DNA of 63,480 nucleotides, counting the filler, from Pelomyxa schiedti (taxonomy: Eukaryota; Protista; Evosea): the NCBI GenBank assembly GCA_020536535.1. It is 10 parts of 10 records of this genome, joined end to end, with 100 filler letters (N's around TTAATTAATTAA, not from the genome) between each part and the next. Parts side by side here need not be neighbours in the genome. Positions count along the whole stretch, not along the records: positions 1 to 1,860 come from JAHLWZ010002236.1; 9 more parts are not named here. One strand, given 5' to 3'. Under the pieces are notes generated by a model. That model saw only the letters and a program-made list of their open reading frames with translations. It was not told the origin of the DNA and did not search any database. Numbering within the stretch: the stretch's first letter is position 1; every line of letters begins with the position of its first letter. This document shows, one piece after another, positions 1 through 63,480 of the stretch. Both the position numbers and the translations under genes were made by a program.

Positions 1-1069
1 CGATTTGTATACGGGTTTTGGGTTTGGTATAAGATAGTTCCATCCGAATTAGGCTGCTGCAGGGGGTAGTCCGCTCCCAGAAGTGCAATATTGCTGTTTA
101 CAACGTTGTATTGTGTAGGACTTTGCGGCATATCAACTGAGAGGACTGCCCACTGCGCAGCAGCGACGTCAGAGTCAATCACATGCATAGTTGGGCGGTC
201 GCCAAGTAAAACCACAGCTCGACTGGAACCCATGATACCTGGAAAAAAAAGGAGAGAATTAAACTTTTTTTGTGTGAAGAAAAAGGGAAATCAAACCTAG
301 AACCCAGGGGGGTGAAATCATGTAGGAGTCATCCATTGTGTTTATGTAGTCGCTGTACAAGGTACCGCCGTAACTTCTAAGCTTACAATTTTGTACAGTT
401 ACTATGCTCCCAGAATCCACAAACACCGCCGATTTTGCCACGCCCCACATATACACGCTTGTATCAGTAATAGATAGCTTTGTTCCGCCAAACACAGCAA
501 TCCCCGCTCCAAGCCCGCTGAAGTCGCACGTATCACTTCCATCAGCGAGAGTGAAATCCTCCACTGCTGCGTCAGTGAGGGTGTAGGAAGCCCCGGAATT
601 CAATATGATCGAATTGAACCCGCTGAATTCCGAGTATAGGTCAACTGTGGTACCCCGCTTCACACAGTCAAACACAGACTTTGTCTTCACACAGCCGGTG
701 GAGTCGAAGTAATAGCCCGGTCGATAGGCGTAGTCGTCCCTTGTGCCGGACTGGACGAGTTTCTGGAGGGATCCAATGGCTCCCAGCGCCCCGGTTGTGA
801 CGCTGCTCAATTTACCGGAAACGCAGGCGCTGCCGTCGGTCGAGCTTATGGGAACGCCGTCGCATAGGTACGTGGTGTATGACGTTGGGGGCGTGTACAG
901 CGTGGAATTCGTTCTGTCGGCAACACTGATCCCAGTGGGGTGTTTCCCTGCCTGCGAAAGTTGGGAAAACTAGAACACAGAAATGGGGGAAAAAGCGAAC
1001 CTGTGTTGCCCACAACAACCAGCAGAGGATGAGAATGAACTGGGAAAGGTGACTTGATGTGTTCGTCAT
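1..1069 (-). CDS. Secreted/surface protein, possibly right-handed beta-helix (pectin-lyase-like) repeats; spliced, 3' end runs off the window
   Basis: ATG at 1069 gives a signal-peptide-like exon (MTNTSSHLSQFILILCWLLWATQ), then a short GT-AG intron and a long exon that includes ORF 259-810 with GAGIAVFGG/YGGTLY-type Gly motifs. The fold is a guess. Confidence 0.55.
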
Positions 1070-1261
1070 GGTGCACTGCAGCACAAATCTTGGTGAGAAA
1101 GGGGGTAAAAAAAATTAATAATTTCCTGTGACAGTGGACAGTGTGTCGAACACTTTTTCAGCTTAGGAAGAGTGTTCAAAGTACTTTTTCTGGTAAGGCC
1201 ACCCCGTCGGTTTTTTTCAAATGATCCATTTCGTTCTGCAAACTGCAAGTGTCAGGGGGGG

Positions 1262-1270
1262 AAAAAAAAA
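1262..1270 (-). terminator. RNA polymerase III terminator (T9)
   Basis: An A9 run on the + strand (T9 on -) begins 1 nt after the tRNA discriminator base. Confidence 0.8.
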
Positions 1271-1271
1271 G

Positions 1272-1409
1272 TCCGGCAGCTGGGACTTGAACCCAGGACC
1301 TCCAGCTTTGGACTCTAGCGCTCTACCTGAACATCCCGATTCAATCAGTGGCCTCGAAGAGGTGTCGGTTGGATTGGTTGGGGATTGTCGTTCACTGAGC
1401 TACTGCCGG
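1272..1409 (-). tRNA. tRNA-Trp(CCA)-like gene with a 66-nt insertion in the D-loop
   Basis: Minus strand reads CCGGCAG TA GCTC AGT [66 nt, 1393-1328] GGTA GAGC G CTAGA GTCCAAA GCTGG AGGTC CTGGG TTCAAGT CCCAG CTGCCGG A. The 7-bp acceptor stem, 4-bp D-stem, 5-bp T-stem and B-box are perfect, and CCA sits at positions 34-36. Confidence 0.8.
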
Positions 1410-1505
1410 CATTGTTTCGGGCTTCCGCAGCGTTAATTTAACCACCGGTTTTTTTCGGGATGTGAATTGTGGGTCCCAATATTTTTTTGGAACCTTGGGT
1501 TTTTC

Positions 1506-1860
1506 TCAGTGGGATGCTGATGCAGTGCGAGAGGTTGTAGGTTGGAAGAGGAATTGCCGTAAATCAGCAGGAACATGAAGCGGTAGGATCAGGTTGTTGC
1601 TGCGGATTGCGGCACTGTTCTTGTTGCTGATAGTATTACTGTTGCCGGAGGGAGATAGGGAATGTGCAGCGGTAGGAGGGGAGTTGATGATTGTTGGCTT
1701 GCTTGAAGAAATTGCCGGGGTTTGGGTTGCGGGTGCGGGTGCGGGTGCGGGTGCGGGTGCGGATGCGGTTTGTGTTGTGTTGTTTGTGTTGGAGGCTGTG
1801 CACACACCGCAGCGGCACATGGAGTGTGATGGGAGGGTGTTGTGGTCTGTGTGTTTGTAG
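1506..1860 (-). CDS. Probable 3' end of a low-complexity protein containing a (GCGGGT)n repeat; truncated by the contig end
   Basis: Overlapping open frames across the hexamer repeat at about 1728-1766 (HP or AP dipeptide run); the frame is uncertain. Confidence 0.3.
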
Positions 1861-1960
1861 NNNNNNNNNNNNNNNNNNNNNNNNNNNNNNNNNNNNNNNN
1901 NNNNTTAATTAATTAANNNNNNNNNNNNNNNNNNNNNNNNNNNNNNNNNNNNNNNNNNNN
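1861..1960. other. Artificial contig linker (N-run with TTAATTAATTAA, stops in all six frames); also at 15328-15427, 26298-26397, 30160-30259, 32042-32141, 56169-56268, 58351-58450, 59503-59602, 62372-62471
   Basis: The same 100-nt spacer with a central TTAATTAATTAA occurs nine times. Confidence 0.97.
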
Positions 1961-2330
1961 GGGGGGTATCTATTATTCTTCATTTACTCTGGTTATCATT
2001 TGCGTTGCAGGTGCTAGCTGACGTCACGGCTATCGTGCTATTCCGGATGTTAGATCTCTTGACTCTTGGGCCAGGTTGGGTCCTCAGTCTAGAGTCTAGT
2101 CATAGTGGGTACGCCCACAAGAGTTTGCTACCTCACACCGGAGGTGCAAAGTGGCCAGTGTCTGTGCACGATCGCATTCCGCTCAGATTCAACAGATCTC
2201 CAACAAAAAGAGAAAATTTGTGATGTGCGGAGACGTGATGTGATGACTTTGCCCTGCGGACATGTCAACCGAGGAAAACTAAGTTGCAGTTTAGTTGTCC
2301 ACAAAAAGCATAAATAACAGTTAACCCTTT

Positions 2331-2969
2331 ATGCTATTAACATCGAGGATGGCGACAAATGCAACACGGCTCCCTTACACACCAGCGTCGTCGCAATCTG
2401 TCCCAAAAAACGGCAACATAACGTACACACCTACGTTCCTCTCAACAAACGATTCCGCAAACGGCATCTTTTTCACCATCCAGAACGTTCACCCGGAGGA
2501 CACGATAGAGATCCGGGGCGTGACCATCTGCACCAATGACAACCCTTTGGGATCTGGCCCGTGTCTCCCTGCTTTTGTGTATGGCTCCAGGGCGTCAGCG
2601 ATGTTCGATGTCAGCACGATTGCCCACAGCGACTCCGACTGGCAGTTGCTCACTTCTGTAAAATTCAGGCACTCTTCGAGGTACTTTCCTTCTCTTGTTG
2701 TATGTATTGACCTAACAAGATACACAACAGTTAGGATGAACTTGTTTTCTGCTCCTGGAGTCACTAGCGATGGCGGTAATATGCTTAGGCTCGTTCCGGG
2801 CGCGTCGCTCCACCTCCACATACACTGCAAGTGCCCTATGCTTATCGGCTCGATGTGGTACCTCAAATCACATGTGGCCAGTGACACGCACCTCTTTGTG
2901 GACACAAAATGCGGAGCCTTGGGGCATTGGCAAATCCGGAACCGGCTATTCATTTGTAGGCTCCATTGA
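2331..2969 (+). CDS. Hypothetical protein (about 205-212 aa, beta-rich)
   Basis: Long open frame with protein-like composition; no recognisable family. Confidence 0.5.
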   Translation: MLLTSRMATNATRLPYTPASSQSVPKNGNITYTPTFLSTNDSANGIFFTIQNVHPEDTIEIRGVTICTNDNPLGSGPCLPAFVYGSRASAMFDVSTIAHSDSDWQLLTSVKFRHSSRYFPSLVVCIDLTRYTTVRMNLFSAPGVTSDGGNMLRLVPGASLHLHIHCKCPMLIGSMWYLKSHVASDTHLFVDTKCGALGHWQIRNRLFICRLH

Positions 2970-3109
2970 ATATTGCATAGGAAGCTAAAAGTGTACTCCA
3001 ACCTCCACCCAACGCTCAATAATAAAACAGAGTAAATTCTCGTTCCTATATATTTCTTTTCGTTTCAGCAACGCCCACTTTAAGTGCGTTTCATAGTTTA
3101 GTTTTAGTT

Positions 3110-4824
3110 TTAGTAAGTGGGAGGGTTTGGATAAGAGCCTCTGACAAGCCAATACAACTTCTCATAGTAGTCATAGTATTGTGTGGCCATATTGGTGAAG
3201 TCATTCCCATAGTAGAATGTCAGCATTGCCTCACTGTTGAAGTGGTATCTGTGTTACCGGTTAGTCCAATTTGAAAAATGAAATGAAAGCACTTACGCAG
3301 AGGAGGCATTGAGGTAAGCCATCATGTTATACTGCCAATCTGGATTGTTTGGGTTGGTGGTGTATAGCGGTGCCTCTATTTCAATTCCCATGTGTTGGCT
3401 GACAGCTTGTTCCACAACCTAAAATAAGTTTTCTGGGGAATGAAATTTATGGATGCTTATACATACATCACCAAAGCGGTCAAGAGTGCAGTCGTTGAAG
3501 GCGTAATTGGGTTGGAATGTGACAACATCAAAGCCATAGTCAGCCAGCCAGTCCATTCCCTCGCTGCCCCAGTGTGGAATCCACTGATAACTGAAGTTGG
3601 GATTCAGAGTGTGAATGTACTTGCCGGTTGAAGAGACAACGTCCTTCTCATCCTCGTTTGAGTCAACATGTTCAACAAACCTGTGTAATTTGAGTTTATG
3701 AACCGGAGGGGAAATATTCAACAAACCAATAGAATCCCACGAAGTTCAAATTGCTTGGGGGTGCAGAATTCCACTTTGCAATGACTTGATCAACCCACCA
3801 CTGTGTGGCCGCCATCCTGTCATCATTGCTCTCGGTGAAATTGATGTGCTTACCGTTGATGTATCCCCAGTCACCTTGAGCTCGGTCAGGATAAGGAATC
3901 ATGAAAACCACTCCAGTGTTCAGCTGGGTCTGAAGGGCCTGTTTCACGTTTGCTTGGGCAATTTCCATGTTCGCAACTCCCGCATCAAACTGAAGCTCCA
4001 AGTACTCCAGCCAATCTGTCTGGTTCATTGGCAATCCCTGACCCTCATAAAAGTACTTTCCATCTTTCCAAACATATGCAATTAGAAGCACACTGTGCAC
4101 TGTTAGCTTTTAATTTATCTTGGAGAAACACCAACCTGTCAAAAAAGCGGTCAACAGTGACACCACTCCTATCACAAAACCCCAACAACATCTGAAACCT
4201 CTCAGGTGACCACGTGAACTGTGGGTCACCCTGAATTGTCCGATAATCTGCATACGCCAAAACAGTCCTCCCTAATGTCACAGGCCACCACACATCAGTA
4301 ATTCATTATTAAATTAATAATTTATTTGATATTGAATAAGCCTGAATGAAGTATATAATGCAATACAAGGGAAAACACAAGTTATGTTGTATACTGTGGG
4401 AAAACACAGTGTAGATACACACCGGACCACCTTGAGGCCCTTGTGTATGGTGGTAGGTACCCTGGTGTGTCATCAGGCTTCACCCAACNNNNNNNNNNNN
4501 NNNNNNNNNNNNNNNNNNNNNNNNNNNNNNNNNNNNNNNNNNNNNNNNNNNNNNNNNNNNNNNNNNNNNNNNNNNNNNNNNNNNNNNNAGGGAAAACACA
4601 AGTTATGTTGTATACTGTGGGAAAACACAGTGTAGATACACACCGGACCACCTTGAGGCCCTTGTGTATGGTGGTAGGTACCCTGGTGTGTCATCAGGCT
4701 TCACCCAACACGTCGGCCAATCGTATTCATCATCCCCGGTACTGGCTCCCGTTGTGTCCACAACCACAACAGACCACAATACACAACAACAAACCACTAT
4801 GACCGAATATGATGCTGCTCTCAT
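3110..4824 (-). CDS. DUF4855-like secreted protein, multi-exon
   Basis: Signal peptide (MRAASYSVIVVCCCVLWSVVVV). Motifs FVGFYWFVEY, QWIPHW..G..W...GFDVVTFQPNYAF and MGIEIE match my recollection of the mostly bacterial DUF4855 family. Stop TAA at 3112-3110. A scaffold gap with a duplicated flank lies inside the gene. Confidence 0.7.
4368..4709. other. Scaffold gap with exact 121-bp duplicated flanks (assembly artefact); same pattern at 22598-22939 and 25500-25841
   Basis: 4368-4488 = 4589-4709; 22598-22718 = 22819-22939; 25500-25620 = 25721-25841. All are exactly 121 bp, consistent with a k-mer overlap. Confidence 0.9.
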
Positions 4825-5034
4825 TATCGTCAACGGACTAATGGGCACTGTGACGTAAGTGGATAGCCAATGTTGCTTACCGGAATTGCCTAAGGCAGAT
4901 CTGTAGTGCCGCCTTAGAAGCTTTTGTGCTACATTCACCTTGATCCCGCAAGATTCTTTGTTGTTCAACGTGAGACTCTCACTGCTCCTATCATGTCATC
5001 GTCGAGAACAAATGCAGGGGTGCGGGGTTTTGTG

Positions 5035-6282
5035 TTATTCACCTTGATCTGTCTGGTGTGAAACTCTCACTTCTATCAATTGTGTGCCTGTGATGGCATC
5101 GAGAACAAATGCAGGGGGTGCGGGGCCACGACTTTCCGTTTGTGATTGTGTGGCTCCAGCGCTGGTTGTTGTTGTTGTTGTTTGCTGTGTGGCTCCTGCC
5201 ACCTTTTGCACCACACAAACCTGTTTGGATGACGACGTCAGTCTAAGGTGCTGCACAGGCGAGAATTCATATCGACACAATGGCCGGCCCATGTTGGAGG
5301 CACTGTACACCTCACAGACAGATGAAGTCTGGCCAGGGTCCTCCTGCAATAAAGCAGCAAAGTGCAACCCAGGTGGAATGGCATAAACGTCGTCATACCT
5401 CCCGAAATCGAAGTTTGCCGATTCACCAGTTGTTGTGTTGAAAACAATATGGTCCAAGTCATCTTCATGCACAGTGAGGATGGTGTTTGGGGAGGACCAA
5501 GCCAGGTCCACTGGATTTGAGTGCTGCAGTCGTACACTCTCCTTTCCCATCACAATGACACCATTTCCAGTGCTCCTCACAAGATCAACAAACCAAATGA
5601 ATCCATCCTGCTTCTCGTCACGGCTGTCTCCAACCAGTACCAGTTCATCACTGGAGGGATCAAACGGAGAGAACCCACCCCCATCCACCTTCATAGGCAA
5701 ATCTCCACAAGTGACACCAAGGCCGTGGAATGACAGAGGTTCCCCATCGTCCATCTGCCACACAACCAGCCTGTTACCTTCTGGTTCAACTTTCACTATC
5801 CACTTGCTGTTTGTCACCCAAAACTCCGGGATAGACACCGAGTATTTCCCATCCAGTGTTGCCACAACGTTCTTGTTGCTGTCAGTGATGCACAGAAGCT
5901 CCCATGATAACGACAAGAACCTGTCATCACCCACACATCCTTGAATGTTCAAACTCAATGAGTCATCAAAGTCATAACTCCACCAGGTGCACCACACCAC
6001 ACCCATAACTGCACTCACACCAATGAACACGTGAACAAACTCCAGGTCACAGGTTGGTGCGCCCTGGTCGTCTGTGCGGAGAAAGAGGGTGGCTCCGAAC
6101 TGCTTGCAGCATCCAACGACCCAGTCACGGCCAAACTGCTCACGCAAAACGGGATTATGGCACAACAACCTCGCCGCGCTCCGTGACCCGCACCTGTCAA
6201 TGGATGCACACCCAAACGCAGCAAACAGCGATTCAGCATCCCAATAATACACCTTGAGGTCAACGGGACCCGTGGTGACCAT
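5035..6282 (-). CDS. Orphan family A protein (415 aa, intronless)
   Basis: Shares the motifs RCG..S, VLRE.F...WV, N.KW.V, L.VW, DEL and (V/L)DA.(S/T)G with other ORFs in the window. Confidence 0.75.
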   Translation of the reverse strand: MVTTGPVDLKVYYWDAESLFAAFGCASIDRCGSRSAARLLCHNPVLREQFGRDWVVGCCKQFGATLFLRTDDQGAPTCDLEFVHVFIGVSAVMGVVWCTWWSYDFDDSLSLNIQGCVGDDRFLSLSWELLCITDSNKNVVATLDGKYSVSIPEFWVTNSKWIVKVEPEGNRLVVWQMDDGEPLSFHGLGVTCGDLPMKVDGGGFSPFDPSSDELVLVGDSRDEKQDGFIWFVDLVRSTGNGVIVMGKESVRLQHSNPVDLAWSSPNTILTVHEDDLDHIVFNTTTGESANFDFGRYDDVYAIPPGLHFAALLQEDPGQTSSVCEVYSASNMGRPLCRYEFSPVQHLRLTSSSKQVCVVQKVAGATQQTTTTTTSAGATQSQTESRGPAPPAFVLDAITGTQLIEVRVSHQTDQGE

Positions 6283-6387
6283 CTGATACGTCTCGAATCA
6301 AAAACTTCGCGTAAACGATCACCCATCTGTCTGATTGCCTGTGCTTTGGTCAAAGACCCACAGGGAGAAACAATCACAATTTAAAAA

Positions 6388-7924
6388 ATGCAACGAGGGG
6401 ATACAACGAAAGTTTCCAACGGGGGCAGCACCGCACCTCTTGGGGAAAACGACACAGGGGAGGATTATGGGAACCCCACGGACCCACAGGAACCTGTGGC
6501 CAAGAGACCACGCGTCACTGTGTTGACATCAGCAGCCTCACCCTCGTCGTTACTAAACGCATTTAGTAACATAAACGAGCCTGTTGTCAATCAAGAAGGT
6601 TCACTACCAACTCCAATTGCCACTTGCCAACCAACTTCTAGCATTTTCATCTAACCCTGACCGAAAACACGCAGCCCCTGCTGGGGGTGCAAAGGGCGAA
6701 ACGGGAGAGAAAAAGAACACCGGGACCGCGAAGGAAAAGGAGGACACGGCATCAGATCGTGATGATGGGACACCCAAGAACGGGGAAACCGCGATCATTG
6801 CGGACAGGCCCGGGGACAAGGACAATGAAATGGTTCGGAAGGCTATGAGGGGTGCAGTTGCTTATTTGGATAGACTGACTTCTGAGGCTGAGAAAGTGTG
6901 CAACTTTTTTCTCCAGGAATTCAAATGAAGTTTAACAGTGGACAAAAAGTATTCTAGAGAAACCACAACAGATGTGGAAGTGCAATTGACTAAAATGAAA
7001 AACCGCGTTATGCGCATGTTTGATGACAAGATTGCCGAATTGAAAAATCAAGTGCAGTCCAATTTTGCAGTGTGTTATCTCACAGTCATTGTAGCACTCA
7101 CTCATAACAGAACTCACTTCGTAATCTCACCTCTTTGAACACTGAAGGGTACACAGGAAGGCAGAAAGTAAAATTTTTTTCTATCTCTGGTTAAGCTCAC
7201 AAAGATGAAGCTGTTTTGCCCTGAAAGACGCATGTCAGATATGCTATGTACCACTTTTCCTGGCTTCTTCATTGTCTATGGTTCACTCCTCATACTATCA
7301 CTTTCATTTCAAAAAATAAAAAGGAACGCACATTTTGGATCTTCCTATGCATATCTTGGTAAGCATAGCAGAGTATTTACCGCCGCAGGATCTTGTTGCT
7401 CTTCGAAGCACCTGTTTTGATTTTTGGGATGCTGTGCAGGCAGGTGTGCAATTTCTGAGCTCATTGGTAAATGATTTACCAATTTATTATTTACAGCTAC
7501 AGCCCACAACTGCACATTGTCCACAGAGGCTCACAAGCAAGCACTGGGCAACTATTCACTTGTTGGAGCCGAAACTATTGTCACTCCAACTTTTGATTTG
7601 AGGTTTGCCGTGACAGTGCGGGTGGGTGGCACCATAGTCGTCAATTACTCGCTCGAAAAAAAGAAGCTTCATGCACAACCAAAGAAACTGAAGATCGCAA
7701 TAACTGATATGGACAAGACTCCCCTGGCTCACACTAAAGATGTGATCACAACTTGGCAACTGGGAGACATGCACCACAATCACTCGCGTTATATGATTCC
7801 CTGCCACTTCGACAGCACCCTTGAAAAGGGATTCAAGGCACCGGACAAGTTCCGCCTGGACATCACACTAAATGACTGGTTCGACTGTGGCACGTGTCTG
7901 ACCCCCAGAAGCTCCTCCAATTAA
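6388..7924 (+). CDS. F-box protein, multi-exon, with an internal F-box
   Basis: F-box consensus LDLPMHILVSIAEYLPPQDLVALRSTCFDFWDAV at about 7335-7440, flanked by spliced exons. Confidence 0.7.
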
Positions 7925-8040
7925 ATTTTTTTCGCGTTGAACCTGTATTCTTGTGGCGAGAACAGTAAAAAAAAATTTTGATTTCTGCTGGAATTGTTCC
8001 TTACAAAGGTGAATGTATAAGGGAAAGGTGATGGTGTGCA

Positions 8041-9961
8041 TCACCACTCGGCACGTGATGGAGTAGGGAATTTTTCCTCAAACAGTCTCTGATGTATTTG
8101 TTAGGGATTGTCAAATATGGAGATTGAGGGAAGTAAGTACCTGAAGTTTGTTGGTCTGCTCTATAGAGGCAAGGCTATTGTCCAATCCGTCGTTTATGCA
8201 CACGCAGTATGGTTGCGCGGCCCATGTATCTTTCCACCATTTAGCATTCTGCATGGAATCAGTGACTTCAGGAAATGCAAAAGCAGGAAGTAGCACTTGC
8301 CTCTTTTTCATCCGGTTTCCAAGTCCCAAAGATATTTTTGGAACTGGCACTGACTGCTAGATTTTCTTCCAGAGCAACATTAGCGGCCAAAAACGGCAGA
8401 GCTGTATCTGCGCGCTGTCTAAACTTATGTCTCGAAGTTCGGTCAAATTCTTCGTGCCATCTATGGTACATAACATCCATGACCTAGTTATTTTATCAAT
8501 ACTTGTGAATGATTGGAATTGCAGGGCCGCACATCGTGCCGCATGAAATAGCAGTGGTGTGCTACATATTTGTGGGGTTCTTCCTTGTTTTCAGGGTGAT
8601 ACCAACTACCGCCGAATTAGAGTTGTTAAAGGAAAAGGAGAGTACGCGTTGAGAAGCTCATTAGAAAAGCCGATGCTGGCATGCCAGGCATGGAACGCCA
8701 TCTTATCCTTCATTGGCGCAGTGAAGGCTCTGGACATATAAAGGTTTAGAACGCCGTTGTCAGGATTGAAATAACTAGAGGAGGTATTAGCAAGGCTCTT
8801 GTCCAGGTAAGTTACAAATTTCTCGGAATTTCTCTTGCAAGAAACATGTCGTCGTTCATATACAACAGACACGGTGCAAGATCGGGTATGTTATGAAGGT
8901 TTGCTTCAATTGCATTGCTACAAGGTGTAAATAAACGTAACATAAATACAAAAGAAAGATAACAACCTATTGAAGGTTGGTAAGTCATCTGGGTTGGGAA
9001 ATATCTTGGTAATATTATTTTAATGTAGCATGTAAAATATCAAACCTCCTCATGTGTTACCACTCTAAATCCTTAAGGAGTCAATGCGCTGTGAGATTGG
9101 TAAAGGAAGCTGTACCTGGAGCATTGGGGTTGGCCCAGGTGGGAACTTGACCATTTGTAACTAAAATGATATTGCGAATCCATGGCATAAATTTCTCGAC
9201 CGATCTATGCATGGTGAAAGTAGTGACCATAGGATAACAACGAACCTCATTGAATACTTTAGAACACCATAATCCCTGTAACCACCATCCCAGGCACCGC
9301 CAAATGATTCCTTCGATTTCTTGTGGGCAGGGTCACTATTACGAGAGTTAGCACTCTGTACTTACAGGACTGCCTACCTTCCATTGACCCAAGTGTAAAC
9401 TATATCCACAACATCGCAAGTGATGGATGTGTCCAGCATCTTGTAGTCTGGCAAATTGAGGCCTGGGAGTGTCTCTTCCTCCTCTGCAGGCTCTTCCTTG
9501 GGTCTATTGTCATCAGTTGTTGTGTCTGGGTAATATGGTGTCATCCCAGTAGTATGCTTGCTGAGATGCATTGAACAAAAAACAACAAAAAAGAAGTAAC
9601 CATATCAGTGTCATAAAAAAAAGAAAAGCAACAACCAACAACAACACCCCGACTCCTTAAGATAAGAAGCAAGGGAAGCAGCCAATAGTACTGCTGCACA
9701 ACCAGCAAGACATACAGACAGACTTATGGGAGAGGGGGCAACGTACTCAGTGGCAGCAGCAGCAGGGGGCCTGGGCCCCGCCGCAGCCCCGTCCCCGTGC
9801 CCGTGCCCGTGCTCGTGCCCGTCGCCGCCCCTGGTCATTACGAAAGCAACGGTGTAGATCAGCAGCACAGTCCCGACCACCAACGTGGCCACCTTGCATC
9901 GGTAGAATCGGTTACCTCCCGGAAGAGGCGGCCGGCGTCCCCCAATCGAACGGTGCATCAT
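8041..9961 (-). CDS. Stealth-family hexose-1-phosphate transferase, type II membrane protein, multi-exon
   Basis: N-terminal TM helix; CR1 DIVYTWVNG; CR2 [29 protein letters not shown]...LPTFNSNAIEANLHNIPDL...YMNDDMFL; CR4 CINDG...FEEKFPTPSRAEW*. Confidence 0.88.
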
Positions 9962-10123
9962 CGTCGACGTTTCGTATAAAATTATGAGCGTGACTAGTCA
10001 TCTATGTGTTTTGTTGTTTCCCCAGGGAGTGCTGCAACATCTTCTTCTGCTCTCTGGCTCCAGCTTTGTCGAGGTAAAAAGTCGGCACCCGCAGTCCCAG
10101 AATCCTCGGTTTCTGGAGACCAG

Positions 10124-12516
10124 ATGAGTGGGGAAGGGTGTCGAGGGTGTGACGGTATTATGGGAGCTGGTGTTGGTATCGACCTGGGCACGTCCTACTC
10201 GTCTGTTGCTGTATGTGTGGTATGTCGTATTAACATCCTAATTTTTTTAAACTAACGGACGGATGCAAAAGGGGGGCGTTGTCAGAGTATTGGCCAACGA
10301 GTACGGCCACAGGATGACCCCGTCGTGTGTGGCATTCACAGATTATGGGAGGTTCGTTGGTGATGCAGCCAGGAGCCTGAGGCCCATGAATTTGCACAAC
10401 ACTGTGTTTGATACCAAGAGGATCTTTGGGCGGAGATTTAGTGATGATTGCGTGCAGGGTGATAAGAATAGATGGCCTTTCCTGGTGTGTATTATTTCCT
10501 ATAGAGTTTTTTTGTCTATATTTATTATTTGTTGCTTGTTTGAGGTGCCTCTGGAGATTTACTCTTTACAAAAGAGTATTCAAGAAAATTCCACTGTAGG
10601 TAGTGGACAGGGATGACGAGCCAATGATTCAAGTGCAGTACAAGGGCACTCCCAAACATTTTTCTGCGGTGGAAATATCTGCAATGATTATTTCTCATTT
10701 GAAAGATATTGCAGAGAAACATATTGGGAAGCCTGTTAACGAGGCTGTCATAGCGTACATTCCCAGATTGCAATTCCCACTTTTACTTCCTGGTAGATGC
10801 CCCGCACATTTCACCGATTCCCAGAGATTGGCTACAAAAGAGGCTGGAGAGATTGCAGGATTAAAGGTTGTGAGAATCATCAACGAACCAACCGCTGCTG
10901 CATTCGCCTATGCCCTGCAGAACCCATCAACTGTTGCTCGTAAGATTGTCGTTTTTGACTTGGGAAGTGGCACACAGGATGTATCTCTTTTGAGAATTTC
11001 AGATAGCTTGTTTCAGGTGAAAGCAACTTCCGGTAACACACACATGGGTGGTGAGGACTTCACCAACCGTCTCCTTGACTACTGTGTTTCCGATTTCCAA
11101 ACGAAACACCTCAGTGTTACAACAGACATTCGGCAAGATCCAAGGGCAATGTATCGCCTCCACAGTGCCTGTGAGCGGGTGAAAAGAGAGTTGTCATTTA
11201 AGGTAACATCATGCCTGAGCCACAACTACTTTCTTTCCATTAATAGACAGCTGCAACCGTTGAAGTCACAGAACTTTATATGGGCATTGACTACAACACA
11301 TGCATTACAAGGGCAAAATTTGAGGAGCTAATCACGGATATGTTCAGTTCCAATATGGTGTCAGTTGCCAAGGTTCTAGAGCGCTCCGGGGTTGATAAAA
11401 GCTCCGTGGATGAAGGTCTTTATCAAAACCCTACCAAAACACTTACAACATCCTAGTTGTTCTCGTTGGCGGCTCTTCCCGCATCCCAAAAGTACAACAA
11501 CTCCTGCAAGAATTCTTCAACGGTAAACTGCTCAATACCTCACTTAACCCCGATGAAGCCATTGCCTACGGCGCCGCTGTCCAAGCCGCAAACATTCTCT
11601 CCAGTAATTCCAACTCTACATCGAATTCCGGCTCCAACAGCCCCCTGTCACTTAAGTTGCATGATGTGACCCCACTGACACTTGGACTAGAAATCGCGGG
11701 TGGACAGATGAAACCCGTGATACCAAGAAACACACCGCTACCTTGCACAAGGTGGGAATCGTTCTCTACTTATACTGACAACCAGCTCGGAGTGCTTATA
11801 CAGGTGTACGAGGGTGAGAGGGCCATGACCAAGGACTGTAACTTACTGGGAAAGTTCAACCTGGAAGGAATTGCACCAGTTCCAAAGGGAATTCCGGAGA
11901 TAGTGGTAACTTTCGCCGTGGACTCTGACGGGATTCTGAGTGTCACTGCTGAGGATGTTTCAACACGGAATAGGAGCAATCTGACAATAACCAATGACAA
12001 GCGATCAGAGTCACGCCGGCAGACTGTTCAGGCAATGCTCAGAGAAGCGCGAAGGCTTGGCGATGATGACATGGAACTGAGGGGAATCCTGGAATCCAAG
12101 AATCATCTCGAAATCTATGCATATACTCTGAGAGCCTCTATTACAAAAGGCCCTGCGGCCAAAAACATTGCTGCTGGTGACAGAGCAATGGTATTGGTTA
12201 TGTTGATGCTGTTGGTAGTTTGTATTTACATCTTCTTAGGTGGAACGGGCTTGTAAAAGAACAATAGAGTGGTTAGGTGCTAACCAGAACTCAACGAAGG
12301 CAGAGTATGAATCCCATAAAAGTCTGTTAGAGAGCACAGTGCAACCAGTGGTTGGCCGATATTCTCTGGAGCTTGTTGTTGAACCAACGGGATTATTACC
12401 GCATGACACTTCAAGGTATTGGAACCTAGCAATCAGCCTTCGCCTGTCCCTAACCTTTATGTACTAGTAGTACTGCCTGCACTCGTAAAGAAACAATGCT
12501 GGAGGAGGTGGACTAG
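10124..12516 (+). CDS. hsp70: Cytosolic-type Hsp70, divergent paralog, multi-exon
   Basis: [78 protein letters not shown]; the last exon ends MLEEVD* (TAG 12514-12516). Confidence 0.95.
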
Positions 12517-12609
12517 TATTATATCCTTTGTGTATAAACAGTGATTATATAATATCGCTTTTTGGCCAGGCTTTTTTCCCAGTACTCCGCACAGGTTTGT
12601 TGTGCATGG

Positions 12610-15323
12610 TCACGATCCTTGATTTGGAGTGTTTAAGGTGAACAGGCCAGGGAGGAAAACAAAAACCTTCAGTGATCTCACGGACCCACTCCTCCATGCT
12701 TCTTCTTGCTTCTGGCACTGAAAGGATATGATTTTGTATACTTTGCTCATAGGCTGCCAAAAGGTGTTGGATCAAACACAATCAACTGATGGGGATGACC
12801 TGTTTTATCAGCAAAGAATTGATGGGCCAAAGTGGAGTCCAGAGGGTCTTGCGTTTCAGGGAACAACAACAACCCATAAACGCAATCAAGAACCTGAAAG
12901 AAGAGTGAACGAGTGCGAACTGGATTGAGAATAAATACCATTGCCATTGTTGTGTCCGAAGTCCAGTTGCGGCCAAAAATCGAGTGGCAAACACGGCCAT
13001 ACGGATTGATGTTGCAATGAACAATCGGTGTGACGAATCGAACCTGGAGCGGAGCGGAAAGGGGAAATTGATCGGCCAAAGGAGATAGAGATACACAATA
13101 ATAATATGACAAACCTCGGGGCTGCAAAGAGGATAATCCACAGGAAACGAGGCATACAACAACCAACAACCACGAGAATAAGGGCTCGAAGATGGACCCC
13201 TCATTATCACTCTCCAAAATCCAACATCCTCCAAACACGGGAACACCTGGGGGTTTACGGTTATTAGTGCCAGAAAACAGTCTGATTGAAAGGCATGAAA
13301 TCAAACCTGGTAATCCGGATGTGCATGCCTCTGAATTCCGGCCAACTCCGAAAGAATTCTTCGGACCTGGTTGGGAGACCTCACAATCCCCGATTCGGGA
13401 CTTGTGGGTTCTGGTGATGTTGTTTCTGTGGCCTGGCGACTCAGCGTTGATGCAATAGTCGAACAAGGTTGGGACAACATGTCTGGGAGTTGATGGCTCT
13501 GCACACCGAGGTTAGAATGTCGATGCCGGAGGTCAATAAACACACCGGGACAATTCTGTCGTTGCACACATCTTTTGGCATCTTCTTGTATGAATCAAGT
13601 CCTGCTTCAGATTTGACCAATGGAACGTCTGTCCTGGGAGGCCTGTGGTAGTTTGTTGAATGAGTTTTCACAAACAGAGAGAACCCCATACCTCATTTCA
13701 GAAAATAAGAGCGTTTCCAACTCAACCAACTTGAGTGTGTCTTTCAGTGATTCGGGTGCAAACGACAACCCTCCTGTGTTGATGTTCAATTCGCGAAAAA
13801 AAAAAAGAGGTTGATTGACCTGTTGCTTTGCAGACGGCATGGAGAGAGTCATTTTTGTAACCTTCACAAATCATGATGGCGTCCAGAATGATATTGCTTG
13901 TCTGCAACAGATTGGCAATTTCGTGTGGCAATTCTTTTGAACATGTGTCTTTTCCATCTATTTTTGTTAAAGGGGTGTATCTCGCTCTGGTGTGCAACCA
14001 GTTAGGCATAATATGCGCTTGATACAAGTTGGTTTTATTTCAGCAAAGGTGTTCAAGGTGGAAGCTGCTAAATTGATTGCAGAAAAAAGTGCCGTGTTAC
14101 CTAAGTTTCATGAATATAAAGAAACCCCATTCAACTCACCACTCTCCACAGCAGATTCAACCTTGTGTCGAAATTCCTCAAAAAGAGGAGTAATATCACA
14201 TTCAAGTGATGCTTTGTCAGAAAAAAGTACGAGGCCAATTTGAACAGGATAGTTGTAAGCCTGGAGTAAATTTAGGTAAAAAAAAAAGTTACAACTACCA
14301 GTGAGCGATTGATAAATGAATTGAACAACTGCTTTACAGTGTTTATGCGATTCATTTTGGACTCAGGGCCGTCCCAACCTGGATCGGACAGCTCGACCTT
14401 GAGAGATAAGGCATTGCCCTCACGATAAACGCAATGCTGCCCCACAATATCACGGCACTCGAGTGGCGTTCCAACCTGTTTAATGGTTCTCAACAAAGCT
14501 TACAGAAAGAGGGAAATACTATTGTGCCATCAGAAGACTCCACAAGATCTTTCCACAAAGAAAAGAGACATGGTTCCACTCCCGTTTTCAACCAGGTCTT
14601 TAACTTGAGAGTCCTCACAGAACATCCCGCATCAATGTGGAACTGAACAGGAAGCATTCCTTTCCTCTCTGCAGTTATATTAACGGATTCTCCTTCATGG
14701 AAATCACTTCCATCACCAGCCTCCATTTGAAGAGTTTCCTCGTTTGTGATGCCATAATCAGAGAGCATGAAACTCCTCTTCAGGCATCGTTCTGGAAAGA
14801 GTTTAGATGTGGTCACCAAAAGCTTGGGAGACTACTCTTGTGTGTGAGGTGAAACCTCGGTGGAGCATCAATAATTTTGTCCGGAGAGTAAACAGTCGAT
14901 CCTTCCACAACACCAGAGGCTTCAAGTGTGGAGTCTGCGCGCAAACTACGCCCAAAAAAACTGATAATGCACTCTCTGGCACTGGGCCCACTTGTGACTG
15001 TCGCAAGTGGCAATGCTGAAATCAGAGATCCAACTGTGCACCGCTTCCACACTCTCAGGTGGAACGATTTCAAACCTGCTTGAGTGATAAGATCAATGTT
15101 GATGAGATCCTGTGGTCCAGTGGAGTGTGCTTCCAATATCGCTCTGTTCGGTTGCAATGAAGGCCAAAGGCGGGATGAAAGCAAACTGTGAATCTGGGTG
15201 GGTCCTGGTTATTCGCGAAGAGAGCGGGAGATGACAATTTACTTGTGAAATGATGAAACTGGGGTGAACGTCAAGGGTGACATATTCACCACCAGAAGTG
15301 TCCAAAGTTGGTACATTGGCCAT
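12610..15323 (-). CDS. Ubiquitin-like domains + vWA domain + E2 ubiquitin-conjugating domain fusion, multi-exon
   Basis: UBL segments (FFGRSLRADSTLEASGV; LSDYGITNEETL); vWA-like NRINTVKQLF...IGLVLF...RILCLT/DGKDT...ILDAIMI; E2 WRVIMRGPSSSPY..G...FPVDYP..PEVRFVTPIVHCNINPYGRVC with the catalytic Cys. Stop is at 12610, or 12545 if the last intron is not used. Confidence 0.85.
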
Positions 15324-16949
15324 TTTCNNNNNNNNNNNNNNNNNNNNNNNNNNNNNNNNNNNNNNNNNNNNTTAATTAATTAANNNNNNNNNNNNNNNNN
15401 NNNNNNNNNNNNNNNNNNNNNNNNNNNAAATGTAAATGAAATGAATAAACTAATTGTAAATTGAAGTGAAAATAATATTCTCATGTGATGTAGCTTTGGA
15501 TTTGATCCAGTGATTTCCTGAGCTTCCCATATGAGTGTCTAGCATTCCCGTGCTTAATAGAACACTTGCCGGGTATTGTATGTACTCAGAATTTTTAAAC
15601 CAACTTGCAATCATCGGGTTCTGGTAACTGGCACTTGCTTTTTCTCCCAACAACCATTTCATCCCTTTGTTTCAATCCTGTTCCTCCTCTTGCTTTGCCC
15701 AGTATTCCCATCCCCATCTTGGAGTTGTCTGATCTGATTCTAGCATACCCAAACTGAACCTTGCAAGGGAAAACTTCACAATGATCGTTCCCGACGCAAT
15801 TTTTTCGGAAATATGCTTGATCCGATCGCAAGTTGGATTAAAAACTCCCGAGTCGCTTTTTTTTTCCGAGTCGGATTTTCGGGGCCTACTGGAAAATCCG
15901 TACGTGTATTTTTAGTTTGTGTCATTCCCGAGCCGATTGATTGTTTTTCTCCGTGCAATTTTTTTGTCAAAATTTTTTCACGACTTTTGCAAACCACTGT
16001 ATGCTCGTCGCCCTGTTGTGCACACACAAGTGCAACAAAGACCACGCCAGGAACCACCATCACCTCAACAAGTATCTCTTGGGTTCCGCCATACACACCA
16101 CACAGCCGGCTGTTCCCCTGACGCCACAACAGGGTCAATCCCACCACCGTGTTTTACCAACGGTTGCATCAGTCAGCATGCAGGATCACGACAATACCGG
16201 CAATCACAGCAATCACAATATGTGGATGCTGTACCGCCATCGTCAGCACATCCCGCCACTGGTCCAGCAACGTGTGCCACACATCACTCCCTCATCACCA
16301 TCACAACCGTTGCTGTATGTTCCACCATCGCGCTACCAGCAAGCTGTATTGCCTGCACAACAACAACCTGCTGCTGTCCCACTCTGGCGCTGTGCTAGGG
16401 CAGCACATTATTAGAGAGGACTACTACTATTCGCCGGCTACTATATAATATTTTACTACTACCACTACTATTGACGCCGCTATTATTATTATTGTACAAA
16501 TAGTAATTCCGGGATTCGCACTTACTTGTACTATACAGGCCGCCTTGCAACTCCCTCCCTTTGGAAGGGTATAGGCATTCTGAGGAAGGGTGCATATCTT
16601 CTGAGGAGGAGGAGAGGGGAGGTGAACATCCTGTGGGGGAGGTGTAGTACACCCGCCATTCTGTATTTTGCACTCTTTGGGGGGGATGCATAAATACACA
16701 AGGCGGGTGGAGAGGGACGAACACACACACCCAGGAACTGAGGAAAGAAAAGGAAAAAAGAACAATCAGGACACAAGTAACACATGGCTCCTCATCACAA
16801 CGACGCGACGATGCGGAAATGCAACGAACACCGCGACGCCGTGATGGTGCAGGACTGAACGCCTTGCTACAGCTGAAGAGAAGGAAAACACGCGACAGGT
16901 GTATAGGGACAGGCGCGTCGAGCGTCGGCGATCACGCCGACACAACGCA

Positions 16950-19850
16950 GTACATGTACGAGTACGGCTATAAGCGTGCATTACGGAACGCCAGGCATAG
17001 ATATGCCCATTTAAGAGGTGCATAGGAGGTATGGGACCTGCCCCCAGACATAGAAAACTTTCTTGCACAATGCGTGCGTGGCCCTGACGATAGTTGTGTA
17101 TATAATGACATACTGAACTTCACAGCAATAGGCGTATCAGGAGATGATACGGTGTTGCAGGGTTTCATCATGCCGCGGTCCTACAGACCATGTGCCCTGC
17201 ACTGCAGGGTAATTATTTACCATCGAGTTATGGCACTGGATGCCATTAATAGCCCTATTGCATTCTGCTGCTTGGCAGCCATACAAATGTGGATCTGCAC
17301 ACGCAGAAGAGAATAAACTTCAGGCACTGCAGAATGCCTTGATCCAGTGCAACGATTTTGTGCCAAAGCTTCACCAGCTGGGGATTGGACCAGCGTAGAG
17401 GTTCCTTGCCAGAGTAGCTACGGAGTGTGCCACTATGTTTGCAGGTTACTGAGAATCCTGCGAGTCGTAGTCGACGTAATATTGTGGCTGCACTCGCCAC
17501 ACCACGTTCGCAACTGCAGTGTGGCTTTCTATGCAGCGGAACGAGACCAGCCAGGCTATGGACAACAGTAGTACGTTCCAATTACAGATGCTTTGTACGA
17601 AACGTTACAGTATCCTCTGTTTTATGCTCAAGGAGAGTTTGGCTGGAGAGCCACAGTAGAGAGCAGCACGAAGACAGCGACAAACGGGACCATATCCTTA
17701 TTGTAATACCCCTTCTGGACCTGTGGGCATGACCCAGGAATCCGACCCCGTGCCTTCTCAGTCTGCTGCGTTACAGTGCCACGACAGTTTACTGCGATAC
17801 ACACGTCTCTGCTTGCTTGCAGACAACGGACTATTAGGATCCTCCCGAATCACAGTAACTGCATTGGGACAATGCTGGATGTTGGACATGTGGCTTCGTA
17901 TACAGGATGACAGATTACATTACCAACAAAGTCATGTCAACACACGTCTGATTAGAACGAGTTCATACAAGCGGAGACAGAACACCTTCTGCCGAGGATG
18001 CACGTACAGCTACGCTTTCATCAGTGCTTATAGCTCCTCATAGATTGGAAGAAGCATATTTATGACCAGTTCATTTGTAGGTGGGCCACATTAGCGTCAG
18101 ACAAATCTTAAGGACAGCATGGTGCTGGTAAGTGATGGCGGTCCGCCTACATTTATGATCACGGTGACTATGAATCCACTTCATCCAACGTTGGCACGGC
18201 CCTGCGGAAACAGCTTATACAAGACCAGATCTTACAGTGCGGGTGTGCTTCGTACACTCCAGCAGCTTATCACTTACATTAACACAGGTGTTTCACTTGC
18301 TGCTGCTGGCAACATTGGCAAGGCTGCGTGTCCTGTTTGGAGAAGCTCTTGGGGGTGTTGACTGGATGCTGTACGTCATAGATTTTCAGAAGAGAGTACT
18401 GCCGCATTCCCATATACTTCTGCGAACAGATACCGCACCGTCTCTTGAGGAGATGCCCACATTCATCAGGGCAGAAATGCCCACTCAGGCCTGCTTACGA
18501 GATGGCAGGTGCAAGCGCCGTTTTCCAGAAGACACAGTAGTATATTGCTACAAAGGGGGAGATACTATGAAGGCTACAGTGGCTCTCAATCTTGATGAAA
18601 TACTACATATCAAACAATGTGGTACTCTCAGCCATCGAGGCAGCATGGCATATTATGGCATACAACATCACAGCACATATACAGAATACAATACACATTA
18701 CATATCTAAGATTGCTCATGTGGAATGAACCATTACCCACAGACAGTTTTGAAGTAAGGTGGGAGTTCCTCGTGTGTTCATACACGAGCGCCAGCGTGGA
18801 GACTGTGTGTCGTATTCAGAGGGTATACCCCACTGCAGGTGAGCGATACTACTTGCAGCTAATACTTCGTACGAAGCCCGCACTCATCTCGGCATGGTGC
18901 ATGGCACATATCGGGAAGCTGCACGGCACATGGGTCTCCTTGATGAGTATGACGAGTACGAATTGGCTTTCAGGGAGGCTATAGCATGTGCAAGCACACC
19001 CCATCAATTGAGGGTTTTTTTCTTGCTATACTTGCTGTAGATGGAGCACCAATAGGGGCTCTGTTTAATACATTTGTTGCAAAAGACTTCTACATTGGTC
19101 TGCAGTCGACGGTCCCTGACAGGGCAGAACGGCAAGTCCGAGCGGACAGGCAACTCTTGCAGTACTACTTTCTGATTTAGTACGGTATCGCTACTTTTTT
19201 ACGCTTCTACCTTTCGTGATGTATCTCATAGGGAATCTCATGACTTCGGTATGCCTGATCCCCCTGTAGAAAACGATACTACTACTGAGATGTAGTGTGA
19301 AATGTGTAAATACCATAGAGGCGCAGCGGCAATATGTTGCAGACACAGAACGGCTTCTGTAGGAAGAACAGAATTAAATTGCACATGTAATACATGACGC
19401 ACTCAGCGCTCCTAGTGGGGGTTGTTATTTCGTAAGGCAAAGGCTGGTGCAGGCAATCTTGGGAAATACATCTTGGCACAGCACCGTATGCAATCAGTGT
19501 TATGCTTGGTGGTTGCAACGAGTGGACTGGCGGCCAAGCAGTACCCTGGAGGAAGGACAGCCCATGCTATGTTTGGTATTCCTATTAGAGCTGACAGTGG
19601 AGTTACAGAGAGTACGGAGACGGTGACGTCCTCCTTTCGGCTAGCAGCCAACATGCTGATCTTCTACGTCACGCATCACCACTTCACTGCCCATGGCAAA
19701 CAAGAATGATGTTGAAGTGGTTGGCCACTTTAGGTAATGGGACTTTTCCTTTGCTACCAGACACAGACTCTTTCGTTCTCCTACGCACACTTGATGCAAC
19801 CAGTGTATATCACACCTGTGACGCCATAATTTTCACCTTTCATTTCTTGA
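16950..19850 (+). mobile_element. Decayed Helitron RepHel (HUH Rep + PIF1 helicase) pseudogene
   Basis: Ordered motifs across frameshifts and stops: YNDILNFTAIG, IYHR, QCWMLDMWLRIQDDRL, SSFVGGP..DSM....GPPTFMITVTMNP, YVIDFQKRVLPHSHILL (HUH), CKRRFP, YCYKGGD, SAIEAAWHI, GERYYLQLIL, VATSGLAA..YPGGRTAHAMFGIP, WLATLGNG. The helicase C-terminus is missing. Confidence 0.92.
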
Positions 19851-20263
19851 TCAGCTTGATGAAGTGGTACAGAGCAGGTGCTTTGCATGACAAATGACAC
19901 TTGCATGTACGGCCTGTGTATATATCTACAGGTATTCTTTGTGTAAACGATTACTCCATACCATGCATTACTTTTACATCCCGCCTGAGTGGACTGTTGG
20001 GCACCGCAATGACGAAGCCGGAGCTTTTTTACAAGCTTCGGTATGCAGCATCCTGGTGCCTGAATTCGTACGCACAAGTTAATGCGGGGATTGTTCCATT
20101 GCACTAAAACCCACCATATCAAACAGATCGAGACCGCGGCTGAAGGATCCTGTGGTGTTTGCGATGATATTTGTGGTAGCTTCATGATCGTTGGGGAATG
20201 GTTTCACAAGACTTCCTCTGAGTACATAAAGCTGAACACATCAATTGAACATGCGGGGCCAAG

Positions 20264-20869
20264 TTGGGTGGGTTGACACAAAGTTGGGGCCGAGATATTT
20301 TCGACTTAAAAGTGGCACTTTTACTGCGCGAGCAGAACCAGTGTCCCAAACTGAAAAAAAAAAACACTCAACCATCTTCAGCAGAGGCGCCAAACAAACA
20401 CAACACAAAGCCGCACATGGAACGCACACCATGCGACGTTAGGAACGCAGATGACACGGAGGTGGATGCATACGAGGTCAACTACCCCGACGGCAACACG
20501 TTTTTCGAATACTTAGATGGCCACACAATGGTTCTTTCTTCGGGCCATCACAATCACACTGAGCTAACAAACTTACAGGTCCTTGACGGTGCGGGCTACT
20601 GGTGCTTCGCCAATCTGCTGGCTCCGACGAACGAACTCGTTGCGACTTCCATACGTGCACCCATAAGATCTGGCGCAACAACGCACTTTGATCCAGCAAC
20701 TGTCGACCACATTCCTCTGCACGTGCACGAACAACTCCCCTCAGATGACGGCCCGGGGTGGGCCGAGTTGCAGCACGAATGCGCTTGGTACCAGAGGCAC
20801 CTGGAGGCTGTGTCTACGCAGCCGCAGGTTCGTCAGACATCTCGGCAGCTTTATCATCCCTGCTCTTAA
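20264..20869 (+). CDS. Hypothetical ORF between the Helitron remnant and a repeat-derived region
   Basis: 201-aa open frame with no family recognised; first ATG at about 20417. Confidence 0.3.
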   Translation: MGGLTQSWGRDIFDLKVALLLREQNQCPKLKKKNTQPSSAEAPNKHNTKPHMERTPCDVRNADDTEVDAYEVNYPDGNTFFEYLDGHTMVLSSGHHNHTELTNLQVLDGAGYWCFANLLAPTNELVATSIRAPIRSGATTHFDPATVDHIPLHVHEQLPSDDGPGWAELQHECAWYQRHLEAVSTQPQVRQTSRQLYHPCS

Positions 20870-21419
20870 ACCACCGCCTTTCTGGGTCCACACCTATGGC
20901 ATTCCTATGAACATATGTAAATACAAAAACAGTTTTGGTTTTTCGCCTACACCGGTGTGCAGGCCCCAATTTGAAAAGCCGCGCGTACAAAAAACTGGAG
21001 GTGGCAGGAGTTTTTACACTTGGGAGGGTCGTTTGTTTGCGGTTGGAATGGGGGAGGAAAAAGGAAAAAAAAACGAGGGGTGGTTTGGGTCCACTATGCC
21101 GTTGTTTCATGTGCTTGAGGATGTATGCACTCCCACTTATTGCCAGTTGCCCTCTTGTACATTTTACAACACCTTCTTCATCTCATACTTCACAGTTTCG
21201 GCCTTTCAATCCCAAAAGGGCTCTGTCGTCGGTATGGTTTCTTCCTTTCTTGGTTATTAATTTAATTTGATTTAGACACCCGAGTCCGTATTTTTTTATT
21301 TAAGTTAAGTAATTATTTAATATTTAAGTTTGTTTTATTTTGTTTTCGTTCAGTTTTGTTTTGTTTTTGTTTTTGTTCTTGTTCTCACATCAACACAGTC
21401 ATTGAAGATAATGATGCCG

Positions 21420-22300
21420 AGAAGTGGGCACAGTGGTAAGTTTCCATTTATCTTCTCCGTTTGTATTTTTCGAGTTCTCACATTTTATAACCAGGTGGTA
21501 TTTTAGAGATTCGTTGAGAGGCAGACAGGAACAGGGAGACCTGGAGGCAAAAGCAGGCGCATACCCAGAAGAATGTGTGTGCAGCTCGGCTCCATTCCAC
21601 CGGTATTCGTCTTCTTTGAGTCCCCAATATACTCACCTCCAATCTCTAGGTACTTTCCTGTATTCAACCTACATGTAGTGGGAGTGCTGGCATTGGGGCC
21701 CTTTGACTTCCAGCAGCTCAGCCACTGGTATGTTTCTTATTTCTTATTTTTCTCATTTCACCTTGTACAGTAGGTGGTGGACTTGCCATGGTAAATCCCT
21801 CTCCCTTTCCATCATCACCCCACTCAAACGTACTAGAATAAGAGCCCAGACTGACGGAATGATGTGCTGCTCCGCTTTTCGTCAGGTTTTCACCCTCATT
21901 GTCTCCCCAGTATTTCCTCACTTCCAATCCCAGGTTTTTTTTTTCTTGTTCCCGCACTCAACTTGTGCTGAAATGGGTATTCTGCATTTCCGGCGGGTAT
22001 GTGACTTCTTTTTTATTTTTTCTGTCTCACATATAATATTATCTAGGTGGGAACTTATTGGTTTTGGAGCTGAGACCTATCACCAATGTACATTCCCTCT
22101 CCCTTTTATCATACCCCCACTCAACAACAGGTACCATAGATGCAAGAAGGACTGACGAATTGAGGTGCCTGGGGCTTCCGCCTTCACCTCCTCTCCCCCT
22201 CTCTTGCTCTTGCCACTCCAATACTACACATCTCACATCTGTGCTCCAACACGCCAGAATCCACTTCTCCCCCCTAATGTGCCCAGGCCTGAAGTCGATG
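21420..22300 (+). repeat. Diverged homolog of the internal, intron-containing region (about 33960-34460) of the TIR element
   Basis: Shared blocks TTTTCGAGTTCTCACA..TAACCAGGTG and TATCACCAA.GTACA...CCCCACTCAACAA...TAGATGC.AGAA..ACTGA.GAAT occur in the same order at both loci. Confidence 0.7.
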
Positions 22301-23126
22301 TTCGACTTCAGGGGAAAAAAAAAAATTTTTTTCACATTTTCAAGTTTTTCCCTCACTGAGAGTCTGCTTTGGAAGAGAGCAGGTAAGTGGGTGTCAGTGG
22401 GAGTGGGGTGATTATAAAAAGGGAGACTGCACCTTGGTGGCATGTCTGAGGCATTCTCGAAAGCTGTAGCAATGATGCATCACATGTAACTCAGGCCTTT
22501 TTTTTTTAAATGACTTTTGTTGTAATTGTAACAAAAGTAATTGCCAAAGTTTTAAGAGCAACTGTCACCCCAGGTGTTAAGGGTACCGAGCAAGTGACCA
22601 GCTTCACACATCTGAAGTGATGAACCTTTCAGCTTGCCTTGGATCAGCCCCATGGCATTATGGGATGGCTTCCCTGGGAAATCACAATAAGAGCACAGCT
22701 GAAGTGGGTTGGACATGGNNNNNNNNNNNNNNNNNNNNNNNNNNNNNNNNNNNNNNNNNNNNNNNNNNNNNNNNNNNNNNNNNNNNNNNNNNNNNNNNNN
22801 NNNNNNNNNNNNNNNNNNCCAGCTTCACACATCTGAAGTGATGAACCTTTCAGCTTGCCTTGGATCAGCCCCATGGCATTATGGGATGGCTTCCCTGGGA
22901 AATCACAATAAGAGCACAGCTGAAGTGGGTTGGACATGGTGGTTTCTGGTTTGTTTTGTATGACCCACTGGATTTTGGATGGGTGAACTCTGCCCCATAA
23001 TTGCACCCTGTGTTTGTTTTAAGTATGGCTGGTAAATAAAAGACGAGTAAGAAAGAAAGGTTACCTGCTGCTACCATAATTGCACACTTTGCCCCACTGA
23101 TTCACAGCCTGTGGGGCAGAGTAAGG

Positions 23127-26054
23127 CTAGAAACAAAATCTATAACCACATACTGTACACTCACAACAAAAGAGCAGAACATATGGTGCTAGTTCAGGCA
23201 CTATCTTGAATAGGTAAACACCACTTGTCGGTGGTTTTCCTCCCCACCTAAGGGATACTATGATCAGGTTTTTTTATTAAGTGGGTGAGAGTGTACCTCC
23301 AAGAGTTAAAGTGGTACCGCGAAAATGCCACCACATTTAGAACAGCCCAGGAATGCTCATAGGCTTCTAATTTACTGCCATTAGTTGTAAATCGCTCAAC
23401 GGGTTTATTGCAAGCCCAACATAGAGTAGAAAAAGGTTCGAATTGATTCATAAACCAGCACCGCCTAAAGGTGAGGTGAGGATGAAGGTAGATTCAACAC
23501 GTTTTTAATAGCGCACTTAAATGCTGGAATCAAGTTGACCATGGGCAATCCTTGGACATCGGGTCTACCTGGTCCAGTTTCCCCATACGAATGATTCAAT
23601 CCCATCCAATAACGGGTTGCCTTCCACTTGGAAACATCTGCAGCGAGAAGAGGGCCATATTTCCAAAGATTGTTCAGGTTGAATAGCCCCTCAACTGTAA
23701 GATTCTTCGAGAGGAAAGAGTTCCAAGATCTGTTTCTGTTGCGTGCGTTTGGCAACTACTGGGAACATAATCTACACACAGCATGCTGCAAGATGCCAGA
23801 TCAGAAGGGGGGAGATAACTGAGAACTCGAAGTAAAGTCCCTCCCGTCAAATCAGTCCCTTGGAAGAATTCAATTGGGGAAAGGGATGCCTCTGGAAGTG
23901 CTGGTCTTTGGCAAAATGAGGAAAGTTCGTCCACCAAAGAAAGATGCCGCGGAAGGATATGTTCTTCAATAAGTTTCCAGTTGCTTCCCTTGGTTTATTA
24001 TAAAATCAGGTTTAGGTGTTTTTTGAATTCCATTACAAAAACGAAAGGTGAGTACCAATTCCGTGATGGCTCTCAGATCTGACTGTGCAACACAGAAGTC
24101 GGAAATGGACCCTGTAGTGAGGATTTGAAGGCCAAATTTCAGAACTCTGAAAGAATGTGCAAGTCGTTTTTGAGCCACTTGTAATAATTGCTCTTTTTTT
24201 TCAGCAACGTGATTTGGAATTTCTTCAAAGATCATCCTTGCCAAACTCAGGAGCCTGTGAGAGGTACTTACAAATTGAGGAACGAGCTTTAGAGGGTCTA
24301 TTGTGGGAGCTGTTGGAGGATTCCCCTTTTTTCATGTGAAGGAGAGTTCATTGTAGTTGGGAATTAACCTTCCAAATATTGTTTGCTGGAAGAAAAGCTA
24401 CTTCAAGAGCCAATGGTACATTCTCCTCCAGCATAACCTTCGTTCACAAATAAAGTACTTTCATAAGTTGTAGAGGGGTTAAGGCTGACAAACCTGAAAC
24501 GCTTGGCTGCTGAAAAGCCACAATTGAAATTTGCTGTGGGGATTACTAATGTACGCCACTTTGACAGCTTCACTGTGATACAACTTTGAGGGAAGGCACC
24601 AGCCACGCGACACCAGACTATTGAGGTTATTTTCTTCACTCCACTCTATGGGTGCACCAGAGTCAGCGATGCCAATAAAGTCATAGTCAGCATTGCTATC
24701 AGTTTCGGTTGTGGGATTGTAAGCACGTGAGCCAAACAAGAACATCCCACTAACAGAACTTGTCTTCATGGAGATTTTCTCAAAGAAGGTCTCCAACATG
24801 CCTGGTTTTGTACGCAAGTAGGCTTGCCGTTCGTCAGCTTTTCTTTTCTTTCCTCCTGATGAGGAACGTATGTACATTATGGATTTTTATACCTCGACCA
24901 GTTTTCTTTTTTCCTCTTCACTTTCAACATCCTTCCACAATTGCTGCGTTGTTGGATAGTGTTTGAATGCTACTTGAGCGATATCAGTGAGGAGAGCTTG
25001 AAGTGCTTCATCCCCCTCACTCTGCAGTAGATTTACTTCTTTCACCCTTTTCTTGTGTAAGTTGTTCCCTTATCCCACCAGGTTTTTTCCAAGATGGTTG
25101 GGGACTGGAGGATGAGAAGCATGTTGCATAAAAGGCACACACAAAACTGGCTTGCAAGGCTTTATCAAGTTTGCAGCACGTGTGCGTGATTGTGCAGTTG
25201 CCAAATCACATTTGGTCAACAGAATTATAACTGGGATAGTGCCCTGAGTGTAAAAAGAAATTGAACTCAGTGCCCTAAATTGCTTGGTAAGTATTCTTTG
25301 GGGTAGGAAAACCTGAGTGAAGTTGAAATGTCCTCGTCATTTAAACTGAAGCAAAAAACAATGCCGTGTACTCCAGTGGCACGCTTTGCCATTTCAGAGC
25401 GATAGTCTCTATCAATAGTACTATCCAGAAATGTAACCTGAAATTTGTGTGGTTGCAATGGGGAAAAAAAGTTCAGAAAAAAGATACAGGGCAATCCTCA
25501 ATAGTAGTAGTGGCAGGCTCTGCAACTAGAAATGAGTTACAAAAATTCCAGAAAAGCAAAGAAACCAGTATTCTAAAGAAACTACTTACGCCACTTTGCT
25601 GAATCGCGTAGAATTTTATGNNNNNNNNNNNNNNNNNNNNNNNNNNNNNNNNNNNNNNNNNNNNNNNNNNNNNNNNNNNNNNNNNNNNNNNNNNNNNNNN
25701 NNNNNNNNNNNNNNNNNNNNAATAGTAGTAGTGGCAGGCTCTGCAACTAGAAATGAGTTACAAAAATTCCAGAAAAGCAAAGAAACCAGTATTCTAAAGA
25801 AACTACTTACGCCACTTTGCTGAATCGCGTAGAATTTTATGACACAGGGTACTTTTCCCAGCACCTGGTCCCTTTTTTTTTTTAAATCAACCGGGTGCCC
25901 CCTCCAAGAAATTATGGGTGGGGAATGTACATACACCCAACACAAGGAGACGAATATCTGTACCAGGCGGAGGTGCAACCACGGCAGTTCTGTCAAACTT
26001 CTCAGCCACCTCATTGACAGGTACCCCGCCTCCCGCCAACGCTGTTTGCCCCAT
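23127..26054 (-). CDS. Ras-like GTPase + Pol-beta-type (RlaP-like) nucleotidyltransferase + F-box + Cys-rich C-terminus fusion, multi-exon
   Basis: MGQTAL start; IRLLVLG/GPGAGKSTL (P-loop), HGIVFCFSLND, IILLTKCD (G4); MFLFGSRAY...ADYDFIGI (GS..DxD); KRLAHSFRVLKFGLQILTTGSISDF; F-box-like LTGGTLLRVLSYLPPSDLASCSML; CWAC...CTVC. That all exons form one gene is inferred from splice sites and the shared strand. Confidence 0.7.
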
Positions 26055-26397
26055 CACTTTTCTTCGTCGATTTTGACGGTTGGGTGAGAAAACCCGAATC
26101 TAAAAAACTCGCGGTTTTTGGAGGTGAAGGAGATAATCTTAGGGAATGGCTTTGGTAGTAAGATTTTAAAGGCATCTAAGTTCAAGGTACTGTAGCGTTG
26201 GGGTAGATTGGACTTGTGTGGTAACTGAGGCCATGGTAGGATTTTGCACCCCTCATTCACTGTTGATGGTGATCGAGTCGCGAGGTATTCGTAAATGNNN
26301 NNNNNNNNNNNNNNNNNNNNNNNNNNNNNNNNNNNNNNNNNTTAATTAATTAANNNNNNNNNNNNNNNNNNNNNNNNNNNNNNNNNNNNNNNNNNNN

Positions 26398-27843
26398 GAA
26401 CGAAGCAGGGATTCCAATTCCTGTTGATTGTTGAAAAATAATATTGCGGTACAGGAAACTACACACCGTTGCTTCACTTTCATCAGTTCCACTTCCGGCC
26501 AAAGGAGGTTCAACAGCGATTCTGATTTGCGAACATTTGACCAGTAGTTCCAAAAGAGTTTGACTTGCATTTTTCAGTTCTTCCTCTGTGTTGCTTTCAG
26601 AGAGGTTGTTACAAAGGGCATGCTGCAACATTGTGCTGTAGTTGAGGTTAACGGAATTCAACTTCACAGCAGCATCGGCAATATTCTTCCTCTTCTCCTC
26701 GATTTCCGCAATTGTGGTCTGAACAGCAGTAACAGTGTCATGAATGCTGGATAGCCACGAGCAATAAGTCTCGGTTTCTTTCAACGCATTCACCAATCTT
26801 TCTCGAAGTAATTTTTGCTTGTCAAGTGATCCGAGAAGAAGTAGACCCACTTGTTTTCCAGCAGCACTTCTACCGTGTGTGGTTATTGATACCTCAGGGA
26901 TTGGTGACCCACGTTGTTCCGACAGAGATTCACATTCCTTTTCGAGGTGAATAATGCTCTGGCGGTCAAGTTCACCTTTTGCTGTATGCTCTTCTAGCTG
27001 ATGTTGTAAATGCAAATTGTCTGTCACTTGGTTGTGCAGTTGCGTGTTCAGCTGTTCAACCTGATGAATATCGTTAGTCCACTTCTTTTATTATGAATAT
27101 GACCTGTGCTTGCAGTTGTGTTATCTGTTGATTTTGATGATCAATTTGATGTTGCTGCTGTGCCAACTGCTGTATCCGGCTATCAAACTCTGCCTGCAGT
27201 TGCTGGAAATTTTGTTTATGATGTAAAAGTTGCTGAGCGAGGTCCCTGGTTTTTTGTGCCTCAACTTCAGCTAAGTGGTCCTTACATGTGGCTGTGAGGG
27301 TAACACCCCCTGAGGGAAATTTTTGGTGAATAATGAGCTCTCTGTCATTGACTGGGCACCCATCAATTTCGACAGTGTAACGGTCGACCCGTGAAATACA
27401 CTCCGCGAGCAAGTTCTTCACCTTTTTGTTTGTGTTGTCAAATGGAACTGAACACCCATATGCATATGAATTTATGCACCTGGAAATTGGAGTCAAGAGT
27501 AATGTAACCGGACTGCCATTCTTGTCCATTTGGAAGAGTGCACCGTATGAAATAGCCAGGCTGACTTTTCGATCTCAAGGCAAGGTACAGCGTTGATTCC
27601 TTTTGTATGTCGTAATCGCCGAGTGTTCTGTCACCCCCCAATTGCCTTCCTGCAAATATAACTCGCTGTTGATCGGGGGGAATGTGCTCTTTGTCTTATT
27701 TTGATGTGAGAGAGCACTGCGTTACGCATCATCACACATCGCTACATACCGCATATTTTTGCTTTCAGAAGGGCCACACTGTCACTTGGTTGCACATCAA
27801 TCGTTAGCGTCTTGCCCGTCAGTGTTTTGACGAAAATTTGCAT
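26398..27843 (-). CDS. N-terminal ubiquitin-like domain + Gln-rich coiled-coil protein; 3' truncated by the contig end
   Basis: [28 protein letters not shown] / [41 protein letters not shown]. There is no diGly, so it is not cleavable ubiquitin. Long coiled-coil exons follow. Confidence 0.85.
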
Positions 27844-28149
27844 TTTAAACGAAAGATCAATCGCAAACACCGTACAGGTGGCGAGGTGACTTCGCGTCGC
27901 TGTAGTTCTAAGTACGGTTCTAATCACTGATGGATTTCTGGGAAAACTACCGCGAATCTGTTGGGACCCTGAGGGAGATTCAGGCGATTCTAGCGCCTGG
28001 AAAAGGCGGGAACAACACCATCGTAGTTAGCCAAGCAAAAGCTAAAGTAATAAACTCTCAACTCAAACAACCATCAACCCCAGCACACCTCACAGTGTGG
28101 TGGTCACTACCCAAACCCAATCTACCTCAGCACAGTACAAGAGCTTGAT

Positions 28150-28960
28150 TTTAGGACTCCACAAAAGTTAGTGCAGGGTGTAGAGCTGTTTGATTGGCAG
28201 TCATCCTTTTCATTGCTAGAAAGAGCATGACATGTTTGTTCCTGTGGAGCAGTGAAAGCTGACTGAGTCACAGTTAGTTTGCAGGGTGCAAGCAGTTCTG
28301 CTGGTTCCCATCAATTGGCAAGGAACAAAGCAGAAAAAAAGGGTTGGGTTTCAAGTGGTGTCTGTTCTGGGTGGATTTCTTGGGGAAAGGGGTATGTCTC
28401 TTCTTGGGGATCTTAATGTTCAGTGAGAAAAACCCAGGCTATAGCTTCATGGATTTGGTCTGATAATAGTCAAGTAAATCTGCCACTTCTTTGTTGCTTT
28501 TGGTACTGAGGCCTTTTGTGTTGTTTTTGTTGTTCATTGTTTACCACCAGTATTTTAGGGTTCAGATTACTCGCATTGTAATGTTCTATGGAGTGATAAC
28601 AAGGATATGTGTGTTGATTGCTTTGATGGTGTCTTTGAGTTGTTGGAGTTTGAGTGTAGATGCTGTTGTTAACCCCCTCACATTCCATGATAAAACTCGT
28701 AAACTACTCATGATTGATTAGGTTTTAAGGGGGCTGTGAGGGGGCTAAGCCCTGAGTGGTTTGGGTTATGGGGTGTTGGGGGGGGGGAGTTGAAGAGCCA
28801 GAAATTGGTTGGGATGGAGGGGGGGGAGGTATTGAGGCTGTGTTACTTGGATTGTGGTTGGCTGGGTAGTGTAATTAGATGGGGCTGGTGGCCCTGTGGT
28901 TTTTTGGTAATGGTGGAGGTGATCTTTGCAATTGGCTTGGGGCAGTGTTGTTCATCGTGG
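28150..28960 (-). mobile_element. Degenerate non-LTR retrotransposon (LINE) remnant: start of the APE-endonuclease ORF2
   Basis: ATG at 28711 reads MSSLRVLSWNVRGL...INTHILVI, the typical first motif of LINE APE domains, then stops. The sense strand is strongly A/C-skewed. Confidence 0.5.
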
Positions 28961-28967
28961 TTGTTGG

Positions 28968-29822
28968 CTAAACATCTGGTGCATTTAAGTTTTGGGATGT
29001 GCCAGTAGATGGTCTTTCCAGATAAATGTGACCCAAGGTGTCAAACGCATCCACAAACTCCCAAGGCTCCCTGATGTTGAATTGGTCAACCATCCACTTC
29101 ACCAAATCACTGTGCCCCATTGCACACACCCTTTCCAACAGGTCAGAAGACCTAATGTAATCACTGAGTTTAACCTCTAAAGCAACGGCACTGCTGCTTT
29201 CACCCCTGTCACTGCAACCTGGCCACACAATCCCTGGAAAGTGGCCATCAACCAGCTTCTGTGCTACTTCCAAATGACCCCCAAAACACAACCCCCCAAG
29301 CACACGAATGAACTCCTTTTCCGCTCTCCTCCTCCTCATCCTCCTCAGCACAATAACCCTCTCCTCTCCATCACAGCCCTCTCGCTCCCGTCCATCAGCC
29401 GTAGCACCAGTGCTATTCATATCACCGCTTGTGTCCCGGCCCATGTTGTGGCTCTTGATAAGCCAGCTTATACACGACGTGGCCCCGGCATCTGCAGCTG
29501 CGGCGAGTACTTGGTAGTGGCTGTCATAGTGGCTCACGAGTGACGAGCACACCCGCGAAACAAGCGGGAACAGTCCCTCGGCCACGGCGCACAGCCGCGC
29601 GGCGTGCTTGTGGTGGAGGGCGGGCCACTGGTTGCGCGACAGTGGCAGGTGGTGCCGATGGTGCCGCGGTATGAGCCACGGCACCACCCAGTCCCACACT
29701 ATCCGTGACATCGCAACAACACTTTGGGGGGTTGTGCGGTGGTTTGTGGGGTGTGTGCTAGCCGTGGCTGGGTTCGTGAACGCAACTGTGATTGCTGTTG
29801 TGTTGTGGTTGGAGTTGTCCAC
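28968..29822 (-). pseudogene. Orphan family B gene, 3'-truncated
   Basis: SRIVWDWVVPW, VAEGLFPLV, GGLC.GGHL..AQ and GH..LVKW motifs are shared with the family B genes at 39836-42397 and 47335-49678, but it stops at about 284 aa next to the LINE remnant. Confidence 0.65.
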
Positions 29823-30259
29823 TTGTTGGCCTGTGTGGAGAGAAAGGTAAACAAAAATATTTTCTCTATAGAAATATGTTTAAATAATATTTCGTAGGAT
29901 TTTTTTGGAGGACGGAGTGCACGCATACCTTTCATTTCAGAAGAAATATTTCAATAGCAAGGCTTGCTTTCGTGGAAATTGATTACTTAGATGTCGATCA
30001 CGGCGTTTTTTTTTTTTGCTTTTTTACAATGCACTGTTCACGGACTCTTACTTTTCCACTCAGGAAACCAAACGTGAGATCCTGGGGCAGGGGTCTTTTG
30101 TGTTAGTATTCATGAGTAGCTACTGTTCTCGTTGGTGTGTATCATGACGACCGGGAAGANNNNNNNNNNNNNNNNNNNNNNNNNNNNNNNNNNNNNNNNN
30201 NNNTTAATTAATTAANNNNNNNNNNNNNNNNNNNNNNNNNNNNNNNNNNNNNNNNNNNN

Positions 30260-31953
30260 CCAGCCAACGCCAGGTACACTGACACCAACGCCAGCAGCAG
30301 CAGGCTGAACAAGCTCAGGGCGGGGTGCCTGCTGGGGAGGCTTTGGGGGATTTATGGTGGGTGCTGACGGTGGTAACCCAAACGGGAACCAGCCAACGCC
30401 AGGTACACTGACACCAACACCAACAGCATCACCACCAACGCCAGCAGCAGCAGCAGCGGTACTAGTGGTGCCAGTCCCCGGGGGCTGCCGCTGCTGCTGC
30501 CCACTGCTAATCCATGGTTGCGAAGGCATAGGCATCGGCGTAGGCATCATCATTATGGGAGCGGCGTCATCAGCAGCAGGAGATGATGTCACGTGGGGTT
30601 GTGGCTGGGTCTGCGGCTGGGAATGTGACTGTGACTGCGACGGGCCCTGCGCATCCCAGTCCCAGTACAGCGACCCTGGTCTCACAGGGCGGGTCCACGA
30701 CGTCGTAGTCGTCCTGACAGTAGTAGCGGTAGTAGCAGTCGCAGCCTCGGCGGCGGGGGGGGTCCTTGTCGTCGTCCTTGGTGCCTGTGGTTGCGCCTGC
30801 GACGGCGACGGCGTGTGCTGCACTCCCCAGTCCCAGTCGAGCGCCCCGGGCAGCGTTGGGCGGGTCCAAGCATCAGATGTCGGGGTCGCGCTGCTGCTGC
30901 CGTCGTCATCAGCTGGAGTGGCTGCACTGGGAGTGCGTCGTGGCTGGGGCGACGGAGAGGCGGAGAAGGACGAGGAGGATGGGATGCGAAGCAGGGGGGT
31001 CGGCGGCGACGCGGCACGAGAACCATCGGTAGCAGCAGCACGGAGCAGGGCGGCCGGGGTCTCTGTTGTTGTTGTTGTGGCAGTGTCAGCGGCAGCAGCA
31101 GGAGCGAGGCGTGGCCGGGCCACAATGCGAGAGAACAGCTTCCCATCGCGTTGGAAATCAAATGCAAAGAAATTCTCGGGAAGATCAGTCGAGCCGGCCG
31201 GTCTGTTCAACTTAGGAACGATGAATGCTACTCTTTGTCGAAAGACCTGTTGTATGGATCAGTGAGATTACAGCAGGAAGAAACACCCAAACACAGTCAT
31301 TTTGTATCACACAACACACACACCTCGTAAAGCACGTCAGCCACTGCGCCAGCAACCGACTGGGCTGCAACCAAGAACAGAGAGTCCGCCAGCCACGGCG
31401 GCACGTAGTCAACTTCGCGCCCCGGGGCGCAGAACGACTCGTCGTCGGCGGTGACCCAGTAGCACTCATCAGGCAAGGCTCGCCACCACCCCGTGCCGGT
31501 CCCGCTGCCCACAGACCCAAATGGGTTTGGTCCCACAGCATGAGCGGCCGATGACGATGACGGAGATGACGGGGAAAGCGCAGGCGAAGTCAACGACGAC
31601 GAGGGAGACGATGGGCGACGAGAAAGACGACGAGGAGGATGGCCACGTGGAGGAGGAGGAGGAGGAGAAGCCAGCAGCGAGGGGGGGCCTCGTCGGCGTC
31701 GAGGAGGAGCGGGGGCGGGGGCGGGGAGTGTCGAGCACGCGGGGGTGCTGGTCGTGGTCGTCGTGGTCGTGCAAGTCCAGGAGGGGATGCGTGGGCCAGC
31801 CACCGAGCGGATCGCGGCGAGGAGCACCGATGTACGAGGAGGGGACGCGTGGCTCGGCTGCGAAGCTGCGCGGGGGGGTGGTGGCCGGAGAGGCGAAGGC
31901 CCGGGCAACTGGGAGGGTCGCGGGGGTGTAATCGCGTCTGCTGGTCGTGGCAC
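30260..31953 (-). CDS. Low-complexity Pro/Thr/Ala-rich hypothetical protein, spliced, 3' truncated
   Basis: GC-rich ORFs 31297-31953 and 30212-31210 joined through short intron(s); internal repeats WTRP..PG.L.WDW (x2) and GVGVSVPGVGW (x2). Confidence 0.55.
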
Positions 31954-32531
31954 TAGTACTCGCGGGCATGGCCCGGCTGCAAAAAAACGTTAGTCTCGAG
32001 ACGAGGGAAACACCGCAAAAATTGTGGAAGAGATGGTCACCNNNNNNNNNNNNNNNNNNNNNNNNNNNNNNNNNNNNNNNNNNNNTTAATTAATTAANNN
32101 NNNNNNNNNNNNNNNNNNNNNNNNNNNNNNNNNNNNNNNNNGATGCAGCTTGGTCGCGTGCCCGCACGCACCTCACATTCTGGATCATTTTGTTTTCTTT
32201 GCTGCTGTACTCCAGTGATGGATGGATTCTGGGAACGAGTTAACCGATTTTTAAATGGCTCAGCTCCGATGTATCCATCAGACAGGAACGTATCATACGG
32301 TTTGTTTTTTAGGGGTTTCTGACGACAACATACTTTGAGTTATCAATTGACACCAACACAGGCGGCGTGTGTGAAAAAGTGCATGGTGCTGGGTGTCGTT
32401 CTGAACGTAGTGTGTGACCATGTTTTTGTTGGTGGGAGAAAAGACCTTGGGTGCCAGGACACCGTTCTGGAGGTTGGTATGGTTCCATGGTTTCTACTTG
32501 TTTTTTTTTGTTTATAATTCTTGCAGGCTAC

Positions 32532-32903
32532 TTAGAAGTTCTCAGGTAAAAGAGAGTAGGTGCAGTAGATTTTGAACTCCTTCGCACCCAACACAGAGAA
32601 GGATGCAACATGAACTCCAGAGAGTGCGTCCACGCATTTTACCATCTGGTTTCCATTGGTGAACAGAAATCCAGATCCCCAAATGACCTGTTGTTGCTGA
32701 GGTCCATCCCACTCTCGCACCAGCTTGTTTGATCCCGTCTCGAACACACTGAAGTGCGTCACAGGCCTCCCTCTCACTGGGCACTCAACAGCGTAGTGTG
32801 TGTCACCAACTGGTGTCATTTCAGTGTGTAAAATGGTGAGCACTCCACTGGCAACATCCTGAATCACTGTTAATGGTTTCCGATTCAGTTCACCTGTGTG
32901 AAC
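32532..32903 (-). pseudogene. 3' half of a family A gene interrupted by the TIR element
   Basis: VHTGELNRKPLTVIQDVASG...VDALSG continues in frame from ...DKNKRLFV (53363) once the element and one AA copy are removed. Confidence 0.9.
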
Positions 32904-34767
32904 AACACCCTGAAGTCAAATGGGGTCCAGTTTGGCAATTTGGGCCCAAATTGTGGGTTTTGCCCAAATTGGGCACACTTTGGGCACCTCCACCTTGTTG
33001 CTTCCTTGGTCCAGATTGGAGACGTCCTGCTTTTGGGCTCCAATTTGGGGAGAAGAAAAAACGCAAAGTCGATAGGTAATTAGTAAGGAGGTTCCCAACA
33101 GCCAGAAATTCAGCAATGTGTTGCACCTTAGAAGGCACACTCAGTTGAGTTCCTCAATTTTGCGTCGTTGTGGCAGGCCCCAGTCAATGATACCGTACCG
33201 TTCACCTTTCCCCGAAAGGAGAGTTTCTGGGACTACGATCAGTTGCTTTAACAAAGGGAAAAAAAAACAACACGTCGGTGGTGCCTGGAGCCCGGACCAA
33301 GTGACACCCACATGGACAGTGACCGTTGTGTGTGGTTGTTTGTCGTATTTTCCTTAAAAATAAAAATTATTATTTTAATTCGTTTCGTTTTTTCCCTTTG
33401 TGTTGGTTTTTCTTCCACAACCTCGTAGCGACAATGGAAACGAGGTGGGAGTGTCTCAAACCATTTTTTTTTAGGGCCTCTTATTTGTTTTGTGTTGGTT
33501 TGTCTTTAATTTTGAATTTGTTTTAGTTTAATTTTTTTTATTTTGTTATAGTCTTGTTTTAAACTTACTGTTGTTTTCCGTTTGTACCCTTCCCGTAGCC
33601 TTCCTTGGTCCCACTAACATGCCGACCAGACACCCGGAATGATGATGGAGAGCACAGCACTGATTCCAAAGCGGACTTCAGTCGGACCTGGCCCCTGGTA
33701 TGTCCTTAACCATCATTGGCTCCACTAACATGCTGACAGATAACCGGAATGATGGAGCCACAGCTGAATAACATCAAGGTACCTTGTTCTTCTTCTTTCC
33801 AACCCTGCTAACTCCATTTTGCAGGTGTGGATGGCATGGCATACTGTGGCTGGACCTGGCCTCCCTGCCGCTTCCTCACTCCTACATCCTACTGTGTGTG
33901 TGGTATGTTTCGATTTTGTTTTATGTCTCCCTCACTCCAACATAGGGCTCCTTCATGCAGCAACTCAGTCGGACTTAAACTTCAGGTATCTTCTCTGTTT
34001 TTCTTTTTCGAGTTCTCACACTTTCTAACCAGGTGCCGTGGTGGACATGGCGGACCTCAGATGACAGCCTGTCATCACCAAAGTCAATCCCCCTCTCCCT
34101 ATTGTCACCCAACTCAACCAGTATAGGTTTGAACCCAGATTGTCCCAGGTGCTGGTGTTCCCCCCACCTTTTCTACAATTCCCGCACTTTGCACAGTGAC
34201 ACCGGGAGGTGGGCTTTTGGTTTTTTTTTTTTTCCCCTGCAGTCTAACATATTATTCAGGATTGTCAGCGGACTTGCTGACAATATATCACCAAGGTACA
34301 CATCTCTCTTTTTATTATCCCCCACTCAACAATACTAGATGCCAGAACTGATGAATGGAGTGAAGGCGGAAGTCATGTCTTACACCACTTCCCCTCTACA
34401 CCCACGCCCTTTGCTCTTGCGCACCTACACTCCCGCTTGCTTGGCTCCAACACGCCACTCTGCTGGCTGACTTGGAAGTTGGGTAGGTCCCCTTGTTTTT
34501 CCTCTTTCTTCCTCTCACGTTTTCCACAGACTTAAGCCGACACTTTGGAAATTGTTCCAGACCGACTCCAAATTTGGTTTGTGCCCCACTCTAGCCTTCC
34601 CTGATCCCGCTAACATGCCGGCAGATACCCGGAATGATGGAGCCCAGCCATGACAAACAGTGCCGCTTCGAGTTGGGTATGCTTGTTCTTCTACTTTCCA
34701 ACTGCTAACGAAATTGTTCAGGTGAAACATGTGGATGGCAACGGCAAGGCATACTGCAGCCTATGGG

Positions 34768-35581
34768 TCAAATAACTCCAATTTCTTGGTTTTTGACACA
34801 ACGATGCGACAATTTCGATTTTTTGACACAACGCTGTAGATTGTACCATTCTGCGAAATCTGTTAGTAACATGTGGTCCGGAGCCAAGGTTTCCCGCTTT
34901 CGGGGTCGTTTTGGCTGAGGTGCTGTGGCAGTCTCCTTGGGAATGGGTGCCACTTGTGAAGCTGAAGGTCTGTGTTTGCGTGGCTGTTGCTGAGGAACAG
35001 CTTGTGCTTGCTTTTCTTTGATAGAAGCCACAGCTGTTTTTGTTTCCATGTTTCCAGTTTTTGCAGCCCAGTCAGAGATGACTTTCCTTCGTGCATTTGC
35101 AGATGACTTTCCTGCAAGCTGTAGGTCTGTGTCAGTGAGATGCAGTGCAGCTTGTAATGTCAGCAGCAATTCAGAAGAGAAATGAGAAATCCCCAGATAT
35201 GCTATAAACAGTTAAAACAAAAAAAAAACTGTGGTACCTACCCTTTTTTGGTGGTTTTAGCACTGAAGTTGTTGTGGTTGTCACAGAAGGTGGAGTTTGA
35301 GGTCCTTCTTGAATAGCACATGTTGGTAGGAGTTGTATGTCATCATCTCTTAGAGGTGGTGGAGCTATTGGTACCAACACAGCAATAGGAACTGTATGTT
35401 TTGGTGGGGGAAATTGGAATTCCACAAGGAGTAATCTTTTCTCTGGTGAAGCAAGACCATACATTTTATGCAACAACTCAGAAAATAAACTCTGCTCTTC
35501 AGTGACACAAGAATGAAACAACAGCTTTTTTTCAGCTGCTTTCAGCTGGGGATATGACCAATAAGCAGCTGCCCTGAGCAC
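34768..35581 (-). pseudogene. Fragment of an element-internal gene of unknown function, with an inversion breakpoint at its 5' side
   Basis: Two open frames (35171-35581 and 34768-35169) separated by an intron-like segment; 35415-35463 is repeated inverted at 35585-35633. Confidence 0.4.
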
Positions 35582-36053
35582 TATATGTATGGTCTTGCTT
35601 CACCAGAGAAGAGATTACCCCTTGTGGAATTCCATCAGAAGAAAGAAAGCCTTGGTGGAGGAGGATTTGGGGTGTCAAAGGTGTTGAAATGTGAAGCCAA
35701 TGTCATATTTTGGGACTGTGGATGTGTGTTAGACCTCAAAACCATCATGCCACAACTTCTTATGCACTACCACATACCACAACAGTTTGCCCACAATCAA
35801 AATCAATTTAGGAGAATGATACAATCTGGTCCGGGTGCTGGAAAATTGTACTTTTTTTTTCCAGCACCCGGCTGGTTACCGCCACTTTTTGGGTTTCCTC
35901 AGTCCCAGTGCCTCCTTTTTCACTGGGAACCAAGGGAAACACTGCTCACAGCTCTGTACTACCTTCTCCCCCTGGTTCGACACGATTTTGACACCATCCA
36001 GACCAGATCCAGAATTTTCTTGTGTTTTTTGGGTAGAGTTGGTTTGACCCCCA

Positions 36054-36175
36054 ATTGTGGACCCCACCAATTTGGACCCCGTGGAAAAAGCTCCAAATTG
36101 GCCAAAGCGGGGGTTTTTTCCACATTTGGGACACCACCGTTGTACACAGATTGGGCCCCACTCTGGGCTCCCACC
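36054..36175 (+). repeat. Second, internal copy of the element's right subterminal region, lacking the last about 32 bp including the TIR
   Basis: Matches 53209-53330 with one visible mismatch. Confidence 0.9.
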
Positions 36176-36179
36176 AGAT

Positions 36180-36801
36180 TTAATTTGGAGAGTAGATGAA
36201 TCCATGAGTTGACAGATAACCTCAGCATCGGTGGCACTCTTGAATGCAAGTAATGTCCCATTCTCACATCCACTTCCACTTGCATTGTGTTTGCTTGGGG
36301 ATATTCATTCTTTTTGTCTCCATCCATTCATGGGCAGAATATCACTGGAAGTGGTCTCTAGGATCCACAAATACATGTACACACTACTTGGTTTTGTTCA
36401 CATTTCTAATGGCTTTACGCAGGTCTGTTTGTGATGATTGTGCTTCAAGAAGACTTGGAAAAAGTCTATGGTTCCACAACCCCTGGACTGCAACTTCTAC
36501 ATGAAAATATCATTCTCATTGCATCAGCGAGCCATGGCATCATGACCCGCTCAGAGTCTCACCTCAAAAAAGCCAAGGGAAGAGTTACCATTGTTCAATT
36601 CTATTGTCATCCGGGCACACAGACCCGCAGAAAACATGGATTCTTCATCCACAGCAGTCTTCCCTTCGATCGACAGTGAAGCAGCCTTCAGAGGAACAGA
36701 TCTCAGTCTCTGTTCATGATGTCCTGACCGGCACGTTGATGGCAACAGCGCTTCTTCAGGTTCCTACACCAACACCCTCTGCAACCTCTGACTTATTCTA
36801 A
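36180..36801 (+). pseudogene. Decayed 3' half of a probable family A gene
   Basis: Frameshifted fragments end in VHDVLTGTLMAT, similar to the family A terminal VLDAITG/VDALSG motif. Confidence 0.4.
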
Positions 36802-36829
36802 GCTCCAATGCCCTTGAAGTGAAAAGAGA

Positions 36830-37090
36830 AGAGAAATAGGGATGTGAAGGTGTGTTCTCTTTCTACTCTCCAGTAATGTTGAATGCCCACCTCGTCAAGG
36901 GTGATTCCAAAGGAATCAATGAGCCACTCCATGCAGTTGATTTTCTTTATCCGGAGAAGGCAGAAGAGAAGACTGTTGTGATTCAATTTGATGTGGGCAA
37001 GAATGAATTGCCAAGCATGGCATTTGTGGCCATGTCTCTGGTGAAGAAGGAGCAGTCAAACAAGGTGACCAGCCTTTGCAGTCCAAAATG
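36830..37090 (-). pseudogene. Family B gene fragment
   Basis: NSLLFCLLRIKKINCMEWLIDSFGITLDEV parallels LISRNKCSCAQWFAHKFSVTANDV in the full-length member. Confidence 0.55.
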
Positions 37091-37483
37091 ACCAAATCCC
37101 ATTGGCACAGTTCACTGTCGGTTGTCTCTTTTTAATTCTCTTTATCGTCTGTGCTGTGGAGTGATGGTGACGTCAGTGCTGCTATTGTGTGAGCCCTGAG
37201 ACCAGTCCCAGGTTGGGGTCACCTCAACTGTAATTGGTCTCTGAGTGGGCACCCCACATTTACCTCAGTCGGAGCGTTGATGGAGTAAACACGTGTTGAT
37301 TGAATCATTTCTCCTTCCGAGTAAGATTTTCTCACTACGGGGTAATTTTGTAACAGCCAACGTTGACGTTGCCGTATGACAAGTGAAATCGACTTTGCCA
37401 CGTTGACGTGGATAACTGCAATACCGACCGCGTCCATGATCGCTGGAATGATTTTGGTGCAGTTTTGGACGCCAACAAAAAAA

Positions 37484-39115
37484 ATGACGGCTCTGTTGCA
37501 GGTGGGTGTCTAAAAATATTGATATGTACGAGACACTGTTGTGGTGTTTGTCGTGGTTGCGTTATCGTTCGTGGCTGTGTTACGGCGCTCACCTTGAGGC
37601 TGTAAACAATAATAATAAAACCGCCGAAAAATAAAAATAAAAATAAACCAGCACTTTGGTGCCGGAGTTGTAATTTGTGCAGTTGCATGTGAAGTACTGC
37701 CAGAGATATTGGACCCCGCCTATTCTGACCGTACTTTATCTTTTACCTGCTTTTTTAAAAAAAAATATACAACAACATACAGTTCTGGATTACCTTGGAA
37801 TCATTATTGGCTTCACTGTTGGTATTTCGACCAATAAAAATTACATTTCCACTTCTTAATTTTTGTGAAGGGGTGGTTTCAATGCTTCTAATTGCAAGAT
37901 TAATTCCCGATAAAGCAGCAATCGAAGAAAGGGTTGGCCTGCCCCACCCACCCTTCTGTTGTTTTAAGCAACCTGCACAGACACAGAAAAGGGAAGAGTT
38001 GACGAAATCTGGCAGAGTTATAATCAACGAAATAGTACAAGACCATGCCGCAGCAAAAGAGGTGAAAGACCCTGCAGACTCATCAGATAACAGAAACAGT
38101 GACGAAGCCCAGCCTCTAAAAGACCCGCTTCACAGCTCAGAATCTGGCTGCGAATATGGTAACACATGTGAGGTCTTTTTTTTTAAAAAGTACATTTTCC
38201 TTTGTTGCACAGGAGCCAGGGATAATTCATCAAAGAAGTGCAGCAAAGATGCATGTAAGAGAGTTTGTTGGCAAGTACCATGGGGAATAATTGGTGTGGC
38301 TATTTTTCTTGATTTGTTTTCCCTGAATAACATCTCAATTTTTAGTGCCTGTTGCCACTGGTACCTGATCACTGCCGTGCAATTAAAAGCTTCAATTACC
38401 CTTCTAAAACAGATGCTTGCATGGATGGACTTCTTATTGGAATTACTTTCATTGCCGCCAACGTTATCTCCGGGCTTGTAATGTCTTTGGCTCTGGCAAT
38501 TGAGATGTGTTTCTTGGGAGTATCCACAAGGTATTATTCTATACGCATTGATGCTCCCCACTGAAAGCAATGCACAGCAACCAAATGGCCAAGAATAATC
38601 TCCCACGACGGGTGGCCTTTCCCATCTGCTTTTCCCTCCCCTTCCTTATCATGCTCGCTGGCTATCTGGGGGCAACAATTTTGGCAAGCGTTTCCGGCCC
38701 TGTTTTTGTGGCGGTACTCAGTTTTGGGCTTGCAGGTCTTCTTTCCCTTCACTGGCACCAACCACATGGACCTTACTTCTTCAATTTGCAGCCCTTTTAT
38801 TTCTTGTATCAGATGAGCTTCTTGTTGAAGCTCACAAAGGTATTCTTTTACTTGTACGTCTCCACATTTATGGGCGTTGTGTTTTAGATGAGGAAACAGA
38901 CACCTGGTGGGTCACGATTTTCTTTTTTGTTGGTATGTAGTTTGATGCATTCTGACTCCTCAATATCCGTCCTATCAGGTTTTGGGCTTGTGTCCATTCT
39001 TCAGAAAGCCATTGAATGTAATTTGGGGGTTTCATCATCCTCATCATTATCATCTTCATCCACACCAAGTTCCTCATCCATCTCTTCTTCACTCTCAAGT
39101 ACAAGCACTGAATGA
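37484..39115 (+). CDS. ZIP (ZupT/GufA-like) divalent metal transporter, multi-exon
   Basis: QHFGAGVVICAVACEVLPEI, MDGLLIGITF, LALAIEMCFLG, VLSFGLAGLL/YLVSDELLVEAHK, WWVTIFFFVG, plus several TM helices. Confidence 0.88.
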
Positions 39116-39210
39116 CACCCAAAACATCACACCATCATCCCAGATACCACCAAAAAAAATTATTCTCAAATAAAGAAAAAAGTCAAGTGCATCTATTATC
39201 CACATAAAGA

Positions 39211-39505
39211 TTGTTCGAGAACTGTGCACACTTCTCATGGAAACTTCTTTGTGATAGACCTGCAGACATGGAAGATGATCCTGCACAAATTCCCAAGGAT
39301 AGACGCCGATGTGATTCGCAGGCACTTGATGCGGGTTGCGGTACATTCTCCATCAATTGCCACGTTCACAATGCACAAATTCGGCATCACCATCGAGGAG
39401 GTTCGCCACCAATTTGAGGGATGTGGAGGAGACTTTGAAATGTCAGAACACAGGGCACGGCTCACAACTGAGCTCCGAATGTGGCTTGGCTTGACTGGAG
39501 GGTAA
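39211..39505 (+). pseudogene. Isolated C-terminal fragment of a family B gene; second copy at 44669-44900
   Basis: IDLQTWKMILHKFPRIDADVIRRHLM..A..SP matches VDFVTWKMMLKLFPDIT..(39836-40117). 39211-39441 and 44669-44900 are closely similar direct repeats. Confidence 0.7.
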
Positions 39506-39835
39506 GAAACTGGACATAATAAAGTTGCGGAATTTCTTTCTCTAAACAACTCGTACTTGTGCGACTTATTGTTTCCATGCCTGTCCTCATCTGTTTGCTC
39601 CACTTATGTAAAATCTTAATTGATTAATCAGTAGAAACAAGGCAACGTAATTTGTACCAGTATCGGTCATTATGCATGTGGGTGGAAGTACAAGAAAGCC
39701 TCCAACGTATGAGCCTGTTTTGAATTAAGATTAACCTGAACGCACAAACTTCAACAAGCTCAGTAGAAAAGGGTCTCTGTCAGAAAAATAATTTTCGTGT
39801 TTTGTATTAGTGGTGGGCATTTGGCTATTTTATTT

Positions 39836-42397
39836 TCAAAGGTGGTCAAGCCACCACCTTGTTTGGAAGAGGTCAGGATTCTTGATGTTGCTAACGTGGC
39901 AGCAGAATTCCTTGATGTCATCAAGTGTGATCCTGAGATTGTGGCTGATGGTGACCTGTGCATGCTGTGGGGTGGATGCAATGAGTTGCATGAAGTGCTT
40001 CATGGCAACATCCCTTGTGATATCGGGAAAAAGCTTCAGCATCATCTTCCACGTGACAAAGTCAACTGATGACAATAACCTCTTCCTGTTTTCTACTTCA
40101 GATATCACCTGCACCACAAAGCCTCTTGAGCCAAGATTTTCAAAAATAAAAAAAAGGGGGGGATTCTACACACTGCAGGGAGAAGGAATTTCAGGTTGTG
40201 AAACAGCCACTCTGCGCACCCCCGTTTGTTTTGGGAAAGCATCCAGAGAAAGGTTAGCAGGAGGACTCTTCTGCTCTTTCGAGAACCTCCTGAACTTTTT
40301 TGTGTTGTTGTTGTGCAGACAGAGGAAACAAACCACTTGGTCATTTTGGAGGATCGTGGGTGGTTGTAATCAAAGCAATTCTTCATGTCATCAACTGTGA
40401 AGTCCCCAAAGGACATCACCTCCTGGAACTCATGAAATGATCCAACCTCCACAACCTTTTTCAACAACATTACAAGTACATCGTGGTGCTCAACAGCTGG
40501 TGACAGGGGGAACCTCTTGCAGATAGACACAGCACGACTGATCTTGGTTTTAACTGTGAATTCTCCTTTAACAGAAGCTTTCACCGCACTGAGAACCTCA
40601 GCGGGACTGCAGTCAATGTCACAGTGGCGGGAATGGGTGAGCACCCACTCAAACCAGTCTTCCTGTGTTGGAACGTCACGCCAGAGGAGCTTGGACAGTA
40701 GAACTTGTGGCCTTGCACCTGTTGTGGTAGTTATGTGCTGCTCCAACCACCTTGCAATGCAGTGATTTCGCACTGCCAAAGCTCTGTGCAGTGCTTCAAC
40801 AAGATCACCTGGGGACAGATCCCCACCAACTTTCTGAAACAGCCACTTCAGAAATTCCACACTGTCGTGGCTTCCTGCACATGCCGCCATGAAGTTGTTG
40901 GCTGTTGCTGCAACACCCCTCCCAACCACCCACTTTCCAAATTCGATATCCCCAGTTTCCGCGCATACCCGACGCCAAGGTCCTTCCAGAGTGTCACCAC
41001 TGCAACCATCAGAGAGTGCTGCCCACTGGATGACTTTTGCCTCTCTCCCCAGCACGAGAAGCCTGCTGAAAAATGCAGAACCCTTCAGTGAGAAACGATC
41101 CTTGAGCCACTTGCACACTTCAATTGTCTCATCTGCTGACGACCCTTTGCACAATGCTGCTGAGTCAGCCAAGTCTTGGGGTTCACTGAAGTCCCAGTGT
41201 GGGAAGGTCTCCACAAAGAGCTTCACATCAGACACTCTGCCTTTCATCGGTTGGAACGAGCTCGCCAGTTCCATTCCACTGACCACATCTCCCAAGTCAA
41301 ATGTGTCAACCAGCCACTTGAGGATGTGAAGGTTACCGTTTTGGAAGGCCTTTCTGAGGCACCCGAATAGGACCATTTTGTTGCCTTTATTGATCTCCTT
41401 CACACAGTTAGGCACAAGCCACTTCAACACCTCCAAATGCCCATTTCGGCTCACTTCCTCAATGATGTGGAATAAGCCCCTCTTGCCCCAGAATTCATCA
41501 TACCCAGCACTCCCATTCTTCCCCGCTCTTGACCAATCCAGAATGCTTAAACACCCCAGCTCATCATGTGCGGTCACCCCAATCTGCAAAACGACGCGTT
41601 AATAAACAACAGCAGTTGCAATCTCTTGAGAGAGGAGGGAAAGAGATACACACTGCGCTGTCAGAACTTCTTCTTCCCGTGACTGAATCGCATGTCACGG
41701 AGACACCACCGCTGCTCTGCCACAGTGCCCACGCCTTCGGTGGAGGCGTGTCGGAACCGCCGCCGCCGCCGTCGCTCTCCCAGCACTCGCACCCATTCTC
41801 CACGAACCTCTGAGCCATCCTCAAGTGCCCGGCCGCGCACAGGCCCCCCAGCACCGCCACCTGCTCCTTGCCCTTTCTCCTCCTCCTCCTATCCCTCTCA
41901 ATCTCCATCGTACCATAATCTCCTCCTCCTCCTCCTCCTCCTGTCGTCGATGACAAGCCCGGGAGCGCGGGGGGGGAATTTCCTCCTCGGCTGTTTCTGA
42001 GGATGAGCCACGCGACGCACCGCGGGCTCAGGGCGCCGGCGGCCGCCTCGATGGCTGGGTAGCGCCGCGACGCGCAGTGGCACTTGCTCTGCAGCAGCAG
42101 GGCGGCGCGGGAGGCCAGCGCCACGAGGGGGAACATGGCCTCCGCCGTGGCGAGCACGCACGAGACCGCGGAGGGGGGCGGCAGCCAGTCCGCGGGGTAG
42201 CCGTAGCAGTCGTTGACCTCGACGGGCGGCAGCACCCAGGGCACCACAACGTGCTCCCACACGATCCGGGACATCCCCAAGATGGGAACCCGCGTTGTCG
42301 TTGTTTCTGGACTGGAGTTGTTACTTGGCGACGGCGGTGGTGGTGGGGGAAAAGCGTGGGCTGTGGGGCTCGGCACGATGCCATCACCTTGGTTCAT
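39836..42397 (-). CDS. Orphan family B protein with ankyrin-like helical repeats
   Basis: Three exons (ORFs 41564-42403, 40105-41589, 39836-40117); SRIVWEHVVVPW, AEAMFPLV, repeated GHL..LKWL motifs. Confidence 0.8.
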
Positions 42398-42705
42398 CGT
42401 CAACGTGATGATACCGGATGTGTGTTTTTTTATTTCTCACAGGTAGAATCAAGTGAGAAATTTAATCAATCATAAAAGAGCTATTTTTGGCGTTAATTCA
42501 CAAAGTTACGAGGGGTTACGAGGCTATGAAAGAAGGTGGCATGAAATGGTATCGGTTCCCACTGGACTGTGACCTTGCAATCTCGTATGTTCAAGGTATA
42601 CAGAGGGAAGGATTGTAAAAAGTTGAGAGTTAACACAAATATGTATGAGCTGAATAATCATGATAATATAGACATAATAACAACGAAAACAAGAGTCAAA
42701 ACATG

Positions 42706-43410
42706 TCAGAAAGTGAGTAACATGACAGGAAACGAGGAAAAAGTGCACACTAGATTGGTTTCAGAATTTGGGGTCCGTTTGATAGAGGCATCAGCCCTGA
42801 CAATTCCCCTCCCAATAACAGCTACCAATCCTCGATTGGTTCGTTTCCAGTCCTGGAATGGCTCCCATCCACTTAAGTGGGTTTTTTCACTCTGTGCTGG
42901 TAACATGGATTCCTCAATCCTAATGAAAATCCTAGGCACACCGCATTTCTTCAAGCACTCACTTCAGTGACTGTAAAAATATGAAGTGGAGAGGGCTGGG
43001 TGGAAGTGTGTCCGTGGGTCAGCACAACAGCGAAATGGCGAGTGAGAGCATCATTGTCTGAAACCCCTGGGTTGTCCAGCATGAGCCACCGTCTCCCTTT
43101 TCGCGCCGACCAGCCAAACGAAAAATGAATCCCCAACTGATGCATTACCAACAATGGTCCCGGAGTGCACAACTGCTGCTCTGCAGCCAGTCGGCAACAC
43201 CAAGAGTGTGGGACACACCACAACAACGAACACGGCATCGAGTATCGGGCGTAGACCCTCCTCCTCTTGTGGTTCATGGCCTTGTCGATGTTGCTACCTG
43301 TGAGCACGACGCGCTCCACCCACGGCGACGTGCACAGGGAGGCGCTGCATGCGCCTCAGCGAGGCACGAGCACCCCCTGGAGCAGCGCGCCCTGATGATC
43401 AACGAGGGTC
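42706..43410 (-). pseudogene. Probable decayed gene, possibly family A-like
   Basis: Broken frames 42951-43319 and 42706-42954 with coding-like composition. Confidence 0.25.
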
Positions 43411-45961
43411 GAAAATAGTGATCTACTATTATCAACAAAACAAATCACTCACACTAACATTGGTGTGTGCTTCTGTGGGATGTGTAGTTCGTTGTGTGAC
43501 AGTGAAGCAGAGAACAAGAACTAGATCAATAAAAGATTCTATTATTTGTTCTGTTTGTTTTGATTTGTGGGGATTAGGTCGTGATTCTAAGGTCGGAGTG
43601 TGTCAGGCTTATAAGTACTCGAAAACGACTTGATATCGATCTGAACGATCAGGTAGATTTCCGCGAACTTGATTTCCTAAGCTGCCAGGTCCGAGTGCTT
43701 ACTCAGCAGGTCAGTCTCTCAGTCTCGGCGTTCGCGCTCGTGCTCGCATAGAGTTTGCTTGTGTATTCTACTGAATCCCACATTGTTCTCAGTTGTGGGT
43801 GGTGGGAAAATTTGTCTCTTTTGGATTCAGCAAGCCCAAAGTGTGTACTAGTATGTGTGTGTCTGTAACAGCTGCGGCTCCATTCACCCAATTCGCTTGT
43901 GCCCCATGACCTCTGCAATGCCAGGCAGCTTCTTATGGCTCCGCCGCTGCACCCTTGGCTGAGCTTTGCACCCCTTTTTTCTTTCCCGAAAGTGCCCAGA
44001 TTCCCATACATGGACTACTAACACTACTCCGCTTGTTACTAGCGGGTGCGATGTGAACGTCTGTGGTTTGTTGGGGTGGGGAGGTGAGAGGGGGGGAGGA
44101 GTGCCCCACCACTAGTTAGCACCGAGTGACACACCTTCGTTGTGCTGCGTGTGTGCACCACAGTGGCAGAAGTGCTAAGTGCAGCATAGGAAGCGACGGC
44201 CAAGCAGTAGTGGCATCTTCACTACGCCATCATATTCCCTTTGGGGTATGCACTAAGTACCACTCATTCCATGTACAAGCTCCAACCACTTACGCTGTAT
44301 CCCATTTTCACACACCTCTCCTGAATAATGACCAAAATTGTGTACAAACTACATCAAGGTATCACTTACATTTTTCAGTTTTTGACCAAAACCTTCTGAA
44401 GTGGCAGGCAACAGAGCTCCACACAAACAACTACTGTGGTATCATTTACTTCCTTTTGAGTGCCATTTGGAATTGATAAGGAAATACAGAAAATATTAAT
44501 TCAGGTATTGCCACCAGTTAGTGACTTCCGGGGTAACAATGGCAGTTCAAATACTCCCTGAATGCTTCTTCAATACATGGCACATTCTATTCAGAGTGCC
44601 TTCAAGTGTGGCGCAACCACCGAAATGTATTAGTAACTTCTGACTCCACAACAAATAGGTCATTGATATGTTCGAGAACTGGTTGCACCCTTCTCATGGA
44701 AACTTCTTTGTGATAGACCTGCAGACATGGAAGATGAGCCTGCACAAATTCCAAGGATAGACACTGATGTGCTTCGCAGGCACTTGATGCCCATTGCTGT
44801 CAATTCTCCATCAATTGCAACGTTCACAATGCACAAATTCGGCATCACCATCGAGGAGGTTAGCCACCAGTTTGAGGGATGTGGAGGAGACTTTGAAATG
44901 AAATTGAGAATACATGTATTGTCCGACACAGTGGGCGTTCATCATTGTTGATTTTTCCACACAAATATAAAGACACTACTGTAAACCAACCAATTGGAAG
45001 AGTTACAGGAGAAACTCAAAAGGCTCAGTTCTGGCATATATCCAATGACCTTCTGAATCTTTGGAATACACAGTATTCCAGAAGCTCCATATGCGTTATG
45101 GTGGGTCCCAATGGGCGATTGCTTTGTTCCATAAAAATTGAAGGTAAGAGTGAGATATTCACCTTTAAATCATCTAGGAATTTGTTATCTCTTGCACATC
45201 TTTTTTTGAGCTTCATGCAGTTCCTTTCTCAGGCAAAATTCATGTTGCTGAAATTCATGCCTTAGTAACTAATATATGTTTAAGGTCCCAAAAGTTTTTA
45301 CTTGTCTCTATGTCATTGGATAGTCTTGTACAATCTTTGCAAGCCAAATCTAGATCTGTCAGAGCACGATTGAGAATAATCCCACAACCACAAATAATTC
45401 TCTGTTCCCAAAAGCTGTTAATCTGAGAGTCAATTCAGGCATTATAAATGACACATGTATGCTTCCTCGTTCTCTGTAGGTGACACCAGTGGGCCTACAG
45501 CCACAAAAAAATGAAGCAAAAAACCTGCTGCACATAAGAGAATACTTTTTTTTTGGTGAAAGTAAGCACTGCTGCAAGAATGCACGTTCCACCCAGGAGG
45601 AATCCTTCCATTTGTAGCCGTAATCCCAGCTGGCAACGGTGTGGCCTGGGATATGTGCTGCCTGAAGTGGTCAATTCGACTTTGGGTGTAGAAAAGGTCA
45701 TGCTGCTTCCTTTTCTACACCCAGTACAAGCATATCCCGTGGCAGTTGGTAATAACCGCATCCACAGCACAAAATGGGATTCCGGCATCCTCCAACTGGT
45801 TGCGGAAGTTTGCCCTGAGGGAGAAAGAAATGTTTGGCTGGCTGAGGAGGTGAAAAAAGGGGAGAGGGTTCAACAATACCTGCTCAAATCGTTCTCACTC
45901 GTTATTGGAAGTGAGAAGACGGTCACTTGTCTGAGAGGCTCAAAAAACAACCTCAGATCGT

Positions 45962-46000
45962 CAAAACCAAAACCAAAACCAAAACCAAAACCAAAACCAA
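45962..46000 (+). repeat. (CAAAAC)n microsatellite
   Basis: About six tandem hexamer units. Confidence 0.9.
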
Positions 46001-46522
46001 AAAAAAAGAAAAGAACAACATCACCTTGTTTTTCTGTTTTTCATTTTTGTGGCTTTTTGGGTTTTTTCCTTTATCTTGTCTTTCTTCGTTTTGGTCTTCC
46101 ACTTTTGGAAATGCTTGAGTGAGGCTTGGCTCAGCTCAACCCGACTCAGTTCCTCCAGGATCACAGATGGTAGATTCCCGACAGACACCAGTCTTACCTC
46201 CAACGCGTTTCAGAAAGCCATGTGAGACCATGGCATCGGGTATACACCCAGTTATGGTCTTGGTGATGTGTTTCTTGTCTCAGCAAGTTCAGAAGGCACC
46301 GGCTCTGTGCCACATGTGGCTTTGTCTCCAACCAAGGCATTGTGGATGCCTGTGAATTTGTTGGGGATATCCCAGCACTCCCCCCCCACGTGGAGTTGCG
46401 CTGGTTGCCCTTCGTCAACATCAAGTGTCACTGTGGTTTCCGTTTGGACAATCGGCTCCAAAACTTCAGCTGCCGCCGATGAGACTCGTAGCTCCAAGTT
46501 TTTTGTTGTTACGAAGCCGTAA

Positions 46523-47192
46523 CTTTGGGACTCACACAGGGTTTTTCTGGGTCTGGGTAAAAAAGTTCTGTCCGGTTTTTTTTCTTAGAAAACCTCTGTT
46601 GTGGTGTTGTGGGTGGCTGGTTGAAACAAGGTTGGTTTTGTTATATTTCAACAAGCAAACACCAAGACATTGTTTGCACAAAGAAAAAAAAAAACTTGTT
46701 GTTACCGATGTCCCCTACCACCCAAAGAATCAAGAAAAAACATCTCCTTGGTGAAAACTAATGTTGTATTTACAAGAACAAGTGGACTGTGACCCAAGAG
46801 CAGTCACTCACTTGTTTTTGACCCAAAATACCACATCAAATGCCACATGTCATAGCTGGCACCAGTCTACACCTTATTGCCAATCAAACTAGGCTGTTGT
46901 GCTTCCCCCACAACCTCATTAACCAAGCAGCCTTCACCACTTCCAGCTGATTTTCCAAGAAAAAAACCCGGACCCGGAACCTTTTTTCTTTTTTTTTCTG
47001 GGTCCAGGGTCTTTTTCAAGTAAAAAATTCATTTCTCCCTTACAGCAGACACAGACGCAACCAAACCAGGGGGATATCATCGGCTGTTTTTTGGCCCAGG
47101 TTGCAGCCCAGCACCCAGATTTTTCCCTCCACAGGGCACGGAGAAACTCGCATTTTTCGCCGATTTTGATGTTTTTGGTGTGAGTCCCAAAG
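46523..47192. mobile_element. 670-bp MITE-like element with 15-bp TIRs and a TAA target duplication (PIF/Harbinger-like)
   Basis: CTTTGGGACTCACAC (46523-46537) and GTGTGAGTCCCAAAG (47178-47192) are a perfect inverted repeat; TAA at 46520-46522 and 47193-47195; an additional internal imperfect IR at about 46572-46593 and 46951-46971. Confidence 0.7.
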
Positions 47193-47334
47193 TAACTTGA
47201 AGTGAAGTGAAGAGTTCGTTTGTCGGACAACAGGAAACAGGGATGGACCGGCACTCAGTCGGTGGATTATCTGCCCTCAAAAAACTGTCCTCGTTTCCCA
47301 CTTGTGTAATACGTTGTGTCTTTTTTTCTCCTTT

Positions 47335-49678
47335 TTAGTCAAAGAGGCCATATCCTCCTAGGTCTACATACTCTAGGTCTGGCGTGTCTGGAGTTGTCGT
47401 TGTCGTTGGTTTTGAGAGTCCTTGGTCCTCCAACCACCAAATCGTTTCTTCACTGTTTGCGGCTGCAAGATATTGTTCAGTTGACATGATATCAGGCCAC
47501 AGCAGCAGGAGTGGTGAATGGGCAACAGTTTCCAGGAAGTGGTCAATGACGGCTTGTTGGGTGATGGCGGGGAACAATGTTAACATCAAACTCCAGCCTG
47601 CAAAATCAGCTCCTACGGGATCAAACCGTCGCAGGTGGAAAACCTTTTTTTTGGGGGGGGTGCTGAGGTTAGTGGCCACCAGGTTTTTTTTTTTTTTGCA
47701 GCAAAGATGAATGAAAACATACGTCATTGGCTGTCACAGAGAACTTGTGGGCAAACCACTGTGCGCAACTGCACTTGTTTCTGGAAATCAATGAAATCAG
47801 AATCTTCCCCTTCTGTTTGGAGCTCATTTCCTTTTCCAAGTTGAAATGTGAAATCAGCCACTTGAGCACTTTGCTGGAGTCGGCGTAATGCGTCAATAGC
47901 CTCAGAACATCGGAGGGGACCAGCCCACCAACTTGAGCTTCAGCAAGGTGCACAATCTTTTTCACTTGAAGGAGGTCACCACCATTTTCAATTGCCTCCT
48001 TTAGAAATTTGGATGAGAACCACTCCCCCAAAGCTGGTCTGAACTTTTCAATCAGAAACAACGCCATGTGCATGGTGGTAGGGTCGTAGCGGGACCCAAG
48101 GGTGATGATGTCGTTCAATGCACCAACAACTTCGCTCTCCGGGGCGTCAACAATTCCGGCATGTTGCCAGGGGAACGCTGTTCCAAGGACGTGGTTGTAC
48201 TCCAAAAGATGGTTCAGGGAAAGAGTTGGCGTTGTTTTGGTGAGATTGAAGAAGCGCTCCTCAAGAAACTGTGCAATTCGCGTGTTGCCTTGTGCGAGTG
48301 ACATGTGGAGAGCATCAAGGATATCCTCAGAGCTTAAAGGGAGCTTTTCACACACCAATTTGACAATGGCCACGTTGTCCTTTCTGTGTCTGCACACATT
48401 CAAATCAAATTCGGTTGGGATTACTCTCTCCAACAACCACTGTGCGAACTGAACATCATCTGCATTCCAAAGGAGACCCCACAATGAGCCTTTGAGACGG
48501 GAAGAGTTCACACCTTCCAGTGCCCACTTGACCACTTCGCAGTTCCTGGAGTCGGTGAAATCCATTTTCTCTGAGGGAAACCGCTTCACCAGCCACTCAC
48601 ACACTTTTATGATCTCGTCTGATGGTCCCTTGCAGTCCACTGCCATCTGCGCCATTGTCCTGGCATCAAATGGCCAGTTTGGAAACGCTTCAATGAGCCT
48701 CGGTATGTCAGAGGCACTGTGAGGAACTCCCCAGGGCCAAAAACGACGCTGCAGGGCCAACCTCTCTGTGGAATTGATTGTGTTTGCCAGCCACACCACC
48801 GTGTCAACCTGGAACCCTTTGACTGCAGCTAGAAATCGTCTCAGCAGAAACCAAGACTCATCAGTCCCGCCGAAGCGGGACAATGCCCACTTGAGCGTGT
48901 CGAGGTGCCCTCGTTTTGCCACAACGTCCAGGAGCTTTAGGAGACCCTTTTCACCCCAGAATTCGCTCTCCAGCCTCCCAACAGTAAAGTCACCACCAGC
49001 GTTGTCATACTTGTGATAACAAGTGGGAAGCGGATAAAACACAAACCGCCTTCCGCCTCCACTGCTCGTTGTCGTTGTGGTGCCCCATGGGGAATCACAG
49101 GTGGCAGCCCTGTCGCGAGGCCACAGCAACGAGCCCCAGGGCGCCCCTTCGTCCACGAACCTCCTGGCCGAGTCCAGGTGCCCCCCGGCGCACAGCCCGG
49201 TAAGCACAGCCAGGCACTCCTTCCCCCACCCCTGCCTCCTCCACTCCCCCTCTCCCTCCCCCTCCTCGCACTCTGGGCTTGTTGCACCGCTGGTGATGGG
49301 GCGGGAGCCGTGGCGGAAGCGGGACAGGAACCAGCGGCAGCACGAGGGTGCCGGGGCTTCCCCGCAACAGCGGAGGAACCATCGGCGGGAGGCCCCGCGG
49401 GCCCGCATGAGGGTTCGGCAGACCAGCCCAGCGAGGGGGAACATCGCCTCGGCCACTCGCAACAGAGCCACTGCGTGCTTGTCTTTCGGCCTCGGGCCGA
49501 GGAGGAAGTACTCCGGTCCCAGCCACTCGAGGTCCCGTGCGACGCTGTTGTTGTTGCTGTTGTGATGTTGAAAGAACATGAGGGTGTGGTGGGATTGTGG
49601 GATGACCCACGGGACCAACACCCACTCCCACACAACTCGCGACACCTCCACCACCCACAAGCGGCCACTCGTCATCAT
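47335..49678 (-). CDS. Orphan family B protein with ankyrin-like helical repeats
   Basis: Likely start MMTSGRLWVVEVSRVVWEWVLVPW at 49678 (the first part of listed ORF 47669-49957 overlaps the GH27 last exon and the intergenic DNA). One intron near 47640-47720. Confidence 0.8.
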
Positions 49679-49880
49679 CACCTCGAAAATTGGTTCCAAC
49701 AAAAAACCGTCGCGTTTGTTTTTGTTAACTGAATTCAGCACGTGGCGGGGTCGACGACGTGGCTTATTTTCCCACGTGGATTCGGGCTCGAATGTGGTGC
49801 CCAACGAGATAATTGGAAAAGAGGAAGAAGGGCACAGTGTGCACTCAAGAGAGTGTTTCTCTGTTCTTTCTTCGATTTTG

Positions 49881-51623
49881 TCAGGAGTACATGGGTGTGA
49901 ATTTGTAAAGGAGGCAGTCCATGGCTGGAACTTCAACAGTAAATGTTCCATAAACAACCCCCAAATCCTGTTGAAGCCACAGGTCCCTCACGTGTGCTGC
50001 TGGGAACACTGAATTTTGATAGTAAATTTAAAAGTGATGAGGGAAACGTAATACAAACTTGCTGGTTGGAAGGAGCTGTGAGTTTCCTCAGTCACATAAA
50101 CATTTACAGTTTCATTGTATTTACCCTTATTTAGTAACGCAACAGCAAATGTGCCATCAGAAAGTACTTTACCCCACAGCTCTGTGGACCCAAGTGATTG
50201 CAACAAAGACCCTTGCACACAATCAGTGTCTTGATTTACGGCAAGAACCTCTGGAGCTGTAAGAAGTGTGAGGGTATCCTCATCCACATTTCGTACATCA
50301 TTCCCCAGAATAAGAGGTGACCCCAGAACTGCATAAATAAACATTTGGGCTCGATATTGCCCTGCAGTTTGGGAACCTTGCCCAATTGTCAACTACATAA
50401 AAGGTTAGTTGTTGGAAATTAAGGGTCCCTAATACCATGTCAGGGAAGTTGTAAGCCCCACAGTGCTGATAATACGAAAGACTGATTTGCATGTGTAAAT
50501 TATCCATGAAGTTCTCCCAGCTGTCATGAATGTCAAACCAACTCTTCCACATATTTGCGTAGTCGGCTGCAGGCCATGCCCATACAAGCTCTGAGTAAAC
50601 ATCAGCAACTTTTATTCTATACTTTGGCCAGACATGATAATGATGAGGATTGAGAATCCGCTGTCCAGTTGAGTCATTCCCATCATCCAAGTCTATGTTT
50701 GGGTCAAAAGGAAAGACACTGGTAACTTTGGAAAACTTACACAAGACAACTGGACGCCCAGTGGCATTAAGGCCATCTCTCATTGCTGCCACTGAATTGG
50801 GGATGCACCCATCATGAACTCCACAATCATAATTGCAGGTATCCTGTTGACAATTGAGTTGAAAGTGGAGGTTAAATGAGAGAAGCGGTGCTCACAAATT
50901 TTACAAAATCCATGCCCCAACCTGCAAAGGTTGCAGCATCTATTGCCTCATACCCAAGTGATCCCCAGTACTGCGCACAGGTCCTAGAGCTTACAGCAGT
51001 ATAAATTCCTATTTTCATGCCCAAGCTGTGCACATAATCAGCCAGTGCCGCCATCCCATATGGGAACTTGTTGGGGTCTGGCTCTATTCTGCCCTGAGAA
51101 TCACGTGGTGCAACTTCTAAACACTGTCCGTCTGGCTTGTGTATGGTGCACTACATTGAGAAAAAGGTAGACAAGTTAGAAGTTGAATAGAAGGAGGAAA
51201 AGTATGTCTCTGTGTGGGAGGTGAAATAGAATCAATACAACCAACATACATTTGACCACCCATCATCGATTAGGACGTAATTGTAGCCAGCCTTGAACAG
51301 ACCGTTGTCGTACATGGCCCGTGCTGTGCCCCTTACAACCTCATCACTGATGTCTACCCCGAAGGTGTTCCATGACGACCATCCTAAACCAACAAGCACA
51401 ATGAAATTGATATATCTCTATTTGAAATGCAGGAAGTATCTAGCAACAACACCAAAACAACAAAAACGAAAAGGTGAGAGCGAGGAGGAGGGGTCCAACA
51501 ACTAACAAAGCAATACACACCCATGGGGGGAGTCGGTGCGGCCCCATTGTCCAGTGCACCCGACGGCCGCGTCAGCACAGCCACCACCACCACCACGACC
51601 AATACCAACGGTGATGCGGACAT
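49881..51623 (-). CDS. Secreted GH27 alpha-galactosidase / alpha-N-acetylgalactosaminidase, multi-exon
   Basis: Signal peptide + LDNGAAPTPPMG/WSSWN, YVLIDDGW, FPYGMAALADYVHSLGMKIGIY, GMDFVKF/DTC (nucleophile Asp), WKSWFDI, YNFPDM, SPLILGNDVR, VNQD, VRDLW; stop TGA at 49883-49881. Confidence 0.95.
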
Positions 51624-52906
51624 GCGACACCCGAACGCAGACCACACCACCCAACAACAAAAATCTTCTTGAAATAAGGCAATGCCACCACAAGCAGGCT
51701 TTTGCCTGCTAGTCAGGCTTTTCAAAATGAGGAAGAACAGGGAAAAAAACAAAAGAAACCACCATTTTTTGAAAAGAGACAGTTTTTTCTGAGTAATAAG
51801 CCAGCCACTTTCAAGAGATTAGGGGGTTGTTTTAGGAATTGTGTGGAGAAACCGAAAAAGCACCCTCAGGAGGAAAGGCAGTCTTACCTGACATTTTCTT
51901 CATAGTGGCACAGGGATGGGCAATCTCATGGCGAGGAACTGTTTCAAGGTGTTCCTTTGTGTCCTTCTTCTTAGCATGCAGTTACCTCTCCAAACATTAA
52001 GAGAAGAGAATGTTTTCTTCCAGGTACCTGGGTGCAACATAGAAAAAATGAGGAGGGTTTGTGGAAGTGTAGATTGTTTCATGTGTCACTAGGAGAAGTT
52101 AAGGAGTGGAAGGGAAAGTGACACACTTGGGATACCAAGCAAGTAGGTTCTGCCACACCACCATCAAACAGCACCACAATTTCATGTTTGCTGAGGGCCC
52201 TCAGATCCTCATGTGATTGTAAATAATTTGTAATTTATGAAGGTGTTACTCAAAAAAACAGATGCCTGTGTGGTAACTGGAGGCACAGTGAGCCTTGCAA
52301 ATCCAGCTGTGCTCCAAAAGTTGTTCTCATCCCACTGTGCAGCAAAAAGTCACTCAGTTAAACCGAAATCACTTGCATACCAAGGAACTTGCAGGATTGG
52401 AACCAGGAAAAACAGCAGCAGGGCGATCAATCAAGTGCTCTTGACGATCTTGGACTGAGATATCTTTACATTGAGACAGAAAAATCTGGTGGGATAACAT
52501 AGGGAATGCCACTGGGAATACCAAGGGGAAAGAGGTCCGTATTACAACAGATTCATGTGCGGCATCTCCACCTGTAGGAACACCTACTGACATCTTGAAC
52601 CCAAAGCAATGTGTTGCCACTTCACATTGCACAAGCAGGGAGAGAAATAATCCTGCCAATCCCAGACCACATCCAACACAAAAAGAGAGTGGCTTTTGCT
52701 GGTAGGCACATCTGCACAACTCAAGAAAAGCAGGAATGGTAAGTTTATGCAGGGGATATTGCTGAATAATTGGTCCTGCAGACCCTGTCCATGTCCAGGA
52801 GGAATCNNNNNNNNNNNNNNNNNNNNNNNNNNNNNNNNNNNNNNNNNNNNNNNNNNNNNNNNNNNNNNNNNNNNNNNNNNNNNNNNNNNNNNNNNNNNNN
52901 NNNNNN

Positions 52907-53027
52907 AGCCCAGCCATGACAAACAGTGCCGCTTCGAGTTGGGTATGCTTGTTCTTCTACTTTCCAACTGCTAACGAAATTGTTCAGGTGAAACATGTGG
53001 ATGGCAACGGCAAGGCATACTGCAGCC
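52907..53027 (+). repeat. Exact 121-bp copy of element-internal 34641-34761 at the start of the post-gap contig
   Basis: Identical sequence, same length as the k-mer overlaps at the other gaps, so it marks an assembly-graph branch point in the repeat. Confidence 0.9.
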
Positions 53028-53362
53028 AGCCCCAGCCCCTTGCTCCTGCATCCTTTCATGTGCTCCTGGGACCCCTGGCTCTGGCTACACATGCTGCCCC
53101 AGCACCCCACCTCCCAGGCTACACCTTACACCCACGCCTAAGGGAACAAAAAAAAAAAAGGAGGAATAAAAAAAGCTAGCACAGATTGGAAGAACCCAAA
53201 CCGGGGCCATTGTGGACCCCACCAATTTGGACCCCGTGGAAAAAGCTCCAAATTGGCCAAAGCGGGGGTTTTTTCCACGTTTGGGACACCACCGTTGTAC
53301 ACAGATTGGGCCCCACTCTGGGCTCCCACCTCCCAAACTGGGGCCAGTTTGACTTCAGGGTG

Positions 53363-54082
53363 AACGAACAGCCTCTTGTTTTTGTCTGCAATGAATTCCT
53401 TGCCACAACGAAGGCCCCACTTTGGGGCCCTGGTAACAGAAAATTCCTTTGCTATAACAAGTGCTCTGGAGTCAAAGCACTTCTGTATGTCAACAATTCT
53501 GACTGTGCAGCAGTACTTCTGGTCAGCCACAATGCACAACTCATCACCATCTGCAATGCACTCAACTGGTTGGCTGTGTGTGAGGACTAGACACGGAGAA
53601 TAACTTACACCCTCTGCACCAATTTCAGGCAGATCCAGTGGATCACCTTCAGGGAAGCTCCGGCACAGTCTCCACACCCTCAATGAACGGGAGCCTGTAA
53701 GAAACACCAGCCACTTGTGGTTATAAGCTGAACCCCAGGCACTGCACCGTTGTCGCCACACAACAGCAGTGTCCCTCTTCCCAGTGAGGTCAACAGCGCT
53801 CAGTAAATGACTGTCATAGCGCAGCATGACAGTTGGGCTCAGGAACCTCACATTGGGGACTGGTGTCTCGTATGACTTGAGTACTTTTGGTGTTCCACCA
53901 GTGACGCCGAGTGTGTGTGACACACTCAAAAGGACATACATTGCGTCGAATGGATAAAACCGGGCACAAGGATCAGGACTCTCCATGTGAATGGCCACAC
54001 AACGCGATGGTTCCAGAACCCACGATTGAATCAACTCACGCAACACACACTGGGGCAGAAGAGAGACTGTCAGCTTGCCCAT
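53363..54082 (-). pseudogene. 5' half of the family A gene interrupted by the TIR element
   Basis: MGKLTVSLLPQCVLRELIQSWVL...LTHSQPVECIADGDELCIVAD...DKNKRLFV; similarity to the neighbouring paralog stops exactly at the TIR. Confidence 0.9.
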
Positions 54083-54600
54083 TGGCCTGGTTCCTTTGCC
54101 TTTTGTCGTTGTCACTTCTCCCACTGCTAAGTAAAAGTTAGAGGGGGAAAAAAAAAGTTTTCCGGGTTTGTAAAAAGGAGTAAAAAGTACATGATAATTG
54201 GGTGTTACGACACAGTAACAGAGCCACGGCTTGGTCTCGAGCCAGAATCCCCCCACAAAATTCTATCATTCAACAATTCTGGATTAACTATGACGCAGTT
54301 GTCGCTCTTACGGTATTGATTGTGACTGGTATTCGTAATTCTGCATTGTTGATTCTGATCGGAATGGAAGGACTTCACACCTCTAACAGTGACGGACATA
54401 AGGTGGATTAGGCATAGTAACGAGACAATCCATCACTGACGAAAACGAGAAAGTGGGAAGTCATGGGATTCTTCCCCAGTTGATTACACCCACTATGGTG
54501 CCACCTATCACTGACGAAAACGGGAAAACGTTCTTCCTTTAGAATTCCTAGTTGATTGGACTTTTGAGTTGTATGTTGACTACTTTGCATACTCTTCTAA

Positions 54601-55727
54601 TCAGGGAAGTGTGAAGGAGTAGAAAAGAAGGGTGAACTTCATCACGTCCAGCACAGTGAATGAAGCAATGTGATCCCCTGAGAGTGATTCACTGCATGTA
54701 ACACTTCTGCCCTCCTTCTTGAAGAAAATACCATTCCCCCATAGATGATCCCCTTTGGAACTTGTTGCCCACTGCCGCACCAATTTGTCTGGAACACACT
54801 GAAGTGTGACAAGGGCTCATGCTGATCATAGTACATAATACCATAGTGAGTGTCACCCACTGGTGACACTGTAGCCGGATGAATGGTAAGCCTTCCAGTG
54901 GCAACATCCTGTATCAGTGTGGTAACACCTGGAGTCCTCACATTAGTGAGGACAACATGCAGCCTTCTGTTTGCATCACTCAGAATGTCTGTGAGACAGA
55001 AATCACAGCCCCATTTCGCCTCCCTCACAACATTGAGCTCCTTGGCGACAGCAAGAGCTCTTGTGTCAAAGCACCTCTGGATGTCCACAATCCAGAGGCA
55101 ACAGCGGCAATCTTTGTCAGCCACAATGCACAACTCATCACCATCTGCAATGCAGTCAACTGGCTGGCTGTGTGTCAACCCAAGACTCAGGCTAAAGGAC
55201 TTCCCTGTCTCCATTCCAGACACATCCAATCTCAGAGGCTCTCCTTGAGGGAAGAAACTATGATCAAGTCTCCACATCTGCAGTGCATGCCCAGAATAAT
55301 CAACAAGCCATTTTCTGTTGCATTTAACAGAATGTCCCAACCCACTATCCAATACAGACTCCCCGCGGCCGAGTCCCACAGCAGTCAGCAAACCCCACTT
55401 ACTCTGCAGCCACACAGCTGGGCTCAGGAACCTCGCAACAGGCTCCTGCTCTCTGAATGACTGCAGCACACGCGGTGTCCCGTCAGTGACACCGAGTGTG
55501 AATGTCACACTCACGAGCACATACATCGTGGCAGGGTCATAGTACTCCGAGTCGCTCTGGTCGGTGCCGTATTTGTTGAGGCTGATGACGAGAACCTCCT
55601 GGCGCGATGTTGCGAGAACCCACGATTTGATGAACTCACGCAGCACACATTGGGGCAAAACAGACATAGGTGCTGTGAGTGACTTGTACAAGTCACCACC
55701 AGTTGCGCCTCCTGTGCTCCCTTTCAA
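54601..55727 (-). pseudogene. Family A tandem paralog with a frameshift near 54785
   Basis: Closely similar to the split gene. After FSVFQT the homologous tail (LVRQW...WGNGIFF...ESLSGDHIASFTVL) lies in a different frame (ORF 54601-54783). Confidence 0.75.
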
Positions 55728-56268
55728 CGTTGCTGCGTTTTTTTTTTTTTTTTTTTTGTGTTGTGTGTGTTGGTATTTGTTTTACAACCGAATTTGTTGG
55801 TTGCTGTACTTTGAGTTGCCTGTCGACACGCCAACAAAGCGATGGCTTGGTCACGCGCTAGAACACATGACAGTGTTTTTATCATTGTTTTTACAAATCG
55901 TTGATGTTGAAGAAACCTTAACTTATTGATGTTGTTGTTCCGTTGACGGTGAGCACAATTGGAATCTTCGACACATCCCCTTGGATGGGGAGATGCCATC
56001 AGCAGAGAACTCAAAGGAGGAACAGAACAGGACAAGCTATTTTTGATGTTGGGACAAATAGTTACAAGATTGAAAGACACCGGGAAAGTGTGAAGTCCTT
56101 CACACCAATAACAGTGAAGGACATAAGGTGGATTCCGCAGAGTGCATCCCAGCACGAGACAATCCCGTNNNNNNNNNNNNNNNNNNNNNNNNNNNNNNNN
56201 NNNNNNNNNNNNTTAATTAATTAANNNNNNNNNNNNNNNNNNNNNNNNNNNNNNNNNNNNNNNNNNNN

Positions 56269-56835
56269 CCTCAGCCCCTCAAACACTCCAACCACATCAG
56301 CACACAAACCACCAATATCCCTTCTGCCATTCATGCGATAAATCACAGGAGGAATCCTAGGCACCAAGCACTGAACCAAATTGCTTGGCTTCCCATCACT
56401 CTCCACCTGCCTGGTGATAACACCGCGGCCAAGTGCAGCCCACTCACAGTTCATGTGACTGTGAGCCACAGCACTCACAAAATCACCACTGTTATTCAAC
56501 AACACAGCACCACCAAGTTCCATTGACACCCCAAAAGTTACTAGGCAGTCATCAAGGTCAGACCACTGGAGTGGCGTCCCATAATTGCCGCCACTGCGGG
56601 AGACAGAGTTCTGTTCCAGAACTGCGAACTCGCAAGCACGTGCAACTGTGGCGCGGACGATTCTGACTGAGGAAAGGCAGAGCCACCAAATGTGCATCAT
56701 GACGTGCTGCCCGCCAGGGCCCCGCGTCAGGGTCGCTCCCACAATGCTGTTTCGGCCGCACCGCGGGTGCGACGATGTGGCGAAGGCGAGGAACTGTGCA
56801 ACTGCAGACAGGCCCTGGACCGCCGATACGCCCAA
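56269..56835 (-). CDS. Family A-type N-terminal region; truncated by the contig end, no in-frame ATG seen
   Basis: SAVAQFLAFATSSHPRCGRNS and VTFGVSMELG motifs. Confidence 0.5.
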
Positions 56836-56921
56836 CTTGGTGCAGTCCCGAGGCAGTTTCGATTTCCATGGGCCTGGGCAGTTTTCTTACTAATGCCTTC
56901 ATCAATGACAAGCAAGCTCCA

Positions 56922-58124
56922 ATGGAGAAAGAGTTGAAAGAGTTGGTGAGAGTTACAAGAGGAGGTCCAAGCTATGTGTTGTGGGCACGTGATCAGTTTC
57001 TGTCACTGAGTCTGGGTTATTTGACGGCAACGGAGTTTGGCACAATGTGGACTGGGCTGTTGATGCCACACCTGTTGATGCCACACCTCGGTGTTGTCAA
57101 CAAACCCAGACAGCTCTTTTTCACGGCTAGTCAGCTGCACAACAGCAACCTTCATGTACACCACCCATGCCCTTCCAATGTGCTCCACCAGTGTTGTGAG
57201 TATCACTTTGTGGGAGGCACTTGTTTTTTGCCGTGGGTCAGTGACGAGTTGTCTGTGATAGAGGCACCCGCGCCTCGCTCTGGTGTACTGTGGAAAATCA
57301 GGCTCTCCCAGGTTTGTCAGCGTTCTGCCAGCAGACAGTTGGAGGCATTAAACAGGCAGTGGGCACTGTGGCTTCATGATTATGGTCACAGTGTGTGCAT
57401 CTTTTCGGCTGGTGTCAAGTGGCTACGAAGGAATCAAAAGTGATATGAAGGACATAGTGTGTACTTCCACAAAGTACACGAACTTGGCCTTGCTCGCGAT
57501 GCTCTGAAGTCTGGCGCACTTTAGCAGGATTGGAGGACTGAGCTGAATCTGGACTATTACCAGAATGAGACAGCGAAGGTAATGCTGATTCCGACGGCAT
57601 TGATGAGGCATTCTGGGTGGATGTAACTGACAGGGAAAATGAGGGGGCAATTTTGGGCAGAAGGGAAACGATGAGAACGATGTTACCTTGCTCCTGTTTG
57701 ACATCCCAGCCACGTTTTCAAGTGGGAAGCTATGTGCAACATACCACTTCTGTGGAAAGGTGGTCTGTTGGGGAAAATCTCTTTTGCTCTGACAAGTACC
57801 ATGGTGCCACAGTAGAATTTGAGCACTGCCATTCACAAAAGGAGTTGTACTCTTACTCTCTGGGCACCCGCAACCCACACAGTTTACTGCGAAAGTGCAA
57901 GTCCCTGCCAAGTGATTCGCTCTGAAAACTCCAACATGTTCCATTGTGCCAGTGGCTGTGTTGCTTTCTATGGGACAGACACACTGGTCATTGTTGATGC
58001 TCTGAGTGGAGCCACACTTGTGAGGCAGCCTCTTCTTCCTTCCCTGGAGAAGGAACCGTCCAGTTTTTCAGCTGTTTGGTACCATGACTTAATTGGGCAA
58101 ACCTCGTTAAAATTTGTTAAATGA
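56922..58124 (+). pseudogene. Family A gene with several frameshifts/stops
   Basis: WARDQFLSL, LNRQWAL and terminal IVDALSGATL are spread over ORFs 56775-57443, 57617-57925 and 57819-58124. Confidence 0.6.
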
Positions 58125-58450
58125 TGATGGAATTTAAGTTGATGGAAAAATTGTTTTTTCTTGAACTGGGGTATCTAGGATCTTTTCAGAGAAAGCCTGA
58201 AATCCAAGCCAGCAGCGAAATCCCAGGGGACAACAGGATACTCAGGAGGAAGTGGTTGTCGCAACAACCAACAACCTGTGACTGCATCACACAGGTCAAT
58301 GTGCCTGGCCTCCCACAGCGCCACAAAGCCACTCTCAAACTTGCACTGGCNNNNNNNNNNNNNNNNNNNNNNNNNNNNNNNNNNNNNNNNNNNNTTAATT
58401 AATTAANNNNNNNNNNNNNNNNNNNNNNNNNNNNNNNNNNNNNNNNNNNN

Positions 58451-58787
58451 CTGGGGGTCTTGGCGCGGCCCTTGTGCGTAAGGATAGTGGTCCATCCTTC
58501 TCTATCGCTGTTGTTGGCACTGGAACTGACGTCAGAGAGGCTGATGTCGCTGCTGTGGCCGACGCCGCGGCCGTCATTTCTGCATCGGGGACCTCGTTGG
58601 GAGCTGGAACTACTCCGAGGTGCTGGAGGCGAGCCAGGATTAGCTCGTTTGCTGGTTTTTCTAGAACATCCCTGTCGTACACCCGACAGAGGGGGGCCTG
58701 CTTTCCCTTTAACTGGAGGACCGTTTCCTCCATCACTAGACGTCTGTGGCGTCTTTGACCGACCCATTCACGCGGACCGGCTTGCAT
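58451..58787 (-). CDS. Hypothetical protein, 5' part
   Basis: ATG at 58787 downstream of an A-rich tract on the minus strand; open to the contig edge. Confidence 0.35.
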
Positions 58788-58929
58788 GACACGTCACCGA
58801 CGATCAAAAGTTTTTTTTTTTTATTTAAATGTATCAAGAGTGGGAGTGAAGTTATTGTTGCCTGGGCGTGGTTCTGAGTTTGTGGAACCGATCTGAGTGG
58901 TCAAAGGAAGGTGCGTACTTTCTCTGTTC

Positions 58930-59502
58930 TCACAACACATGCCAAACACGTAGACCACTGTCATTCCTCATCTTGAAGATGGAAAACCCAGAAACAGCAT
59001 CAACAACTTCAATGTATCTGTTCTTCTTGGCGCACACTGGCTCCCTCACACCAAGCTCATGAGCAAAATGGATTGATCCGCGGCGCTCAACGGCGTGCCT
59101 GTGGCACAGCTTTGTTGGTTCCTCAACACTGAGGACTCCTTTGGGACTTCTGCCAGATGCAAGCACCTTGGTTGCGAAGTATGGCCCACCAATCGGTTTC
59201 AGCACCTCTTTTCCCTTGTGGGACGTGGTGACTTGGCCAGTGGTGATGCAGTGCAGTGTGCCAATCCAGTTTGTTGTGTACACATTCCCACGCCAGCACC
59301 ACATGGTTTCCTCATCAAAATAGAAAGAAGTGGTTTTGCAAATGATGACAACTCTTTGCTGCTCCCAGGTGTCTGCCAAGTCTACTGTTAGCATCACCAG
59401 CTCGTGACTTGGTTGATCCAGCATGACAACCAGAAAATCAGTGCCATCGAAAACAAGTGAGTGCAGTGTGTTGGTCCATGGCAGAGGCATTTGTTGCACT
59501 TT
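58930..59502 (-). CDS. Family A protein, C-terminal part
   Basis: VDLADTWEQQRVV and IEVVDAVSG motifs; 5' end cut by the contig edge. Confidence 0.6.
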   Translation of the reverse strand, partial: KVQQMPLPWTNTLHSLVFDGTDFLVVMLDQPSHELVMLTVDLADTWEQQRVVIICKTTSFYFDEETMWCWRGNVYTTNWIGTLHCITTGQVTTSHKGKEVLKPIGGPYFATKVLASGRSPKGVLSVEEPTKLCHRHAVERRGSIHFAHELGVREPVCAKKNRYIEVVDAVSGFSIFKMRNDSGLRVWHVL

Positions 59503-59602
59503 NNNNNNNNNNNNNNNNNNNNNNNNNNNNNNNNNNNNNNNNNNNNTTAATTAATTAANNNNNNNNNNNNNNNNNNNNNNNNNNNNNNNNNNNNNNNNNN
59601 NN

Positions 59603-61270
59603 CATTCAAAACTTAGACTTGTTATTAGAAGTTCATTTCCATCACATCAACAAGGCACAAGTGAGAGCGAGAAGAGGGAAGGGTCTGAACTGGTGCATAG
59701 GGTGGAATCATTTGGGTCCATTGATTGGCATCCAGAGAATACAAACACTGTGTCTGTCTCGTTGTTTCTGGCCATTGCTGCTCCAAACAGTGCTGTTTTG
59801 TGTGTGTTGGTCAAGAAGCAGTTTCCCCAAAATGAGAGAAGAAGGTAAAAATTTTACCAGGAGGATTGGTCGTGCCGCTGTTGGTCAATTCCGACCACAC
59901 GGGTATTTCGGAGCTCATGTCCAGAACCCAGGTGTCACTGAGCACTGTTCCAGAAGAGTCAATTCCGCCATACAACACAACATGCTCGGATGATGTCACT
60001 GCCATGGCTGCTGCAAAACGCGGTGAGGGTGAGGACTTGGCCGCGGCACCACCGGCGTTATTGTTGTTGCAGTTGCTGACACACATCCACGAATTGGATG
60101 AAATGGAGTAGAGCCAGGTGTCACCGAATAGTGTGCTCTCTGGTTCGCAAACTCCACCAAAGAGAACCATTGTGTCATCGCCCACCTTTTTTTATGTGGT
60201 GAAGAAAAGCGAAATATGGTGTGAATAGATACCAGAACGGCCGAGTGCTTGGAGCGGCCCGCTGGTCCATTTGTGGGTGTGATATCAACCCATCCAGCAC
60301 CTCCATTGTTGCCGTCAAAGCTCAAAAAGGTATTCAGGCACATCGACTCGGCTGTTTGAGAGGATAAGCCCTCAGAACCTCCAAAGGTGTAAATAACTTT
60401 CTATTCGTGTGTTAAAGATAGCAAGGAGCCGAATTTTGTGAGAAATAGGTACATTTTTGATGACAGATGTGTGATAAAACCGATTGGGACCGGTGCTGTC
60501 AATTGGCCAAAAGTCACCATCATAATCAGGCCAACCTGGCCAGCAGTACTTTACAACTGCATTGGACGCGTTGGCATTTTCTTGTTGAAAGATCAGAGGG
60601 GTTGAGGAGCACAAGTGGAAGGGAGTTAACCTGAACCTCGAAGCATTCCTCCATAGAACCAAATTGCTTGTACTGTGCTAGCACATGCCAGACCTAAAAC
60701 GTCCAATAAGATGCATCACTCCAAATAAAGCGGAAATATAAGGAGAAAACGGACCTGCCACTACACACCATAAAACTGAGATGTCCCTTGTCCCGGGAAC
60801 TCATCCCACCTCTGCCATTCATCATACTCAAAACGGTAAACATAGGTTGTCTTTTATTTCGAATTAGCAACAGGTAAAACCCAGCCATGCCAACCAGCAT
60901 GTGTCTTGTATATAAAAAAAAACCCAGGCAAACCAAGGTAATGGTATTCCAAATGGAATGATTATTATATTAATATTCATATGAATTGAGATACATTGAG
61001 ACTAGGCCAGAACATTCCGCCGGCGGGCAATTCGTGCGCGTCGTTTCGCCCGCCGTAAATCAACATCATCGGCTCGTCGTCGACGTGAGTCCCCGGAACC
61101 TCGATGTAACCCCCGCACCCATAATAGCGCCCCGGCGGCCACACCTTCTGTGGTTGCGCGGCGTGAGCCTCCCATATGCCGCACCATGAAGACGCTGCCG
61201 GTGGTGCAACCAGTCCCATAATTAAAACCACCAGTGCGCACCATGGGCCTCGTACTACAGCTCCTCTCAT
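59603..61270 (-). CDS. Secreted/membrane Kelch-repeat protein, multi-exon, 3' truncated
   Basis: Signal peptide; Kelch repeats PPGRYYGCG..MLIYGG, PNRFYHTS, PAGRSKHSAV..VLFGG...DTWLY, PSPRFAAAM..VLYGG..SDTWVLD. Confidence 0.85.
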
Positions 61271-62693
61271 TTTATTCGTCCTATTTTTTAAAAATAAAAG
61301 AAATAAAAGAACCTTATGTTTCTCTGGGGTTGTTTGTTATTATCTCACACTAGAGTGAGATAATAGAGGGATACCTCCTCTTGTGTGGGTGCGGAATGGG
61401 TGGTTGTTTAGGTGTGTGCAGTGACTGAGTCATTTTTACAGAGTCAGTCTCAGATGATTTCGACTTTGAAGGTCTCAGGGTGGAGGGGCCTCACTTTTCT
61501 TGTTGTGAGGATGCCTTTGGCAATTGGTTCATGGTCTCCTTTCCAGTTTCTGTTGTTCTCCATAAGAAAATCTATCTTCTTTTTTGAGAGTGTGGACATA
61601 CTGAAGCTCTTCAACACATTTGGGATCTACAAGGTCCGGAACGTCTGTGAGTGAAAAGTATTAATCGTCTATGCCGGAGTGGGGAAAAACTCACCCAGTC
61701 CGTAAAGTGAAAATTGTTTCCTTTCCTCCTCAAGGGAAGTTTTCAAAGTAAAAATAACACCTTGCTTTGAGGCAGTTGCATGCAGAGCTCTGTTGGTTTC
61801 CATTTTAAATGCAGTGGCCGCATATGATTTTTCCTCCAGATATCTAACAGAACAAAAGTGAGTATCTACTTTCAGCATGTAGAATTATGCTCACTCCTCT
61901 GTGACAGAGCTCAATCCCTCTGCTGATAAAGGCTCGTTTCCATGAGCAATGAGGTAATCCTGCTCCATGTAAACACAATACAGCAGATGGGAGAAAAAAA
62001 AACAAACAAAGGGATGAAGGTAAGCACCTTGTACCACTTGAACATCATAACTAAACGTAAAGAAAGTGTGTTAGTTACTATTTACCATAATAGGATTGTG
62101 CGTGCGAGTGCCAGGCGGAAATTGTTTTTGTGCGTGCTTATAGCTTGCGAAAGTAAACCCCGAAGTAAAAAAAAATAATTATAACATAATCTTGTGCACT
62201 AAAGTGTTTGGGGCGGGGGGGTTTCGTTTGCAATTAAACAATCAAATCAAATGAAATAGGCGCAGAGGCCGACGCACTCAGTGGCTTGTGAACCTTGTTG
62301 GTTTTTGTGGCCTGGGCCCTCCTCGCGACGACGCGTCGATCGCACCTCGCTTGCTGCCTCGCCTTGCGTGANNNNNNNNNNNNNNNNNNNNNNNNNNNNN
62401 NNNNNNNNNNNNNNNTTAATTAATTAANNNNNNNNNNNNNNNNNNNNNNNNNNNNNNNNNNNNNNNNNNNNTGAGCCATGACTCGCCCTTTCGATTGCCA
62501 AAGGAAATTGAATCAAATTGAAGCTTTAGATTTCCGTTCGTACCGCCCTGTGGCACCAGTTCCCTGCCTCCGTTTTTTGTAACAAAAAAGTCATGCAATG
62601 ATGTTGTTTGGAAGATATCCATTTATGAACAATTAGGAATTAGGATTGCTGTGGTGTAGACTTACAGACTTACATTTGTTGAAAAAATGGGTA

Positions 62694-63480
62694 CTAGGGG
62701 AGATCATCTAGTTCGGCGTCAGTGGTGTCCTTCTTGCTTCTATCAGGTAGGTTGTATTTCTTCCTGATTTCCTCCCTCTTCTTTGCATATTCTGATTCGT
62801 GGTCTTTACCTTTCCTCCTGCGAGAAGAGCTGTCGCCAATGACACTTTCTCCAGATGTTGCATCCAGAGGAGCGAAATCCTTTTTAGATTTGCAGCACCT
62901 TTTCCGGCAACAGCAACAACAGCATATCAAAAAGAATGACATCAATGCCAATCCCGCAGTCAAACCAAGTGCTATATACAATGCCACTGCCCCAGTAACT
63001 AAATCCATATTAGCACCGTGCACTTACCCATCTCCACAATATATATATATCTATATATATCTATATATATCTATATATATAGATATATATATATATATCT
63101 ATATATATCTATATATATATATATCAACACAAAAGCAACCACAATGGCCAATAAGAAAAAGTAAATTCAACCTGAGCACTGGGTCCAGTACCACTGGCCG
63201 CTCCCACAATCGAAGAAACTCCCTTGGTCGGGCCCAGTCCACCCCCCGGCGATGCACTGGGAGTCGCACCACACGCACCCAGAATCCCCAGTGCACTCAT
63301 CACACCCCCCGGCCGTGTAGGTGCTGCAGTTCACTGCCGCCGGCTGGCCAGACGACACAGAGCTGTGCCCCCCAGTCCCCGACCCAGACGTCTTGGACGT
63401 GGCGGAAGCAGTACTTCCCTGCGCATCCACGCACACCAAGAAACAAAACGCGGCAACAGCCACGCACAGAGGTTTGCCAA
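62694..63480 (-). CDS. PTTG1IP-like PSI-domain single-pass membrane protein
   Basis: PSI-like CSTY...CDEC....CVWC..QC...C....WYWTQC, an intron at about 63024-63170, a TM helix, poly-Cys, and C-terminal KREEIRKKYNL as in the PTTG1IP family. The start lies beyond the window. Confidence 0.8.
63039..63124. repeat. (AT)n / (ATATATATCT)n microsatellite inside an intron
   Basis: Directly visible. Confidence 0.95.

Follow-up and report, generated by a model that had tools for sequence, protein, structure and literature searches.

A tRNA-like RNA gene with a structured arm in the D-loop, probably unspliced, in Pelomyxa schiedti and a probable giant virus

The anaerobic archamoeba Pelomyxa schiedti carries what is likely a real, selected gene for a non-decoding, tRNA-like Pol III RNA of about 140 nt, which is probably not spliced and has a relative in a probable giant virus; judged by sequence comparison, this RNA appears to found a new family. 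We lean, less firmly, towards a broader view in which it belongs to an undescribed eukaryotic Pol III family, probably wider in Amoebozoa, whose L-shape and D-loop arm form an adaptor that a giant virus captured with a host snRNA-type promoter. Our literature searches returned no account of this RNA, which is not proof of novelty.

Gene anatomy

The minus strand of the window (the whole 63,480-nucleotide stretch of DNA that was analysed) carries the entire element, a 138-nt body (1409-1272) followed by a C (1271) and nine T (1270-1262). From upstream to downstream, its features are as follows.

1466-1474, minus strand: DUSE-type upstream promoter element; its core, CCCACAA, begins at 1473, which is 64 nt upstream of C1
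1433-1441, minus strand: AT-rich stretch about 30 nt upstream, a possible TATA-like element, loosely kept among paralogues
1410, minus strand: G(-1), candidate transcription start, preceded by a pyrimidine and lying 63 nt past the start of the DUSE; all four Pelomyxa copies have it
1394-1409, minus strand: positions 1-16, the 5' portion of the tRNA-like body, with acceptor strand, U8-A9, D-stem strand and A14-G15; interrupted A-box
1328-1393, minus strand: 66-nt D-loop arm at 16/18, from the MFE fold; six double-compensatory pairs against the metagenome homologue L098
1347-1371, minus strand: conserved asymmetric internal loop within the arm, a proposed recognition site, with two 7-nt blocks common to L098 in the alignment
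1320-1327, minus strand: G18-G19-U20-A21 and the 3' D-stem strand; GG and A21 kept in five of five sequences
1302-1318, minus strand: degenerate anticodon arm of 4 bp with a 9-nt loop, AGxCxAAAR; positions 34-36 are 1311-1309
1272-1296, minus strand: T arm (1296-1280) with B-box, then the 3' acceptor strand and A73, the discriminator (1272); acceptor pairs show compensatory changes among paralogues
1262-1270, minus strand: Pol III terminator, T9, from the sequence

The two acceptor strands (1409-1403 and 1279-1273) form seven of seven pairs, and the D stem (1400-1397 with 1323-1320) four of four. As a sequence-only reading of this DNA had proposed, the D-loop is interrupted by 66 nt: the insert (1393-1328) separates AGT (1396-1394) from GGTA (1327-1324). 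All insert helices listed in that reading are reproduced in the MFE fold, in which the arm consists of a 4-bp basal helix, a 4-nt 5' bulge ending in A, a stem of about 14 steps, an asymmetric loop and an apical hairpin. The asymmetric loop has a 5' strand ending in CGACA (1371-1363), closing CC/GG pairs and a 3' strand, CCACU (1351-1347).

The same reading described a complete cloverleaf with an intact B-box and a T9 terminator. The B-box and the T run are indeed intact, and the acceptor stem, D stem and T arm are perfect. The cloverleaf nevertheless departs from the canonical form in its anticodon arm, which has G32, an A31.G39 mismatch and no more than 4 bp. Folding energy is no better than that of shuffled sequences (z = -1.05 for the whole RNA and 0.03 for the insert); support beyond chance is provided by paralogues, a homologue and covariation. 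The expectation that standard tRNA scanners could miss the gene was borne out: ARAGORN run without introns did not call it, and in an Rfam scan the 3' part alone scored, at 24 bits, under the cut-off. ORF pieces flank the element on the minus strand of the window (259-810 and 1506-1820), with the RNA gene between them; they have no Pfam match.

Copies, a distant homologue and conservation of the fold

DNA and model searches of the published P. schiedti assembly (PMC8887013; 52,367,397 bases in 5,337 contigs) recovered four intact, dispersed copies: the window copy on contig C2236 and others at C19:4631, C372:11667 and C202:4028. There are also incomplete copies, one deleted at its 5' end (C19:9201-9323) and one cut by a contig edge. 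Positions 34-36 read CCA in two intact copies, the window copy among them, and CUA in the other two; these subfamilies differ by two double compensatory changes in acceptor pairs. The duplicated unit extends from about -65 to the terminator, and paralogue identity falls from 86-96% in the body to 48-81% in the spacer and 37-49% in the flanks, a background level typical of unrelated sequence. By sequence, the copy pattern fits dispersal at the DNA level with selection on the body, and not retroposition. For both CUA paralogues, structure prediction prefers alternative pairings where the D and basal helices would form. The sequence-only reading had named a single decayed copy or a MITE as grounds for refutation; both are excluded, since the intact copies are several, each with its own promoter, and a homologue exists in a distant lineage.

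Ordinary tRNA-Trp(CCA) genes, for which that reading had suggested a search, are present in the genome, as is tRNA-Tyr with a normal 37/38 intron. Because ordinary genes for both exist, the element is not needed to supply tRNA-Trp or tRNA-Tyr. Among other tRNA genes, G34 occurs in a tRNA-Arg(GCG) (L008:1282-1356) and a tRNA-Val(GAC) (L024:2257-2328), which is unusual for a eukaryote, and A34 tRNAs for Ile, Thr, Pro, Ser and Leu stand beside them. The T loops of P. schiedti tRNA-Val genes are atypical.

The homologue came from a metagenome search with a generic pattern of DUSE, A-box, long gap and B-box that included no letters of the insert. This pattern returned 57 metagenome loci, nearly all of them tandem tRNAs or tRNAs with anticodon-arm introns. 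Locus L098 (Ga0214473_10029703, 5316-5465) has the architecture of the Pelomyxa element, with a D-loop insert of similar length and a T run; its anticodon arm has four pairs and the 9-nt loop AGxCxAAAR, with CAA at positions 34-36 and A33. When a model built from the Pelomyxa copies only was run against the 57 loci, L098 was the sole full-length significant match (27 bits). Its stems differ in sequence with pairing kept, and it matches the Pelomyxa copies in stem length, in the basal helix of 4 bp and in the 4-nt bulge that ends in A. In pattern scans of viral contigs and prokaryote genomes, every match was an ordinary tRNA, a tandem tRNA or a chance hit, and no further member emerged. At metagenome loci L090/L124, L095 and L083, the anticodon arm of a tRNA-like gene holds a long structured insert, and a T run follows some of these genes; the inserts are probably introns.

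Covariation was assessed among the four Pelomyxa copies and L098, aligned so as to fit the structure. Every one of the 37 proposed pairs is formed in each of the five sequences, and 15 involve double compensatory change; none of 500 shuffles matches this result. The compensatory changes come mostly from one comparison, because only two independent lineages are represented. Six of the 15 lie in the arm, the part whose covariation the sequence-only reading had proposed to check. The loop CGACA-CC/GG-CCACU is nearly invariant, with two colinear exact 7-nt blocks (p = 0.003, dinucleotide shuffles); the plain local-alignment score between the Pelomyxa and L098 inserts is not significant (p 0.15). 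Core tRNA nucleotides (U8, A14, A21, G15-C48, G18G19, U54-A58, U55 and C56) are kept in every one of the five sequences, and so are G32 and a purine-purine 31.39 mismatch. Compared with a decoding tRNA (RF00005), the family thus has the acceptor, D and T stems and the core tertiary nucleotides and lacks the 5-bp anticodon stem, the 7-nt loop, Y32/U33 and a fixed anticodon. With its 4 bp and 9-nt loop, the anticodon arm is unlikely to decode.

The contig that carries L098 has 68% GC and is gene-dense, apparently intronless and composed mostly of ORFans. Contigs overlapping it encode HMG and BTB genes and an ankyrin-like protein, whose look-alikes are found in Chlorophyta and Nucleocytoviricota; no giant-virus marker gene was seen on the L098-source contigs. 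From this gene content, the contig probably belongs to a giant virus; the same origin is proposed for contigs ERZ27256953 and SRR9005073. In a second strain of the source, the RNA is identical at 150 of 150 positions, the DUSE lies at -66 and the spacer is 64% identical; the perfect RNA identity is weak evidence, because neighbouring ORFs are themselves 97-99% identical. The RNA is absent from the examined contig DNA of more distant relatives of the source (L226-L228), and a protein-based viral scan gave no relative. L098 and L226-L232 represent an uncharacterised lineage, probably of giant viruses, for which the databases searched yielded almost no protein relatives and the viral contig collection none.

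The upstream promoter

The sequence-only account did not include the upstream promoter. CCCACAA lies at -64 in all four intact copies and is present in every copy with intact upstream DNA. The related motif CCCA[CT]AA is found at -58 to -65 in 12 of 12 sampled U2/U6 genes, and tRNA-Sec has its DUSE at -64, as the element does. Among 66 upstream regions of ordinary tRNAs, none has CCCACAA at that place and one has a looser DUSE match. In Dictyostelium, an upstream sequence element about 63 nt before snRNA and Class I genes is linked to their expression (PMC3188802, PMC7919456). By its sequence, the CCCACAA element is the Dictyostelium DUSE, and the gene has the layout of a DUSE/snRNA-type Pol III gene, with the DUSE about 63 nt upstream and a T-run terminator. 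Transcription would start at G1410, to judge from spacing that matches U6 and tRNA-Sec starts, and the transcript would be essentially leaderless. Pattern searches found no other gene that combines a DUSE, an A-box and a B-box.

In Pelomyxa, the DUSE is conserved upstream of U2, U6, tRNA-Sec and a U1-like gene (C455:34208-34312, minus strand). Matches to U2 number at least 33 and those to U6 at least 21, scattered over many P. schiedti contigs; the tRNA-Sec gene (C1146:9231-9316, DUSE at -64) is of the eukaryote type. Two DUSE-led sequences, C359:18017-18116 and C413:31895-31994 (both minus strand), have an snRNA-like upstream layout and a common start, and another at C516:5106-5184 (plus strand) also has an snRNA-like upstream layout; all are possible non-coding RNA genes. 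That the Dictyostelium DUSE reaches Archamoebae offers a simple route to non-coding RNA genes in these organisms.

Alternative readings, proposed function and known systems

The sequence-only reading left a choice between a non-canonical tRNA intron and a tRNA-derived Pol III RNA with an extra domain. The latter stands, given the dispersed copies, their own promoter and the conserved arm; the former fares poorly, with no strict BHB and a variable anticodon. As an intron, the insert would be cut out by the tRNA splicing endonuclease to leave a suppressor-like tRNA (CCA/CUA), and the upstream promoter would compensate for the broken A-box. We consider this quite improbable, and give it what weight it has because Cyanidioschyzon merolae has D-loop introns of up to 69 nt, a length like that of our insert, in genes that also depend on upstream promoters and in which BHBs can be relaxed or absent (PMC3728597). 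The insert borders do fall within the canonical D-loop in five of five sequences, and the base of the arm sets a conserved 4-bp helix beside a 4-nt bulge ending in A. However, the geometry is only BHB-like, as had been noted from the sequence: a strict BHB (4-bp helix, 3-nt bulges) is found at the borders in none of the five sequences, one-sided forms are not conserved, and cuts at the bulges would miss the insert borders. The spliced product would have no stable anticodon (CCA, CUA or CAA, with G32, the 31.39 mismatch and, in L098, A33), and normal tRNA-Trp and tRNA-Tyr genes are present. The mid-insert loop is among the best-conserved parts, which would be unexpected in an intron so far from its borders.

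It is very improbable that the element is a functionless tRNA-derived repeat or pseudogene of the SINE or MITE kind, with L098 a chance convergence. One copy does lack its 5' part (C19:9201-9323), and the folding energy is unexceptional. Against this, the copy number is only 5-6, no tail is seen, the flanks are unrelated, and the duplicated unit takes in the upstream promoter, an element that would be lost on retroposition; the high copy number, tail and promoter loss of tRNA-derived SINEs and MITEs are thus all missing. Acceptor pairs have changed in a compensatory way within the P. schiedti genome, and L098 agrees with the Pelomyxa copies in its loop motif, its bulge geometry and its unusual anticodon arm. 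Several other identities were rejected: tRNA-Sec has a separate gene; inspection showed no conserved C/D or H/ACA boxes of a snoRNA; complementarity to U2 and U6 reaches at most 6 nt, which argues against an antisense RNA; and the CUA paralogues and L098 do not keep the border AG that a spliceosomal GT-AG intron would have.

We favour a tRNA-mimic adaptor RNA. Pol III would transcribe the gene from the upstream DUSE and the internal B-box, starting at or beside the mature 5' end as in tRNA-Sec. Positions 16-17 of a tRNA point away from its core. Because the arm replaces these looped-out positions and the core tertiary nucleotides remain, the elbow would be intact, and the body would fold into the tRNA L-shape with the arm projecting from it without splicing. 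Such an RNA could act as a two-ended adaptor, its tRNA-shaped end docking on a tRNA-recognising machine (the ribosome or a tRNA-handling enzyme) and the invariant loop of its arm binding a specific partner, for which the TROVE domain of TEP1 and the SRP are candidates. The probable giant virus, with its own copy under a host-type promoter, presumably uses or titrates the partner of the arm.

Two specific versions of the adaptor reading name that partner. An amoebozoan vault RNA, bound by TEP1 and with its tRNA ancestry still visible, is a tentative possibility. TEP1 is the only TROVE gene found in P. schiedti, where three MVP genes are also present, and vault RNA genes have hybrid promoters of upstream elements and A/B-boxes and RNAs of 80-190 nt (PMC10498592, PMC9326685); the element likewise joins a hybrid promoter to a genome with TEP1 and MVP, and is the only DUSE, A-box and B-box gene found there. 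Its loop contains YCGA, which is similar to the core of the GGUCCGA/GNCGAA motif bound by Ro60 (PMC4201824), but the overlap is only 4 nt and internal instead of near the 5' end. There is no match to RF00006, a model that may not reach protists, and the terminal helix is an unbulged, perfect 7-bp acceptor stem, whereas that of vault RNAs is bulged (PMC9326685). The TEP1 gene has the full architecture (C807:25500-35400), the MVP genes lie on C352, C810 and C516, and Ro60 was not found in P. schiedti, in which the single TROVE locus is TEP1. An SRP accessory RNA, which like trypanosome sRNA-85/76 would replace SRP9/14 in elongation arrest, seems unlikely. In trypanosomes, sRNA-85 is tRNA-like and uses positions 15-30, in its D-arm region, to pair with 7SL (PMC2800229). 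Searches of P. schiedti recovered SRP19 and six SRP RNA genes and neither SRP9 nor SRP14; however, such short, divergent proteins can be missed in an intron-rich genome, and controls did not validate their absence. An indirect pattern search of a single SRP locus (C455) for the complement of either loop strand after a DUSE found none. The six SRP RNA genes lie at C455:141187-141416, C817:109562-109789 and C714:10755-10994 on the minus strand and at C794:5993-6229, C834:74640-74883 and C850:57586-57798 on the plus strand. SRP19 is present in two copies on C408, and with SRP9/14 undetected the Alu-binding proteins may have been lost.

Should the RNA be bound by TEP1, tRNA and vault/Y RNAs would have a living link in it, and the proposed tRNA origin of the latter would become testable; should it serve the SRP, SRP9/14 would have been replaced by RNA a second time, independently. 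Since tRNA scanners and Rfam miss this RNA, a whole family may hide in amoebozoan and giant-virus genomes. In a giant virus, an RNA gene of this kind driven by a host snRNA-type promoter would correspond to VA RNAs and EBERs and would imply access to host Pol III.

Several known systems resemble the element in part. Ectopic D-loop introns of C. merolae and archaea (PMC3728597) resemble it in the D-loop insert of about 66 nt, the broken A-box and the upstream promoter; unlike them, it has no BHB at the borders, a degenerate and variable anticodon arm, a conserved insert interior and ordinary isoacceptors in the same genome. Trypanosomatid sRNA-85 and sRNA-76 (PMC2800229) are also non-decoding tRNA-like RNAs in a genome where SRP9/14 were not found, but they are 76-85 nt long and have no inserted arm; for our element, pairing with SRP RNA is conjectural. 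Vault RNAs (RF00006; trypanosome TBsRNA-10) are alike in size, Pol III terminator, hybrid promoter, small paralogue family and the presence of TEP1 and MVP in the genome; they differ in that the element retains a full cloverleaf, has no bulged terminal helix and does not match RF00006.

Dictyostelium Class I RNAs and tRNA-Sec (PMC7919456, PMC3188802) have a DUSE about 63 nt upstream and end in a T run, and in the Class I RNAs, too, a conserved unpaired motif sits within a stem maintained by compensatory change; Class I RNAs, however, are about 50-60 nt long and have no cloverleaf, and the true tRNA-Sec is a separate gene. In bacterial YrlA (PMC4201824), a tRNA-like domain is joined to a long arm with a short conserved motif, in an RNA that follows an adaptor logic and has viral carriers too, namely phages. 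YrlA has a circularly permuted structure and a gene next to Ro60, whereas the Pelomyxa RNA is unpermuted, has its arm in the D-loop and is found with TEP1 only. We propose that the element works like a tRNA-mimic adaptor and stands outside every known family.
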